Positions 1 to 64,000 of a stretch of 64,000 nt of DNA are shown here, one piece after another. A program made the translations under genes and the position numbers. The stretch spans positions 115,196,001 to 115,260,000 of the forward strand of contig OX597821.1 in assembly GCA_951406725.2 (NCBI GenBank). Direction: 5' to 3'. The notes under the pieces were generated by a model. The model ran no database searches. It was not told the origin of the DNA and saw nothing but the letters and a program-made list of their open reading frames with translations. The stretch's first letter is position 1. Each line of letters begins with the position of its first letter. Origin of the DNA: Octopus vulgaris (taxonomy: Eukaryota).

Positions 1-173
1 ACTCTTGAATGATGCTTTTCACGTGTCACCAGCACAGGAGCCAATCCATCGCCCTGGCAACAATCATGCTTGGATGTGCTTTTAATGTTCCACTGGCATG
101 AGTGCCAATCAGGCAGTACTGTCATCGGACACATCAGCAATTTTGATTTGTTTTCAGTTGCCTCAATAGGTCT

Positions 174-2448
174 TCACAAGCAAAGTTTATTGTCCAATGA
201 ATGAGGGGGACTCATAAGTGGGCTGATTACACCCACTGGCATAGGCCATGGACTATGGTCTCTCTTGGCTTGTCGGGTCTTCTCAAGCACAGCATATCTC
301 CAAAGGTCCTGGTCACTAGCCATTGCCTCAGTAAGGCCTAATGTTTGAAGGTCGTGCTTCACCACCTCTTCCCAGGTTTTCCTGGGTCTACCTCTTCCAC
401 AGGTTCCTTCAACTGCTAGGGTGTGACACTTTTTCACACAGCTGACCTCATTCATTCGCAACACATGACCATACCAGCGCAGTTGTCTCTTTTGCACACC
501 ACATCTGATGCTTCTTAGGTCCAACATTTCTCTCAAGGTACCTACACTCTGTCAAGTATGCACACTGACATTACACATCCAGTCGAGCATACTGGCTTCA
601 TTCCTTGCAAGCTTATGCATATCCTCAGCAGTCACGGCCCATGTTTCACTGCCATGTAGCATGGCTGTTCACACACATACATTATATAGTCTGCCTTTTA
701 TTCTGGATGGGAGGCCCTTTGTCACCAGCAGAGGTAGATGCTCTCTGAACTTTGCTCAGGCTATTCTTTTTCTAGCAGCTACACTTTCAGAGCATCCACC
801 CCTGCTACTGACTAAGTAACGGAAGCTATCAACTACTTCTAGTTTTTCTCCTTGGGATGTGACAGAAGCTGTTCTCTGCACATTTTCTGTGTTTATAGCA
901 CCTGAGCATTTGCCACATACAAAAACTATCTTCCTAGTTAGCCTTCCTTTGATATTGCTGCACCTCTTATGTATCCATAGCTTACACTGGGCATGTCTTG
1001 TGGAGTTTCTACCTACACCTTTTCTACAGATCAAGCAGGGCCATCTACCTGAAGGGATGTGTGGTGTGTCTGCCTTTCTACTTATTAAGACTTTGGTTTT
1101 AGCTAGGTTGACTCTAAGGCCCTTCGATTCTAATCTTTGCTTCCACACCTGAAACTTTTCCTCTACTTCTGATAGTGACTCAGCAATTAGAGCAAGGTCA
1201 TCAACATAGAGGAGCTACCAAGGGCATCCTGTCTTGAATTCTTCTGTTATTGCCTGGAGGACTATGATGAATAAGAGGGGGCTGAGAACTGATCTTTGGT
1301 GGTTCCCTACCCCTACTCAGAATTCTTCACTGTACTCATTGCCAACTGTCACCTTACTGACAGCATCCCTGTACATGGTTTGCACAGCTCTCACTAACCA
1401 TTTATATATCCCTAGTTTCCTCATTGACCACCAGATAAGGGATCGGGGAACCCTGTTGAAGGCTTTCTCTATGTTAATGAAAGCCAGGTACAGAGGTTTA
1501 TCTTTGGCTAGGTATTTCTCCTGCAGCTGTCTTACCAGAAATATGGCATCAGTGGTGCTTTTCCCTGGCACGAACCCCAACTGCATCTCATCTAGACTGA
1601 CTTTCTCCCTAATTAGTTGAGCTATGACCCTCTATGTGACCTTCATTACCTGATCCAACAACTTGATATCTCTGTAATTATTTGTATCTAAAGCGTCACC
1701 ATTACCTTTGTAGCAGTTGACTATTATGCTGCTACACCAGTCATTGGGTATGACACCTTCATGTATCATCTGGTTTACTATACGGGTGACTAGGCTATAG
1801 CTGACACCGCCAGATATTTTGAGCATCTCTGTGGTGATTCCTGATGGGTCAGGGGCCTTCCTTGTCTTCATACTCTTAATTGCTTTACCTACCAAGGCAC
1901 TGTCAATTCGGATAGCTGGTCCCTCTGTTGGGTTGGTATTCAGCAGACTCTCGTTCTCCCATTCATTCTCTTTATTGAGCAATCTTTCATTGTGGTGTCT
2001 CCAAACCTCTCTCTTTGCATCCTCATTTAGCGCAAATGAACCATCATCCATGTGGACACATTTCTCTCCTACGACATCTTGATTCTCCCTCACACACTGT
2101 CTTGCAACACGAAATACCTCAAGTCTTTGGTCCTCACAGTGCAGAACATTGGCAAATTTATTTTCATCTGCTTCCCCTCTGGCTAAATAAACCTGCCCCC
2201 TAGCTTCCCTTCTGGCAGTCTGATACAATTCCGTGCTATCACCGTTCTTCCAGTCCTTCCAAGCCTGTTTATTTTCTCTAATAGCCCTGTCATCAACATT
2301 GTTCCACCACCACGTTACCTTGGATCGAGAGGGGCCTTTGCACCATTCACATAGATCTGGATCAGTGGCCTTCAGTAGGTTGTCCCATAAAAAGCTCCAG
2401 TTGTGTTCCACATCATATGATGCCAAATCCCTTTCTATTTCGTCATGA
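174..2448 (-). mobile_element. 5'-truncated, frameshifted RTE-clade LINE (reverse transcriptase ORF remnant)
   Basis: Successive minus-strand ORFs give RT motifs (KAPDPSGIT, IPNDW..IIVNCYKGNGD, NYRDIKLL, QLGFVPGKSTTDAIF, AFNRVPR, GLRVNLAKTKVL) and the RTE-type C-terminus LRWYGHVLRM...GRGRPRKTW. Confidence 0.93.
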
Positions 2449-2734
2449 ACATTAATTAAGGGTAATGTTAGGAAATATGTCATACGTAAGTTAATTATAA
2501 TTTAACATTCATCAAATATCTTGGTGTTTATATAAAATAATGAAATAAATGCATATTTCCAAAAGAAAAATATTATCTGAAATTGGAATTAATTCTAGCA
2601 AACTTCCTATTTGTATATTTGCAAAGGTGAATGTTATTATCTTTTAAATGTTTATCTTCGTAATCACAAATCTACTCTGCAAAATTTCACTTTAAAAAAA
2701 TGCATATTTTTCAGAAAGTTATAAAACACATGTG

Positions 2735-3060
2735 AAGATGTGTGGCTTAGGAGTTCAGGTATTCAATTTACTATGGTAAGGTTGTGAGTTCAATTCCCAT
2801 TGGTGCTTTGTGTCCTTGAGCAAGACACTTCACTTTAAGTTCCTCTAGTCCATTTGTCTGGCAAAATGAAGTTGTACCTATAATTCAAAGGGACCAGCCT
2901 TGTCACACTCTGTGTCACACTGAATCTCCCTGAGAAGTACATTAAGGGTACACATGTCTGTGGAGCTCTCAGCCACTTACACATTAATTTCACGAGCAGG
3001 CTGTTCCATTGATTGGATCGACTGGAACAACGTTGTTTTTGTAACCGATGGAGCGTCAGA
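2735..3060 (+). mobile_element. tRNA-derived SINE, family with 'gtgtccttgagcaagacactt' domain
   Basis: B-box-like gagttcaattcc followed by a shared body; other copies at about 28960-29225(+), 30850-31435(+), 33715-34023(+), 48115-48435(-) and 50875-51190(+). Confidence 0.8.
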
Positions 3061-4266
3061 GAAAGTTAAAGACCCCTCCTCTGCTGCTTCTCTTCTGTCA
3101 AATCTCTTTGTATCTCTTCTTTTTTATCATTCTCTCCTCCTCTTTCTACATGAAAATTAACCCACAAACATTTATCTCGGCTGTTATTATAGCAAAGATT
3201 ATTTGATGCTTAAGACATAACGTACCATTACCGCTTATCTGAAGCAAACAGAAATCTGATTGTTTTGGGAATTAATTAGAATTGGTTCATCTCAGTTTAT
3301 TGCCAAATAAACTGACAGCAACAGAGAAATATTTCAACATGTGAGATATTAAAGATCTCCGTCACAAGAAGCGGCTTAACTGTGAACTTTCTGCTCTTTT
3401 TACTTTGATATTGATTTCGTTTATAACATCAAATGACAGTTTCAGCATTCTTTCAAAACTTGCTGTCAGCTTCGTAATTCGTTGCTACACATTTCTGGTG
3501 CTTCTTTTCCATTTTATATTTTCAAAGATTTTTCTATTAACTGAATTCTGTGAAGATCTTGCGAAAAATCCTTTTAGAGTTTCAGTTCTGAAATTCCTGC
3601 TAGTTTGTTCTACGGGGATTAAAGCTTAATCTTGACTCAGTCAAAATGATTGTGTTTAAGCTTTGTGTCGTTCCTCACTTAATACATATTTACTATTGTC
3701 TATTTATTTTACCATTTATTATTATTATATCTCTCTCTCTCTCTCTCTCCCCTTCTCTCTCTACTAATGAAAATTATATTTTTTAGTATGCTTTCAATTT
3801 ACATATCACATATTGATCATGGTGATGGTGGTAGTGGTGATGATGATGGTGATGCCACCACTGTTGCTAGAATTCAGGTCAGAAATGCATGTCTGCTGAA
3901 AATTTACCATTTCTCATATCTTTGTCAATAAAAGAAAGAAAAGCCAGACCCAGTTTGTTCTGGTGGTTGAAAATCGATTCTAAACTCTTATTATGTTTCT
4001 CTTTTCCATCCCAAAAAGTGCAAGAACAGGTATTTTATTGATATAATCCCTTAAAAGGAAGGCCCCTGTAGATTCTATAGAAATGGTACCATGCTAGATG
4101 GAACAAGTTTTATTACATTTGATTGTTTAATGTTGATTTGTCTTGGAGTGACATATAAATTTTGTTTGAACAAAGCATTGAAACTGACCTCATCATCATC
4201 ATCATCATTCAAGAGGGGTAATGATCTGAAATAGGGTAACTCTCTCTCTCTCTCTCTCTCTCACTC

Positions 4267-4303
<37 letters not shown>

Positions 4304-4319
4304 GAGTTATATATACAAT

Positions 4320-4465
4320 GAGCTTCTTTCAGTTTCAGCCTACTAAATCCACTCTCAAGGCTTTGGTCAGCCCAGAGCTGTAGTAGAAGACACTTGTCCA
4401 AGGCGCCACACAGTGAGATTGAACCTGGAACCATGTGGTTGGGAAGCAAACTTCTTACCACACAA
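4320..4465 (-). mobile_element. tRNA-derived SINE, family 'ggtaagaagcttgcttcccaaccacatgg'
   Basis: Reverse complement of a repeat also seen at 10395-10815(-), 11338-11735(+), 23835-24220(+), 43590-43960(-), 50255-50630(+), 52330-52480(+) and 53115-53240(+). Confidence 0.8.
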
Positions 4466-4599
4466 CCTGATTTGTAGGGTTAGGCCAGAACAATGCAAGA
4501 AAATATAAAGTAAACCACAAAAATAAAGCAAAATACCTTATATTTTACCTCATGTTTATCAATTTTGGTGCTCTGACCCCTCCTTCTGGATATGTGGAA

Positions 4600-4910
4600 A
4601 AGCAAGGGATGGAAAAGGTCATTGCTGAGATTTTTGGTGGGAAGGAAGGGAACATGCACAGACTGATGTTGTTATAATGACCAGGCTGCTCCAGGTCGTT
4701 CCTTCCTGTTATTAATGGTAGGTTTCTGTCCATTGGTAACAGGGCCTCCATGACTCAGAGACCACCCCTGCTATGTTGAGTGACCCTTGAAATCCTAGGT
4801 GTGGCCCTTCTGAAGGTGTCTTTTGATTGAAGTGTCTGTGCACATATATTTTTCAATTTGAATGTACAATTTCCTGGTGGTGGGGAGGGAGAGAGAGAGA
4901 AAGACAGACA

Positions 4911-4949
<39 letters not shown>

Positions 4950-5060
4950 GACTACCTCATATACCACATTGGTCTTTGAGCACATTTTGAATTTGCTGCT
5001 GGGACAATTGGACAGTGTGCCTCCTATGATACTATCTGTGGTTTTATTCTAAACTAAACA
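4600..5060 (-). mobile_element. Decayed Penelope-like element GIY-YIG endonuclease remnant, interrupted by a (CA)n/(GA)n microsatellite
   Basis: The minus-strand translation reads NKTTDSII...KTNVVYEVVC...GNC...RVTQH...MEALL, matching the motif order of PLE GIY-YIG domains (NVVY.x.C, R...H, EAL..). Confidence 0.55.
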
Positions 5061-7240
5061 CAGTCAACAAAGTTTGCTTATGCCTAAGCACTGCTTGGCA
5101 CTGGTACTGCTGAATTTCTTCTGAGCTGGCAGTCTGATAGTGCAACTCAGTCAATATTGTTGCCTGTGTTAAAGCCATGGCTTTAAAATCTGCTCAGAGT
5201 TACCTTTCTTCCATATTTCCTATTGATAATGGCTAAAGAGCTAGGAACATATCTGGGAACCTGATAGCAGGTAGCACTGGGCAGATATGATGTTTTTTTT
5301 TTACACCATTTACCATAAGAGAGAAATTTTTCTTCGGAATAAGTGCAGTGAATTCCAACTTTAGATGTTGAAATATGTCACAAACATATTTTAACTAATC
5401 TAATTTCACTTATGCCTAAACACTTCTTGGTGCTCATGCTGCTGAATATATATATATATATGTGTAACAAGGCAGGAAATTAGAAAATTTATTGGTATCA
5501 GTTATCCTCCATTACACATGTTTCATTTGCTAGTAGGAATTACAGAGTTTTATATATTAGATAGACATGCTAGGAATTTCTGATAAATTATTCAGACGGA
5601 GAAATGAAATATATAGTTAAATAATTATGTGTGTGTTTATACTCCACCACCACCACCACTTCACAACCAGATTGGTGTGTTTACATCCCAGTAACTTAGC
5701 AGTTCGGTGAAAGAGAATGGTAGAATAAGTCCTAGGTTTTAAAAAAAAGTACTGGGGGTTGGTTGATTTGTCTAAAAATTCCTCAAGGTGGTGCCCCAGC
5801 ATGGCCAGTCTACAGACTGAAACAAGTAAAAAACAAAAAATAAAATAAAATAAAAGCTGGTATTTTAAAGTGGAGATCCTTATTTGATATTTACTCCCAT
5901 AAAACGATAAAAGGTTCTTGAAAAGTGTTGTAAATTAAGAGAGACAAATTATTTTTGTGGAAGAGAACTGATGACAATAGAAGAGAATTTAAATGCAGGA
6001 ACAATAGGGGACGGGGTGGGGAAGAACTATAAGGGGTTCTTGGGAATCAGGGTAAGAGCCTTGCTGACTGACAAATGTTGAGTGTTTCTATATATAAAAA
6101 AGGGATATTAAATTAATAGCTGTCTGTTGGTTTGGGTGGATGGGTGGGAGTGTTTGTGAGGGTTAATAGTGCTTGGCAGTGAAAGTGTTGATGTAAAAGG
6201 GAGAAGGCAGTAAAAAACTCCTTGTTATTTGATTAAATTTATGTGTCAGAGAAACCACCTCACCAAACAAGGAATGTCTGTAGTTCTTCCTTAAACTTTT
6301 TATTGAGATTAGACCTTTTTTAGGAGCAAGGAATACATTAATCTGGAAGAACTTCTATAGATATTTCTAAGAGATTCTGTTTTATGTCAACTTTTTTTTA
6401 CCATTCGGATCTCAAAATATCTTTGAAGAAAAGCCATTTAACTAATGTGTTAAATTTTCTCCATACTATCACCATCATCATCATCATCGATATCACCACC
6501 ATCATCATCACCATTGCCAACATTGTCATCACATCAGTTTTTCCATGCTGACATAGATTTGACGTGGATTTATTTCAATGTTGCATTTCTCCATGCATTG
6601 CTGTCTTTTTGTCATTTCATTTGTAAACTCCAGCATCCTGAGATCAAACCCCACCAGTTCCCATAATGTTACTAAATTATCAATGTCAATATAGTTAGGT
6701 TGAGAGAAGCCACATTTCTGAAGTTCTCACTCACCTTCATCCTTGTCAATGAGGGCAGCACTGTAAATTTTACCTGTATACCCTGTTACTATGATACCAA
6801 GGTACATCTTTTGTGCTTGACATATGAAATCTTCAGCAAAAACGTGATATTCGAACCAAAGCTGAAGCAGATTGGATGGTTCAAAGACTCTTGGCTGTTT
6901 GAGATACTCAGGGTTCCATCTACGTTGCATCCCTCTCGGCCTCTTCCTCTTGCAATGCAAATCTAAATCCTGATTTTCTTGAAGTGGCACAAACTTTGGC
7001 ATTGACTGTTCTAAGACCTTGCTACTACAACACTAAATCTAAAACCTGTCAGCATGGCTGTTAATAGTTAGAGAATCTTTACTAAAATAATGTCTTACTT
7101 ATTCCTTCTTAACATATTCGAGCAAATTCGAATGTGGATTTGCTTATCATTGTTGTATTTATTTCGTCACTGGAGAATGGAGAATAACTCATTTCAAACA
7201 AACTGGAATAAGCATGGAATAACCTAGTCATATCAGTTGT

Positions 7241-7905
7241 TAATAATAATAATAATGATGATAATAATAATAATAATAATAATAAAATTGTATACAGTGC
7301 TCAGGTGCACCACAACTTGTCAAAAGTGCATATAAAGCATATGCAGTAATGTACAAATGTCTGGGAAGTGAACAGTGTATGAGTCAGATACATGCTTGCT
7401 TGTGTGTATGGAGGGGAGAAAATCAGGTGTAGTGTTGGCAAATCTCAGGAAGCATGGAAGTTTTGAAGGATGCAGTGCTCCGACAACTAACAACTGATGC
7501 CGGCAGTCTGTTCCATGCTTCAGCAACTCTTAACGTGAAAAAATGTTTCTGAAAGTCATGGGAGCTGTGCTGTTTTCTGACTTTGTAAACATATTCACGA
7601 GTGTTAGACAGGTAGAGTTTGAAAAGGTCCTCAGAGTCATTGTTTGTAAGATTGTTAATAATTTTATGGGTGTCTGCTAAGTCAGCTGCCAGACGTCGGA
7701 GTTTCAATGAGTCCATGCCCAGGGAAGTAAGGCGTTCAGAATATGGCAAATGCCTGATGGAGGGTATTCTCTTGGTTGCATGTCGCTGAACAGCTTCCCG
7801 ACAATTAACATCCTGGGCAAGATAGGGGTTCCAGACTGGTGATACAAATTCCAGGTGAGGTCGTACCATATCTATATAAAGCCGGAGAGCGGCTCACAAA
7901 GGAGG
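7241..7905 (-). mobile_element. CR1-like LINE 3' fragment with (TTA)n tail
   Basis: ORF 7423-7869 reads VRPHLEF..PVWNPYL...VQRHATKRIP..LPYSERL..L.LRRL...HFFTLRVAEAWNRLP; the trinucleotide tail is at 7241-7286. Confidence 0.92.
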
Positions 7906-7914
7906 ACATTACAT

Positions 7915-8045
7915 TCTTCAAAACTTCCATGCTTCCTGGAATTCATCAACAGCACACCTGATGCCCCTCCCTCCTGTGTCTACTTCTTCTTCTTTTGGGT
8001 TGTAACACACCTGAGCGCTGTATACAAGTTCGTTATTATTACTTT
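7915..8045 (+). mobile_element. Inverted, diverged CR1 3'-end fragment
   Basis: cttcaaaacttccatgcttcctg...cacctgagcgctgtatacaa is the reverse complement of the CR1 end at 7290-7470. Confidence 0.7.
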
Positions 8046-8309
8046 TTTATATTTGTTCATTTACACATTCGATTCATAGAAGTAAGGAAACTTCAAAACA
8101 TTGCAAAACTTTGGCCCTGTGTCTCTTGAGCCAAAGTTCCTTCAGACCAATGAATCTAACAAGAGTTTTTGGCTCTCGTTTGTCGGATCCAGGAACCAAA
8201 TTAATTTACTGAAGCTGATGGCTTCATTAAAATAGTTTTCCTGAGTAATCTCCCTTGAAAATGCAGCTTGTTTTTCAAAATTTATTTTCATATATCTTCT
8301 GATTAGAAC

Positions 8310-8515
8310 AGCAAGCTGGCAGAACCGCTACAGTGGTAGACCAAATGTTTAGTGACATTTCGTCTGTCTTTATGTCCTGAGTTCAAATTCCACCAGGGTC
8401 GACTTTGCCTTTTATGGTTTTTGAGATTAATAAAATAAGCTGAACACCGAAGTTGATGTAATCGACTGTCCCCGCCTCCAAAGTTGGTGGCCTTGTGCCA
8501 ATATTTGAAACCGTA
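8310..8515 (+). mobile_element. SINE, family 'ctgagttcaaattccgccgaggtcgactttgcctttcatcc'
   Basis: Related copies at about 18520-18730, 19030-19250, 21610-21780(-), 21810-22030(-), 54375-54530, 56620-56810 and 57030-57240. Confidence 0.8.
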
Positions 8516-9150
8516 TTTCTTATCAAGAGAAAAACCATTTAATCTCGACACTTCTTTAAGTTTCATGAGATATTTAGTTTAATTTCGAGAGACGATTGTT
8601 TCTTGTATTGACACATTTTAATGTGTGAGTAAGCAGAATTTTAGATGATTCAAACAGCAGGTCTGTAGTTTGGGTCACCCCCATGTCTGTCACAGTCAAC
8701 AATATATGATAAACTGAAGTAGTGGAAGTACAAACAACATGTATGCAAGCATACACGCATTTAACTTGTGGTTAACTTTCTCATAACTACTGAGTTCTAC
8801 AATGACTACACAAATATTGACTATAATACAAATACAAACACGTGGCTTTGTTGATCCTTTCTTAAAGTTTTCCTGTTGAAATTCACTGCGTTGTTTCAAC
8901 TAATTTCTTAAGTAATGAATTTACTAAAATAATTCATTTTTAAACTGGTTTTCGGAACATAAATTAACATGAAATTTCGATGGGAAGTTTTAAATTCAGA
9001 CCCTATGGAACAGGAAGTTTGTCCGACAGACCCAGGGGCAGTCTTGTGTGGGTTGGCACCAAAGGACTGAAAGACAATAAGGAATGTGATGATTGGGTGA
9101 CTTAGCTGTTGGTTACATAAAAACTTCTTCACTTATTTCCTATTTTAAAA

Positions 9151-9985
9151 CCCTTTTTTGCTGTTTCTGTTGAAATATGCTGCCTTTGTTTCAGTTAATT
9201 TTGAAAATAACAAAGAATTTAGTAAAATAACTTTATCGTTGTTGAGCCTTTAGCAGTGAGATTGCTCTGTTAAATGTGATGCTTATTTATTCACATTGTT
9301 TGGAATTAGTCAAACATCATTTTGTAGCTTAGAGATTTCTTAAAATAATAATAATGAAATTATTGTATACAGTGCTCAGGTGCACCACAACCTGACAAAA
9401 GTGCATATAAAGCATATGCAGTGATGTACAAATGTCTGGAAAGCGAACAGTGTATGAGTCAGATACATGCTTGCATGTGTATGGAGGAGTGAAAATCAGG
9501 TGTAGTGTTGGCGAATCTCAGGAAGCATGGAAGTTTTGAAGGATGCAGTGCTCCGACAACTAACAACTGATGCCGGCAGTTTGTTCCATGCTTCAGCAAC
9601 TCTTGGCATTAAAAAATGTTTCCGAAAGTCATGGGAGCTGTGCTGTTTTCTGACTTTGTAAACATGTCTATGGGTGTTAGACAGGTGGAGTTTGAAAAGG
9701 TGCTCAGAGTCATTGTTTGTAAGATGATTAATAATTTGATGTGATTGTTTATTTTTTCAGATTGTCATTGTAAGGTAGGCATGAGAGGCCAGATCTGGTC
9801 AGTTTGAACATAAAACGGGGAGAATATTTTGGCTGGGCATGGTCAGCTTAAATGCTAAAGGGTTAAGCTTGTGTTTGAAACATAAGTCAATATGAAATGT
9901 TTTGGAAGGGTTTAATTCAGATCGCTTTAAAACAAGGAGTTTGTATCTTAGAACCAGGGACAGTTTCAGGTGGGTTTGTATTAAA
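9151..9985 (+). mobile_element. Nested piggyBac-like MITEs (outer 9151-9985, inner about 9246-9866) containing a CR1 fragment
   Basis: Inner ends cctttagca...tgctaaagggttaa; the outer halves match the MITE bodies at 15930-16153 and 42554-42977. Confidence 0.6.
9345..9738 (-). mobile_element. CR1-like LINE 3' fragment
   Basis: Near-identical to 7287-7660 and 17555-17940, with a short (AAT)n tail. Confidence 0.9.
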
Positions 9986-10133
9986 AATACTACTGTGCTT
10001 TCGAAGTATTTGGGAACATTTCAAGAACTGATTAAATCTACCAATAAACAAAAAGCTTTTTCGATGAATAATAATGGTATATACATATATATATATATCT
10101 TACATCTATCTTTTTATTTCTATTGTTTTACAG

Positions 10134-10285
10134 ACATTTTTACTCAAATCTCTGATTCAAGTGGTTATCAAATACAAGAAAAATTTGAAGAATATTTAAG
10201 GGCTGTTTTAGCTCTTCCAAGCGCTGTATGTGAAGGTCCATCATTCGGGTATAATGACACAGCATCACGGACATGCTTCGATGGA
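10134..10285 (+). CDS. dtn: Dystrobrevin exon (EF-hand-like region): (Y)IFTQISDSSGYQIQEKFEEYLRAVLALPSAVCEGPSFGYNDTASRTCFDG
   Basis: Acceptor ttttacag (AG 10132-10133) and donor gtgagt at 10286; 152 nt, phase 1 to 0. The peptide matches dystrobrevin YIFSMISDSSG...LREVLKLPTAVFEGPSFGY. Confidence 0.95.
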
Positions 10286-12078
10286 GTGAGTTATTTCTCT
10301 GATATTTACTTGATTTCTCCTCTTTGTCGACAGCTGTTTCGATGTTCACTGGAGTTTATTTCTTTTCTTTCTTTCTTGAATCATTGTTATTACTGTTTTC
10401 CTGTTCTGCTTATCATCTTCATCTTTTAGGTTTTACCTGTTTTAGTCATTTGCCTGTGGCCATGCTGGAGCACAGCCTTGAAGGCCTTTTTAGCCAAATA
10501 GACTGACCCCACCCCCATCCTGCTCACCATTCTTATATTCCAACCCTTTTTGCTAATTTTTTAAGTTATAAGGATTTAACAAACCAACACTGGTTGACAA
10601 ACAGTGATGTAAGGAGACAATCATATATGCAAAGAGAAACACACATCACATATATATGAGGGGCCTCCATATAGTTTCCTTCTTTCAAATTCACTCACAA
10701 GGCATTGGTTAGCCTGGGGTTATAGTAGAAAACACGTTCTCAAGGTACTCTGCAGTGAGATTGAACCTGGAACGATGTATTTGCAAGATGAATTTCTTAA
10801 CTATTCAGCCATGACTTCACGGCTTTCCACACTGGTGATTTATTTCTTATTTTGGGATTCGTTGCTCCCCTTTGTTTGAATTATTCTCTTTGGCTGTGAC
10901 AATTCCCATTTGATTAATTGGTTTGATTCCCCACTTTTATTGCTATCAATCAGCCATAACACTTGTTTTGAATTGGAAGAATTCTTTGGAACCAAAGACA
11001 ACATGTCTTTTGAGTTTTGTTAAATATGAATCTTTAAAAAATAATTTACAATGTTTTCACAATTTAGCAATTGTTTCTAACTTGGTTTAATTAAGATCTT
11101 CGTTACAAGATCTTAAGAAGTTTAAGAATATTATGTTTGTGTTTTTTTACATCTCTGCAATGCATAAAGTCATTATTTAATTAAACAATTATTATTAACC
11201 AACCTCAGCCAGCGACTGATCAAAACTGATTTTGAAGGCTTTTAGATATTTAAGATTTCCTTTCTGAAGAATTAGAATAAAATTAGAATTTCATGAAATA
11301 AAAATAAAACTAAAAAGAAAAAGAATTATTGATATTAGCACAAGTGTGGTTCTGTGGTAAGAAGCTTGCTTCCCAACCACATGGTTCCAGGTTCAGTCCC
11401 ACTGCATGGCATCTTCGGCAAATGTTTTCTGCTATAGCCTCGGACTGACCAAAGCCTGGTGAGTGGATTTGGTTGATGGAAAATGAAAGAAAACTCTGTG
11501 TGTGTGTGTATGTATGCCTATGTATGCCTCTGTCTTTGCCGCAGCAGACCTTGACAACCAGTGTTGGTGTGTTTATGTCCCCATTACTTAGCAATTTGGC
11601 AAAAGAGACTGATAGAAAATGTACCAGACTTTACAAAAAGAGATTGGTACTAGTATCGATTCGTCCGACTGAAACTTCAAGGCGATGCCCCAGTATGGCC
11701 GCACTCTAATAACTGAAACAAGTAAAAGATAAAAAATAAGATTAATTTTTAATATGTCAATTTTATTTCTTTAACTGTATCTGATGGCATATTCGATGTC
11801 CCCCCAATACCAGCAGATCATAATCAAGAAAACAAAATTTCTAATGCATTAAAACGCAATTTTTAAAGCATTCCGCAAATCTGCTCCCCCAGGGGGTAGA
11901 TTATTCAGACATTTTTTTTTTTTTTTGAGAAAGTAGTGCATCTCGTACGCCATCGAATATGGTATATCTTATGCGTTAGTTTCATCTTATTTTTCATCTC
12001 ACGAAGGTTCATACGTGGCTGTTGAAGGGAAATAACTCTATGACTGTTGGCGTTAATTTGCTCTCAATTTATTTTAAA

Positions 12079-12330
12079 CTAGCACTATGACCCGGCAACG
12101 GTCATGATTGGGTTTTGGATAGAAAATTCACAAAAAAAGTCACTTCTATTGATTTTTTAACGGCTTTGCAGGGTGACTGGGGAAATGTAAAGATGTGCAC
12201 GACCACCCTTAGACGGTTTTGAATGACCATGGAAAGTGCGAGCCCTCTAACTGAAAAATTGTGGATTTGTATAAAGGACACACACACACACACAGAGACA
12301 GACATTTTGCCGTTTATATATAGAGAGAGA
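12079..12330 (-). mobile_element. Non-autonomous Helitron
   Basis: On the minus strand: A|TCTCTCTATATATAAACGGC... start, subterminal hairpin atgacc-gttgccg-ggtcat, and CTAG|T end. Confidence 0.8.
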
Positions 12331-13129
12331 TGTTTAATTTCACCGATTCTTGTAGGAAAACCATACCAGCTTCTTTTATTCTTTTCGTCGATAATTTTCC
12401 TCACACTTTCAACGTAGTTATCTCCCCTTTATTACTTTTCATAAACGCCTCTTGGGAATTTACCATTCCATTAAAAGCCTTACATTTTAATAACTGGATA
12501 GTCGGTGGGGAAGCGTCCGAATTTATATTCAATCAACGAGTTTTACTAAAGATTTGATAACTGTTTCAACTCACAGTATTGGAACTGTATTAATTCTTTG
12601 AGATTAAATTCTTCCTTATGCCATGGGTCAGAAAACAGTTCTTGAAAAATATCTGTAAATCCTTGTATTGTTACTCATTATTGAACCATTACTACATTGC
12701 ACTTCTCTGTAAATAACTTCTTGGAAATACCATTTATATATATTTTTACACATTTCCTAGAAAATCAGTGAGATGTTTTACACACCTTTATTTTATAATT
12801 CATATCACATCCATAGTTATTAAATCTGTGTCTGGTCATTATATAAATAGATACATAGATAGATATGTGGTGCACCTGAGCACTGTATACAATAATTTCA
12901 TTATTATATAGATATAGTTAGGTCCATGTTTGTAGACTTTTGCTATTGGACTCATAGGAAACTGGTAAATGTAAGTAAAAGAATGGAAATCCATTATGTA
13001 ACTCCATGTGTAGTATTTTGAGGAGCAAGAATTCCCATAGCAGCATTGTGTAGGAAACGATATTGAAATTACAAGTTTCCTCTTCGGAACCAGATAATAA
13101 TAATTTTTCCTCAGAACCAACTGATTGGA

Positions 13130-13620
13130 AGTGTTATCATGTACATTATTTTGTCTTGGTATAAAAGATATAAAAGATGGGCTACAGCAAATATTCTGCT
13201 CAATACCACAGATTTGCTTGACCTTGACCAGTTGGGCATGTCCCTTTGTGGTTGACGATATGTGCATCTCTGATCACGAGCAGAAGTAGTGGGGGAACAT
13301 GCGTTGAGAGGAATTCTTTGGGGTTTGGATAATTCACCTCTGGAAACATGGGTGTTTCGTTCAACATCCTTAAACAACCCTTATTCAAGGACCTTTTGAG
13401 TGGGATGGGTTACTCAACCTAAAGAAAATTTTAACTGGGCCCCACCTGCAAGGTCATGTATTGTTTATCTTGATATGACATCACCATGCCACGTACACAT
13501 GGTTGGTGTACCGTTATGAGACGGGTAGTCATTATGGGTATACTGGGCTTCATATATTTGACCCCAGTGTCACTTTGATGGCATGCACAGCTCTCACACT
13601 CAACAATAATAATAATAATT
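13130..13620 (+). mobile_element. Retroposon 3' end or SINE with (AAT)n tail
   Basis: A reverse-complement copy lies at about 18435-18960. That copy is interrupted by a SINE flanked by the duplication aatatatga (18511-18519 and 18731-18739). Confidence 0.65.
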
Positions 13621-13684
13621 TATTTCTGAGTCAGTTGTTGAACTCTTTGTAGAGCTGAAGTGTGACCCACAAAAGAATATTGCT

Positions 13685-13726
<42 letters not shown>

Positions 13727-14620
13727 ATATATATCTGCCATACACACACAGAGGATAGTGCTGCTGTTATTTACACAACTATTCCGACTGACTGGTGAAA
13801 AAAAAATCTACTCAGCAACCTGTTATAGTAAACTGGCCCACAGACCTCCTCTCTCTCTCTCACTCCAACACTGCTGCTGCTGCTATAATGGGCCTTACCC
13901 CTCAGAACTCCCTAGCTACCAACCATCACTACCTAGGCTGCTCAAACCCATGTTTCTTCTTGTTATCCCTTTTCTCTTTCATATTCCAAGCCCCAAAATT
14001 AATATTTTGTGTAGATCATCCTACCCGCGACTACAACTCTTTGGAACTTTATTCTTAAATTACTTAAACCTCTGCCAAATAGGTTTGGCCAAAATCTAGA
14101 ATCTCCTCCAAGACATATTTCCATTTTAACTAACAAAGATTTTTAATGTTTTCTTAGATTTCTCTGAAAACTCTGTCCAATATTCATATATTCCATGGAA
14201 CATTATTCTATATCTGTATAAGAATAGGCTAGTCCCTCTACTGAGCTTATGACTTGCTTGGCATTACAGGGGCCAGTAGGCACAAGATTATCTGGTTGGC
14301 TGTGGGGGGCACAGCAGAGGCTGTGTTAGGGTGGCTGTGGCTGAGGAGATGTGAACCCTTGAAAGAGTAGTGCTACAAAGGGCTAAATGCTAACTAACCA
14401 CAAAATGGAGCCTGATCACTCCCAGCTGATGATGTGTCCAGGGAAATTCCAGGATGATGTCGAGAAAACTGACTTCTCTTGAGTTCATAAAGTATTTCAT
14501 CAAATTTTGTGTGGTAAACATGAAAGATTTAAAGGAAATATTTGGTCCTTATTTTCATATTTATTATTTATATTATGGGAGTCCCTCAATATTACCTTAT
14601 CAACAGGAGGAAGGTGCTTT

Positions 14621-15440
14621 TAATAATAATAATAATAATAATAATAATTGTGTACAGTGCTCAGGTGCACTACAACTCATCTAAAGTGTATATATAATCA
14701 GGTGTAGTTTCGGCGGATTTCGGAAAGCATGAGGGCCTTAAAAGATGCAGTGTCATGGCAGTCAACAACTGACGCAGGCAGTTTATTCCATGCTTCAGCA
14801 ACTCTGAGCGTGAAAAAATGTTTCCGAAAGTCATGGGAGCTGTGCTGTTTTCTGACTTTGTAGGCATGTCCACGTGTGTTAGACACATGGAGATCAAAAA
14901 GGTGTTCAGTGTTGTTGTTGGTGAGGTGGTTGATAACTTTGTGGGTGTTTACCAAGTCCGTCGCCAAACGCCGGAGCTTCAGTGAATCCATGCCCAGGGA
15001 AACAAGTCGCTCAGAATATGGTAGGTGTCTGATGGAGGGTATGCGTTTGGTTGCACGTCTCTGGACAGATTCCAGGAGGTCAATGTTCTGTGCAAGATAG
15101 GGGTTCCAAACTGATGATGCGAATTCCAAGTGTGGTCGTACCATAGCTGTATACAGTTTTAAATAGATGGCTGGAGAGCGGCTAACAAAAGACCTGCTGA
15201 GTGATGCCAAGACACCCTCGGCCTTCCTGACAATCTTAGAGATATGCTTTGACCAACGCAAATCACTGCTGACAGTGATGCCTAGGTCACGCTCGCAAGA
15301 GGATTTCTTGATATCAGTGTTGTGGAGGGAGTAAGTGAACGCAGGGTTTTTTCTCCCCAAAATGCATGGTGGTACACTTGTCCACAGCCAGTTTCAGTTG
15401 CCAGTCTGTGATCCATTGCTGCATTGTGTCTAGGTCTGAT
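14621..15440 (-). mobile_element. CR1-like LINE 3' portion (RT C-terminus) with (TTA)n tail
   Basis: ORF 14698-15360 reads ERDLGITVSSDLRWSKHI...LYTAMVRPHLEFASSVWNPYL...FFTLRVAEAWNKLP. Confidence 0.93.
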
Positions 15441-15929
15441 GGAAACATGTTGAAGCTGCTACTCGTCCCTGGGCCATGAACGAGATATGAAGTAAACTTA
15501 AATTTCAGAGTTGTGGCCCTTGGCTAAGGACAGAATAATGACTCCACCAAGGAGGGAGCTGCATACTGTCACTGGTTGTTAACCCGAACAGTATTGGTCC
15601 TTGAAGCTGTTTTGAGTTTATGAAAGGGCTGCAGATGTCAAGGGTAAATAATGGGGTGCACTGGGCATTTACAGTTGGTATTTTTTTTTTTTTAGAAATA
15701 TATTTGTGCAATAAATAGAGATCTGGTGACAGGTATGGGCAATGATGTTCTCTGGGAAAATTTGTCAACAGGAATGAAATAGTTGGTCTGTTTCTGATGA
15801 ATTTCAGGCTGGGAATTACCGTGGATGACATCTAGAAATCCCTTGCCTAGCAGTGCTACTGAGAGCCACTGGCAGTTCGCATGGAAGTGTTGCCATGTGC
15901 TGTTCATTCAAAGAGTTCCTTCCATAGCA

Positions 15930-16153
15930 CCCTCTCGTTACTGTATTTCTGTTGAGATGCTCTGTGTTTCTTTCAATTATTACTTTAAATATAACAAAGA
16001 ATTTAATAAAATAACTTAGTTATCATTCAGCTAGTGTTAGGAACATAAAGTGTGACTAACTTTTGGTGGAAGATTTTAATTCAGAACTTTTCAAAGTAAG
16101 ATATTTGTACTACAGAGCCAGATCTGGTTTCAACCAGGCTGGTAATGAAAGGG
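15930..16153 (+). mobile_element. piggyBac-like MITE
   Basis: Ends ccctctcgttac...ggtaatgaaaggg|tta; the body is closely similar to 42598-42813. Confidence 0.7.
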
Positions 16154-16202
16154 TTACATAGCCTTACATTCCATTTTGGGTCATCTGGTTATCAAAACCT
16201 CT

Positions 16203-16234
<32 letters not shown>

Positions 16235-17528
16235 ATACAAATAAGAAAATGGAGGAACAGATTCATTTCAATCATCGACTTACAGATATTACCGATTCAT
16301 AGGGTGCTTCACCAGCAGTATATTGGAGAACTGATATTCCATAGTGGGTTACACTCATAACCCCTATCTCACTTTGTACTATATACATACATATATATAT
16401 ACAGGTGAGTATGTGTTAGTGTGTGCTCTTGTCTTGACATCATTTGATGGTTGTAATTGTGAATCACCATATCACGCAAATGATGTTGTGCGTTTCCAGC
16501 CTTTCATGTCTAACCAAGGGGAAATACTATTTTACTTGGAGACAGGTAAATGTTTGTGACAGGAAGAGCCTCAACAAATTCCATAGACTATCAAATTCTG
16601 TTACATATTGCTGGTCACAATACGTTTTGCATTGTTTTAGCCTTTGAACGATGCTACCCCGCTGGTTAAGTGAGCAGACCAAAGTTCCCCCTGAACAGAA
16701 CATCATTCCACCAAGAGGTGACCCATTTGCAGCCAAGTGGACTGGAGCAACGTGATATGAAGGGTTTTGCTCTAGAACATAAGGCACAGCTGATCTGAGA
16801 ATCGAAACCATGTCCTCGCGATCGTCAGTATACCCTAACAGCTAGATCACACGCCTATAAATACGAGTGAGCAAATAAAAGTAGCACTCAATACGTTTTA
16901 GTTGGACAGTCAAACTTATCAACTGTATGAAACATTTTTGAAGAGTTACTTCCCTTTAAACTATGCGTTTCATTGTTTAACGATACCATTTTCTTCTTTC
17001 GTATTTTAAGATTGATCTATTTGCCATCTGGAATTTCGTCAGGGGCTCTGAGCCCCCTTCCAGTTGGGTGGTGCTAGTGGTAGTAGTTCTACATTAGCAA
17101 TATTTAGGGGCCTCGGGCAGGTACGAGTGATGACGTTTTCTTTGGGAAACCTTGAGCGTCAACGAGGATAAACTTGTTGGTCCGTTTCTGATGATTTTCA
17201 AGCTGGGAACCACCAAAGATAACATCAGAAATCCCTGGCTTAGCCAGGCTGCTGGGGTGCACTGCTTGTTGGCGATAAACACTATTGACGTGGAAGGTTG
17301 CCAGGTAACACTGCCCCTGATGCCATGGTGTGGCATGAACCTATACTGCATGCATTTAGTCAGTGTCTGAGCATTGTTGACTCATGGAGTTGTATCAGAT
17401 AGCTGTGGTTGTGTGGGGAATGAGTCCAACACTGAGCTAAACGCATTGTGAAGATCGCCCCTGCCACCCATCTTAAACTAGGCTGGGCAAATCGTGTTCC
17501 TTTGTTCATGACTGTTGCATAAGACGTT

Positions 17529-17967
17529 ATAATAATAATAATAATAATAATAATGAAATAATTGTATACAGTGCTCAGGTGCACCACAACTTGTCAGAAA
17601 GTGCGTATAAAGCATATGCAGTAATGTACAAATGTCTGGGAAGTGAACAATGCATGAGTCAGATACATGCTTGCGTGTGTATGGAGGGGAGAAAATCAGG
17701 TGTAGTGTTGGCGAATCTCAGAAAGCATGGAAGTTTTGAAGGATGCAGTGCTCCGACAACTAACTGATGCTGGCAGTCTGTCCCATGCTTCAGCAACTCT
17801 CAGCGTTAAAAAATGTTTCCGAAAGTCATGGGAGCTGTGTTGTTTTCTGACTTTGTAAACATGTCCACGGGTGTTAGACAGGTGGAGTTTGAAAAGGTGC
17901 TCAGAGTCATTGTTTGTAAGATGGTTAATAATTTTATGGGTGTCTGCCAAGTCAGCTGCCAGACGTG
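17529..17967 (-). mobile_element. CR1-like LINE 3' fragment
   Basis: ORF 17696-18016 includes RLAADLADTHKIINHL...HFLTLRVAEAWDRLP; (AAT)n tail on the + strand. Confidence 0.9.
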
Positions 17968-18433
17968 ACAAATGAAGCTGAAGGGATAGAGAAAAGACAC
18001 CTTCCTTCCTGGTCAAGCTCTCATCAGTTTTCTTTTAAGCTGCACCTTGAATGTAAAATGAGGAGAGAAAGGGAAGTTCTAGCTCCCAGTGAATTTGTAA
18101 AAAGATGGGTGACTGTAGCAAAACTGGTTTAGAGTGAATGGTCCTACACTAAACCTGCACCTGTATGTTGGAGAGCAGGAGAGAGGGATCAGAATTTTGG
18201 TGGTCAGGGTAGTCGTGGAACTGTGGGGTTCCTTGATTGACCCTAGTTGGAATTTCTCCTTTAATCAGGAGGATTACATCATTCATGCTATTACTTTGTA
18301 TCTATACTTTTATTGCATTTCACTCTCTTTTCCATTTCTTTTTCACCCATCATTTTTCTTAATCCCCACAAAAATTGTTGTCTGCCTTTGTGATTTCCCT
18401 CTCATCTATGTCCCTGTGGCTAATAAAAAAGAA

Positions 18434-18466
<33 letters not shown>

Positions 18467-19245
18467 GAGTAAGAGAGCAGCATACACCATCAAAGTGACA
18501 CTGGGATACCAATATATGAGCTGGCACAATCGTTAGCATGCTGGACGAAATGCTTAGCGGTATTTTGTCTGCCATTATGTTATGAGTTCAAATTCCGCCA
18601 AGGTTCACTGCTTTTAATCCTTTTGAGGTCAATTAAATAAGTACCAATTACACACTGGGGTCGATATAATCGACTTAATCCCTTTGTTTGTCCTCTCTAT
18701 GTTTAGCCCCCTGTGGGCAATAAAGAAATAAATATATGAAGCTCAATATATTCATCATGACAACCTGTATGATAAGGGTGCACCAGGCACATGCATCACA
18801 ACCACATGTGTGTAACATGGTGATCTCATATCAAGATAAACAGCACATGACCTTGCAGGTGGGGCCCAGTAAGAATTTTCTTTAGGTCGAGTAGCCTATA
18901 CCGCTCAAATGGTCTCTGAATAAGGGTTGTTTAAGGATGATGAATGAAACACCCATGTCGCCACTATTATTATTATTATTATCAACTATTATTATTAAAT
19001 ATTATTATTAGATATTATTATTGAAAGGTAGCAAGCTGGCAGAAATGTTAGCATGCCAAGTGAAATGCTTAGCAGTTTTTTGTCTGTCTTTACATTCTGA
19101 GTTCAAATTCCGCTGAGGTTGACTTTGCCTTTCATCCTTTTGGAGTTGATAAATTAAGTACCAGTTGCGTACTGTGGTCGATCTAATCGACTGTTCTGCC
19201 TCCCCTCCCTCCCCAATTTCAGGTCTTGTGCCTAGAGTAGAAAAG

Positions 19246-19287
<42 letters not shown>

Positions 19288-19669
19288 GAGAAATCTCCAT
19301 ACCTAACAGTTAGAGTATTCTTCCTGAAAGTCTTCAGACTCATCATAAAGGATCTTCACTCTGTTTCTGTTGGAATTACCAACAGACGATTCAGCTCTCC
19401 CTAAATTTCTGGAAGAGTTTCAGTGAGAACCAGACATTATCCCTTGTCCACAGATTTAATGAAAATTAGATTTTGATATTTTCCATTGCTTTACCTGTAA
19501 GAAAATAGAAAGAATCTTAACTGTGTGTGTGTGTAAATCTTTATTAGAGGTGTTTAAAACCTCTAAGTGATGGTTAAATCCAAAGGCACTCCTGGTGATT
19601 ACTTGCGTAGATACAGTCCTTGGTAAAAGGTATACAGTAGCAGGTAATTCAACATGTATATGCATAATT

Positions 19670-19700
<31 letters not shown>

Positions 19701-19714
19701 GGAAAATATTGAGA

Positions 19715-20240
19715 GAGAGTTTCTATAATTTTGGTGACCCCTAATTAGCAGTGAAGGAGAGTGCTCTGAAAGTATGGTTGTTGGAATATAAACCAACCAG
19801 TGAAAGTTCTGAGAGATATTGCCCTTCTTCATAACAAAGGGTCTCTCTACCAGAGTGAAAGGCATATTGTATGATGCTTGTGTACAAACAGCAATGCCAT
19901 GTGGTAGTGAAATGTGGGCTCTGAATACAGAGAACATGTGAAGAAATGAAATTAGTGTGCATGTGTAAAGTGCAAATGTGTTGAGAGAAAAGTTGGACAT
20001 AAGAGGAATCAGTTAAAGTGTGCAGGAGAGAAGCCTGTACTCCTGTGGTCTTGTGATGCGAATGGATGGGGACTGCTGCATAAAGCAGTGCCAACTGCAA
20101 AATGTAGATGACAGTTATAGAAGAGGGAGACCCAGGAAGACATGTGACAAAGTAGTGAAGTTTGACCTCAAGTTGTTGAGCCTCACAGAGATGAGAAAAG
20201 AGTAAGAATAATGACAATTTGCTGTGCTTGAGAAAAGCCA
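19715..20240 (+). mobile_element. Decayed RTE LINE 3' fragment
   Basis: Homologous to 280-830 in inverted orientation; carries the RRGRPRKTCDKVVK motif. Confidence 0.85.
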
Positions 20241-22064
20241 TTCCTCTCATTAAAAAACGAGGTCTTAAAAGCACATGGTCAGTGTCCCTTCACTTGCCAA
20301 GCTGTACCCGTCAATGCTTCCCAGTTACTAAACATTCTCCACTACCTCAACCCTATAACTATGGCACTGTTTCTCAGCTGCTTTCATTATACAAGAGTAG
20401 AACTACACATATTCCTCTTCTTTTAGTACTACCAGGAATTTCTATTCTTAGAACTACTCATCTTGCTGCCCATCCCATACTTCCGACATCATCCTTTACC
20501 ATTTCCCTCAACACCCTCCCATCCCTGCCACTGATGTCCTCTTTTCATTACTCACAATTTCCCCCCACCCCCATGCCTAATTGACCTCCTGAATTTTCTG
20601 ACTCTATTCTTTCTTATATTAACACCCTTGTACCTTGAGGGTATGCCCTGGTACTGCACCGCTACCCTTCTTTCTCCCTTTCCTGCTGGGGTAGCCATAT
20701 ATCTCCTCTACAGTAACACACTTGTTCCCTTCCCTCTCTCCTACTTTGACCTTTCTACACCTTGTACAAAGCTGTCACCCTTCATATTGCTCCCTAACTC
20801 TGTTAAGGGGTTTTGTCTTGTGAGTTACTTGCTTACCCTAACAGTGCTGGTGCCATGAAAAAAAAAAACCCTACTCATACAACCTAGAAATCTTGCCAAA
20901 CCAAACACTGAGACCAGCACAACCCTCAGGTTAGTTGGTTCTTGTTGAGCTGCCCAACACATACCATGGTGATGATATATGTGTATGTATATAGATTTTT
21001 ATGTATTCATGTGTGTATGTGTGTGCATTTCTTTAATTTACATTCATTTTTCTATGCTTGCATGGGTTAGATGAATACATTATTGAAACCTTCTTTTACA
21101 CTTGGGTCCCTTTCCTGTTGCTAACCTGTATCCGTTTTTCTAGGACAGGATCTCATTTCATTTCTGTGAAGGAAGAAAAGTGGTAGCGTTGGTACCACTT
21201 GTAGAGACTGTCTTGGAGTGCAAGCACTCACACACACACACAAGTGGTTCTTTTCCCTTCTCATCTTGTTGCTAAATAGTTTGTGACTTTAAGTAATTAT
21301 TTAAAAGCTATGTTTTATGCAATAAATATGTCACTCGCTTTCATGACGACGATGTTGCTGCTGCTGCTGCTGCTGCTGCTGGTTGTTAAGCTGTTAAGAG
21401 AAGTGAGAAAGCTGAATTTAAAATTTGAATTACTGCAAATTGTGTCATCCTCCTCCCTCAGTGCTTCATTTCTGTTACTAATACCCCAGGGGTAGAATGA
21501 ACGGATGACATAGATGATCATTAACAGCTCGTTAAAAATCTGTTCATACAAGTGTAATGAGAGGCAGCAATAAACTGATGGCAGTATTTGGTTTTGAAAT
21601 TTAAATCTGAATTTATAAGAAATATTGATTTCAAATTTTGGCACAACGCCAGCAATTTTAGGGGAGGAGTTAAATCAATATCCAGAAAGAATGAAAGTGA
21701 AAGTTGACCTCCATGGCATTTGAACTCAGAACATAAAGAGACAAGCATTTTGTCTGGCTTGCTAATGATTCTGCCACCATGCTATATTCATGATGATGAT
21801 GATAATCCTTTTTGCTATACGCACAAGGCCTGAAATTTGAGGGATGGGGAGTGGGTAGTCGATTACATTGACCCCAGTACTCAGTTGGTACTTATTCCAT
21901 CGACCCCCGAAAAGGATGAAAGGCAAAGTTGACCTCAGCAGAATTTGAACTCAGAACCTGAAGATGTATGAAATGCCTTTAAGTATTCCACCCAGTATGG
22001 TAACAATTCTGCCAGCTTGCTGCCTTATTATTATCATTAATAATAATAATAATAATAATAATCA

Positions 22065-22520
22065 TCATCATCATTGTCATTTAGCGTCCGTTTTCCATGC
22101 TAGCACGGCTTGGACGGTTCGACTGGGGTCTGGGAAGCCAGGAGGCTGCACCAGGCTCCAGTCTGATCTGTCACAGTTTCTACAGCTGGATGCCCTTCCT
22201 AACGTCAACCACTCCGTCAGTGTAGTGGGTGCTTTTTACGTGCCACCGGCACAGGTGCCAGGGGAGGCTGGCAGTGGCCACAATCGGTTGGTGCTTTTTA
22301 CGTGCCACCAGCACAGAAGCCAGACAAGGCGGCACTGGCATCGGCCACGTTTGGATGGTGCTTTTTACATGCCACCGGCACAGGTATCACAACTACAATT
22401 TCCATTTGATATTTATTTTGATGTTGATGTACTTGACTCAATAGGTCTCCTCAAGCACAGCAGGTCATGTGCCACCGGCACAGAAGCCAGTCAAGGTGGC
22501 GCTGGCATCGGCCATGTTAA
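22065..22520 (-). mobile_element. SINE or non-autonomous element with (GAT)n tail and internal ~60-bp repeats
   Basis: Shared segment cagctggatgcccttcctaacg...gtgctttttacgtgccaccggcac; other copies at 27940-28330(+), 48500-48750(+), 49850-50200(-) and 60893-61240(-), plus many short ends. Confidence 0.8.
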
Positions 22521-23378
22521 TAATAATAACAATAATAATGGTAGTAATGATTTCAAATTTTGGAACAAGGCCAGTAGTTTTAGGGGAGGCGGTAAGTTGA
22601 TTATATTGATCCCTACCCCCAGTGGTCAACTAGTGGTTATTTAGACCCATGTGGTTCAGCCTGCCTGCCACCTTATATTTATAAGGAATATTAAAATATT
22701 ATCCCCCTAAAAAAAAAAATAGATAGTTTGTATCTAACTCAAAGCTAATCTCACTCTTCTCCGTTAACCATGATGCCGGGTTTCACCAAGAATTCTGAAA
22801 CTACTCAACTGTGATGCTAAATGTCTTTTTGTCAGTAAAAGATAAACTCCCATGATGCTCTTTTCACCCCCACCCACCCCTCTTGCTCCAAATTCTGCAT
22901 TGATTACAGTAATTCCAATTATTTTTCTGCATCATTGAACATTTATGTTTTGTCTGATTCTTCTTTGGCTGTCCTCACCAAAATCAATATTCTTCTAATT
23001 TGGTTGTTTTCTTTCTTTTTGTTCCTTTGTTTGTTTGTTTTGTTTTTTCTTCTATTAATTAAAAAAATAAATAAACACCCAAAGAAATAAAAACCGTTGT
23101 CTTCATTGCAGAGAACTTCAGAAATTTATTTATTTGTTTATATTTGTTTTGTTTTTTTTCTATTTTTATTGTAGAAGATTCTTGAAGAGTTAGGTTTTGG
23201 TCAAATGGTAAAAGTAAGTCCACTGCTATGATCAAATGTATTTTAGCTTGACCACTCAACTGTCCATTAGCCTAACATGCATTGTCCCTAGTTTTCCAAA
23301 CCAAACAGATGACCATTCTTCTGGTTCTCCTTCTGCTTTTCTCCAACTAAATAAAATGCATTCTACAAATGATTGCCT

Positions 23379-23710
23379 TTGATACTCCTTAAAATCAGAA
23401 TCCTTAATACTCACCTTAATAATCTCAATATTCCTTGATACTCCTATAATGACATGTTTTATACTCACCATCTACCTTGAAACTCCTTATAACAAGAATC
23501 TTTACACTCACCATAATAAATTTGATGTCTCCTTTAATACTCCTTATAACAGTCTTTTATACTCACCGTAGCAAACTCTATATCTATGCTGATACTCTTC
23601 GTAATAACAATTGTATACTCACCATAATCATTCAATGTCTATCTTGATACTCCTTATAACAATGCTGTACCCACAATATTAAACTATATTTCTTTTAACA
23701 TGCTTCCATA
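23379..23710. repeat. Degenerate minisatellite, ~55-bp unit, about 6-7 copies
   Basis: Recurrent ttgatactccttataac...tatactcacc. Confidence 0.7.
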
Positions 23711-25425
23711 GATTGTTCTGGTGTAACTCTATGGATTGGCCTGACTCAAGAGGCTGAGGGTGGACATGGAATGTGTAAATCAGTTAAACTCACAAGATGC
23801 AATAATTTAAACACCGTATCTCAACATACATAGGTGTAGGCATGGCTGTGTGGTAAGAAGTTTGCTTCCCAACCACATGGTTCTGGGTTCAGACCCACTG
23901 TGTGACACCTTAGGTAAGTGTCTTCTAGTATAACCTTGGGACAACCAAAACCTTGTGAGTGGATTTGTAAACGGAAACTGAAAGAAGCCTGTCAAATATA
24001 TTCATGTATGAGTACATGTCTGTGTTTATCACCCACCACCACTTGACAACTGCTGTTGGTGTGTTTCCATCCACCATAACTTAGCAGTTAGATAAAAGAG
24101 ACTGATATGAGTACCAGGTGTTTTTAAGAAAACTAAAGTCCCAGGGTTGATTCATTCGACTAAATTTCTCCAAGATGGTGCTCCAGCATGACCACAGTCT
24201 AATGATTCAAACAAGTAAAACCTAAATGCTAAAGACATTGACCTGACCTGAAGACTCTTAGAATGGTTGAATCATGCAAGTCAGCCCCGATTGGGTTTGC
24301 TATGTCGGTTCATGTTGGCTTTGCCTTGTTTCCAATGGCTGATCAGTGAAATCAATATCGATTGACCTGATAAATCTGCATAAAACATCTGCATGAACTG
24401 CCCCAGAAAGTCAATACAAGTTAATTGAACATTATCTGCATGGGTTCATTTTACAAATCAACATTATTCGACCTTGCAAACTGGTCAAAGTTCACCCAGC
24501 AAATCTGAATGAAATATTTCAACATCTTTGTTGAGGCTGACCTGGAAAATCTGACTGCGTTGGTCACTATGGATTGGTTTTGCATGTCACTATTATGATA
24601 ACTTTTTATGTTGTGTTTCTTTTGTCCATTTTCCACAATGACCTTGTACTAACCAACAGTTCCCTAATTAGTACTTTATCTTTAGATATAATTTCAAACA
24701 CTTAATCCTTAGATATTAATCCAAGTAACTTATTAAACTGAATTTTTCATAATTAACAATGCTTTTCTTTTTTTTCTTAATGAATCTCTTTGGTCTTAAT
24801 ATGTTCTGGCAGATTTGAATGTGAATATCTGATTGCTGTCGTTTTTGCATCATGGAACACACATCGTTTGATGCGAAGAGGTGTTCTTGAATGATATTAA
24901 ACAAGAGGGATCAACATTTTCACATTGCAATCTGCTAAAACTTATTAAGAATGAAGAGAGACGCTATTCTTTGGATTCTCGCTGCTGTGCTTGCATCCCA
25001 TGAATAATTATCTGTTTGGCAGACATCAGCGTACATCAGCAAATAATTTGTTTTGCTGATTCCTATAAACAAAAAAAACAACCCGTGCTCTTGTGAGATT
25101 CCTTGGTCTGGTGGGGTGGCTTTCACTGAAGAGATGAACAAGGCTGAAATATCGCTGTGTCTTGAAATCCCGTTCCGCTGGTGAATCGTGTGTTAGGATC
25201 ATGCATTAACCAAAGAAAGAAAATGTTCTCTGTTGACAAAAGCAACAACAATTGACATCTTTATTTTGGAATCCACCAGAATGTATCAAAAATAGATATG
25301 TTGTTGTTTGGATTCTTCCTCTTTTGCATGCAGCTCTTGAAATTTTTTCTTCTCTTGTATTAAATCCATTCTCATATTTCCAATTATTTCTATTTCTTCT
25401 TCCAAAAAAAAAATTGGTAAATCAA

Positions 25426-27298
25426 TCTATTATATGAAAGTCAATGTCTGTGTGTTTGTGGGTTACTTGTAGACTCAAAAACTACAGGACTGATCCTAAT
25501 GAAATCTGGAACACGAAATCCAAGCCTAGGGAGAAGGGTAATGCTGTATGTTTCATACAATTTTGAGGGGGCATAAAGGGGGGAAAACCCCCCTGTGAAA
25601 ATTCATATGCTTCAGATTTTGATGAAATTTGAACCATAGGTATTAGAAATAAATTAAGAAATATGCTCAAAATTTCCATTTCTTTGGATGATTCTAAGAC
25701 TCGCTAATGGGGGCTTAACCCCCAAACTTTAGTCATTTTTCATGGACCAAAATTACTGAATGGATCCTTATGATATTTGGAACTTAGATTCAATGCATAA
25801 GAATGGGTATAATGCAGTATGTTTGGTTTGAGTTTGAGGGGGATTAAAGGGGGCAGAACCGCCCCCCCCCATGGAACTTCATAAATTTCCGATGTTGATG
25901 AAATTTCAACAAATCAAGAAGTAGTCCCAAAGTTTCCGCTTATGAGAATTCTAAGAGCCCCTAATGGGAACCTTAATTCCCAAATTTTAGTCATTTTTAT
26001 GGTCCAAAACAAGGTCAAAAGTACTGAATGGATCTTTATGAAATTTGGAAACTATATTGTATGCATAAAGGCGGATGTAATGCAGTATATGTTTGAAAGT
26101 GAGGGGGGCATAAATGAGGCCATAACTCCCATGAAAATTCAGATATTTTTACTGTTGATGAAATTTTAACTATAGATATTAGACCCAAATGAAGTAATAT
26201 TCCTAAAATTTCAGCTTCTTACGAGGTTAGTAAGACCCCTTAATGGGGGCTTAACCCCCACAATTTAGTAATTTTCCCTAAGCCTAGACAAATACAATTG
26301 TAGTCTTGAAAGCTGTAGAGTCACCCAAGGATACAAGATGAGTGTTATTTGTAATTCAATGGTACAACAGTGTAAGAGTTTGCTTTCAGATATACTTAGA
26401 TTGTGATTTCTGCAATGTGGTTTGTAAATTGTCAAGTAATGAGAGGCATCTTTGCCTCCACTGATTCAGTTGCAAAGTGTTCAGTAAAGTTATTTTGTTG
26501 CAGATCTCCTTTCAGTCTTTTTATTATCACTGGGTCAGAGATAGTCCCCAGATGGTAACATTGATTTCAAGGCCTTTCCAGATAAGTGGTTGGTCATTCA
26601 AAGAGATTTATAGATTGTAAATTTATTCTGTCCAGTTACATATCAGTATAGTGGTCATTTGCATACTCCAGAGGTGACACGTCACACAGTTTGTTAATGT
26701 TTATTTGAGTTGGATCATACCCATCCAATTGCTATAGATCTGTAATGCATCTTACAGCTGTGTCAGTCACCTGTATGGTGAGGAATCCAACATTGGGGAG
26801 TAGTAACGACTAAGATAGGGTAGCTGACTGCTTATTGTGGTCATTCATTTTTTGGTTTCTCTTTTACAAACCCAATGAACATTCATATATTTCCAATTTC
26901 AAAGAAATTTGAACAATGGATATAAGACCCAAGTTAAAAAAGATCCCCAACAATTCAACTTCTCTGGTTGACTTTAAGGCCTCCCTAATAGGGACCTTAA
27001 TTCCCACATCTTAGAGCTCCATGTGCTCCATTTTTCAGGAACAAACACCTTTTAATGGGCTTCCTAAGATTTGGATTTTGGAACCTGGGCATAAAGATGA
27101 GTAGTATGGGATATATATGTCATGATTAGAACTTTTGTTAGGGTGTGTAAAGAGAGAAAGAACCCCCATTAAAAGTCTTAATCTCCAACTTTGATGAAAT
27201 TCGAATCATAGATATTCCAGTTCATTAGAGAAAATATAAAAGAAAAGTCTAATTCTTCAATTCCATGTGACACGGGCGATGCCAGCTATCTCTGCTAG
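25426..27298 (+). mobile_element. Non-autonomous Helitron with internal ~270-bp degenerate tandem repeats
   Basis: Starts A|TCTATTATATGAAAG and ends cacgggcgatgccagctatctctgCTAG. The units ttgatgaaattt and taatgggggcttaacccc recur 3-4 times. Confidence 0.65.
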
Positions 27299-27616
27299 GC
27301 TTTATTTTTGTTTTTAGTATTTGTAAATTGGAAGTGAAGTCTTAGACCTGATCTACGATGCCATTACAATTTGCCATTTCTACATCAGTTACACAGGCCA
27401 AGTTATTCACAAATGACTACCATCTTATTACCTCAATTGTTTTCTTCTTTTTTTGTAATGCAGCTTCCTCCTCCTCTCTTCCCATTCTCCCTCTCCTCCT
27501 TTCTGGTGTTAAAACTCTACATATGCTTCTGAAAAAAGCGTCAGTTGAGTACAGAGCAGTAATTAAAGAAATTAAATAATGACACAGCAGCATGAAATTA
27601 TGTAATGCATTTCACT

Positions 27617-27697
27617 AGCTTACGGCTGTTTCTGCTATGAGATGCAATGCACTCATAGTTGAGTGCTTGTGTACCATCCTATAGCTTCATCAGAGTT
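27617..27697 (-). ncRNA. Type-I hammerhead ribozyme motif with extended, branched stem II
   Basis: Minus strand: aact CTGATGA a gctat...[gcactca/tgagtgc hairpin]...atagc a GAAAC agcc GTA agct. Confidence 0.65.
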
Positions 27698-28480
27698 TTA
27701 AAAGTGAAGTGCAATTATATTTGGGAAAGCATTTATGCTTATGTACATTCACAAAGATTATTACCATAAAATAAAAAAATAATAATAATGTGTAGGAAAT
27801 GAAGTAATGAGTTTGAGGAGCAGAAGACTTGCCTTTGTTTTGGATTCTGTCACTTTCTATCTACTTCCATTTTCATGCAAATTTTTACTTGTTTATTTCT
27901 TTTTACTTCTTTACATAGTTCTTCATATATCTATTATTAGGCACCTGTGCTGGTGGCACATAAAGAGCACCATTCGAGCATGGCCAACGCCAGTGCTGCC
28001 TTACTGGCACCCATGCCAATGGCACGTGAAGAGCACCATTCGAATGTGGCTGATGCCAGTGCTTCCTGACTGGTACTCGTGCCTGTGGCACATAAAAGGC
28101 ACCATTCAAGCGTAGTCGATCCCACTGCCACTTGACTGGCTCCCCTGCCGATGGCATGTAAAAAGCACCCACTACACTCTCGGAGGGGTTGGCATTAGGA
28201 AAGACATCCAGCTGTAGAAACCTTGCCAGATCAGAATGGTGCCTGGTGCAGCCTCCTGGCTTGCCAGTTCTGATGTCAAACCATCCAACCCATGCCATCA
28301 TAGAAAGCAGACGTTAAACGATGATGATGATATACATACATAAAATTTCATCTAAATGTATGTTTTCTGGGGCTTCTCTTCTTCAAACTCTCTACTTCAT
28401 TTCCTATATATATTTATGCTTTCTGTGTATGTATATAAATATAAATACTTGGCCAAATATCATTGCACTTCATTTTTAAA

Positions 28481-28559
28481 GCTCTGATAAAGCTATGCTG
28501 TGATCCACAAGCACTCAACTATGAGTGCATTGCATCGCATAGCAGAAACAGCTGTAAGC
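28481..28559 (+). ncRNA. Inverted partner hammerhead motif (core G8>A)
   Basis: gct CTGATAA a gctatgc...gcatagc a GAAAC agct GTA agc, with palindromic stem III ACAGCTGT. Confidence 0.6.
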
Positions 28560-28790
28560 CAATGATCTTTACTGGCATAATTTCTTATTCCCTTGTGATT
28601 TATTCAATTTCTTATTACTGCTCTGTACCAGACTGACTCTTTTTTTTCTGAAACGTGTACATTAAGCTCTAACACCAGGTTACCATTATCACTATGCCTA
28701 AGTGAAGTAACAAATATATATATATTCGACATGATACATCATTAGCCACTAAACCTTTTTTATTTTCTCTCCCTGTTTATTTTTGTGTTC

Positions 28791-28826
28791 CTTTCTGTCG
28801 AAGAGCATAGGCTCGGAATGTAAAAG
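28791..28826 (+). ncRNA. Degenerate minimal hammerhead motif in a ~190-bp element between microsatellites
   Basis: cttt CTGTCGA a gagc-atag-gctc GGAAT GTA aaag: stems I and II pair, but the core carries substitutions. Confidence 0.45.
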
Positions 28827-28913
28827 ACTTCTTCACTTCCCAAGCGTTAAACTAATACATCTGTTTGTTGTTTACACACCCGTCTTTGTCTTTTGTTTTT
28901 TTGTAAATTCTCA

Positions 28914-28948
<35 letters not shown>

Positions 28949-29621
28949 ATTGAAGGTACTTGGGTTAGTGGTTAGAGAGTCAGGCTTACAGTCATAAGGA
29001 TATGAGTTCAATTTCCAGACCAGTCTGTGTTGTGTTCTTGAGCAAGACACTTTATTTCACATTGCTCCAGTTCACTCAGCTGTAGAAATGAGTTGTGATG
29101 TCACTGGTGCCAAGCTGTATCGGCCCCTTTGCCTTTCCCTTGGATAACATCCGTGGCATGGAGGAGAACTTTCTAGATACAATCCTTTGGTCATTCATGA
29201 TCGAAGGGGGGGGGGGCTCTTTACTCCTGATATATAATGTAATCATCATAATTTAATATCAACATTTCTATGCTTGCCTAGGTTGGCTGGAGTTCATCGA
29301 AGTAGATTTTCTAAGGCTAGATGTCCTTCCTGTCCCCAGCCCTCACCTTTTTCCATATAAGGTAATATTTCCCCTCGGCCAGACATGTTTTTGCAGAATA
29401 TTGAATTTGGAGGTTGCTTGTATGATGAAGACTTTCATTTTACAACCATCATAAGCACCTACGATGGGCATTGGTCAGTCCAAGGTGCCATGCAGCGGGA
29501 CTGAACCTAAGACCACATGGTTGGGAAGTAAGCTTCTTACCCACATATCCATGCCTTCATGTTTGCACATTTATATATATATGTGTGTGTGTGTGTGTAT
29601 GTAAAGCTTCTTGTTACTTTA

Positions 29622-29675
<54 letters not shown>

Positions 29676-29687
29676 TACATACATATA

Positions 29688-29904
29688 TGAGGGGGTGCTG
29701 AAAAGTTCCTGGCTTTAAGGGTGTCATGAAAGGCTTGGTTAAAGGCCCAACATTCCGAGTTCTTTTACAGGGATTAGAATAAGTGAAGGGCCACTGCATT
29801 TAGTGTGTGAATCTGAGAGGGAAATATGTTGAATAAAATTATAATTAACTGATCCTCCTATATTTTCTCTCACCCAAAGCCAGGACCTTTTCAGTAACCC
29901 CTCA
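29688..29904. mobile_element. Mariner-type MITE
   Basis: TIRs tgagggggtgctgaaaagttcctggcttt and aaagccaggaccttttcagtaaccctca, with TA-rich flanks. Confidence 0.8.
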
Positions 29905-29914
29905 TGTATTTATG

Positions 29915-29960
<46 letters not shown>

Positions 29961-31058
29961 CATGCATGTATGCATGTGTGTGTGTATGTATGTGTGTGTG
30001 TATGTATGTGTGTATGTGTGTATATATGTGTGTGTGTATGTATGTATGTATGTATGTATGGCTTCTTGTCACTTTGAGTGCCTCTAGGTGAAACTCAGAG
30101 TAGCAAAAGCCTGACTTGGCCAAAATAAAATGTCATTGATCTCTACCACGGTATTGAGTATTCCTTTATTCCAACAGTTGATACTAAACACATACAAACC
30201 CACACATGCACACATCTTCTCTGTATATGGTAATTCATACTTCTCTGGTGAAAGACATTTTAGTCAATCAAGTACACGACTGATCATGGAATTGGATTTA
30301 GATCTTAGAATCTGAATCATTATATTTTGACTCTGCTTGCTTCTCTTTGGTATAAATGACACTATTCATAAATCTGAATTCATAAGAAGAAGACATTCAA
30401 CCATTTTCTTCTCATATCAATGATCTTCTGTTGCCATAGTTTGCGACGATGCTGTGAAGAGATTTAGCAGAAAGAACAGTTTTTGTATAAAGTTTTAATA
30501 CACCACAATTACCAAATGCTGTCTCCATTGAAAGAGGTTAGCATGATAATAGCTTTTATGTTGTATAAGTAATAGGAAATTGCTGCGTTCTGCGTGAGCT
30601 TTGGGAAATTCTTTGACAAAGAGACGACATGCCAGGAATTACAAGCAAGCAATGAGATATATGGAACTCATCATGTGAGAATTTCTAAAGAGGAAACTAA
30701 TCAGATGAAATATTTTTTAAGAAAATTATTACATAATTATCTTGCTCATCTCTTTTGTTAGCATATCTCTGTCTACTCCATGTCTTCTCTGTACAGTGTA
30801 TACATGTGTATACATGCGCCTAATAATGTATGGTACAGTATGTAGTATAGAAAGGCTTGTGGCTTAATAGTTAGGATGTTCAGCTCACAATCTCAAGGTT
30901 GTGAGTTCGATTCCAGGTAGCATATTGTGTCCTTGAGCAAGACACTTTATTTGATGTTGCTCTGGTCCACTCAGCTGGCGAAAATGAATAGTACCTGTAA
31001 TTCACAGGGTCAGGCATGCCACATTCTGTGTCATGTTGAATCTCCTTAAGAACCACCT

Positions 31059-31347
31059 GAAGGGTACCCGTGTCTGTGGTTAACTATGTCATACTGAATC
31101 TCCTTAAGAACTACCTGAAGGGTACCCGTGTCTGTGGTTGACTATGAAGGGTACCAGTGTCTGTGGTTGACTATGAAGGGTACCCGTGTCTGTGGTTGAC
31201 TATGAAGGGTACCAGTGTCTGTGGTTGACTATGAAGGGTACCAGTGTCTGTGGTTGACTATGAAGGGTACCACTGTCTGTGGTTGACTATGTCATACTGA
31301 ATCTCCTTAAGAACTACCTGAAGGGTACCCATGTCTGTGGTTGACTA
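31059..31347. repeat. 29-bp minisatellite (8 copies) expanded inside a SINE
   Basis: Unit tgaagggtacc(c/a)gtgtctgtggttgacta, with two ~28-bp spacers tgtcatactgaatctccttaagaactac. Confidence 0.9.
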
Positions 31348-31623
31348 CTTTCACGTTAATCTTATGAGAGCTGGCTGTTCCATTGATCGGATTAACTAAA
31401 ACCCTCATTGTTATAAGCGACAGAGTGCCAGTTTGTTCATGTATAAACCAGTGAAAATATATCTCCCAAGTAATTTGGGTGATGATCCAATGTAGAGTTC
31501 AGAGTTGGAGTTCCGAGGTTAAAATACTTCCTCTTTCCATCAAAGTGTTAAGCTCTGTAACGGAATCTGTTAAACCATACCCTTCTTGCTCTTGTTTTTG
31601 TTGTTCAATACATTTATCACACA

Positions 31624-31704
<81 letters not shown>

Positions 31705-31935
31705 TCATTTTATAAATTGCATTAAAAATTTCTGGCGTGAATAATGGCAGGTTCCGAGCCATTATTTTAAGCTCCTGCTGAACTCTGGATCAACCATTGT
31801 GTTTATGAAATGTCGGAGGTTGGAACTGGTCGCCCATTTCTGCCAACTAAAAGAATTAAATGGTGCAACAAAGAATAAAAGAGAAACTAAAGCAATGTTC
31901 TGGGATTATTTTCCATATATAATAGAGCCAGGTTG

Positions 31936-31973
<38 letters not shown>

Positions 31974-32500
31974 ATATTTATGAATATCTGCATGTATGAG
32001 TTGGTATGAATATGTGTTTATATATATATATATGTGTATGTACAGATGTGCACATACATATACATGGATATGTGTGTATGTGTATACACATATATGCTTA
32101 CACATATGTGTATGCATATATGTGACTGTGTCTCTATGAATAGGCAACCAAATGTATATATGGGAAAATTTATCAGTAGACGGAGCATGAATAGGTGAAT
32201 GTGTGTGTGTATGTGTGTGGACAGAGAAAGAGAAAGTAAGAAAAAGGGACAGATAAACGGCTAAGGAAATAACTTAGTGGATATATGTATCCTTGTAGAT
32301 GTGTGTGTGTGTTTGTGTATGGGGGTCTCTAGAGATATATATATCATCATCATCATCATCATTTAACATCCGCCTTCCATTATATATATATATATATATA
32401 AGTTCAGCAAAATTTAGATTCAGTTGAATATGGTACTTAAGTTAAAGGCACCAGAATTTTGTATGGTATTATCCATATAAATCAAATGGGGTGATTATAA

Positions 32501-32595
32501 TCAAAATAAGCAACAAGTATATCCAGGGTAGGGTAGTACAATTGCATGAAACAATTGTACTACTCTACCTTGGATATCCTTGTTGCTTATTTTGA
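32501..32595. repeat. Hairpin, 44-bp arms and 7-nt loop, in an element between (TA)n tracts
   Basis: tcaaaataagcaacaagtatatccagggtagggtagtacaattg-catgaaa-caattgtactactctaccttggatatccttgttgcttattttga. Confidence 0.9.
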
Positions 32596-33280
32596 GAATA
32601 TATATATTTATATATATACATATATATATATAGGTTTGTGTGTGTGTACATGGGTATATGAATAGACAGATGAGGGGACGTATAGGTAAATAATTGACAG
32701 AAATATGTGTGTGTGTGTATATATGAATGGGTTGTTATAATGATAACTTGGTGGAAAGAGAAAGGCAGATAGGAAACATTGATCGGGAATGAAAAGAAAC
32801 AAATTAAAATAATTAGATACCAACAGATATTTGAATCAGTAGATTATAATGGCACATACATACACACATCTACATACACACACTAGTACAGAAAGAGAGA
32901 CGGAGAGAGAGAGAGGGGGGGGGTAAAGCTATTGAGATGATATCGTCTGCATTATAGGAAATGAACCGTAGTCTCATGCTCTTCCTTCCATTATTGACTC
33001 TTGCGATTATGTACGAGTTGGTGTGTGTATATGTGTGTATATGTGTGTATGGGTGTGTGTGTGTGTGGGGGGTTTATGTAAGTATGCATGTGTTTATATG
33101 TAGGTATGTATGTGTGTGTCTATACATTTATATACACATGTATTCTTTTGTTCTTCTACTTGTTTCAGTCATTGGACTGTGGCCATGTTGGGGTCACACA
33201 CACATGCACACACACACACACACACACACATGCACACATACTTTTGTTCTACTTTTATTCATATATATATACACACACAC

Positions 33281-33321
<41 letters not shown>

Positions 33322-33586
33322 TATATATATATATACACACACACATATATATATACACTTATATATATATATATACTTATATATAGAGATATATACATAT
33401 ACACACTTATATACATACATACATACATATATATATATATTTTATATTCAATTTCTATTGTTGCATGTTATTTTGTCATAAATATCAGAAACCAGTTTTG
33501 TGATAGCAACATTCCATAAACTCTGAGTAGTAGCAGAGAGTAACAGTCATCATCATCATCATTTGATGTCTGTTTTCCTTGCTGGC

Positions 33587-34148
33587 ATGGGTTGAAGAAT
33601 TTGAGAAGGAGCTGGCAACAATGCCTCAACCACAGGTATTCATCTAATCCATGCCAACATAGAAAAATAGATGTAAAACAAAAAGATATTTTATATAGTG
33701 TTGTCTTTACTGAAGTGAATGTGCTTGGCTTAATGTATAGGATATTTGACTTGTGAATCATAAGACTGTGAATTCGATTCCCAGTGGTGCATTCATGCAA
33801 GACACTTTATTTCACATTGCTCCAGTCCCCTCGACTGGCAAAAGTTAATCGTCCATGAATTTCAAAGGGGTCAGCCTTGTTACATTCTGTGTCACGCTGA
33901 ATCTCCTTCAGAGCTACATTAAGGGTATGTATATCAGTGGTGTACTCAGCCACTTGCATTTTAATTTCACAAGCTGGCTGTTCCATGGATCAAATCCCAC
34001 TAGAACATTCATTGTTGTAACCAATGGGTTGAAGAATTTGAGAAGGAGCTGGCAACAATGCCTCAACCACAGGTATTCATCTAATCCATGCCAGCATAGA
34101 AAAATAGATGTAAAACAAAAGATATTTTATATAGTGTTGTCTTTACTG
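33587..34148. repeat. ~125-bp direct duplication (33587-33712 and 34024-34148) flanking a SINE
   Basis: The two copies differ only by one substitution and one A indel that I could see. Confidence 0.9.
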
Positions 34149-34633
34149 CTAGTTTTTTCTTGTTTCATTTTTACTGAAAAAGTTTAAAATTTGTTGGTGC
34201 TTCCCCCCTTTCCTTTCTCTTGTGGTTTTCATGTCACTCTAATCAAGTTCATATTTGGAATTTGTCTTGTTTTGGTCCTACAGGTTATCCAGTGTACCAC
34301 TAATCAAATCCATCTTTCTGCTCATGCGTTTTCCACAACAGCCATGCTGGAATATGTTATTGACCACAAGATCTAAAGATATCTCTGTTTATCTTGTATT
34401 TTAACCGAGTAGATTTGATTACCTGCAGCTGTTGAAGATTACTTATTTATCGTTGTTGTTGCTGTTGTTGTTGTTAGAGAATTAATATTTCCACTTCTTA
34501 ATGCTGTCCAATTATGAGCTACTTTCAATCACATTTTCTAATTTCCTGGCTTCGTTTTAATTATGTCAGTTCTATCTCACATATAATTTCCAGTTTGATT
34601 AAAGAAAATTATCCATTGCTTTCTCTTTTAATT

Positions 34634-34691
<58 letters not shown>

Positions 34692-35182
34692 TGCATGACA
34701 GGATTAATATTAGAAGACAGTCTGTAGGAATGGTGTATTATAAAAAATAGAGATTTGTGTATTAGGTTGGAAAAATGGATGGAAGTAGTCTGTTTTTTTT
34801 ATGTCATTTTGATAACATTAGCGTTGCGTTCTGTTTAAGCCATAATCCGTGTGTGTTTGTATGTATGTATGTATGTATGTATGTATGTATTCATGTGTGT
34901 TTGTTCCTTCCTCGGTGAATTGCTGTTGGCAAGCTCTCACATTCAATTGCAATCAAAGAGCTCCTCTGATTCTTCAGGTTGATTACGATTGCTCAAAGTT
35001 CTTTCCTTTTTATTTCTGAAATCTGCTTCCATTTTTAATATATGGAACTGGAAATCTTACATTTACATATGGCTACTAACTCACACATGTACACACACAC
35101 ATACACAAACATATATTTATATGTGTGTGTATATGTGTATATATATGTGCACACACACACATACACTTACATATATACATAA

Positions 35183-35243
<61 letters not shown>

Positions 35244-35591
35244 TCATAACGTCCAGTTTTCCATGCTTACACACACACACACACACAGTTATGTAAAAGT
35301 GTGTGTTGGAAAATGAGTTAATGTTCTCTTACATTTATAATATTTTCTATTTTTTTTATGTTTTGATTTTTTTTTTCCATCTCAATTTCTTTTGCTATCA
35401 TTTTTCATTTTATTCTTTTAGTAAAAATTGCTGACAAAAGATGAAATTTCATTTAGCCTTGCATTCAGTAAAACAAATAGACAAACAAACCAAAGATGCT
35501 GCCTGAGATTATTTCATTTGTAGTATCCAGTCATAACCTAAGCTAAATGATTTTCAATTAAATTTCATCAGATATATATATGTAGACCAAT

Positions 35592-35634
35592 TGCTGTGCT
35601 GATGATGCATATTGAGGCAGAAACATGTCCAGCA
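35592..35634 (+). ncRNA. Minimal type-I hammerhead ribozyme, intact core
   Basis: tgctg(tg) CTGATGA tgc-atattgag-gca GAAAC AT GTC cagca; palindromic stem III ACATGT; predicted cleavage after C35629. Confidence 0.7.
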
Positions 35635-35888
35635 CTGTTCTCTTGTATTCAGACAATCAGAATGTCTTTTCTCTAATGACATTTCAATTTTGAAGAATTT
35701 ATAATTTGGAGTCGGTACTAAATGCTGATGAGTGATTGGTCTCTGGAAGTGGAGATAATTTCAATGCATCAAAAATTTATTTTGTATGTTACTGTTCATC
35801 TTTGTTGTTTAAATAAACACCACTAACTGCTCTGAGTTGTTTCTCTTAGCTCATCTCCATTTCATTTACAATTATACACACACACACA

Positions 35889-35975
<87 letters not shown>

Positions 35976-38141
35976 GTGTGTGTGTGTGTGTGCATTTTTG
36001 CATGTACAATCATCATATTGCTTTTATGTTTGATTCTAGCTAGGGGTGGAGAAAAATCTCTCTCTCTCTCTTCAGTGATGCAGAGGCCACATCTTTTGCT
36101 TCCATTTACACCAGAGGACTATTGAAAGATGTAAATGGAAGCAACAATATGTATTAGGCTCCTCCTTTTTACACACACACATTATGAATGTGTATGTATT
36201 CATTATTTTTATTTCTCACAATCCCTGCACGTTTTTGGAACAGGATGGAAAATTATATATTCTGGATTCCACTGTATAAAATGACTTCACTTACAGGAAA
36301 TTATATAAGAACTATGAAAAGATCATCTCCAACCCTTTACATCCATTAACAGACAGGTCGATGCCTTAGTTAATAAGGTTGAGGTTAAAACTAAGTCATA
36401 CAGTTCTAGGAGCTTCCATTTCCTCCATAAGGACCATAAGCCTGATTTCTTTGTAAAACCCTCCATTAGATTAATTAACCCTGCCAGGTCTCATATAAGC
36501 AATATTAGTAAGAGGATATTGGACAGGATCACAACCTTTATTTTTATCACTTCCTACCTCTACCTTGACCACCTTCATCCTTTCTTCTCTCATCTGAGTT
36601 GTTGTCATCTTTACAATAAGGGACCTGTTCTGGCTTCTTTTTCTTTAATCCCTAATCTCTTTATATAAATTTATCCCCCTGGAGGGTCACAGTCTTGTAA
36701 ACTGCATGGTAACTTCACTGGCGCTGATGGCACGAAAAACAAAAAAAAGCACCCAGTACACTCTGTAAAATGTGGCTGGTATTAGGAAGGGTGTTCAGCC
36801 ACAGAAACTAAACCAAAGTAGACAGTGGTGCACGATGCAGTTCTTGGACCCATCCGATCCTTGTCAAACTGTTCATGCCAACATGAAACATGGACATGAT
36901 GATGATATATATGCTTTTATGTATGCCTGTGTGTATGCATACACTCACATTTACATACATTCACAGTACACATTTACAATTACACACACACACACACGCA
37001 TGCTGGATGTAAAATTCATATATAAAATTTTGTTTGTCTTTTCTTTTTTTTTTTTTTCCTCCCATTTCAAAATATAGAAAAATCATTTCTGACTAATTTT
37101 ACAATTAATGCATTTCAGGAAATGACTTCAAATTTCATTTAAATAAGAATTTTTTTTCTTCTTTTAGCTACAGGAAGAATTCACTAAAGTGTGCCATTAC
37201 TTAGCTGTTGTTGTTGTTGTTGTTGTTTGTTGCCATAAAAATTTTAATGTATGTTGGATGTCTGCTGCTATTTTTCTGATATTTTCATGAATATTTTACT
37301 GTTTGTTAATTTTTGATGCGAGATTAATTATTGTCAGATCTTTGAACAAAAGTTAATCAATTAAATTGACTGAATGTGTTGTCTTCTGTGCTTCTCCTTT
37401 TGTTATATTTACCATGTAATATTTACCTATGTTTCTGCAAATTATTCAAATGCAAGTTTTTACTTCTCAAAGAATAAAAAGATGGGAAGATGGAAAGATA
37501 ATTGTCACATTTTAACATCCTGTTCAATATTTCCCAAGTCAGATGCTCAGTCGTGTAATGACTGGGTGGAAGATACCTAAAAATGAGTTTGTTTATTCAA
37601 ATGTTTATAGTGTATGTACTTGTGGTCACATTATTATGAAAACCAGAATTATTGCAGGAGAGACTTAGTTGTCTGTTAGAAAACTATCCTGAAAATAGTG
37701 TTTGCCTCCCTTAAATCTTTGTCTTAATAAAAGTATAAACTGCAACAAGTTCTTAGTTATATAAGTCAATGAGGGAGCCTCTTATCAGTCTTTCAACTGG
37801 CTAGAAATAATAGCCAGCTTTCCCTCAAGTTAAACCCTTAAAAGATTTGGGTAGTAAGGGTGGAATGTTTTTGGTTATGACTTTGTTGAATCAGGATTGA
37901 CTTGAGACTAAACAACAACTGTCTGTATGAACTGTGGGACCGTGAATGCTGTATGAGTTTGTTTAATTAGCTTTAACTAATCTTAACATACTCAATGGTA
38001 ATGGCTGTAGCAATCACAAAATATGCATACATAAGTATATATAAATATATATATCTCACAATCAAAATGTGACCGCGTGTGTACCATTGGCGATTTTTTT
38101 TTTCCTCTGTCTTCTCTTCTCTGGATCTTTCCTTCTCCTAT

Positions 38142-38176
38142 GTTTCCGACGAAGAGCTCCGCTCAAAACGTTAAAC
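38142..38176 (+). ncRNA. Degenerate minimal hammerhead motif in a ~210-bp element within (TA)n
   Basis: gttt CCGACGA a gagc-tcc-gctc AAAAC GTT aaac; stem III AACGTT; two core substitutions. Confidence 0.5.
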
Positions 38177-38264
38177 CCTCCTTCTTTCCTGAGCGTCCAA
38201 TAATACTATATTTGTTCCACGTCCTCGCTTTGTTGTGTTTTTTTGTGCTTTCTTGTTTGGATTA

Positions 38265-39990
<1,726 letters not shown>

Positions 39991-39996
39991 TATATA

Positions 39997-40216
39997 TATA
40001 TAAAATATGAATTAGAGATAAAACCACTATAATGCAACTCAAACAGTGATAGACATAAACCAATACATAAATAACAAATAATATATATAATTAATATTAT
40101 ATATAATATATATTTTTTTCATTTTCTTTTTCATTTAAAAAATTTTTTTTTCCCCTTTAATGTATTGGTTTATGCCTATCATTGTTTGGTTTTATCTCTA
40201 ATTCATATTTTATATA
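39997..40216. repeat. Inverted-repeat element abutting the Tc1 end, inside (TA)n
   Basis: tataaaatatgaattagagataaaacc..aaacagtgatagacataaaccaatacat versus atgtattggtttatgcctatcattgtttggttttatctctaattcatattttata. Confidence 0.8.
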
Positions 40217-40532
40217 TTTATACTGTGAAATTTGATTTAATACTAAATTGAATTTTTCCCTGTAAGTTTGGAGTTATACTCCCTAATATTATTTTATATA
40301 TATATATATATCACAAAATATACATATAATTCTCATTGTGACATTAAACATTGATTATTCACTGAAACCATTTCACGACTGGAAATTCTATCTAAACCTG
40401 TCCTATTTTCAGGCAAGTTTATTATTGTTTACACAAAGACATTGGAATTTGCTGTGTTTTTTTTCTCTACCTTTCTTTTTTTTTTTTTCTCATTCTCTTT
40501 TTGTTGCTAATCCCTTGGCGTCCTTTAACCAG

Positions 40533-40641
40533 CGAGAAAAAGTTAATGTGAATGACTTCCTAAATGTTCTGATGTCTGACCCAGGTCCCCAATGTCTCAT
40601 GTGGTTACCAATTCTTCATCGAATGAGTCAAGCAGAAAATG
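40533..40641 (+). CDS. dtn: Dystrobrevin exon: REKVNVNDFLNVLMSDPGPQCLMWLPILHRMSQAEN
   Basis: Acceptor ttaaccag and donor gtgagt at 40642; 109 nt, phase 0 to 1. Matches [35 protein letters not shown]. Confidence 0.96.
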
Positions 40642-41463
40642 GTGAGTAAATCAACACTTAATTTTTTTTTTTTTTTTACTCAAGAGTTAATTAACTACAG
40701 TATTAATTAATAGGATGTTAATTTACTGTGATGGTTAATCCATTATGGTGGTAACTGCAGACTTATACTTATTTAAAATACTTCAGTTATGCTAAAACCA
40801 TTATTATTTACTCAGTGTAAGTTGGTTTATAAAATAGTTATATCAAGTCAGTGTAAAAGAAAAACCAATTCTGTAATCTGCTGCCATTAGAGAAGAAAAG
40901 TTCAAAATAATTTGACTTGTCATAAAATATGTCTTCTGCAACAAACAGTAAGTAAAGTCTGGCTTTGTCAGTTTCCATCAATATTTTACTGAAACTAGCT
41001 ATTTCTCTTATTGAATCTGCATTACAACAACAACAACAACAGCTAGAAGACCACTTTAGAGTTTGAAGATCTATGGTGATGAATAAGAAAATTCAGATTT
41101 TATGATATATTTCAAACAAAATACCTTTTAGATATAACTCATAACCTTCATAATGCTGATGTTTATGGGGTGGGCTTTAGACCAAAATGATGAACATGAT
41201 GAAGATGGCACCTGCAGCAGCAGCAGCAGCGAGTTAAATACTGACCAAAAAGTTTAATATATCTTTTAAGGATGAAGAATATTAATCTGCTTCTGACAGT
41301 TTCTATCAATCTGCATTGATTACATCTTGCTGTGATTGATTCCTGTATATACCAGCCAGGGATAGTTTGTCTCTGTTTCTGGTGAACTTACAAAACATCT
41401 GTTATCGTTTCCATCTTTGTGATTTTATTTATCATCATTTTATAGAAAACAATATTTAATTTA

Positions 41464-41551
41464 TATTAATAGTTATCGCCAAGCTAATATGGTAGTCCAT
41501 AAATATAAGACTAAATATAAGACTTATTAGCTTGGCAATAACTATTAATAT
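41464..41551. repeat. Hairpin, ~27-bp arms
   Basis: atattaatagttatcgccaagctaata ... tattagcttggcaataactattaatat. Confidence 0.85.
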
Positions 41552-41764
41552 CCAGTACCGCTGCCATAGTCTCCTTTAGAGAGACTTAGAAATTTTAATA
41601 TTTCTAATATTTAATTTGTATTAAATCTGATGGATGTTTAGCTAACGATGACGGTCATTATATAGCATCCATCATATTTATTAAACATTCTTTTCTATAT
41701 ACCCAGCGCATTGTTTTCTATACATGCAGCTATACACCCAGTGCATTGTTTTCTATCCACCCAG

Positions 41765-41931
41765 CTGTACACCCAGTTCAGTGTGAGGGTTGCAACCGAG
41801 AATCATTTATGGGGTTTCGCTATAAATGTCAGCGATGCTATAACTACCAATTGTGTCAAGATTGTTTCTGGAGAGGTCGGACATCAGGAAATCATACAGA
41901 CTCTCATGAAATGAAGGAATATTTATCCTAC
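41765..41931 (+). CDS. dtn: Dystrobrevin ZZ zinc-finger exon: (A)VHPVQCEGCNRESFMGFRYKCQRCYNYQLCQDCFWRGRTSGNHTDSHEMKEYLSY
   Basis: Acceptor cacccag and donor gtaagt at 41932; 167 nt, phase 1 to 0. Carries the dystrobrevin ZZ motif CxxC...GFRYxCxxCxNYQLCQDCFWRG. Confidence 0.97.
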
Positions 41932-42553
41932 GTAAGTACTAACAGCTACTAACCCTGCCATCTGACTTCAATCCTTCTTATTTTCTGTTTATTTGAGACC
42001 AGTTTTTGCTGGACACATCTCAGCTTAACTTTCAAATTGATTTCAATTTTTCCTCTCCCCATCCTTTTTTTTAAATCTCTCACACTTTGTGACATTTATT
42101 CCTTCTACCCTGGAACATTATCCCCCTGGAATCTCCTTTCTGCTCATGACATTCCTGCAGGTATTTCAACAGGACACTAATGGCATCAATCTCACCTGTC
42201 TCCAAGATCCTGCAATGGCCATGGGTATCTGTTCTTCCTCTTGACTCAACAAGTAAAAAAAAATAAAACTTCCCCACCAAAAGACTCTTATGCTGCTGTA
42301 GACTTCTTAGTCTACTTATAATGCAAGTGTTAGCTAATACCTACTGATATAACTAGTAGCAGTAGTAGTAGTGGTAGTTGTTATTGCAATAACACCATCA
42401 CTAACAAATGTGGTAATTAAACCTTTCTGTTTTAATTAATTTTAAAAATAATGAAGAATTTAGTAAACTAACATTGTCATTATTTTTAGCTGGTGTTTGG
42501 AACATAAACTGATATGAAATTCTGGTTGAGAGTTTTAGTTTAGATCACTTTAA

Positions 42554-42977
42554 CCCTTTTGTTCCCATATTTGTTGAAATACATTGCCTTTGTTTAACCC
42601 TTTCATTACCATATTTATTTTGAGATGCTCTGTGTTACTTTCGATTAATTTGAAATATAAAGAATTTAGTAGAATAACTTTATTATTAAGCTAGTGTTAG
42701 GAACATAAATTGTAACTAAGGTTTGGTGGAAGGTTTAAATTCAGAACTTTTGAAAACAAGGCATTTGTACTACAGAGCCAGAGCTTGTTTCAGCTGGGTT
42801 GGTATCAAAAGGGTTAAGTTGATTTTGAAAATAATGAAGAATTCAGTAAAATATCTTCATCCATTATGAAACTGCTGTTTGGAACCTAAATTAACATGAA
42901 ATTCAGGTCACTTGAAAAGAGGAAGCATCATAAAAAGAGGGGCAAGAATAGTTTCGGGCAAGTTAGCATCTAAAGGG
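42554..42977 (+). mobile_element. Nested piggyBac-like MITEs (inner 42598-42813, flanked by TTAA)
   Basis: Inner element ttaa|ccctttcattacc...ggtatcaaaaggg|ttaa sits inside ttaa|cccttttg...taaaggg. Confidence 0.8.
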
Positions 42978-44658
42978 TTCATAACATCAATGATGGTTGT
43001 GTGTATGAATGATTTGTGAGATAGGACCAAAGCTTCAACCCATTCATAGAAGAGTTTGGGCCTTCGTAGTTGCTTGAATCAGTTCCACTCCCTGACCTTT
43101 TGTGTTCAGCCATGGAAACTAGCGAGGGCTGTCTCCAAGGAGGGCCATCTCCAGGGAGAGCATCCGATTGTAGAAAATATGCCTTTATGAATTCCCATGT
43201 CTGACTTATACCAACATAGCAAAGTGGGCTTAAAAAGTGAAAAAAATGGAAAGTGTGTATGTGTGATAAGATTTCTATGAGCCAACAAGGGAATCTGCAT
43301 GTAATCAATTGATCTGTCCATTAAAAAATTTTTTTTTATATATTTTCCAACCCATACCAACACGGAAAATGGACATTAGATGATGAGTGTCTCTAAGAAT
43401 ATTTTTTTCACTCAAGACAATTTCTGCCTCGTATATATTTCAATGTCTGATTGAATATGAACATCTTAACTACAAATGTACATACCTGTATTTCTGGTTG
43501 GGTATAAATAGAGGGAGACCTAGCTGCTATTTCTACCAGGTCAAGCAACCATATAACTGCTCCCTGGTTGGCACTGTTTTTTTTACTCTTTTACTTGTTT
43601 CAGTCGTTTGACCGTGGCCATGCTGGAGCACCACCTTTAGTCAAACAAATCGACCCCATGACTTATTCTTTGTAAGCCTAGTACTTATTCTATCGGTCTC
43701 TTTCGCTGAACTGCTAAGTTATGGGGACGTAAACACACCAGCATTCGTTGTCAAGCAATGTTGGGGACAAATACAGACACACAAACATACACACCCACAC
43801 ACACACACAACAGGCTTCTTTCAGTTTCCATCTACCAAATCCACCCACAAGGCTTTGGTCAGCCTGAGGCTATAGTGGAAGACACTTGCCCAAGGTGCCA
43901 CGCAGTGGGACTGAACCCAGAACCATGAGGTTGGTAAGCAAGCTACTTACCACACAGCCTATAAAGTATTGTGTAATGGGTCAGATAAAGCCTGGCTGTA
44001 ATAATACCTGTGTGATGGGGGTGGGTAACGTGGTGGTGGCGGTGGGTGCTTTGAGATAAATATTTTAACCTGCAGTTGGAAAATCAGTGTTTTCACTGTT
44101 GGCTGTCTGTTTACAATGTTTTCATTTGATTGGATATTGTGTGCTACGCATAGTGTTATCTTACCCCGTGCTCTTATCACTTTACATTTCTCTTATAACA
44201 AACAACCCAGTGTCTATATCATGACACAGTTTCTTTACTCGGATAATATCTCCCCTCAAAAAAAAAAAAAAAATCCTTCTTAGTATTCAGAAAGCTTTTC
44301 TGCCATGCATTACTGAATATGAGTGTGTGTCTGTGTGCCTATCACTAAATCTAGATAATTACTATCTTAGACATATTATATATTTTTAAACACATACATG
44401 CATGTGTATACTCACATATATAATATATATATATACACATATATAAATATATAGATTTATGTATTTGACTGTGCTCTTTTTCTTAATACATTTAGAAATC
44501 ATTTTCAGTTTTACTAGTCATGGACGACCAAAAATATCTAAACAAAATAACATCTTTGCATTTATTTTGAGAAATATAATGTTCAAAGCTAAGAATGTCA
44601 TTTAAATCCATTTAAAATCCATTTTCACATTTTGTCTCTTTATTTTTGACTCCGACAG

Positions 44659-44667
44659 GGAAGCACA
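44659..44667 (+). CDS. Candidate 9-nt in-frame dystrobrevin microexon (GGA AGC ACA, Gly-Ser-Thr)
   Basis: ttttgtctctttatttttgactccgacag|ggaagcaca|gtaagt; phase 0/0, which fits the intron between the ZZ exon and the KSPAK exon. Confidence 0.55.
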
Positions 44668-44884
44668 GTAAGTTACACCTTAGACTTTGTTTCTTGTTTT
44701 TGAACTTGTAAAATTAACTACAACATAGTAAATAGTAGTTACTAAACTCCTCTAGTCTTATAAATAGTAGCTCATAAGTAACAACATTCACAACTAATGC
44801 CTGTCTGACTTTTATTTTTCTTCGTATTTATGCATCTGAAATCTTCCATATAACATCTTGTGTCTATAATATTTCCAAAGTCAC

Positions 44885-45205
<321 letters not shown>

Positions 45206-45491
45206 AGTTTTTCTCTGTTAGTTGCATGTTCTTATGTTGGTATAAAAATGATTAGCTGGCTTTGTAGAATATATATATAGATCAACACAAATATATATAT
45301 ACATCTATATATATACTTTTGTAGAATGTGTATAGATCAATATAAACATATTTTTTGTAGAATGTGATAATGCAAATATTACATGCTTTGTATTCAAAAT
45401 AAATTCATATGACACTGTTCATTAATCACAACATTATTGAATTTACATTATTTACATTCAACAGATATTTGTCCTCATCTTGTTTGTTGTT

Positions 45492-45537
45492 AACACAATG
45501 TTTCGGCTGATATACCCTCCAGCCTTCTTCAGGTGTC
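45492..45537 (-). ncRNA. Minimal hammerhead motif (left arm)
   Basis: Minus strand: gacac CTGAAGA a ggctg-gagggtatat-cagcc GAAAC ATT gtgtt. Confidence 0.6.
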
Positions 45538-45688
45538 TTGGGGAAATTTCAAACCTGGGTTCTCATTCCTAAGGTACTTTTTGATGTTATTAAGGTATTT
45601 TTTGTTGTTATTTGCCCACTGGCATATGGCGTAGTGGTTAAGAGTGCAGGCTCCGAGTTCGATTCCAAGCAGTAGCCTGAACACTAAC

Positions 45689-45723
<35 letters not shown>

Positions 45724-45775
45724 CAACACTGAAAAATATCTTAGGAATGAGAACCCAGGTTCAAAATTTCTCCAA

Positions 45776-45821
45776 GACACCTGAAGAAGACTGGAGGGTA
45801 TATCAGCCGAAACATTGTGTT
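45776..45821 (+). ncRNA. Minimal hammerhead motif (right arm)
   Basis: gacac CTGAAGA a gactg-gagggtatat-cagcc GAAAC ATT gtgtt. Confidence 0.55.
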
Positions 45822-47601
45822 AACAATAAACAAGATGAGGACAAATATCCATCGAATGTAAATAATGTACATAATTCCTAATCTCTTAAATACAGAACTG
45901 TAGTATTGAATTGATTTCACGCATTATAAACTTTTTGCTTTTTCACTCTACCAACCTGTCTGAGATTGTTTCTGGTCCTAGGATACAAATTTGATGATTT
46001 AAAATAATTTAAATTAGAACTTCCTTTCAAAATTTTGTGTTACATTCCAAACACTCACCCAACTGTTTCAATGCCAACCCAACCGGGACTGACCCAGATT
46101 TTATGATGCAAGTGTTGAATTTAAAACTTTCTTCAAAAATTTCAAGTTCCCAATATCAGCTTAACTATTTTGGTTCCAAGCTGCCAGGCATATTTCCTAT
46201 TTTAAAGTGCTCTAAATCAAAATGTTCCTTCCTAATTTCTTGTTAATTTATGTCCTAAACAGCAGCCAAATCCTAAGACTACTACCCCTGGTTCTACAAA
46301 GCAAACACCCTGTTTCAATGTGATCCAAATTAAAACTGTTCTTCAAGATTTCATGTAGGTTTATGTTTCAGTCACCCGCTTAGTAATGGCAAAATTATTC
46401 TTGTTAAATTCTTCATTATTTTCAAAATTTATTGAGAGAAATACAGTATATTTCAAAAGAAATATAGTACCAAAAGAGTTTAGCCTATAATTACAGTTAT
46501 TTTTGTGAAAGCCATCTCCTCTGTTTCCAGTAATATCTGACAACATTAAATAGGACCATTTTAGTTTTGGGAACTTTCCATTTTCTCTACAGAACCACAA
46601 AGATCTGACTGAAACAATAAAATAACAAATGATGGATTATTGTTCTTGTTGAGTTCCAGGTCAACAATGGTTGGGTATACCTGTGAGGAATAATATTACA
46701 CTCATGAGCAATCTACCTTCAAGCATAGGTTATTCCCAGATAACCAATGCTACCAATTTTAGGGTCAGTCTACTGTTTGCTTTTCTCCATGACTACCAAC
46801 ATCATTTCCAAACCCAAGAAAGATCAATTTGAAAGCAGAGGCAGTGGAGGGGAGGTCCATATTGTCAAATCTCCATTTGGTTTAAATGTGCAACAAGTCA
46901 TAACTTAGAGTGCTGGAAGTTAAGGGCCAAAACACTGAGTCTTTGAAGGCCTTCTGCTGTTCAGCACTTTCGAGAGCTTTTTACTTTTGTAATTTATGAG
47001 AGATTTTACTGCTATTTCGAGCAGTTTGAATTACTATCTAAAGGCTCCCTTGTCTAAATGCATTGAAATGAAGGGTGGAAAGAACCCTTTGCCCCCTATC
47101 CCCAAATCAACCCCCATTTTCAGTGCTTTCATGTAAATCATAGGAAAAAAGATTAGCAAAATTGCAATATTACAAAAATTTAAAAATTCCAGAATAAAAT
47201 AAAAAGAAATATAAAAAGCTCTTAAATTGTAAAAACAGAAATAGGAAATAAGATTTTGTATCTAATCTGAAAAAACTACATATGTGATACTGTTGGTGGT
47301 GATGGTGATGATTATGATGATGATGACGACGACCGATGATGATGGAGATGATGACAATGATGATGATGGTGATGATGGCCAGGAAGTGATACAGTTGATT
47401 ACTTGAGGACTTCGCTTAGTTTTTGGTTCTTATCTTTCTTACTCTTATCGCCTTATCTTGTTTCGATTTGTGTGTGGGTGTGTATATGTGTGCATGTGTA
47501 TATGTGTGTATACGTATGTATATAAGTGTGTGCGCATATGTGTGTATACATATGTATATCAGTGTGTGTATATATGTGTACATATATGTATGTGTCTGTT
47601 A

Positions 47602-47653
<52 letters not shown>

Positions 47654-47917
47654 TATAAATGTATATATCTGTGTGTGTATGTATATGTATTATACATATA
47701 TATATATATATAGATAGATAGTTAGATATAGATATATATGCATATGTATATATCTGGTGAATCAGAAGCCTGGTGCAGCCATCTGGTTCGCCAGCTTTCA
47801 GTCATACGTCCAATCCATGCTAGCATGGAAAGCGGATGTTTAACGATGATGATGATATAACCGTATATATGTGTGTGTATACATGTAAATATATATATAT
47901 ATATATCAATGTGTACA

Positions 47918-47956
<39 letters not shown>

Positions 47957-49020
47957 ATGTGCATGTGTATATGTACATATGTTTATATGTGTATATATAT
48001 ATATGTGTGTGTGTGTATGCTTGTCTGTGCTGCAAGCTAAACTATATTACTTTATCAGACACATACTGGACCTAATACATGTATGGCACATTATATATAT
48101 ATACATATAGGAGCGCTCCGTCAGTTACGACAATGAGGGTCCCAGCTGATACGATCAATGGAACAGCCTGCTCATGAAATTAATCTGAAAGTGGCTGAGC
48201 ACTCCACAGATGCATGCATCCTGAACGTAGTTCTCAGAGAGATTCACCGTTACACAGAATGTGACAATGCTGGCCCCTTTGAATTACAGGTACCACTCAG
48301 TTTTGCCAGCTGAGTGGACTGGGGCAATGGGATATAAAGTGTCTCGCTCAAGGACACAACGCATGGCCAGGAATTGAACTCACAACCTTATGATCATCAG
48401 CCAAATGCCCCTAACCACTAAGTCACGTGCCTTCACTATATATATATGTATAATCTGATATATATATATATGTGTGTGTGTGTGTATATGAATTCATTTA
48501 TATGGCACGTAAAAAGCACCATCCGAACGTGGCCGTTGCCAGCGCCGCCTCGAATGGCCTCCATGCCGGTCGCATGTAAAAAGCACCCACTACACTCACT
48601 GAGTGGTTGGTGTTAGGAAGGGCATCCAGCTGTAGAAACACTGCCAGATCAGACTGGAGCCTGGTGCAGCCCCTGGCTTCCCAGACCCCGGTCGAACTGT
48701 CCAACCCATGCTAGCATGGAAAACGGACGTTAAACGATGATGATGATGATTTCATTTATGCTGAATTGTTTTTCAATTGTGTGTGTGTGTGTGTGTGTAT
48801 AGTATGCTAATGCATCCAGAATGTAATAAGATTAATATAAATATATTCACATGCACATGCACACACACCCACGCACACACACACACACACGCACACACAC
48901 ATACGCACACACACACATACACACACACACACACTGTATACATATGTAATGTCCAAACTAGCTATTATTTGGTTTTTAGTATGTGTACATTACGTATGCT
49001 GTAGTAGGTATATCATCATC

Positions 49021-49052
<32 letters not shown>

Positions 49053-51920
49053 CATCTATCCATCATCAGTGCTGGCATCGGTTGAATGGTTTGACAGGAA
49101 CTGGCAAACCAAAAGACTGCATTGTACTGCAGCGAGGTCTGCTTTGGCGTGGTTTCCACAGCCGCCTGCCCTTCCTAACATCGGTCACTTCACAGATTGA
49201 TGCTGAAGGGCTTTCTTCATGGCACAGCAGCTGCTAGGTGATTGGGTAATTGGCAGGACAAACACCCACCTCGCCTGAGGGGAGGAAGGGAATTGAGTGT
49301 GGGGAAGGACTTTGTGCCAGGTGAGATGAGAAGAGGGGAATGGGGTCAGAAATAGGGGTCTTGCCATAGAAGAGATCCATGGGTCCCTCAGTAGGAGAAA
49401 GAGAGAGAGCGATGGTGGTGAAGATAATTTGTTGGGACCTACCCTGAAGTTCCAGGGAGGAGGGTATAAATGAAATGGTGAAGAGGAGTGGATGGGATGA
49501 GTGGGAGGAGACTGGGAGATCGGGGGGAGGGGAAGGTAGTGAGTGATGAACACAGGTGGAAGGAGGGAATGTTAGGAAGATGTGTTGTTGGGGTGGGGAG
49601 AGATCTGGCAGGGACAGATTGTGCGCAGGGGTAAAGACATAAATAACAGTTTGTATATTAAATATGCAGTAGAAAGTGTAATTTTTAGGCTTTGTTGTCA
49701 AATGCTGGAGTCATGTGTGAGACTCTGAGTCAAACAGGTTTCCTTTCTCTTCCAGAAAAACCAACATATTTTTCATCTTGTATGCTTTACCTTACTGTGT
49801 CACTGTTGCTCACCTGGACAACACCTTTATCTCCTCTATTTCCAGTGATTATCATCATCATCATCGTTTAACATCCGCTTTCCATGCTAGCATAGATTAG
49901 ACAAATAACTGAGGGATGGCGAACCAGATGGCTGCACCAGGCTCCAATCTTGATTTGGCAGAGTTTCTACAGCTGGATGCCCTTCCTAATGCCAACCACT
50001 CCGAGAGTGTAGTGGATGCTTTTTACGTGCCACCGGCATGGGGGCCAATCAGGCGGTACTGGCAATGACCTCACTTGAATCTTTTTACACATGCCACCAG
50101 CTCAGGTGCCAGTAAGGCGACGTTGGTAACGATCATGCTCGAATGGTGCTCTTGGCACCCTACTAGCACGGGCACAAGTGCCAGTAAGGTGACGCTGGTT
50201 TTCTGAGATTATCAATACAAGATCATACATAATATACTGCATTATATTATATACATGTGCATGTATGGCAACAAGTCTTCTTCCCAACAACATGGTTCTG
50301 GGTTCAGTTCCAATGTGTGGAAGTTTGGGCGAATGTCTTCTACTATAGCCTCAGGCCAATCAAAGCTTTGGCAATGGATTTGGTAGATGGAAATTGAATG
50401 AATCCCACTATATGTGTGTATGTATCTTTGTCTGCCGCCACTGCTTGACAACTGATGTTGGTGTGTTTAAGTCCTCGTAACTTAGTGGTTTGGCAAAAGA
50501 GACTGATAGAATAATTCTCAGGTTTTTAAAAAATTAAGTACTGGGGTCGATTTATTTGACTAAAAATTCTTCGAAGTGATGCCCCAGCATGGCCACAGTC
50601 TAATGACTGAAACAAGCAAATAATAAAAGATTATAGGGTGAAGTGCCTCCCATAACTTCGAATCTCCATTCTTGATAAACATTTTAACAGCAAATGCATG
50701 GTTTGTGCTGGTTTAAAGCCATAATGGTCACTGGAAACGAAAATGGTAAACCTTTAGCAATATGAAGACACCATTCTTATCTGCCTAACTTCTCCAGTGC
50801 CACACCATTGACCATCAGAAATATGGGAGGTTTTTCTGCCTCGCATCCTGTGAGTGTTTGCGTGTGTTTCAAAAGTGCATCTTAGTCATTAGGGTGCTCA
50901 ACTCAATCATAAGGTTGTGAGTTCGATTCCTGGTGACCCACTGTGTCCTTGAGCAAGACACTTTATTTCACATTGCTCCAGTCCACTCAGCTGGCAAAAA
51001 TGAGTTGTACCTGTAATTTCAAAGGGGCCAATCTTGTCACATTCTGTGTCATGCTGAATCTCCCTGAGAACTATGCTAAGGGTATGCGTGTCTGTGGAGC
51101 GCTCAGTCGCTTGCATGTTAATTTCACCAACAGGCTGTTTGGTTGAGCGAATCAACAGGAACCCTTGTTGTCGTAACCAATGGAGCGTGTCGGTTTTCTT
51201 TGTTGTATGTTTAATATTATCTGTTACATAACTCTCTGTCTCTGTAACAGTGCAAGCAAACTAACAAACAAACAAAAAATTGGGTCATCATCACCACCAT
51301 CATCATCACCACCATCATCATCATCATCATCATCTAACATCCGTCTTCCATGTTAGCATGCAGTGATGGCTGTTTCGGCATGATTTCTATGGCCAGACGT
51401 CCTTCCTTCCTAACGCTTGAAATACTTGTGAATTGAAACCTAAAATGGACGATCCTTAACCCACCACCAACACCACCACCATCCCGTGACCACCCCTGTC
51501 CCATGACCACTACAACCCCCGAAAAAATGTAACTATCTGGAAATGAAACTCGTTAATGGTGACTCTTGTATTTTGTAGTTAGGGTCCCCTGAAATGTATA
51601 AAGACTGGTGTTTCTTTTCGAATAATGCCAGAATACGAAGACAAATGAGGAATTTAGGAAATATTTCAACAATTGATCAGCTGAAAGTGAGAAAACAGCA
51701 AAAAATAAATAAATAAATAAATAAAAAATAAAAATAAAACAAAAGAAATCAGAGTCAAAAATGGATTTAAATAAAGTGGTTTGTTGTAAGAAACTGAAAA
51801 TGGTGTTAGATGTCAATAAAACTACTACTACTACTACTAAATTACTTCTGCTACTGTTACTACTACTACTGCTGCTACTACTACTACTACTACTAAATTC
51901 TGCTACTGTTACTAGTGCTG

Positions 51921-51991
<71 letters not shown>

Positions 51992-52006
51992 ACTAAATTA
52001 CTTCTG

Positions 52007-52054
<48 letters not shown>

Positions 52055-52704
52055 AATTACTTCTGCTGCTGCTACTAGTGCTGCTGCTGCTGCTACAACT
52101 GTATCAGGTGTTTGGGTTTGAATAGTGATGTAAAACTATTACTGCAGACGCTTCTGATACAATCACATAAGTGATTCTATCAGAAGTCATATTATTTTCT
52201 TGTCCTGCAACCAATTTCAATTCACTTCAATTACATCACAAGAAAACCTTAAAAGAAAAAGAAAAACCTAACTTCCTGCTTTCTCGGCTCTTAAATTGCA
52301 TGTTTTTTGGGGGTTTGTTTTTAAGTGTTGGCATGGTTGTGTGATTAAGAAGTTTGCTTCCCAACTATGTGGTTTCAGTTTCAATCCCACTGCACAGCAC
52401 CTTGGGCAAGTGTCCTCTACGGTAACCCTGTGCCTCCCCAATCCTCATCACTGAAACTGGCAAATGAGAACTGAAACAATCCATTAGGTGTGTGTATGTA
52501 TGTGTGTGTCATCATCATCATCATCATCATCGTTTAACATCCACTTTCCATGCTGGCATGGGTTGGACGGTTTGACTGAGGACTGGCAAGACAGGAAGCT
52601 GCACCAGGCTCCAATTTGTTTGTGTATGTGTGAGTGTGCCATCATCATCATCATCATCATCACCATCATTGTTTAACATCCGTTTTCCATGCTAGCATGG
52701 GTTG

Positions 52705-52764
<60 letters not shown>

Positions 52765-52788
52765 GTGTGTGTGATTGTGAATAGAAGA

Positions 52789-53102
52789 ATATATTAATAA
52801 AAGGAATTCCAACCTTGTCTGATTTTCACGTTTTATTTACAATCTTATAATGATATATTATAAGATAATATATTATAATTGAATAAAAATTGTGAAGCAT
52901 GACTGTCACCACTACTACATGAACCTGAAGATTGCAGAATTTAATGCATGAAAGTACTAGTTCAATCAGAATGAACATTTAACATTCTACTATTTCATTT
53001 TATTTTATTCAATTATAATATATTATCTTATAATATATCATTATAAGATTGTAAATAAAACGTGAAAATCAGACAAGGTTGGAATTCCTTTTATTAATAT
53101 AT
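52789..53102. mobile_element. Palindromic element, ~100-bp apparently perfect arms, near/abutting (TA)n tracts
   Basis: 52789-52888 is the reverse complement of 53003-53102. Confidence 0.92.
52920..52964 (+). ncRNA. Minimal type-I hammerhead ribozyme, intact, in the loop of the palindrome
   Basis: tgaac CTGAAGA t tgca-gaatttaa-tgca t GAAA gtac TA gttca: perfect 5-bp stem I, palindromic stem III AGTACT, predicted cleavage after A52959. Confidence 0.8.
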
Positions 53103-53790
53103 ATATATATATATAGGTGCAGGCATGGATGTGTAGAAGTTTATTTCTAATCATGTGGTTCTGGGTTCCATCCCATTACATGGCACCTCCGACTGACGAC
53201 CAAAGCTTTGAGCATGGATTTGGTTGGCAAAAACTGGAAGGCACCAGTCAACTGAACTCACCCAGTCACCCTCAATTCTCTACATCTTTTCTCTCTTATG
53301 TTCACCTTCTTGAACTTTGCTTTTTGGGTGCCTTGACTCCTCATCACCACCCTTTCTGCCATTCTGCTTTGGGTAGCCATGAATATCTTCTACAGCAACA
53401 CCTCCTGTTCTTCTCTCTCTCTCTCTCTCTCACTCTCACTTTAGTCTTTCAACACTTGGCCTAAAGCCACTCACCCCCTTAACTCTGTACCCACAGCTCA
53501 GTTGCAAGTTTATTACTGACTTCATTAGTGCTGGTGCCACATAAAATGCACCCAATGCCCTCTGCAAAATGGTTGGCATTAGGAAGAGCATCCAACCATA
53601 GAGACCTTACCACAGCAGACGTTGGAACTCAGTGTGCAGTTTTCTGGCTTCTTAGATGCTGTTGAACCATGCCAGCATGGAAGACAGACATTAAATGGTA
53701 GTGGTGGTGGTGATGATGATAATCCTCAGCAAATTCCATCTGACCCATGCAAGCATGGAAAAATATATAAATATATATATATAAGCACAC

Positions 53791-53824
<34 letters not shown>

Positions 53825-53841
53825 ATATATATAAGCACACT

Positions 53842-53892
<51 letters not shown>

Positions 53893-54856
53893 TATGAGAG
53901 CACACGCATATGTGTGTGTGTGTGATAATTTACATTTGTTTTCAACTAAAGTCATGACCTATGAGCCATATTGTTGTTATTGTTGTCTTCTGTCAGCAAA
54001 TCCTGCACTCACTTCATTCTTTCTCATACAAGTGGGATAACAAATCCCCTACTTGAAAAACAGGTAAGGGTTAGTGACAGGAAGGATGTTTGGCTGTAAA
54101 ATAATGCCTCAATAATAAAATCATCTAACCCATGCTGACATGGAAAAACAGACATAAAATATACGTGTTATAAGGGTATTAAGAGCATCGTGATCGTTGC
54201 CAGAGCGACTATCTGGCCTCCGTGCCGGTGGCACGTAAAAGACCCCATTCTAGTGTGAACCCACTACAGCCAGCCATCAGTCATACGTCCAACCCATGCT
54301 AGCATGGAAAGCGGATGTTAAACGATGATGATGATGATATTCTAACCTAAGGCAGTAATCTTAGGACTGTCAGCAAGCTAGGCTAAATGCCTAATGGTAT
54401 TTCATCCATCTTTACATTCTGAGTTCAAATCCTGCCAAGGTGGACTTTGTGTTTCATCCTTTTGTGGGGTCAGTGTAATCAACTTAACTCTCCCCCAAAC
54501 TTGCTGGCCATGTGCTAAATATTTGAAACCTATATTACATTCCAACACATATCTTTACCGACAGAAAATAGTAACAAAAATAAAATTGATAAGCTTTTCC
54601 TTAGCTTTCCTTCGTAATTAGTTTATCTTGACATTCAGAGGGGGAAAAAAAATTCCATCTGGTTTTAAATGTGAGGGATTTTATTGATAAATTTGACGAA
54701 TGGTAGATTTTGAAAATTACAACGTGATTTATTTATTTATTTATAGAAGTTTTATCAGCGAAATCCCCCCTGATAAAAAGCTTATCTCTGCCTACCTGAA
54801 AATATTTTACACTAGTTTTTCTTATCACAGAAACTGTATTTATCAGTACGTGATCG

Positions 54857-54907
<51 letters not shown>

Positions 54908-54919
54908 TGTGTTTTGTAG

Positions 54920-55047
54920 AAATCTCCAGCAAAACAGATTGGTCATTCATTGAAAAAGTCATTCCGCTGTGTACCAAGCAAACCAAATCATAAAATTCCT
55001 ACTTTTTCTGACGTTCCAGAAAACCGAATTGATTTAACAAATATTGT
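54920..55047 (+). CDS. dtn: Dystrobrevin exon: KSPAKQIGHSLKKSFRCVPSKPNHKIPTFSDVPENRIDLTNI(V)
   Basis: Acceptor gttttgtag and donor gtaagt at 55048; 128 nt, phase 0 to 2. Matches KSPAKKLTNALSKSLSC...PEKPLNLAHIV. Not shown in the ORF track. Confidence 0.93.
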
Positions 55048-55416
55048 GTAAGTGTTTCTTCAGTTTCGTATTAATCAAATTCTTTGCCTTTGTAAATATA
55101 TTCTCTGCGATAAATGTGCACATATATTCATCCATGCTTGTATTTACATATGAGATTCTTATTTTGGTTGAGTGAGTCTCTGGCTGCTCTCATGCTTTTC
55201 CTGTGTATTCAGACAGTCACCAGGTAAGTGATGCCATAACTTGCCAGATGAATCTGCTGTGCACATACAGGTGAAACTGCAAAGCGGAAAGACACTGAAT
55301 TGCCTGAAATATATTAGTAATCTCAGCTATGGTATTGAGCACTCTTCTGACAGTCAACACTATACATATATACAAATATATATGTTTGTTTATATTTATT
55401 TCACTCTCTCTCTCTA

Positions 55417-55454
<38 letters not shown>

Positions 55455-55456
<2 letters not shown>

Positions 55457-55865
55457 ATCTTTTCGGTTTGAACGGCAGTTTTTAACATAATTTCCAGGTA
55501 ACTAAGAAAATTTTAACTTCGTATACTGGTAGAATGTGTTTATAAAACATCTTTTTCTCTTGGCTTTATTGAGAAAATTCTATAGTTTGTAAGATATTTG
55601 TTGTTTTTTTTCTTCAATTTCTGCAATTTCAACCAATCAATGATGTCCATTGAAGTAAAAAAACATTCTGTGCCGTATGAATATGTCCCTTGTTTAAGAA
55701 ACAGATTGGGTTTATTTACATTTCTGAAGAAAAAAAGATACCCTTCCCCTCCGCCCCTAACCCTAAAACATTGAAATGCAATAGATCGATACTAGGGTCA
55801 TAATTATGGGTGACAATTGCATATGTCACCGCTAGAAAAAACTGCTGTTCAAACCAAAAAGATCC
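55455..55865. mobile_element. MITE with ~29-bp TIRs inserted in (TA)n
   Basis: ggatcttttcggtttgaacggcagttttt ... aaaaactgctgttcaaaccaaaaagatcc. Confidence 0.85.
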
Positions 55866-56198
55866 ATATATATGCACAGACACACACACAACACATAAAT
55901 AACTGAATGATTTATTACTTCATCTTATGAATGTGTATGAACTCCTGTAGATGTATAAGAATGGTCTCTCTCTCTCTTTACCTCTCTCTTTCTCCCACCC
56001 TTTGTGTCTCTCTCTCCCTCCCTCCCTCCCTCTAATTCTCTCTCTCTCTCTCTCTGTTTGTCTCTCTCTCGCTTTTAACTTCTATTCTTCCAGCCCAGTG
56101 TTTATTCCAAATTATATCCCCAACCATTCCTCTTGTGCTACATGAAGCTAAAACAAAGAATTGGTTGTAAAACTTTCAGCAGAAGCAACAGTTCTTTA

Positions 56199-56234
<36 letters not shown>

Positions 56235-56810
56235 CTTTTTAAATATTATTTCATGTGGAAAATGTTTGTAGTTTGCCCCCACCCCACCCCCTATTGACTC
56301 TACCCTATTTAGGGATTAACTCCTTTTTTAGAAACAATATCTTTTTTTGAAGAACTATGATGATGTCGATTGATTTTGTTCATAGATATTGATTGTTATT
56401 GATCACCTGAAACATAAAAGATAAAGCTGATTTCAAAATCTGTTCAATAAGCAAGGAGATCATCTTAAAATGTCAGATACACGCCTTGGCATGACTCTTG
56501 TTCCTTTCTTCCATCAAATCCCAGAAAAAAAGTAAAGAAATCTTAAACACAAACACTGAGAAGATTACAAGAATCCACCCAGAACAACATGGCATCTATA
56601 GAAGTTATTCTTAAGTTGGCTGCCTGGCAGAATTCTTAGCATGCTGGTATTTTGTCTATCTTTACATTGTGGGTTCAAATGCTGCTGAGGTTGAAATTAC
56701 CTTTCATCCTTTCAGGGTTGATAAAATAAGTACCAGTTGAATACTGGGGATGATGTAATTGGCTTGACCCCTTTCCCCAAAATTACAGGCCTTGTGCCAA
56801 AATTTGAAAC

Positions 56811-56855
<45 letters not shown>

Positions 56856-56871
56856 CATTATTATTATTATT

Positions 56872-57001
56872 ATTACCTCTGCCTTAGCGAAGGCAGAGGT
56901 ATTGTTTTTAGTCATGTTTGTTTGACTGTGGACAAGATATCTCAAGAACCACTGGATGGATTCGAATGAAACTTTCAGGGATGTTTGGCCTCATGACTGC
57001 C
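56872..57001 (+). mobile_element. Helentron/HINE-like non-autonomous element fragment
   Basis: Terminal hairpin tacctctgcctt-agcg-aaggcagaggta, followed by (gttt)n and tggatggattcgaatgaaacttt. Confidence 0.55.
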
Positions 57002-58805
57002 AAAATTTGAAACCATTGTTATTATCATTAAGCTGGTAGAATCGTTAGCATGCCAGCCAGAATACTTTGTAGCATTTCATGTCTTTACACTCTGACCGCA
57101 GCTTTTCTTGAGATCAGCTTTGCTTTTAATTCTTTCAGGGTCAATAAAATAAGTACCAGTTGCATACTGGGGTTGATGTAATTGACTAAGCCCTCTCCCT
57201 CAAAATTCCAGGCCTTGTAGCTGCAGTAGAAAGGGTTATTATTATAAGGAACAGCATCTAATGCTCACAGCAATGTTGTCATGTTCCAAGAATTTGAAAA
57301 CTGGACAAAGTTACAATGATTCTAAAACTTAACTAAATTCCTCTTGAAGGAGCAACATTCCTCTATACACATTGGAAATGTAAGAGAGATTTATAGTGTG
57401 TACTCACACACCACATACATTCTTTTTCACAATGTGTAGCATGGATTCAGACCCACTAAACCTGATTGTTACACCACTCACAAAAGGCCAGTTATGGCTT
57501 TGGCAAAAAGAAAAAGGAAAAAAAGCATCTATCTTGTTTGTTACTGTTGACATTGACCAGTCTTTTGACTCCAGTTCTTTCCACCACTTGGAAATAAAAT
57601 ACATAGCATCATAGGAAACACAGTCAGGTCTATAAGACAACACCCTTGGGTTTATTTGTGAAGCTTGTTAAGTCTTTAATCATTTATTGTTTACAAAAGA
57701 TAATGGTGTAGCATTACAGGTGTTACATTACAGGTGTTACATTACAGGTGTATTATGAGGACATATTTGTGTTGCTCACCTGACCTGAATTTGTCTTCTT
57801 CCTATTGGAAGATGTTGTCAAGGTCTCCATTCATGGCAACTGTGTTTATTTTGGTGTAAGATGTCCAGATCATATGTTGATCAATGTCCATACGGTTGGG
57901 ATCATGTGTTGATTGATGTCCATCTGGTAGAATAACGAATGACATCGTTTGCATAGTTGGCAGTGGCTGAGAAGCGCCATCCATGTACAGGAAGAAGTAA
58001 GATTGGAGAGATACGTGAACAAGCCTCATCATCATCATCACAGTCGTTTCACATTCCTTTTCCAAACTGGCATGGAGTGGATGGTTCCAACAGGATCTAA
58101 CAAGTCAGAGAGCGGCACCAAACCACAATTTCTTTGGCAATGTTTCTACAGCTGGATGCTTTTCCCAGTGCCAACCATTCTACAGTCTACTGGATGCTTT
58201 TTATTTTTTCGTGACACCAGTCCTAGTGAGGTTTCCATGTAACTTGCAAGACAAAGTCTCCCTTGACTGAGTGGAGTGGAGTGTAGTCTTGAGGAAAGTG
58301 GCTTTATGTCAGGTGTTAAGAGTATAAAGTCTGAGAGAGGGACAGAAAGAACAGGTGTTTTGCTTTAAAAGAGATACATGGTTACCCCGCCCCCAGCTGG
58401 AAAGAGAGAAAAGAGATGGGGATATGAGGTTATTGGGGTTTAACCTCAAGGTACAAAGTGAATATGTGAGAGAGAAAAGGGACAGGGGATTGCAAAGAGT
58501 GGGTGGGTGGGTAAGTAGGTAGGTAGAATATGAAAGGTGAGTGTTGAGTGGTTAGGGATAGGGATACAGGTGGATATAGGGAATGGCATGGTTAATGATG
58601 TGTATCAGATTGGGGTCAGAGGAGGAGGTGAAGGAAATAGAAGTGGGTCAGGAAGGAGGAGGTGGTAGGTGATAATACCAAAAAAAAATAGGATGGTGGC
58701 GGTGGAGAGCTTTCTTCCTCCCTATCTGTTGACCATGTGGTTGTTGGGACATTCATTGATGACATCACAACCAAACTTTTATCATTAAAATTTATCTGCA
58801 ATAAA

Positions 58806-59058
58806 TTGTGTCTGGAGAGAGTCCTTCTCTTTTACTGCCTTATAATTTAACACACTCACCGGTAAAATTTCCACTCCTTTATTTTTCTAAAATTTTCGTT
58901 CCGTCTTGCGACCTTTTCAATGGTTATTGACTTTCAGCAATTATTGAAAAGGTTGCAAGACACAACAGAAATTTTAGAAAAATAAATGAGTGGAAATTTT
59001 ACCGGTGAGTGTGTTAAATTATAAGGCCGTAAAAGAGAATGACTCTCCCCAGACACAA
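58806..59058. mobile_element. Foldback/MITE-like palindrome, ~120-bp arms
   Basis: ttgtgtctggagagagtc...ccttttcaat versus attgaaaagg...gactctccccagacacaa. Confidence 0.88.
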
Positions 59059-59590
59059 CAGAATATGCTTCAACACACGAATTCACATAAAGAATCTTGC
59101 AAACCAAATCCCAAAACGAAGTGCAGTAAATTGGTTATACTTAACACAACACACTAAATATTTTAACAATTCTTTTTTATATACAATATTTAATTATAAA
59201 AATGTAATAGAATTTTTTAGGGTCCGGTAAAGTAAAACAGGGACCAAAAAGGTCTAAACAAAAAGGGGGGAAAAAATGGTTGAGAAGCCCTGATTGTAGA
59301 ATGGTGTGGTTGTGCAAGAAATCATTGTTTGAGAGGAAAATTTAAAAGAAAAAAAATGTCAATCAAGGTAATAGTTTTAGATTTATTATCCACTTCCACC
59401 TGGCCCTCCACTTCAGATTGTTTTAGTATCACCAGATAACAATAATGGAATGCTTCCATCATTTTTTCCATATAATACCTGTTTTAATTTGTGTTTCTTC
59501 TATGAAATATGGCCATATGTTTTCTGGCTTAAATAGCTGCTGTTACAGGAATTCTTAACTAATGTTTCTGCAAACAGAAAACATGAAGGT

Positions 59591-59632
<42 letters not shown>

Positions 59633-59807
59633 CCCTGTCTTGTTAGTGTGAAACAAAATCTTAGTAATATTCCATTATCACAGCTTACCATTATTATTCC
59701 TTGCCAACATTGAGATTAGATTACTGGACTTGGTGCAAAACTAATTTAATTTCCATTTGCTGTTACTAGCAATAACAATACCACCACCACCACTGCTGCT
59801 ACTGCTG

Positions 59808-59865
<58 letters not shown>

Positions 59866-59988
59866 GTTCTTAGTGAACAGCATGATTTTCTTTCAATTTC
59901 CTATTCTTCGACCTCGCCATCCTTTACTATTCTGTAGAATGAAATGGAAGCATCAGAGAGAAACCAATGTTTCTCAATCACTTCAAAT

Positions 59989-60061
<73 letters not shown>

Positions 60062-60744
60062 TTTCTGCATTTTTCTCAATCATTTCAATTCAGTTTTTTT
60101 CCCCTCCCTCCTAATATATTTCTATGTCATTGCTTTTTAGTCTCCCCACCATCACCACCACCACCACCACATCACTTACTGCCCACCTGTTCCCACCTCT
60201 TTCTCTTTCTCTCCCTATTTCTTCCCCCACCCCACCCCACCCATCTCTCTCTTCTCTTACGAACTTATTTATTTCTTATTCCTCCTGATTCCCCCACCAC
60301 ATACCCCCTGCATTCCTTTCTCCCACTTTAATTTCCAATTAGTATCTTTAAGTTTTTTTATAACTCCCCCCCCCCCCCTTTTTATTTCATTACATTACAT
60401 TACCCATGTCTAACTTTTCTTTGGTTCTTCATAATCTGATTTTTTTTCTTTTGGTTTTATATAACAGTCTTTTCCTAATTCTTTCAATTCACACTTTTTC
60501 ATCCATTGCCACTTCTCTCTCTCTCTCTCTCTCTCTCCCCACCCCCCACGTACTTTAAGCTTCTCTCTTCAACTTTTTAATATAATTTTCCTCTACGTCC
60601 AATCTTACTTGCCATAACAATCACTTGTGGAAGAAGCAAACCATTTTTGTTATGACTTCACCAAGACATCGTTTATAGTTTTGTAATTTCATTATTATTT
60701 ATTTGTTGCCAAAATCTCCAAGATTTTTCTCTTTTCTTCTGAAG

Positions 60745-60840
60745 GCCACCAACCCCCGTAATGGTGCACAACGATCTCCAAGAGGCTTGTAGTCATTCTA
60801 TTGACTTGTCTTCAGTTGACAGTGGTCCAACTTCAAGAAG
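60745..60840 (+). CDS. dtn: Dystrobrevin exon: (V)PPTPVMVHNDLQEACSHSIDLSSVDSGPTSR(R/S)
   Basis: Acceptor tttttctcttttcttctgaag and donor ag|gtttgt; 96 nt, phase 2 to 2, open frame. Resembles vertebrate PPRPVTSMND..SHS..SS. Confidence 0.8.
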
Positions 60841-62029
60841 GTTTGTACTGCAGACACTCTGCTATTCTCAGTCTCCTCTTCCACTTGTACAATCATCATC
60901 ATCATCATCATCGTTTAATGTCCGTTTTCCATGCTAGCATGGGTTAGGCAATTTGACTGCAGTCTGGCGAACCAGATGGCTGCACCAGGCTCCAGTCTGA
61001 TCTAGCAATGTTTCTACAGCTGGATGCCCTTCCTAACGCCAACCACTCCATGAGTGTAGTTGATGCTTTTTAAGTGCCACCGGCACAGGTGCCAGGGGAG
61101 GCTGGCAGCATCAACGATCGGTTGGTGCTTTTTACGTGCCACCAGCACCGAAGCCAGTCAAGGTGGCGCTGGCATCAACCATGTTCAGATGGTGCATTTT
61201 ACGTGCCACCGGCACAGGTATCACAACTACAATTTCCTTGTTGTTCTGTTCATTTGAGTCGAGGAACCAGGAGAAGCACTCATGATTTTTACCAAAGCCC
61301 TTGAAAGTCGCGAGAGGAAAGAAGGGATAAAGCAATCTTCAGACTAGGAATCGGATTCAGGTATTTCCTTGCAGCAGAAATAGACTCACCTGAAGACATC
61401 TCATTGTCATCTGGTTGAGCTTGCTCAGACATTTTTAATCTGCACATGCTGTCCATCTTGGTCCCGCATTTGTTGAGGGAAGTCTTTGGGGGTGTCATCC
61501 GGTCTCTCCTGTGAGTTGATCTACATACATTGTGTTCTAATGACCTCCTTAAATATGGCCAAATGTATATATAATATCTTCTGAGTATTTACCACTGTGT
61601 GTAGAATTAATCTTGGATATATACTTATGTGTGTGTGTATTAAATAAAATGAGACAGCGAAGCCAAGGCTGTGTGGAATTTTCAGGACATTTACAAAGAG
61701 AGAGTTAATCTTTCTGGGATATTAGGGATATCCCTTCATCGGAGACGATATGAGAGAGTGAAATAGTGGGAAATATTTGAGTTCAATATAAGGAGTTATT
61801 TTGGAAAAGGAAGGAAATAAGGAGTATATAGGGAAATAGGAGAATGAATGTAGAAATAAGAATTTTTTAAAATATAAAGATGTTATATTTGTAGTCCCAT
61901 TATTTAAGGAATTTCTACCATTTCTACACACCACTTTCCTTAGATAATGGAACTGCAACTATAGCATCTTTATACATTTTTATTTTTATTTCTACACTCA
62001 TTCTCCTATTTGCCTGTAAAGTTGTCATG

Positions 62030-62705
62030 GCGATACCTGCTCAGAGGCCTGCGCAAGGTTGCAGAAAGTATATGGAGAGATGTATACGAGTTGCACACAA
62101 ATGTATGAGTGGTTCAGACGTTTCCAAGATGGTCAAAAAAATGTTGATATTGACGAATGTTCTGGGCAACTCACAACCAGCAGAACTGAGAAAAACATCA
62201 CAGATGTGCATGTGGCTGTGATGGGAAATTGTCAAATCACCATCCGTGAGTTATCAGAGGATGTGCAGATTAGTGACGGTTCAGTTCATTATCACTGAAG
62301 ATTTAGGTATGAGACACGTGTCTGCCAAGTTTGTGCCAAAACTGCTTTCAGCTGACCAAAAGGACACTCAGGTTTCAGTTGTACAAGGTCTCCTTGATTG
62401 TGTCAAGAACAATGAAAACATTTTGAAAACTTTGTGTAGGCCTCTGAGTAGGTATCATCAAGGTTTTGGCAAAATTTGATGCAGATTCTCTGCTAAACTG
62501 TCTCTGTCATGGTCAATGCAACAATCACACGCTACACACCTTCCTTCCAAGCACTGCTGTAAACAGCAGATGTGAGCGAGAACATTAAAACTTAGTGCAC
62601 ATGTGCAGCAGAGTTCAAGGTCAATCTGTGCCAAGCAGCTTCATGCTGCATGCTTTAGCTTTGTTACTATAGCAACAGTCTGGATACTTATTGATCAGAC
62701 CACAT
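62030..62705 (+). mobile_element. Mariner element remnant (N-terminal transposase HTH, internally deleted)
   Basis: LQKVYGE...MYEWFRRFQDG...SG..TT...ITIRELSE...LGMRHVSAKFVPKLL; a TIR-like end acttattgatcagacc lies near 62700. Confidence 0.85.
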
Positions 62706-64000
62706 GCATGCACACACCCACATACATACATACATATAGATAGATAGATATATGAACATCTATCGATACACACACACACACACATATCTATATACACATG
62801 CAAATATATTGATATATGCATATATATATTTTTATGTACACACACACATATATATGCCTGTATACACATACACACACACACATATATTCCAGATATGAAT
62901 ACTTGTAACAAGATTGAAGAATTTAAAGTAACAAAATAATAACAATCCATTAAAAAAAGAGTTAACAGCAGATTACCATTTGTTATGGAATCTTCTGGAA
63001 TGTTCCCTCAGACAAATTCTTGAACATATTTTCGTCTTTTATATGAGGACAATATCAATATCAAGAATCGACCGTGCCATTTTTATCTTTGAAAAGAAGC
63101 ATTTTATGTGACTTTCCAACAATAATTCTCATTAGATATCTTTCGTATACCCTTTGGGATCAACAAAATTAGTCAGAACGACTCGCTGCCTCCCCACAAA
63201 CCTTGTGTGGCTTATTTGATCAAATAACTTATATTCCAATTATCTATACAACTTGTTGAGTATCTGGTTCGTTATCATTTTATATGTAATTCAACACCAG
63301 ACCATCATTACAGCAACAACAGTGGCAGTGGTAGCAACAATGGTGGTGGTGGTGGTGGTGGTGGAGATGGTGATAGCGATGGTAGTAGTGGCGGTAATAT
63401 CACAGTGGTTGTAATGGTGATGATGGTGGTGGTGGTGGTGGTGGTGGTGCCAGTCGTAGTAACTCCTCCACCATGCACTCTCGTCTTACTAAACATGTTT
63501 AGAAAGATCTCTTGAAATTTTACCGATTCTTAAGCTGAGATATTCAATATCTGCAAGATTAGACATTCTTAGGAATGGCAATCTTAACCTAATCTCTAAA
63601 GAATGGCATTAATAATGACAGTTCCAGTTCTTATATATCTGAAATACCTTTGGTAGAATCAAGATCTCAGAAGAACCAGGAACTAATGCAAGCGATTACT
63701 TAGTGTCAGCTCTGAAACTCACTTCTCATCGTTTACTGCAGAACCCCAGCACCCTTGGCTCCCCATGTCTTCTTGGTACTTATTTCGTTAGTTCTGAGAA
63801 TAAGGACAGAGAGAAAGGGCTATCATCATCATCATCAAGTCCCCATGTCCCACACTAGAATGGGTTGGATGGTTTGACAATCCCCTATGGGTCCAAGGAC
63901 TGCATTGTGATCCCATGTCTCCTTTGCTATGATTTTCATGACTGGATTCCCTTCCTAAAGCCAACCATTTTGCAATGTGCTCTGGCTGCATTTTACATGG

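What the first reader, a model, noticed from the sequence alone, without database searches (positions are those of the whole stretch)
44625..44675. Candidate 9-nt microexon (GST) immediately after the ZZ domain
A strong pyrimidine tract, CAG, exactly 9 nt and a consensus GTAAGT occur in repeat-free intron sequence, with phase matching the flanking exons. Inclusion gives ...EYLSY-GST-KSPAK. Vertebrate alpha-dystrobrevin has a 9-nt alternative exon one intron further downstream, so this would be an independently placed microexon adding Ser/Thr residues; gene predictors would probably miss it.
Basis: partly seen in the sequence, partly recalled or inferred. Interest (0 to 1): 0.7.

Follow-up and report, generated by a model that had tools for sequence, protein, structure and literature searches.

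The report
Octopus dystrobrevin nine-base optional exon
A nine-base optional exon in the octopus dystrobrevin gene, already present in public gene models, adds three amino acids just after the zinc-finger domain and likely fine-tunes how that domain sits against the rest of the protein.

Summary
The site is there and is almost certainly a real cassette microexon, but it is already annotated. Window 44659-44667 lies between CAG and GTAAGT in phase 0. It is the only AG-[Gly-Ser-Thr]-GT site in the 13-kb intron after the ZZ exon of Octopus dystrobrevin. RefSeq models already hold both forms: GST in 5 of 7 O. sinensis isoforms and 3 of 6 O. bimaculoides models. The window's exons splice exactly into these proteins. 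So 'gene predictors would miss it' is wrong. GST was seen only in Octopus. It is absent from 1 Argonauta and 7 cuttlefish-type proteins. Lingula and Lineus carry unrelated optional inserts at the same junction, which points to repeated independent gains. One unexpected point: inclusion makes the ZZ-to-helix spacer exactly as long as in dystrophin (18 of 18 dystrophin-type sequences). The other lineages' inserts (4 and 12-13 residues) do not. Inclusion reads and tissue pattern were not seen. The UGC motif typical of neuronal eMIC microexons is missing. It is an ordinary kind of feature with one testable twist.

The parts
44659..44667 (+). 9-nt cassette microexon, phase 0/0, encodes Gly-Ser-Thr
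   Evidence: GST in 8 Octopus database proteins
44594..44658 (+). 3' splice region: 63-nt AG-exclusion zone, candidate branch point TTCAC (A at 44627, picked by eye), pyrimidine tract, CAG; no TGC within about 100 nt and no CTAAY
44668..44673 (+). 5' splice site GTAAGT (exon side ACA rather than consensus CAG)
41765..41931 (+). upstream exon holding the ZZ zinc finger (PF00569, E 5.5e-13), ends in phase 0
   Evidence: contigs of 3 putative RNA runs lie on 41764-41931 with 0 differences and stop there
41938..41953 (+). twin ACTAAC motifs just after the ZZ donor (possible STAR/QKI-type element; untested)
44793..44798 (+). single ACTAAT motif 126 nt downstream of the microexon (possible STAR/QKI-type site; near chance level)
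   Evidence: 31 ACTAAY on the + strand of the 64-kb window
54920..55047 (+). downstream exon (KSPAK...TNIV), matching vertebrate alpha-dystrobrevin exon 8
10134..10285 (+). dystrobrevin EF-hand region exon
23175..23213 (+). 39-nt alternative exon (13 aa) in the EF-hand region
40533..40641 (+). dystrobrevin exon before the ZZ exon
60745..60840 (+). next dystrobrevin exon (PPTPV...PTSR)

Best explanation
Bases 44659-44667 are a nine-base optional exon of Octopus dystrobrevin, present in some RefSeq isoform models and absent in others, which adds Gly-Ser-Thr right after the ZZ zinc finger and likely works as a spacer switch that shifts the ZZ domain against the segment that follows. Shown: the splice signals, the frame, both isoforms in models of two Octopus species, the position at the ZZ boundary, and that inclusion gives the same spacer length as dystrophin. 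Inferred: that the models rest on spliced RNA reads; that the exon arose in the Octopus lineage by exonisation of intron sequence; that the downstream segment is an amphipathic helix; that inclusion is tissue-regulated, with STAR/QKI-type ACUAAY elements a better lead than the neuronal eMIC code; and that the spacer change tunes partner binding in the dystrophin complex.
For: Both forms are modelled in O. sinensis (5 GST, 2 skip) and O. bimaculoides (3 GST, 3 skip). All four combinations of this exon with the 39-nt exon, spliced from the window, are exact substrings of database proteins. It is the only AG-GST-GT site in the intron. The donor read-through codes VST and the acceptor extension hits a stop, so neither explains GST. 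The human ZZ construct 2E5R ends at exactly the residue matching the exon end. Spacer length: the Leu of L[RK]NK[FL] is residue 19 (E=1) in 18 of 18 dystrophin-type sequences (10 distinct). The matching Leu is residue 16 in 295 of 376 dystrobrevin-type sequences and 19 in the 8 GST forms. Offset +3 is the only register with a positive BLOSUM62 mean (4.3), and hhalign opens a 3-residue gap. Unrelated optional inserts at the same junction occur in Lingula (4 aa, 6 of 8 isoforms) and Lineus (12-13 aa, 10 of 13).
Against: No inclusion read or contig was seen: one search showed contigs ending at 41931, but their loose letters were not among the rows printed. The three O. bimaculoides models listed with current NCBI records all skip the exon; the three GST models came only through the eukprot copy. 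Both O. vulgaris models skip it. It is absent from 1 Argonauta and 7 cuttlefish-type proteins, so it is young or rarely included. The Lingula and Lineus inserts have other lengths, so the match to dystrophin may be chance at a tolerant junction. There is no tissue data and no structural model.
Confidence: 0.55

Rival explanations
1. The exon is real but nearly neutral: a young, weakly included, frame-preserving exon that is tolerated because it falls in a flexible linker at a domain boundary.
For: Seen only in the genus Octopus. Skipped in both O. vulgaris models and in the three current O. bimaculoides models. The junction accepts inserts of 3, 4 and 12-13 residues in different phyla, and 6 other dystrobrevins have a spacer one residue longer.
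Against: The same three residues are modelled in two Octopus species. 275 of 302 proteins spanning the junction have no insert at all, across molluscs, arthropods and nematodes, so spacer length is normally held fixed.
Confidence: 0.33
2. It is a neuronal, eMIC (Srrm234)-dependent microexon, a convergent counterpart of the brain-enriched 9-bp exon 9 of vertebrate alpha-dystrobrevin. This overlaps with the best explanation and differs in the regulator.
For: Size 9 nt, long AG-exclusion zone (63 nt) and a long pyrimidine tract fit the eMIC pattern in PMC8797185. Vertebrate exon 9 is included in about 40% of some brain isoforms and mostly excluded elsewhere (PMC2796648). Recurrent neural exon gain in the same genes is common (bioRxiv 10.64898/2026.09.05.749416).
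Against: No TGC within about 100 nt of the acceptor and no CTAAY branch motif in 44460-44658; both are listed features of eMIC exons. The 51-93 nt AG-free zones of four other exons of this gene are as long, so that feature does not discriminate.
Confidence: 0.3
3. The exon is an annotation artefact or splicing noise picked up from a few reads.
For: It is missing from the O. vulgaris models and from the current O. bimaculoides models. No read was seen here.
Against: Models of two species' genomes give the same GST. The window has a unique, well-formed site for it.
Confidence: 0.07

Closest known systems
RefSeq O. sinensis dystrobrevin beta isoforms X1, X3, X4, X6, X7 (XP_036361390.1, 392.1, 393.1, 395.1, 396.1) and O. 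bimaculoides XP_014775208.1, 226.1, 234.1
   Same: The same exon: these models already contain GST at this junction.
   Different: Nothing in sequence. The records say nothing on tissue, level or function.
Vertebrate alpha-dystrobrevin (DTNA) 9-bp exon 9 (PMC2796648, PMC1790709; passages seen)
   Same: Same gene family, same size, optional, frame-preserving, close to the ZZ domain.
   Different: It lies one intron further downstream, after exon 8. The octopus junction there is phase 2, whereas the microexon's is phase 0. Not orthologous by position.
Optional inserts at the same junction in Lingula anatina (4 aa) and Lineus longissimus (12-13 aa) dystrobrevin RefSeq models
   Same: Same junction; present in some isoforms and absent in others.
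   Different: Different length and sequence. The Lingula insert also starts with Gly. Their genomic DNA was not examined, and part of the Lineus variation (Q/QQ) looks like tandem acceptors.
Dystrophin ZZ-to-helix spacer (PDB 9C3C chain D, 8YT8 chain E)
   Same: The included form aligns without a gap across ZZ end and downstream segment; GST faces a Thr-Thr-Ser stretch.
   Different: In dystrophin the three residues are fixed in all 18 sequences examined, not optional.
eMIC/SRRM3/4-dependent neural microexons (PMC8797185; passages seen)
   Same: 3-27 nt class (size limit recalled), frame-preserving, long AG-exclusion zone.
   Different: Lacks UGC near the acceptor and a CUAAY branch point; neural specificity untested.

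Membership tests
Dystrobrevin gene | EF-hand region plus ZZ domain plus coiled coils, closest to dystrobrevins | tested here: met
   Pfam EF-hand_2, EF-hand_3 and ZZ on P0001. Best PDB match is dystrobrevin 9c3c_V (E 1.8e-194) against dystrophin at 5e-59. Window exons are identical to O. sinensis/O. vulgaris dystrobrevin.
Alternative cassette microexon | Very short exon bounded by AG and GT | tested here: met
   9 nt, CAG and GTAAGT.
Alternative cassette microexon | Frame-preserving and stop-free between the flanking exons | tested here: met
   open frame with and without it.
Alternative cassette microexon | Inclusion and skipping isoforms both on record | tested here: met
   Database models: 8 GST and 7 skip among the 15 members of cluster 1. 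These are predicted models, not reads.
Alternative cassette microexon | Junction reads for inclusion | tested here: inconclusive
   contigs end at the ZZ donor; their onward letters were not displayed.
eMIC/SRRM-dependent neural microexon | UGC close to the 3' splice site | tested here: not met
   Nearest TGC at 44557, about 100 nt upstream.
eMIC/SRRM-dependent neural microexon | Strong CUAAY branch point | tested here: not met
   No CTAAY in 44460-44658.
eMIC/SRRM-dependent neural microexon | Long AG-exclusion zone and pyrimidine tract | tested here: met
   63 nt and 76%, but not unusual for this gene.
eMIC/SRRM-dependent neural microexon | Neuron-specific inclusion that depends on eMIC | not testable with these tools
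   The runs offered had no tissue labels and were contigs only.
Orthologue of vertebrate alpha-dystrobrevin exon 9 | Same intron position | tested here: not met
   The vertebrate exon follows the Met319 exon, which matches 54920-55047; the microexon precedes it.

The most novel reading that the evidence does not exclude
Octopus re-evolved, as a regulated microexon, the three spacer residues by which dystrobrevins differ from dystrophins, so that splicing toggles dystrobrevin's ZZ module between a dystrobrevin-type and a dystrophin-type geometry and changes its partners. The same intron would then be a hotspot for independent regulatory gains: octopus, brachiopod and nemertean cassette exons, and the tetrapod brain promoter exon 7b.
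Probability: 0.12. Interest if true: 0.62.

Novelty: already known. Interest (0 to 1): 0.27.

Why it matters
As an exon it adds little: public models already hold it, and microexons at domain boundaries are a well-described class. It is a clean small case of repeated exon gain around one domain of the dystrophin-complex scaffold. It also offers a natural isoform pair, differing by three residues, for testing what the fixed spacer difference between dystrophin and dystrobrevin does. The dystrobrevin chain in 8YT8 covers only the EF-hand region, so that question looks open.

Tried and rejected
(1) Whole genome: none held, so no genome-wide background or second-species DNA. (2) RNA runs: no holder on record as RNA; 20 rows were guessed RNA, all Logan contigs without tissue. 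(3) 4 of 24 runs were laid on 41700-44870. Dispersed repeats swamped the tables (2644 loose-end rows hidden), so inclusion versus skipping could not be read. The three putative RNA runs gave no cover at 44562-44773, which is expected for a 9-nt exon and is no evidence. The DNA run X20 had low cover there and no rows shown, so flank conservation is untested. (4) No structural model of either isoform was obtained; the helix assignment is inference. (5) GST from donor read-through or a shifted acceptor: rejected. (6) Gain of a kinase motif: the [ST]-x-[RK] motif only shifts, SPAK is kept, and one new S-x-x-x-T appears; too weak to use. (7) Orthology with vertebrate exon 9: rejected by position. 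(8) Three singleton inserts (P0039, P0091, P0094) were set aside as probable model artefacts; two end in Q, like acceptor extensions. (9) Earlier findings: 3 look-ups, nothing. (10) One search used a wrong exon end (40642); it was corrected, and only its motif and acceptor lists are used.

Full report
Observation. The sequence reads CAG (44656-44658), nine bases (44659-44667) and GTAAGT (44668-44673), behind a tract that is 76% pyrimidine with a 63-nt AG-free zone. A strict post-hoc microexon pattern finds only this site on either strand of the window, and 1 of 100 shuffles of the host intron gives a hit. A looser pattern finds 11 sites, so the motif alone is suggestive only.

Gene. The window holds the middle of an Octopus dystrobrevin gene on the + strand, with exons at 10134-10285, 23175-23213, 40533-40641, 41765-41931 (ZZ), 54920-55047 and 60745-60840. 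The last exon reads LQEACS, as in O. sinensis and O. vulgaris, not LQDACS as in O. bimaculoides. The introns around the microexon are 2,727 and 10,252 nt. No genome was held.

It is already in the databases. The top hit for the ZZ exon, XP_036361393.1, contains EYLSY-GST-KSPAK. Of the 15 members of its cluster, 8 have GST and 7 skip. O. sinensis: X1, X3, X4, X6 and X7 include it; X2 and X5 skip. O. bimaculoides: XP_014775208.1, 226.1 and 234.1 (held only as eukprot copies) include it; XP_014775216.1, XP_052825880.1 and 881.1 skip. Both O. vulgaris models skip (one is identical to X5), and so does the Argonauta model. Splicing the window's exons in all four combinations of microexon and 39-nt exon gives exact substrings of these proteins. 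The site is the only AG-GST-GT in the intron; donor read-through gives VST and acceptor extension a stop. That such RefSeq isoforms rest on spliced RNA alignments is my background knowledge, not something checked here.

RNA. Contigs of three putative RNA runs from three studies lie on 41764-41931 without a difference and leave the reference there, which confirms the donor. Their onward letters were not displayed, so inclusion was not observed (4 of 24 runs laid). No tissue labels were available.

Distribution. Of 360 proteins screened, 41 lacked the ZZ-end motif, 17 ran into intron or ended there, and 302 spanned the junction. Of these 302, 275 had no insert, 8 had GST (all Octopus), 6 a 4-residue insert (Lingula, 6 of 8 isoforms) and 10 a 12-13-residue insert (Lineus, 10 of 13); 3 singletons were set aside. 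Seven cuttlefish-type proteins that span the junction (2 named Sepia, 5 unnamed Logan) all skip. The chiton, bivalve, gastropod and chelicerate isoform sets examined show no insert. Absence from models is weak evidence for a minor exon. In 16 of the 17 read-through proteins the sequence after the ZZ end starts with Val, as a GT donor read in frame would give, so the intron position looks old (inference). The simplest reading is independent gains in an old intron.

Vertebrate comparison. [quoted passage not shown] It places Met319 in exon 8, past the ZZ domain, and describes a brain promoter exon 7b in intron 7. In the alignment to 9c3c_V, Met319 falls in the segment matching 54920-55047 (counted from residue 293). 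So the vertebrate microexon is one intron downstream, and the octopus exon likely sits in the counterpart of intron 7. PMC1790709 (passages seen) confirms exon 9 in zebrafish.

Mechanism. Splicing: a 9-nt exon with a consensus intronic donor, a non-consensus exon end (ACA) and a candidate branch point 31 nt upstream would be expected to be optional. PMC8797185 (passages seen) lists UGC near the acceptor and CUAAY branch points for eMIC-dependent neuronal exons; neither is present. ACUAAY motifs, recalled as the QKI/STAR site and in line with the listings, occur as a pair at 41938 and 41948 and singly at 44793. With 31 such motifs on the strand the single one is near chance, and the pair was noticed post hoc.

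Protein: the insert follows the last residue of the human ZZ construct 2E5R. With GST the octopus protein aligns without a gap to dystrophin across this region, whereas against alpha-dystrobrevin it opens a 3-residue gap. Counting from the conserved Glu, the downstream Leu is residue 19 in 18 of 18 dystrophin-type sequences (10 distinct) and 16 in 295 of 376 dystrobrevin-type sequences (47 had no match). It is 19 only in the 8 GST forms. Offset +3 is the only register with a positive mean score, and hhalign places a 3-residue gap. In the rabbit complex the dystrophin ZZ domain binds the juxtamembrane parts of beta-dystroglycan and sarcoglycans (PMC12750041, passages seen), so spacer geometry could matter. 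Three codons is also a common microexon size, and the other lineages' inserts are 4 and 12-13 residues, so coincidence is the likelier reading of the length match. No model of either isoform was obtained.

Print. Searches for dystrobrevin+microexon (1 paper, unrelated passages), microexon+octopus (3 listed) and dystrobrevin+octopus (2 listings, not opened) found no description of this exon. The library lacks most subscription papers. bioRxiv 10.64898/2026.09.05.749416 (passages seen) includes O. bimaculoides and reports frequent recurrent gain of neural exons; it does not mention dystrobrevin in its main text, and its supplements were closed.

Verdict. The exon is real (about 0.93), already annotated, apparently restricted to Octopus, and of untested regulation and function. 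The best reading is a spacer switch at the ZZ boundary (0.55), with near-neutrality the main rival (0.33). Interest 0.27.

Noticed in passing
window 23175-23213: A 39-nt optional exon in the EF-hand region. It is present and optional in Octopus and in cuttlefish-type proteins (61% identity over 13 aa), so it is older than the microexon; already in RefSeq models.
   Followed up: partly
window 55213-55223: An 11-nt candidate exon with a good pyrimidine tract, CAG and GTAAGT, in the intron matching the one that holds vertebrate exon 9. Inclusion would shift the frame and stop 7 codons after the preceding exon, giving a possible poison exon or a truncated isoform. It is in none of the stored proteins.
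   Followed up: partly
window 41695-41784: The acceptor of the ZZ exon is tandemly duplicated (35-nt period, 2.6 copies). This gives AG sites at -58, -35, -23 (frame-shifting) and +12 (in frame). RNA contigs use the annotated one.
   Followed up: partly
proteins P0019-P0029, P0038, P0042, P0044, P0058, P0151-P0159, P0256-P0262 (junction matching window 55047/60745): Bivalves carry an optional 12-13-residue insert at the junction where vertebrates have exon 9: one type in mussels, oysters and scallops, another in clams. Both introns around exon 8 thus gain exons repeatedly.
   Followed up: no
window 41938-41953: Twin ACTAAC motifs 6 nt after the ZZ donor, resembling a bipartite STAR/QKI element. 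One search lists no difference there in the related DNA run X20 (only the best-supported rows were shown).
   Followed up: partly
window 174-2501 (- strand): Broken ORFs that look like a LINE reverse transcriptase (recognised by eye, not searched). Shorter LINE-end-like pieces lie near 7423-7893, 9496-9756, 14698-15393 and 17696-18034.
   Followed up: no
window 38679-39615 (+ strand): Two adjacent ORF pieces that look like a Tc1/mariner transposase split by a frameshift (by eye).
   Followed up: no
protein P0361: An unnamed 1031-aa dystrobrevin representative with about 11 tandem copies of the second half of the ZZ domain; either an exon tandem repeat or an assembly artefact.
   Followed up: no

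Follow-up and report, generated by a model that had tools for sequence, protein, structure and literature searches.

What builds a perfect palindrome around a ribozyme motif inside an intron? In the 64,000-nt stretch of Octopus vulgaris DNA analysed here (the window; all positions count from its first letter), a 114-nt spacer that carries a hammerhead motif is flanked by the segments 52789-52888 and 53003-53102, which match each other in reverse complement at 100 of 100 nt. Folding of the hairpin gave z = -27 compared to 100 shuffles. An initial annotation, made from the letters alone, had correctly described the perfect 100-bp arms and the 114-nt loop. Our analysis indicates that the palindrome very probably represents a single recent insertion of a Penelope-like element (PLE), that is, two truncated copies of one repeat end lying head-to-head in a (TA)n microsatellite.

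Structure of the palindrome locus

The locus comprises the following features, given with their strand and the evidence for each:

52707..52762, no strand: (TA)28 microsatellite that probably forms the left half of the target (sequence)
52763..52788, - strand: optional 'tail' of the unit, which at this locus only the inverted copy bears (contig depth, contigs crossing from the arm)
52789..52888, - strand: left arm, an inverted, 5'-truncated copy of the unit's 3' end (arm identity, contigs)
52885..52888, no strand: 4-nt overlap (microhomology) at the head-to-head junction (contig X5 record 25)
52885..53102, + strand: direct, 5'-truncated, tailless copy of the pLTR-like unit, made up of loop and right arm (contigs)
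52920..52964, + strand: minimal type I hammerhead motif (sequence, strict descriptor, two covariance models)
53097..53114, no strand: (TA)9 run that overlaps the arm end and probably forms the right half of the target (sequence)
54920..55047, + strand: next dystrobrevin exon (100% to Octopus sinensis dystrobrevin beta)

This order, from (TA)28 through the tailed inverted copy, the 4-nt overlap and the tailless direct copy to (TA)9, follows from the contig evidence on the repeat unit. The overlap was defined by X5 record 25, which matches the direct copy from 52885 onwards with 0 differences, and by the inverted arm, which reaches 52888. Including its tail, the inverted copy spans 52763-52888. 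The tail measures at least 26 nt; counting the AT run at the right end as target DNA, it would be about 34 nt. On the sense strand of the element it is AC-rich, unstructured and devoid of a stem-loop. In total the insert comprises about 340 bp, has no ORF, and revealed no target site duplication other than TA at its flanks.

Within the 64-kb window the repeat unit occurs once. Its 3' part (52990-53060) forms an imperfect AT-rich hairpin of its own, of which 30-60 nt are missing in several family contigs.

The repeat family in sequencing contigs

At least half of the sampled sequence words were present in 20 of the 24 listed sequencing runs (9 studies, 4 organism labels), and all of them in none of the 24. 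We placed the contigs of four of those runs on 52763-53250; X1-X3 are DNA, and X5 is RNA by our guess. Summed contig depth reached 4e5-9e5 in the loop and 8e4-2e5 in the tail, versus 12-54 in the single flank contig (12-45 at 53120-53136). Since summed contig depth is no copy number, the resulting loop to flank ratios (12,659 in X1, 55,982 in X2 and 10,144 in X3) are taken as an order of magnitude only, about 1e4. The flank contigs of X1-X3 belong to another haplotype, as they differ from the window by three substitutions and a 3-nt gap.

Upstream of 52887, 24, 24 and 23 contigs of X1, X2 and X3, respectively, ran off into a common consensus (30-nt loose ends). Because other copies share this upstream sequence, the copy in the window is 5'-truncated. 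X5 record 25 (451 nt) consists of 167 unmatched nt, followed by 52885-53002 (0 differences) and then by the reverse complement of 52763-52888 (1 difference). It thus reads loop, arm and tail in one line, with 1 difference in 244 aligned nt. The crossing from arm to tail was seen in X5 records 25 and 26 and in X1 record 1, and tailless copies ending in (TA)n at 52789 were found in 23 contigs in each of the three DNA runs. That is, the unit is a colinear high-copy repeat in which the loop is followed by the right arm and by a tail that measures 26 nt or more; it is not two-armed.

Two earlier descriptions change accordingly in part. The extent 52789-53102 holds for the arms, but not as the left limit: 52763-52788 is family sequence, so that the feature reaches left to 52763, and the tail had been missed. 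A very recent event, previously proposed as either insertion or gene conversion, is supported by the near identity of the insert to a family contig, which marks it as young. Gene conversion, in turn, is not needed for the identity of the arms if, as we infer, the inverted copy was made at insertion.

Head-to-head joints elsewhere in the family number six and are weak, several of them lying in the AT-rich internal hairpin or having 21-nt sides. Six 'opposite strand' joints considered as further inversion points were rejected; in the unit's frame they are colinear deletions.

The hammerhead motif

The motif has a 5-bp stem I (52920-52924/52960-52964), the core CTGAAGA (52925-52931), a 4-bp stem II (52933-52936/52945-52948), GAA (52950-52952) and, as stem III, the 6-nt palindrome AGTACT (52953-52958), followed by A17 (52959), after which cleavage is predicted. 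From this site to the tail end it is 169 nt. All positions of the type I core (C3, U4, G5, A6, G8, A9, G12, A13, A14, A15.1, U16.1 and H17) are present. The motif had been called an intact hammerhead. The positions of its parts were given correctly; stem II, however, is closed by a U10.1·U11.1 mismatch instead of a G-C pair, and the 6-nt palindrome of stem III is unable to close a loop within one molecule and can form an intermolecular helix only. U10.1·U11.1 is known from natural hammerheads and was reported to be tolerated better than any other mismatch (PMC3088659). An alternative parse with a 9-nt stem III was rejected, as it leaves stem I unpaired when read from the sequence.

A strict hammerhead descriptor, composed after the motif was seen, matched once in the window, whereas neither 300 shuffles of the window nor 100,000 of the loop produced a match. 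Rfam returned no hammerhead family match in the window (E up to 5) or in the loop alone (E up to 10).

Among family copies, four of the 45 nt of the motif vary in at least 4% of contig depth. Stems I-III contain none of these sites, and three of them fall in loop II, which is 8 nt long (p=0.014). The fourth is U4C (window 52926), which accounts for 62%, 31% and 25% of the depth in X1, X2 and X3, respectively. Such shares in three DNA runs suggest a large subfamily with a putatively weakened core. U4C is less active in vitro, yet was adequate in vivo for a viroid (PMC3088659). In the contig data, no compensatory changes in the motif were seen among family copies.

The minimal PLE hammerheads described by Cervera and De la Pena (2014, PMC4209133) resemble the octopus motif in being type I with a 5-bp stem I and a palindromic stem III, in being dimer-type and in occurring mostly as solo copies. 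They have a conserved G10.1-C11.1 pair, which the octopus motif lacks; the latter further differs in its 4-bp stem II and in the large share of copies with U4C.

Can such a motif cleave? Fold prediction gave stem I a pairing probability of 0.7-0.8 in the isolated motif, but about 0.2 within the 214-nt direct copy, and in the best fold of the whole hairpin stem I was not formed. For two copies, a hammerhead dimer was predicted at -18.6 kcal/mol compared to -12.4 for two monomers, and the best fold overall was a non-hammerhead dimer at -20.4 kcal/mol. In published experiments a single minimal PLE hammerhead did not cleave in vitro and dimers cleaved weakly (PMC4209133; reviewed in PMC6765202). 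The motif of a PLE from Anolis required protein and was dispensable for insertion in vitro (PMC11167929). We therefore predict that the single-copy motif is inactive. In tandem RNA, cutting would require either a dimer or assistance by protein, so that a lone copy is likely silent.

These findings do not support the former proposal of a long duplex capped by a self-cleaving loop as a working unit, given a dimer-type stem III, a stem I that is absent or formed with a probability near 0.2, and the lack of in vitro cleavage by a single minimal PLE hammerhead (PMC4209133).

Comparison with Hydra-type elements

The window contains a broken fragment of a Hydra-type PLE reverse transcriptase (RT) at 36202-36542 (+), 16 kb from the palindrome and unlinked to it. 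A phmmer search with this fragment gave 97 matches and a word-based protein search gave none. Pfam named none of seven such proteins, and a scan of viral contigs for Hydra-type proteins yielded no locus. In total, we assembled 88 Hydra-type ORF loci, 78 kept from 394 metagenome matches and ten from genome contigs. The loci L079-L088 lie in contigs filed under bacterial MAGs and are likely animal host DNA in those bins.

Hammerheads were detected in 67 of the 88 loci (shuffled sets: 0.2 matches per set), and 19 of 54 distinct ORF-adjacent motifs carried U·U. A first covariance model was built from these 19 motifs (covariation 0.73 versus 0.24 when shuffled) and ranked the octopus motif first in the window with 33.9 bits (E 2.4e-8; next 14.5). 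As the U·U class had been picked after the motif was seen, we built a control model from 28 of the 35 other motifs. Here too, the octopus motif was the top match of the window, scoring 23.4 bits (E 1.6e-4) compared to 14.8 for the runner-up.

Several features are shared with Hydra-clade PLEs as described by Craig 2021, namely the (TA)n target, U10.1·U11.1 and a hammerhead near the 3' end. Members of that clade are recognised by the RT/EN motifs RWK, DKT and CxCX5C and by the absence of CCHH. According to the same source, 26 of 27 Hydra-clade families have a (TA)n target and 14 of 25 have U·U (PMC8557442). Insertion into (TA)n, found also here, is not diagnostic of this clade, since it is typical of Naiads too (PMC8557442). 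Compared by eye, Hydra-1_cRog has 14 nt in common with the octopus motif across stem I, core and the start of stem II; the hammerhead of Hydra-1_Obim differs in sequence. In ten U·U-class motifs the distance from cut site to ORF start was 176-214 nt. Two loci contained inverted copies: in L081, a small palindrome lies within (TA)n and the extension is confined to its inverted copy; in L083, an inverted copy of 758 bp is 100% identical and the extension is found on the direct copy.

Other features differ. Nucleotide comparison with the 88 loci gave no similarity beyond AT-rich chance matches. Stem III comprises 6 nt in the octopus motif versus 8-9 nt in all 19 U·U motifs, and position 15.2 is G versus C in 54 of 54 ORF-adjacent motifs. 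Furthermore, the octopus unit lacks a GCTC...GAGC stem-loop that was present in 18 of the 24 Hydra-type 3' ends selected by hand. The octopus form of the hammerhead (U·U stem II, 6-nt stem III, U4C in 25-62% of depth) was not among the forms compared. Whether the octopus family belongs to the Hydra clade is, in our judgement, close to a coin toss.

The GCTC...GAGC stem-loop follows the start of the hammerhead core by 70-110 nt in L001, L005, L087 and others. It sits in or just before the tail and is a candidate RT-binding or start signal. Section 11 of the supplement of PMC8557442 does not mention it.

Origin of the palindrome

The locus combines a colinear unit, 5' truncation, a one-sided tail, a 4-nt overlap, (TA)n flanks and a hammerhead motif. 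An inverted 5'-truncated copy and an optional tail of 30-40 bp constitute a published PLE signature (PMC8557442; PMC3846280). Insertions of EN+ PLEs (Arkhipova 2013, PMC3846280; Craig 2021, PMC8557442) likewise consist of a direct 5'-truncated copy and an adjacent inverted copy in head-to-head orientation, with a short junction overlap, a tail at one end and a hammerhead in the pLTR-like end. The octopus insert displays the hammerhead in a pLTR-like end, the truncation with its adjacent inverted copy, and the optional tail on the inverted copy only. It differs in that it measures only about 340 bp, has a demonstrable tail of 26 nt versus the published 30-40, and has no ORF inside or linked. 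Thus, this kind of insertion is already known, and the palindrome family is a young member of it.

For one PLE examined in vitro, the tail corresponds to the segment that separates two RT start sites within AC-rich sequence (PMC11167929). By such a mechanism, the RT/GIY-YIG protein of an autonomous PLE would nick the microsatellite, and cDNA synthesis would begin at two positions inside the element RNA, yielding the tailed copy from one and the tailless copy from the other. The two short products would then be joined head-to-head at the 4-nt overlap, so that the mirror half would be made during integration. Any activity of the hammerhead would belong to tandem RNA of the element, where it may pair as a dimer or be assisted by protein. 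An alternative route, proposed in PMC3846280, relies on self-priming on an antisense template and would leave an insert indistinguishable from that at 52763-53102.

PLEs make up 6.83% of the O. vulgaris genome, with 190 families, 31 of them recently active (PMC13282606), and the palindrome family may therefore already sit in that repeat library. In the supplements of PMC8557442 and PMC13282606 that were searched, where FASTA line breaks could hide matches, short family motifs were absent save for one 11-nt match in an unrelated context. The available part of PMC8967140 does not mention ribozymes, and our literature searches found no published description of the family.

Instead of a PLE itself, an ORF-less hammerhead element, retrozyme-like or a short PLE derivative, might have been moved in trans by a PLE protein, the locus again being one insertion. 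This would fit the roughly 1e4-fold depth, the absence of a linked ORF, and a stem III and tail unlike those of Hydra-type ends. A search of viral and metagenome contigs with the motif pattern gave 0 matches, and no ORF was linked to the palindrome family. Retrozymes have also been proposed as PLE derivatives (bioRxiv 10.64898/2026.07.22.740005). Like non-LTR retrozymes (PMC7229834), the unit is short, AT-rich and high-copy, with a type I hammerhead and no ORF seen. But retrozymes are tandem arrays of 150-450-bp units (PMC7229834), whereas the octopus unit is not tandem: in contigs as long as 451 and 746 nt the unit does not recur, X5 record 25 continuing upstream for 167 nt and X2 record 11 for 600 nt, and none of the 15 of 20 joints listed was a 'go back' (tandem) joint. 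In addition, its motif is minimal rather than canonical and it has an inverted copy and a tail. We consider this explanation improbable.

Perfect arms, a short insert and TA flanks would also be expected of a MITE or foldback DNA element whose terminal inverted repeats measure 100 bp and which contains a hammerhead by chance, and MITEs are annotated in O. vulgaris (PMC13282606). However, other family copies run upstream of the loop, not into an arm, and one end has an optional tail. Fixed terminal inverted repeats common to the family copies were not found, and the motif fits PLE hammerheads in both covariance models. The MITE reading is thereby largely refuted and retains a very slim chance. 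The colinear high-copy unit with its upstream continuation, optional tail and (TA)n setting instead bears out the initial annotation, which had preferred a ribozyme-bearing retroelement end to a MITE.

That the hairpin and ribozyme form a kept regulatory module that cuts or marks dystrobrevin pre-mRNA is scarcely credible: the motif is sense in the intron and a transcript would form a 100-bp duplex, but the near identity to a family contig points to a young copy, and a minimal motif on its own is predicted not to cleave.

Host gene and wider context

The dystrobrevin exons lie on the + strand and the insert is sense to them in a 13-kb intron (41932-54919), which agrees with the former placement upstream of exon 54920. 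Given the weak folding of stem I, the dimer energies and the published inactivity of single motifs, cleavage of dystrobrevin pre-mRNA is unlikely. An RNA hairpin in this transcript is likely a by-product.

Long duplexes are ADAR substrates in cephalopods. One could imagine that a young octopus PLE-type family of some ten thousand copies, which either forms a lineage of its own or lacks an ORF and is mobilised in trans, seeds introns with perfect dsRNA hairpins. These would be novel substrates for RNA editing, and cleavage would be becoming dispensable to the family. We offer this scenario tentatively and regard it as rather unlikely.

A family this young and abundant would provide thousands of natural junctions for studying how the inverted copy and the tail of PLEs arise, and its U4C subfamily a natural experiment on the importance of hammerhead cleavage for spread. 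Such PLE stubs can pass for MITEs in repeat libraries.

The window holds two further elements. A Tc1/mariner-type element at 38364-40002 has terminal inverted repeats of 236 bp (97%) and contains pieces of a split transposase. An older head-to-head pair at 45441-45882 (155 nt, 90% alike) belongs to a different pLTR-like family and contains a degenerate hammerhead on the - strand at 45532, with its mirror near 45775-45822.
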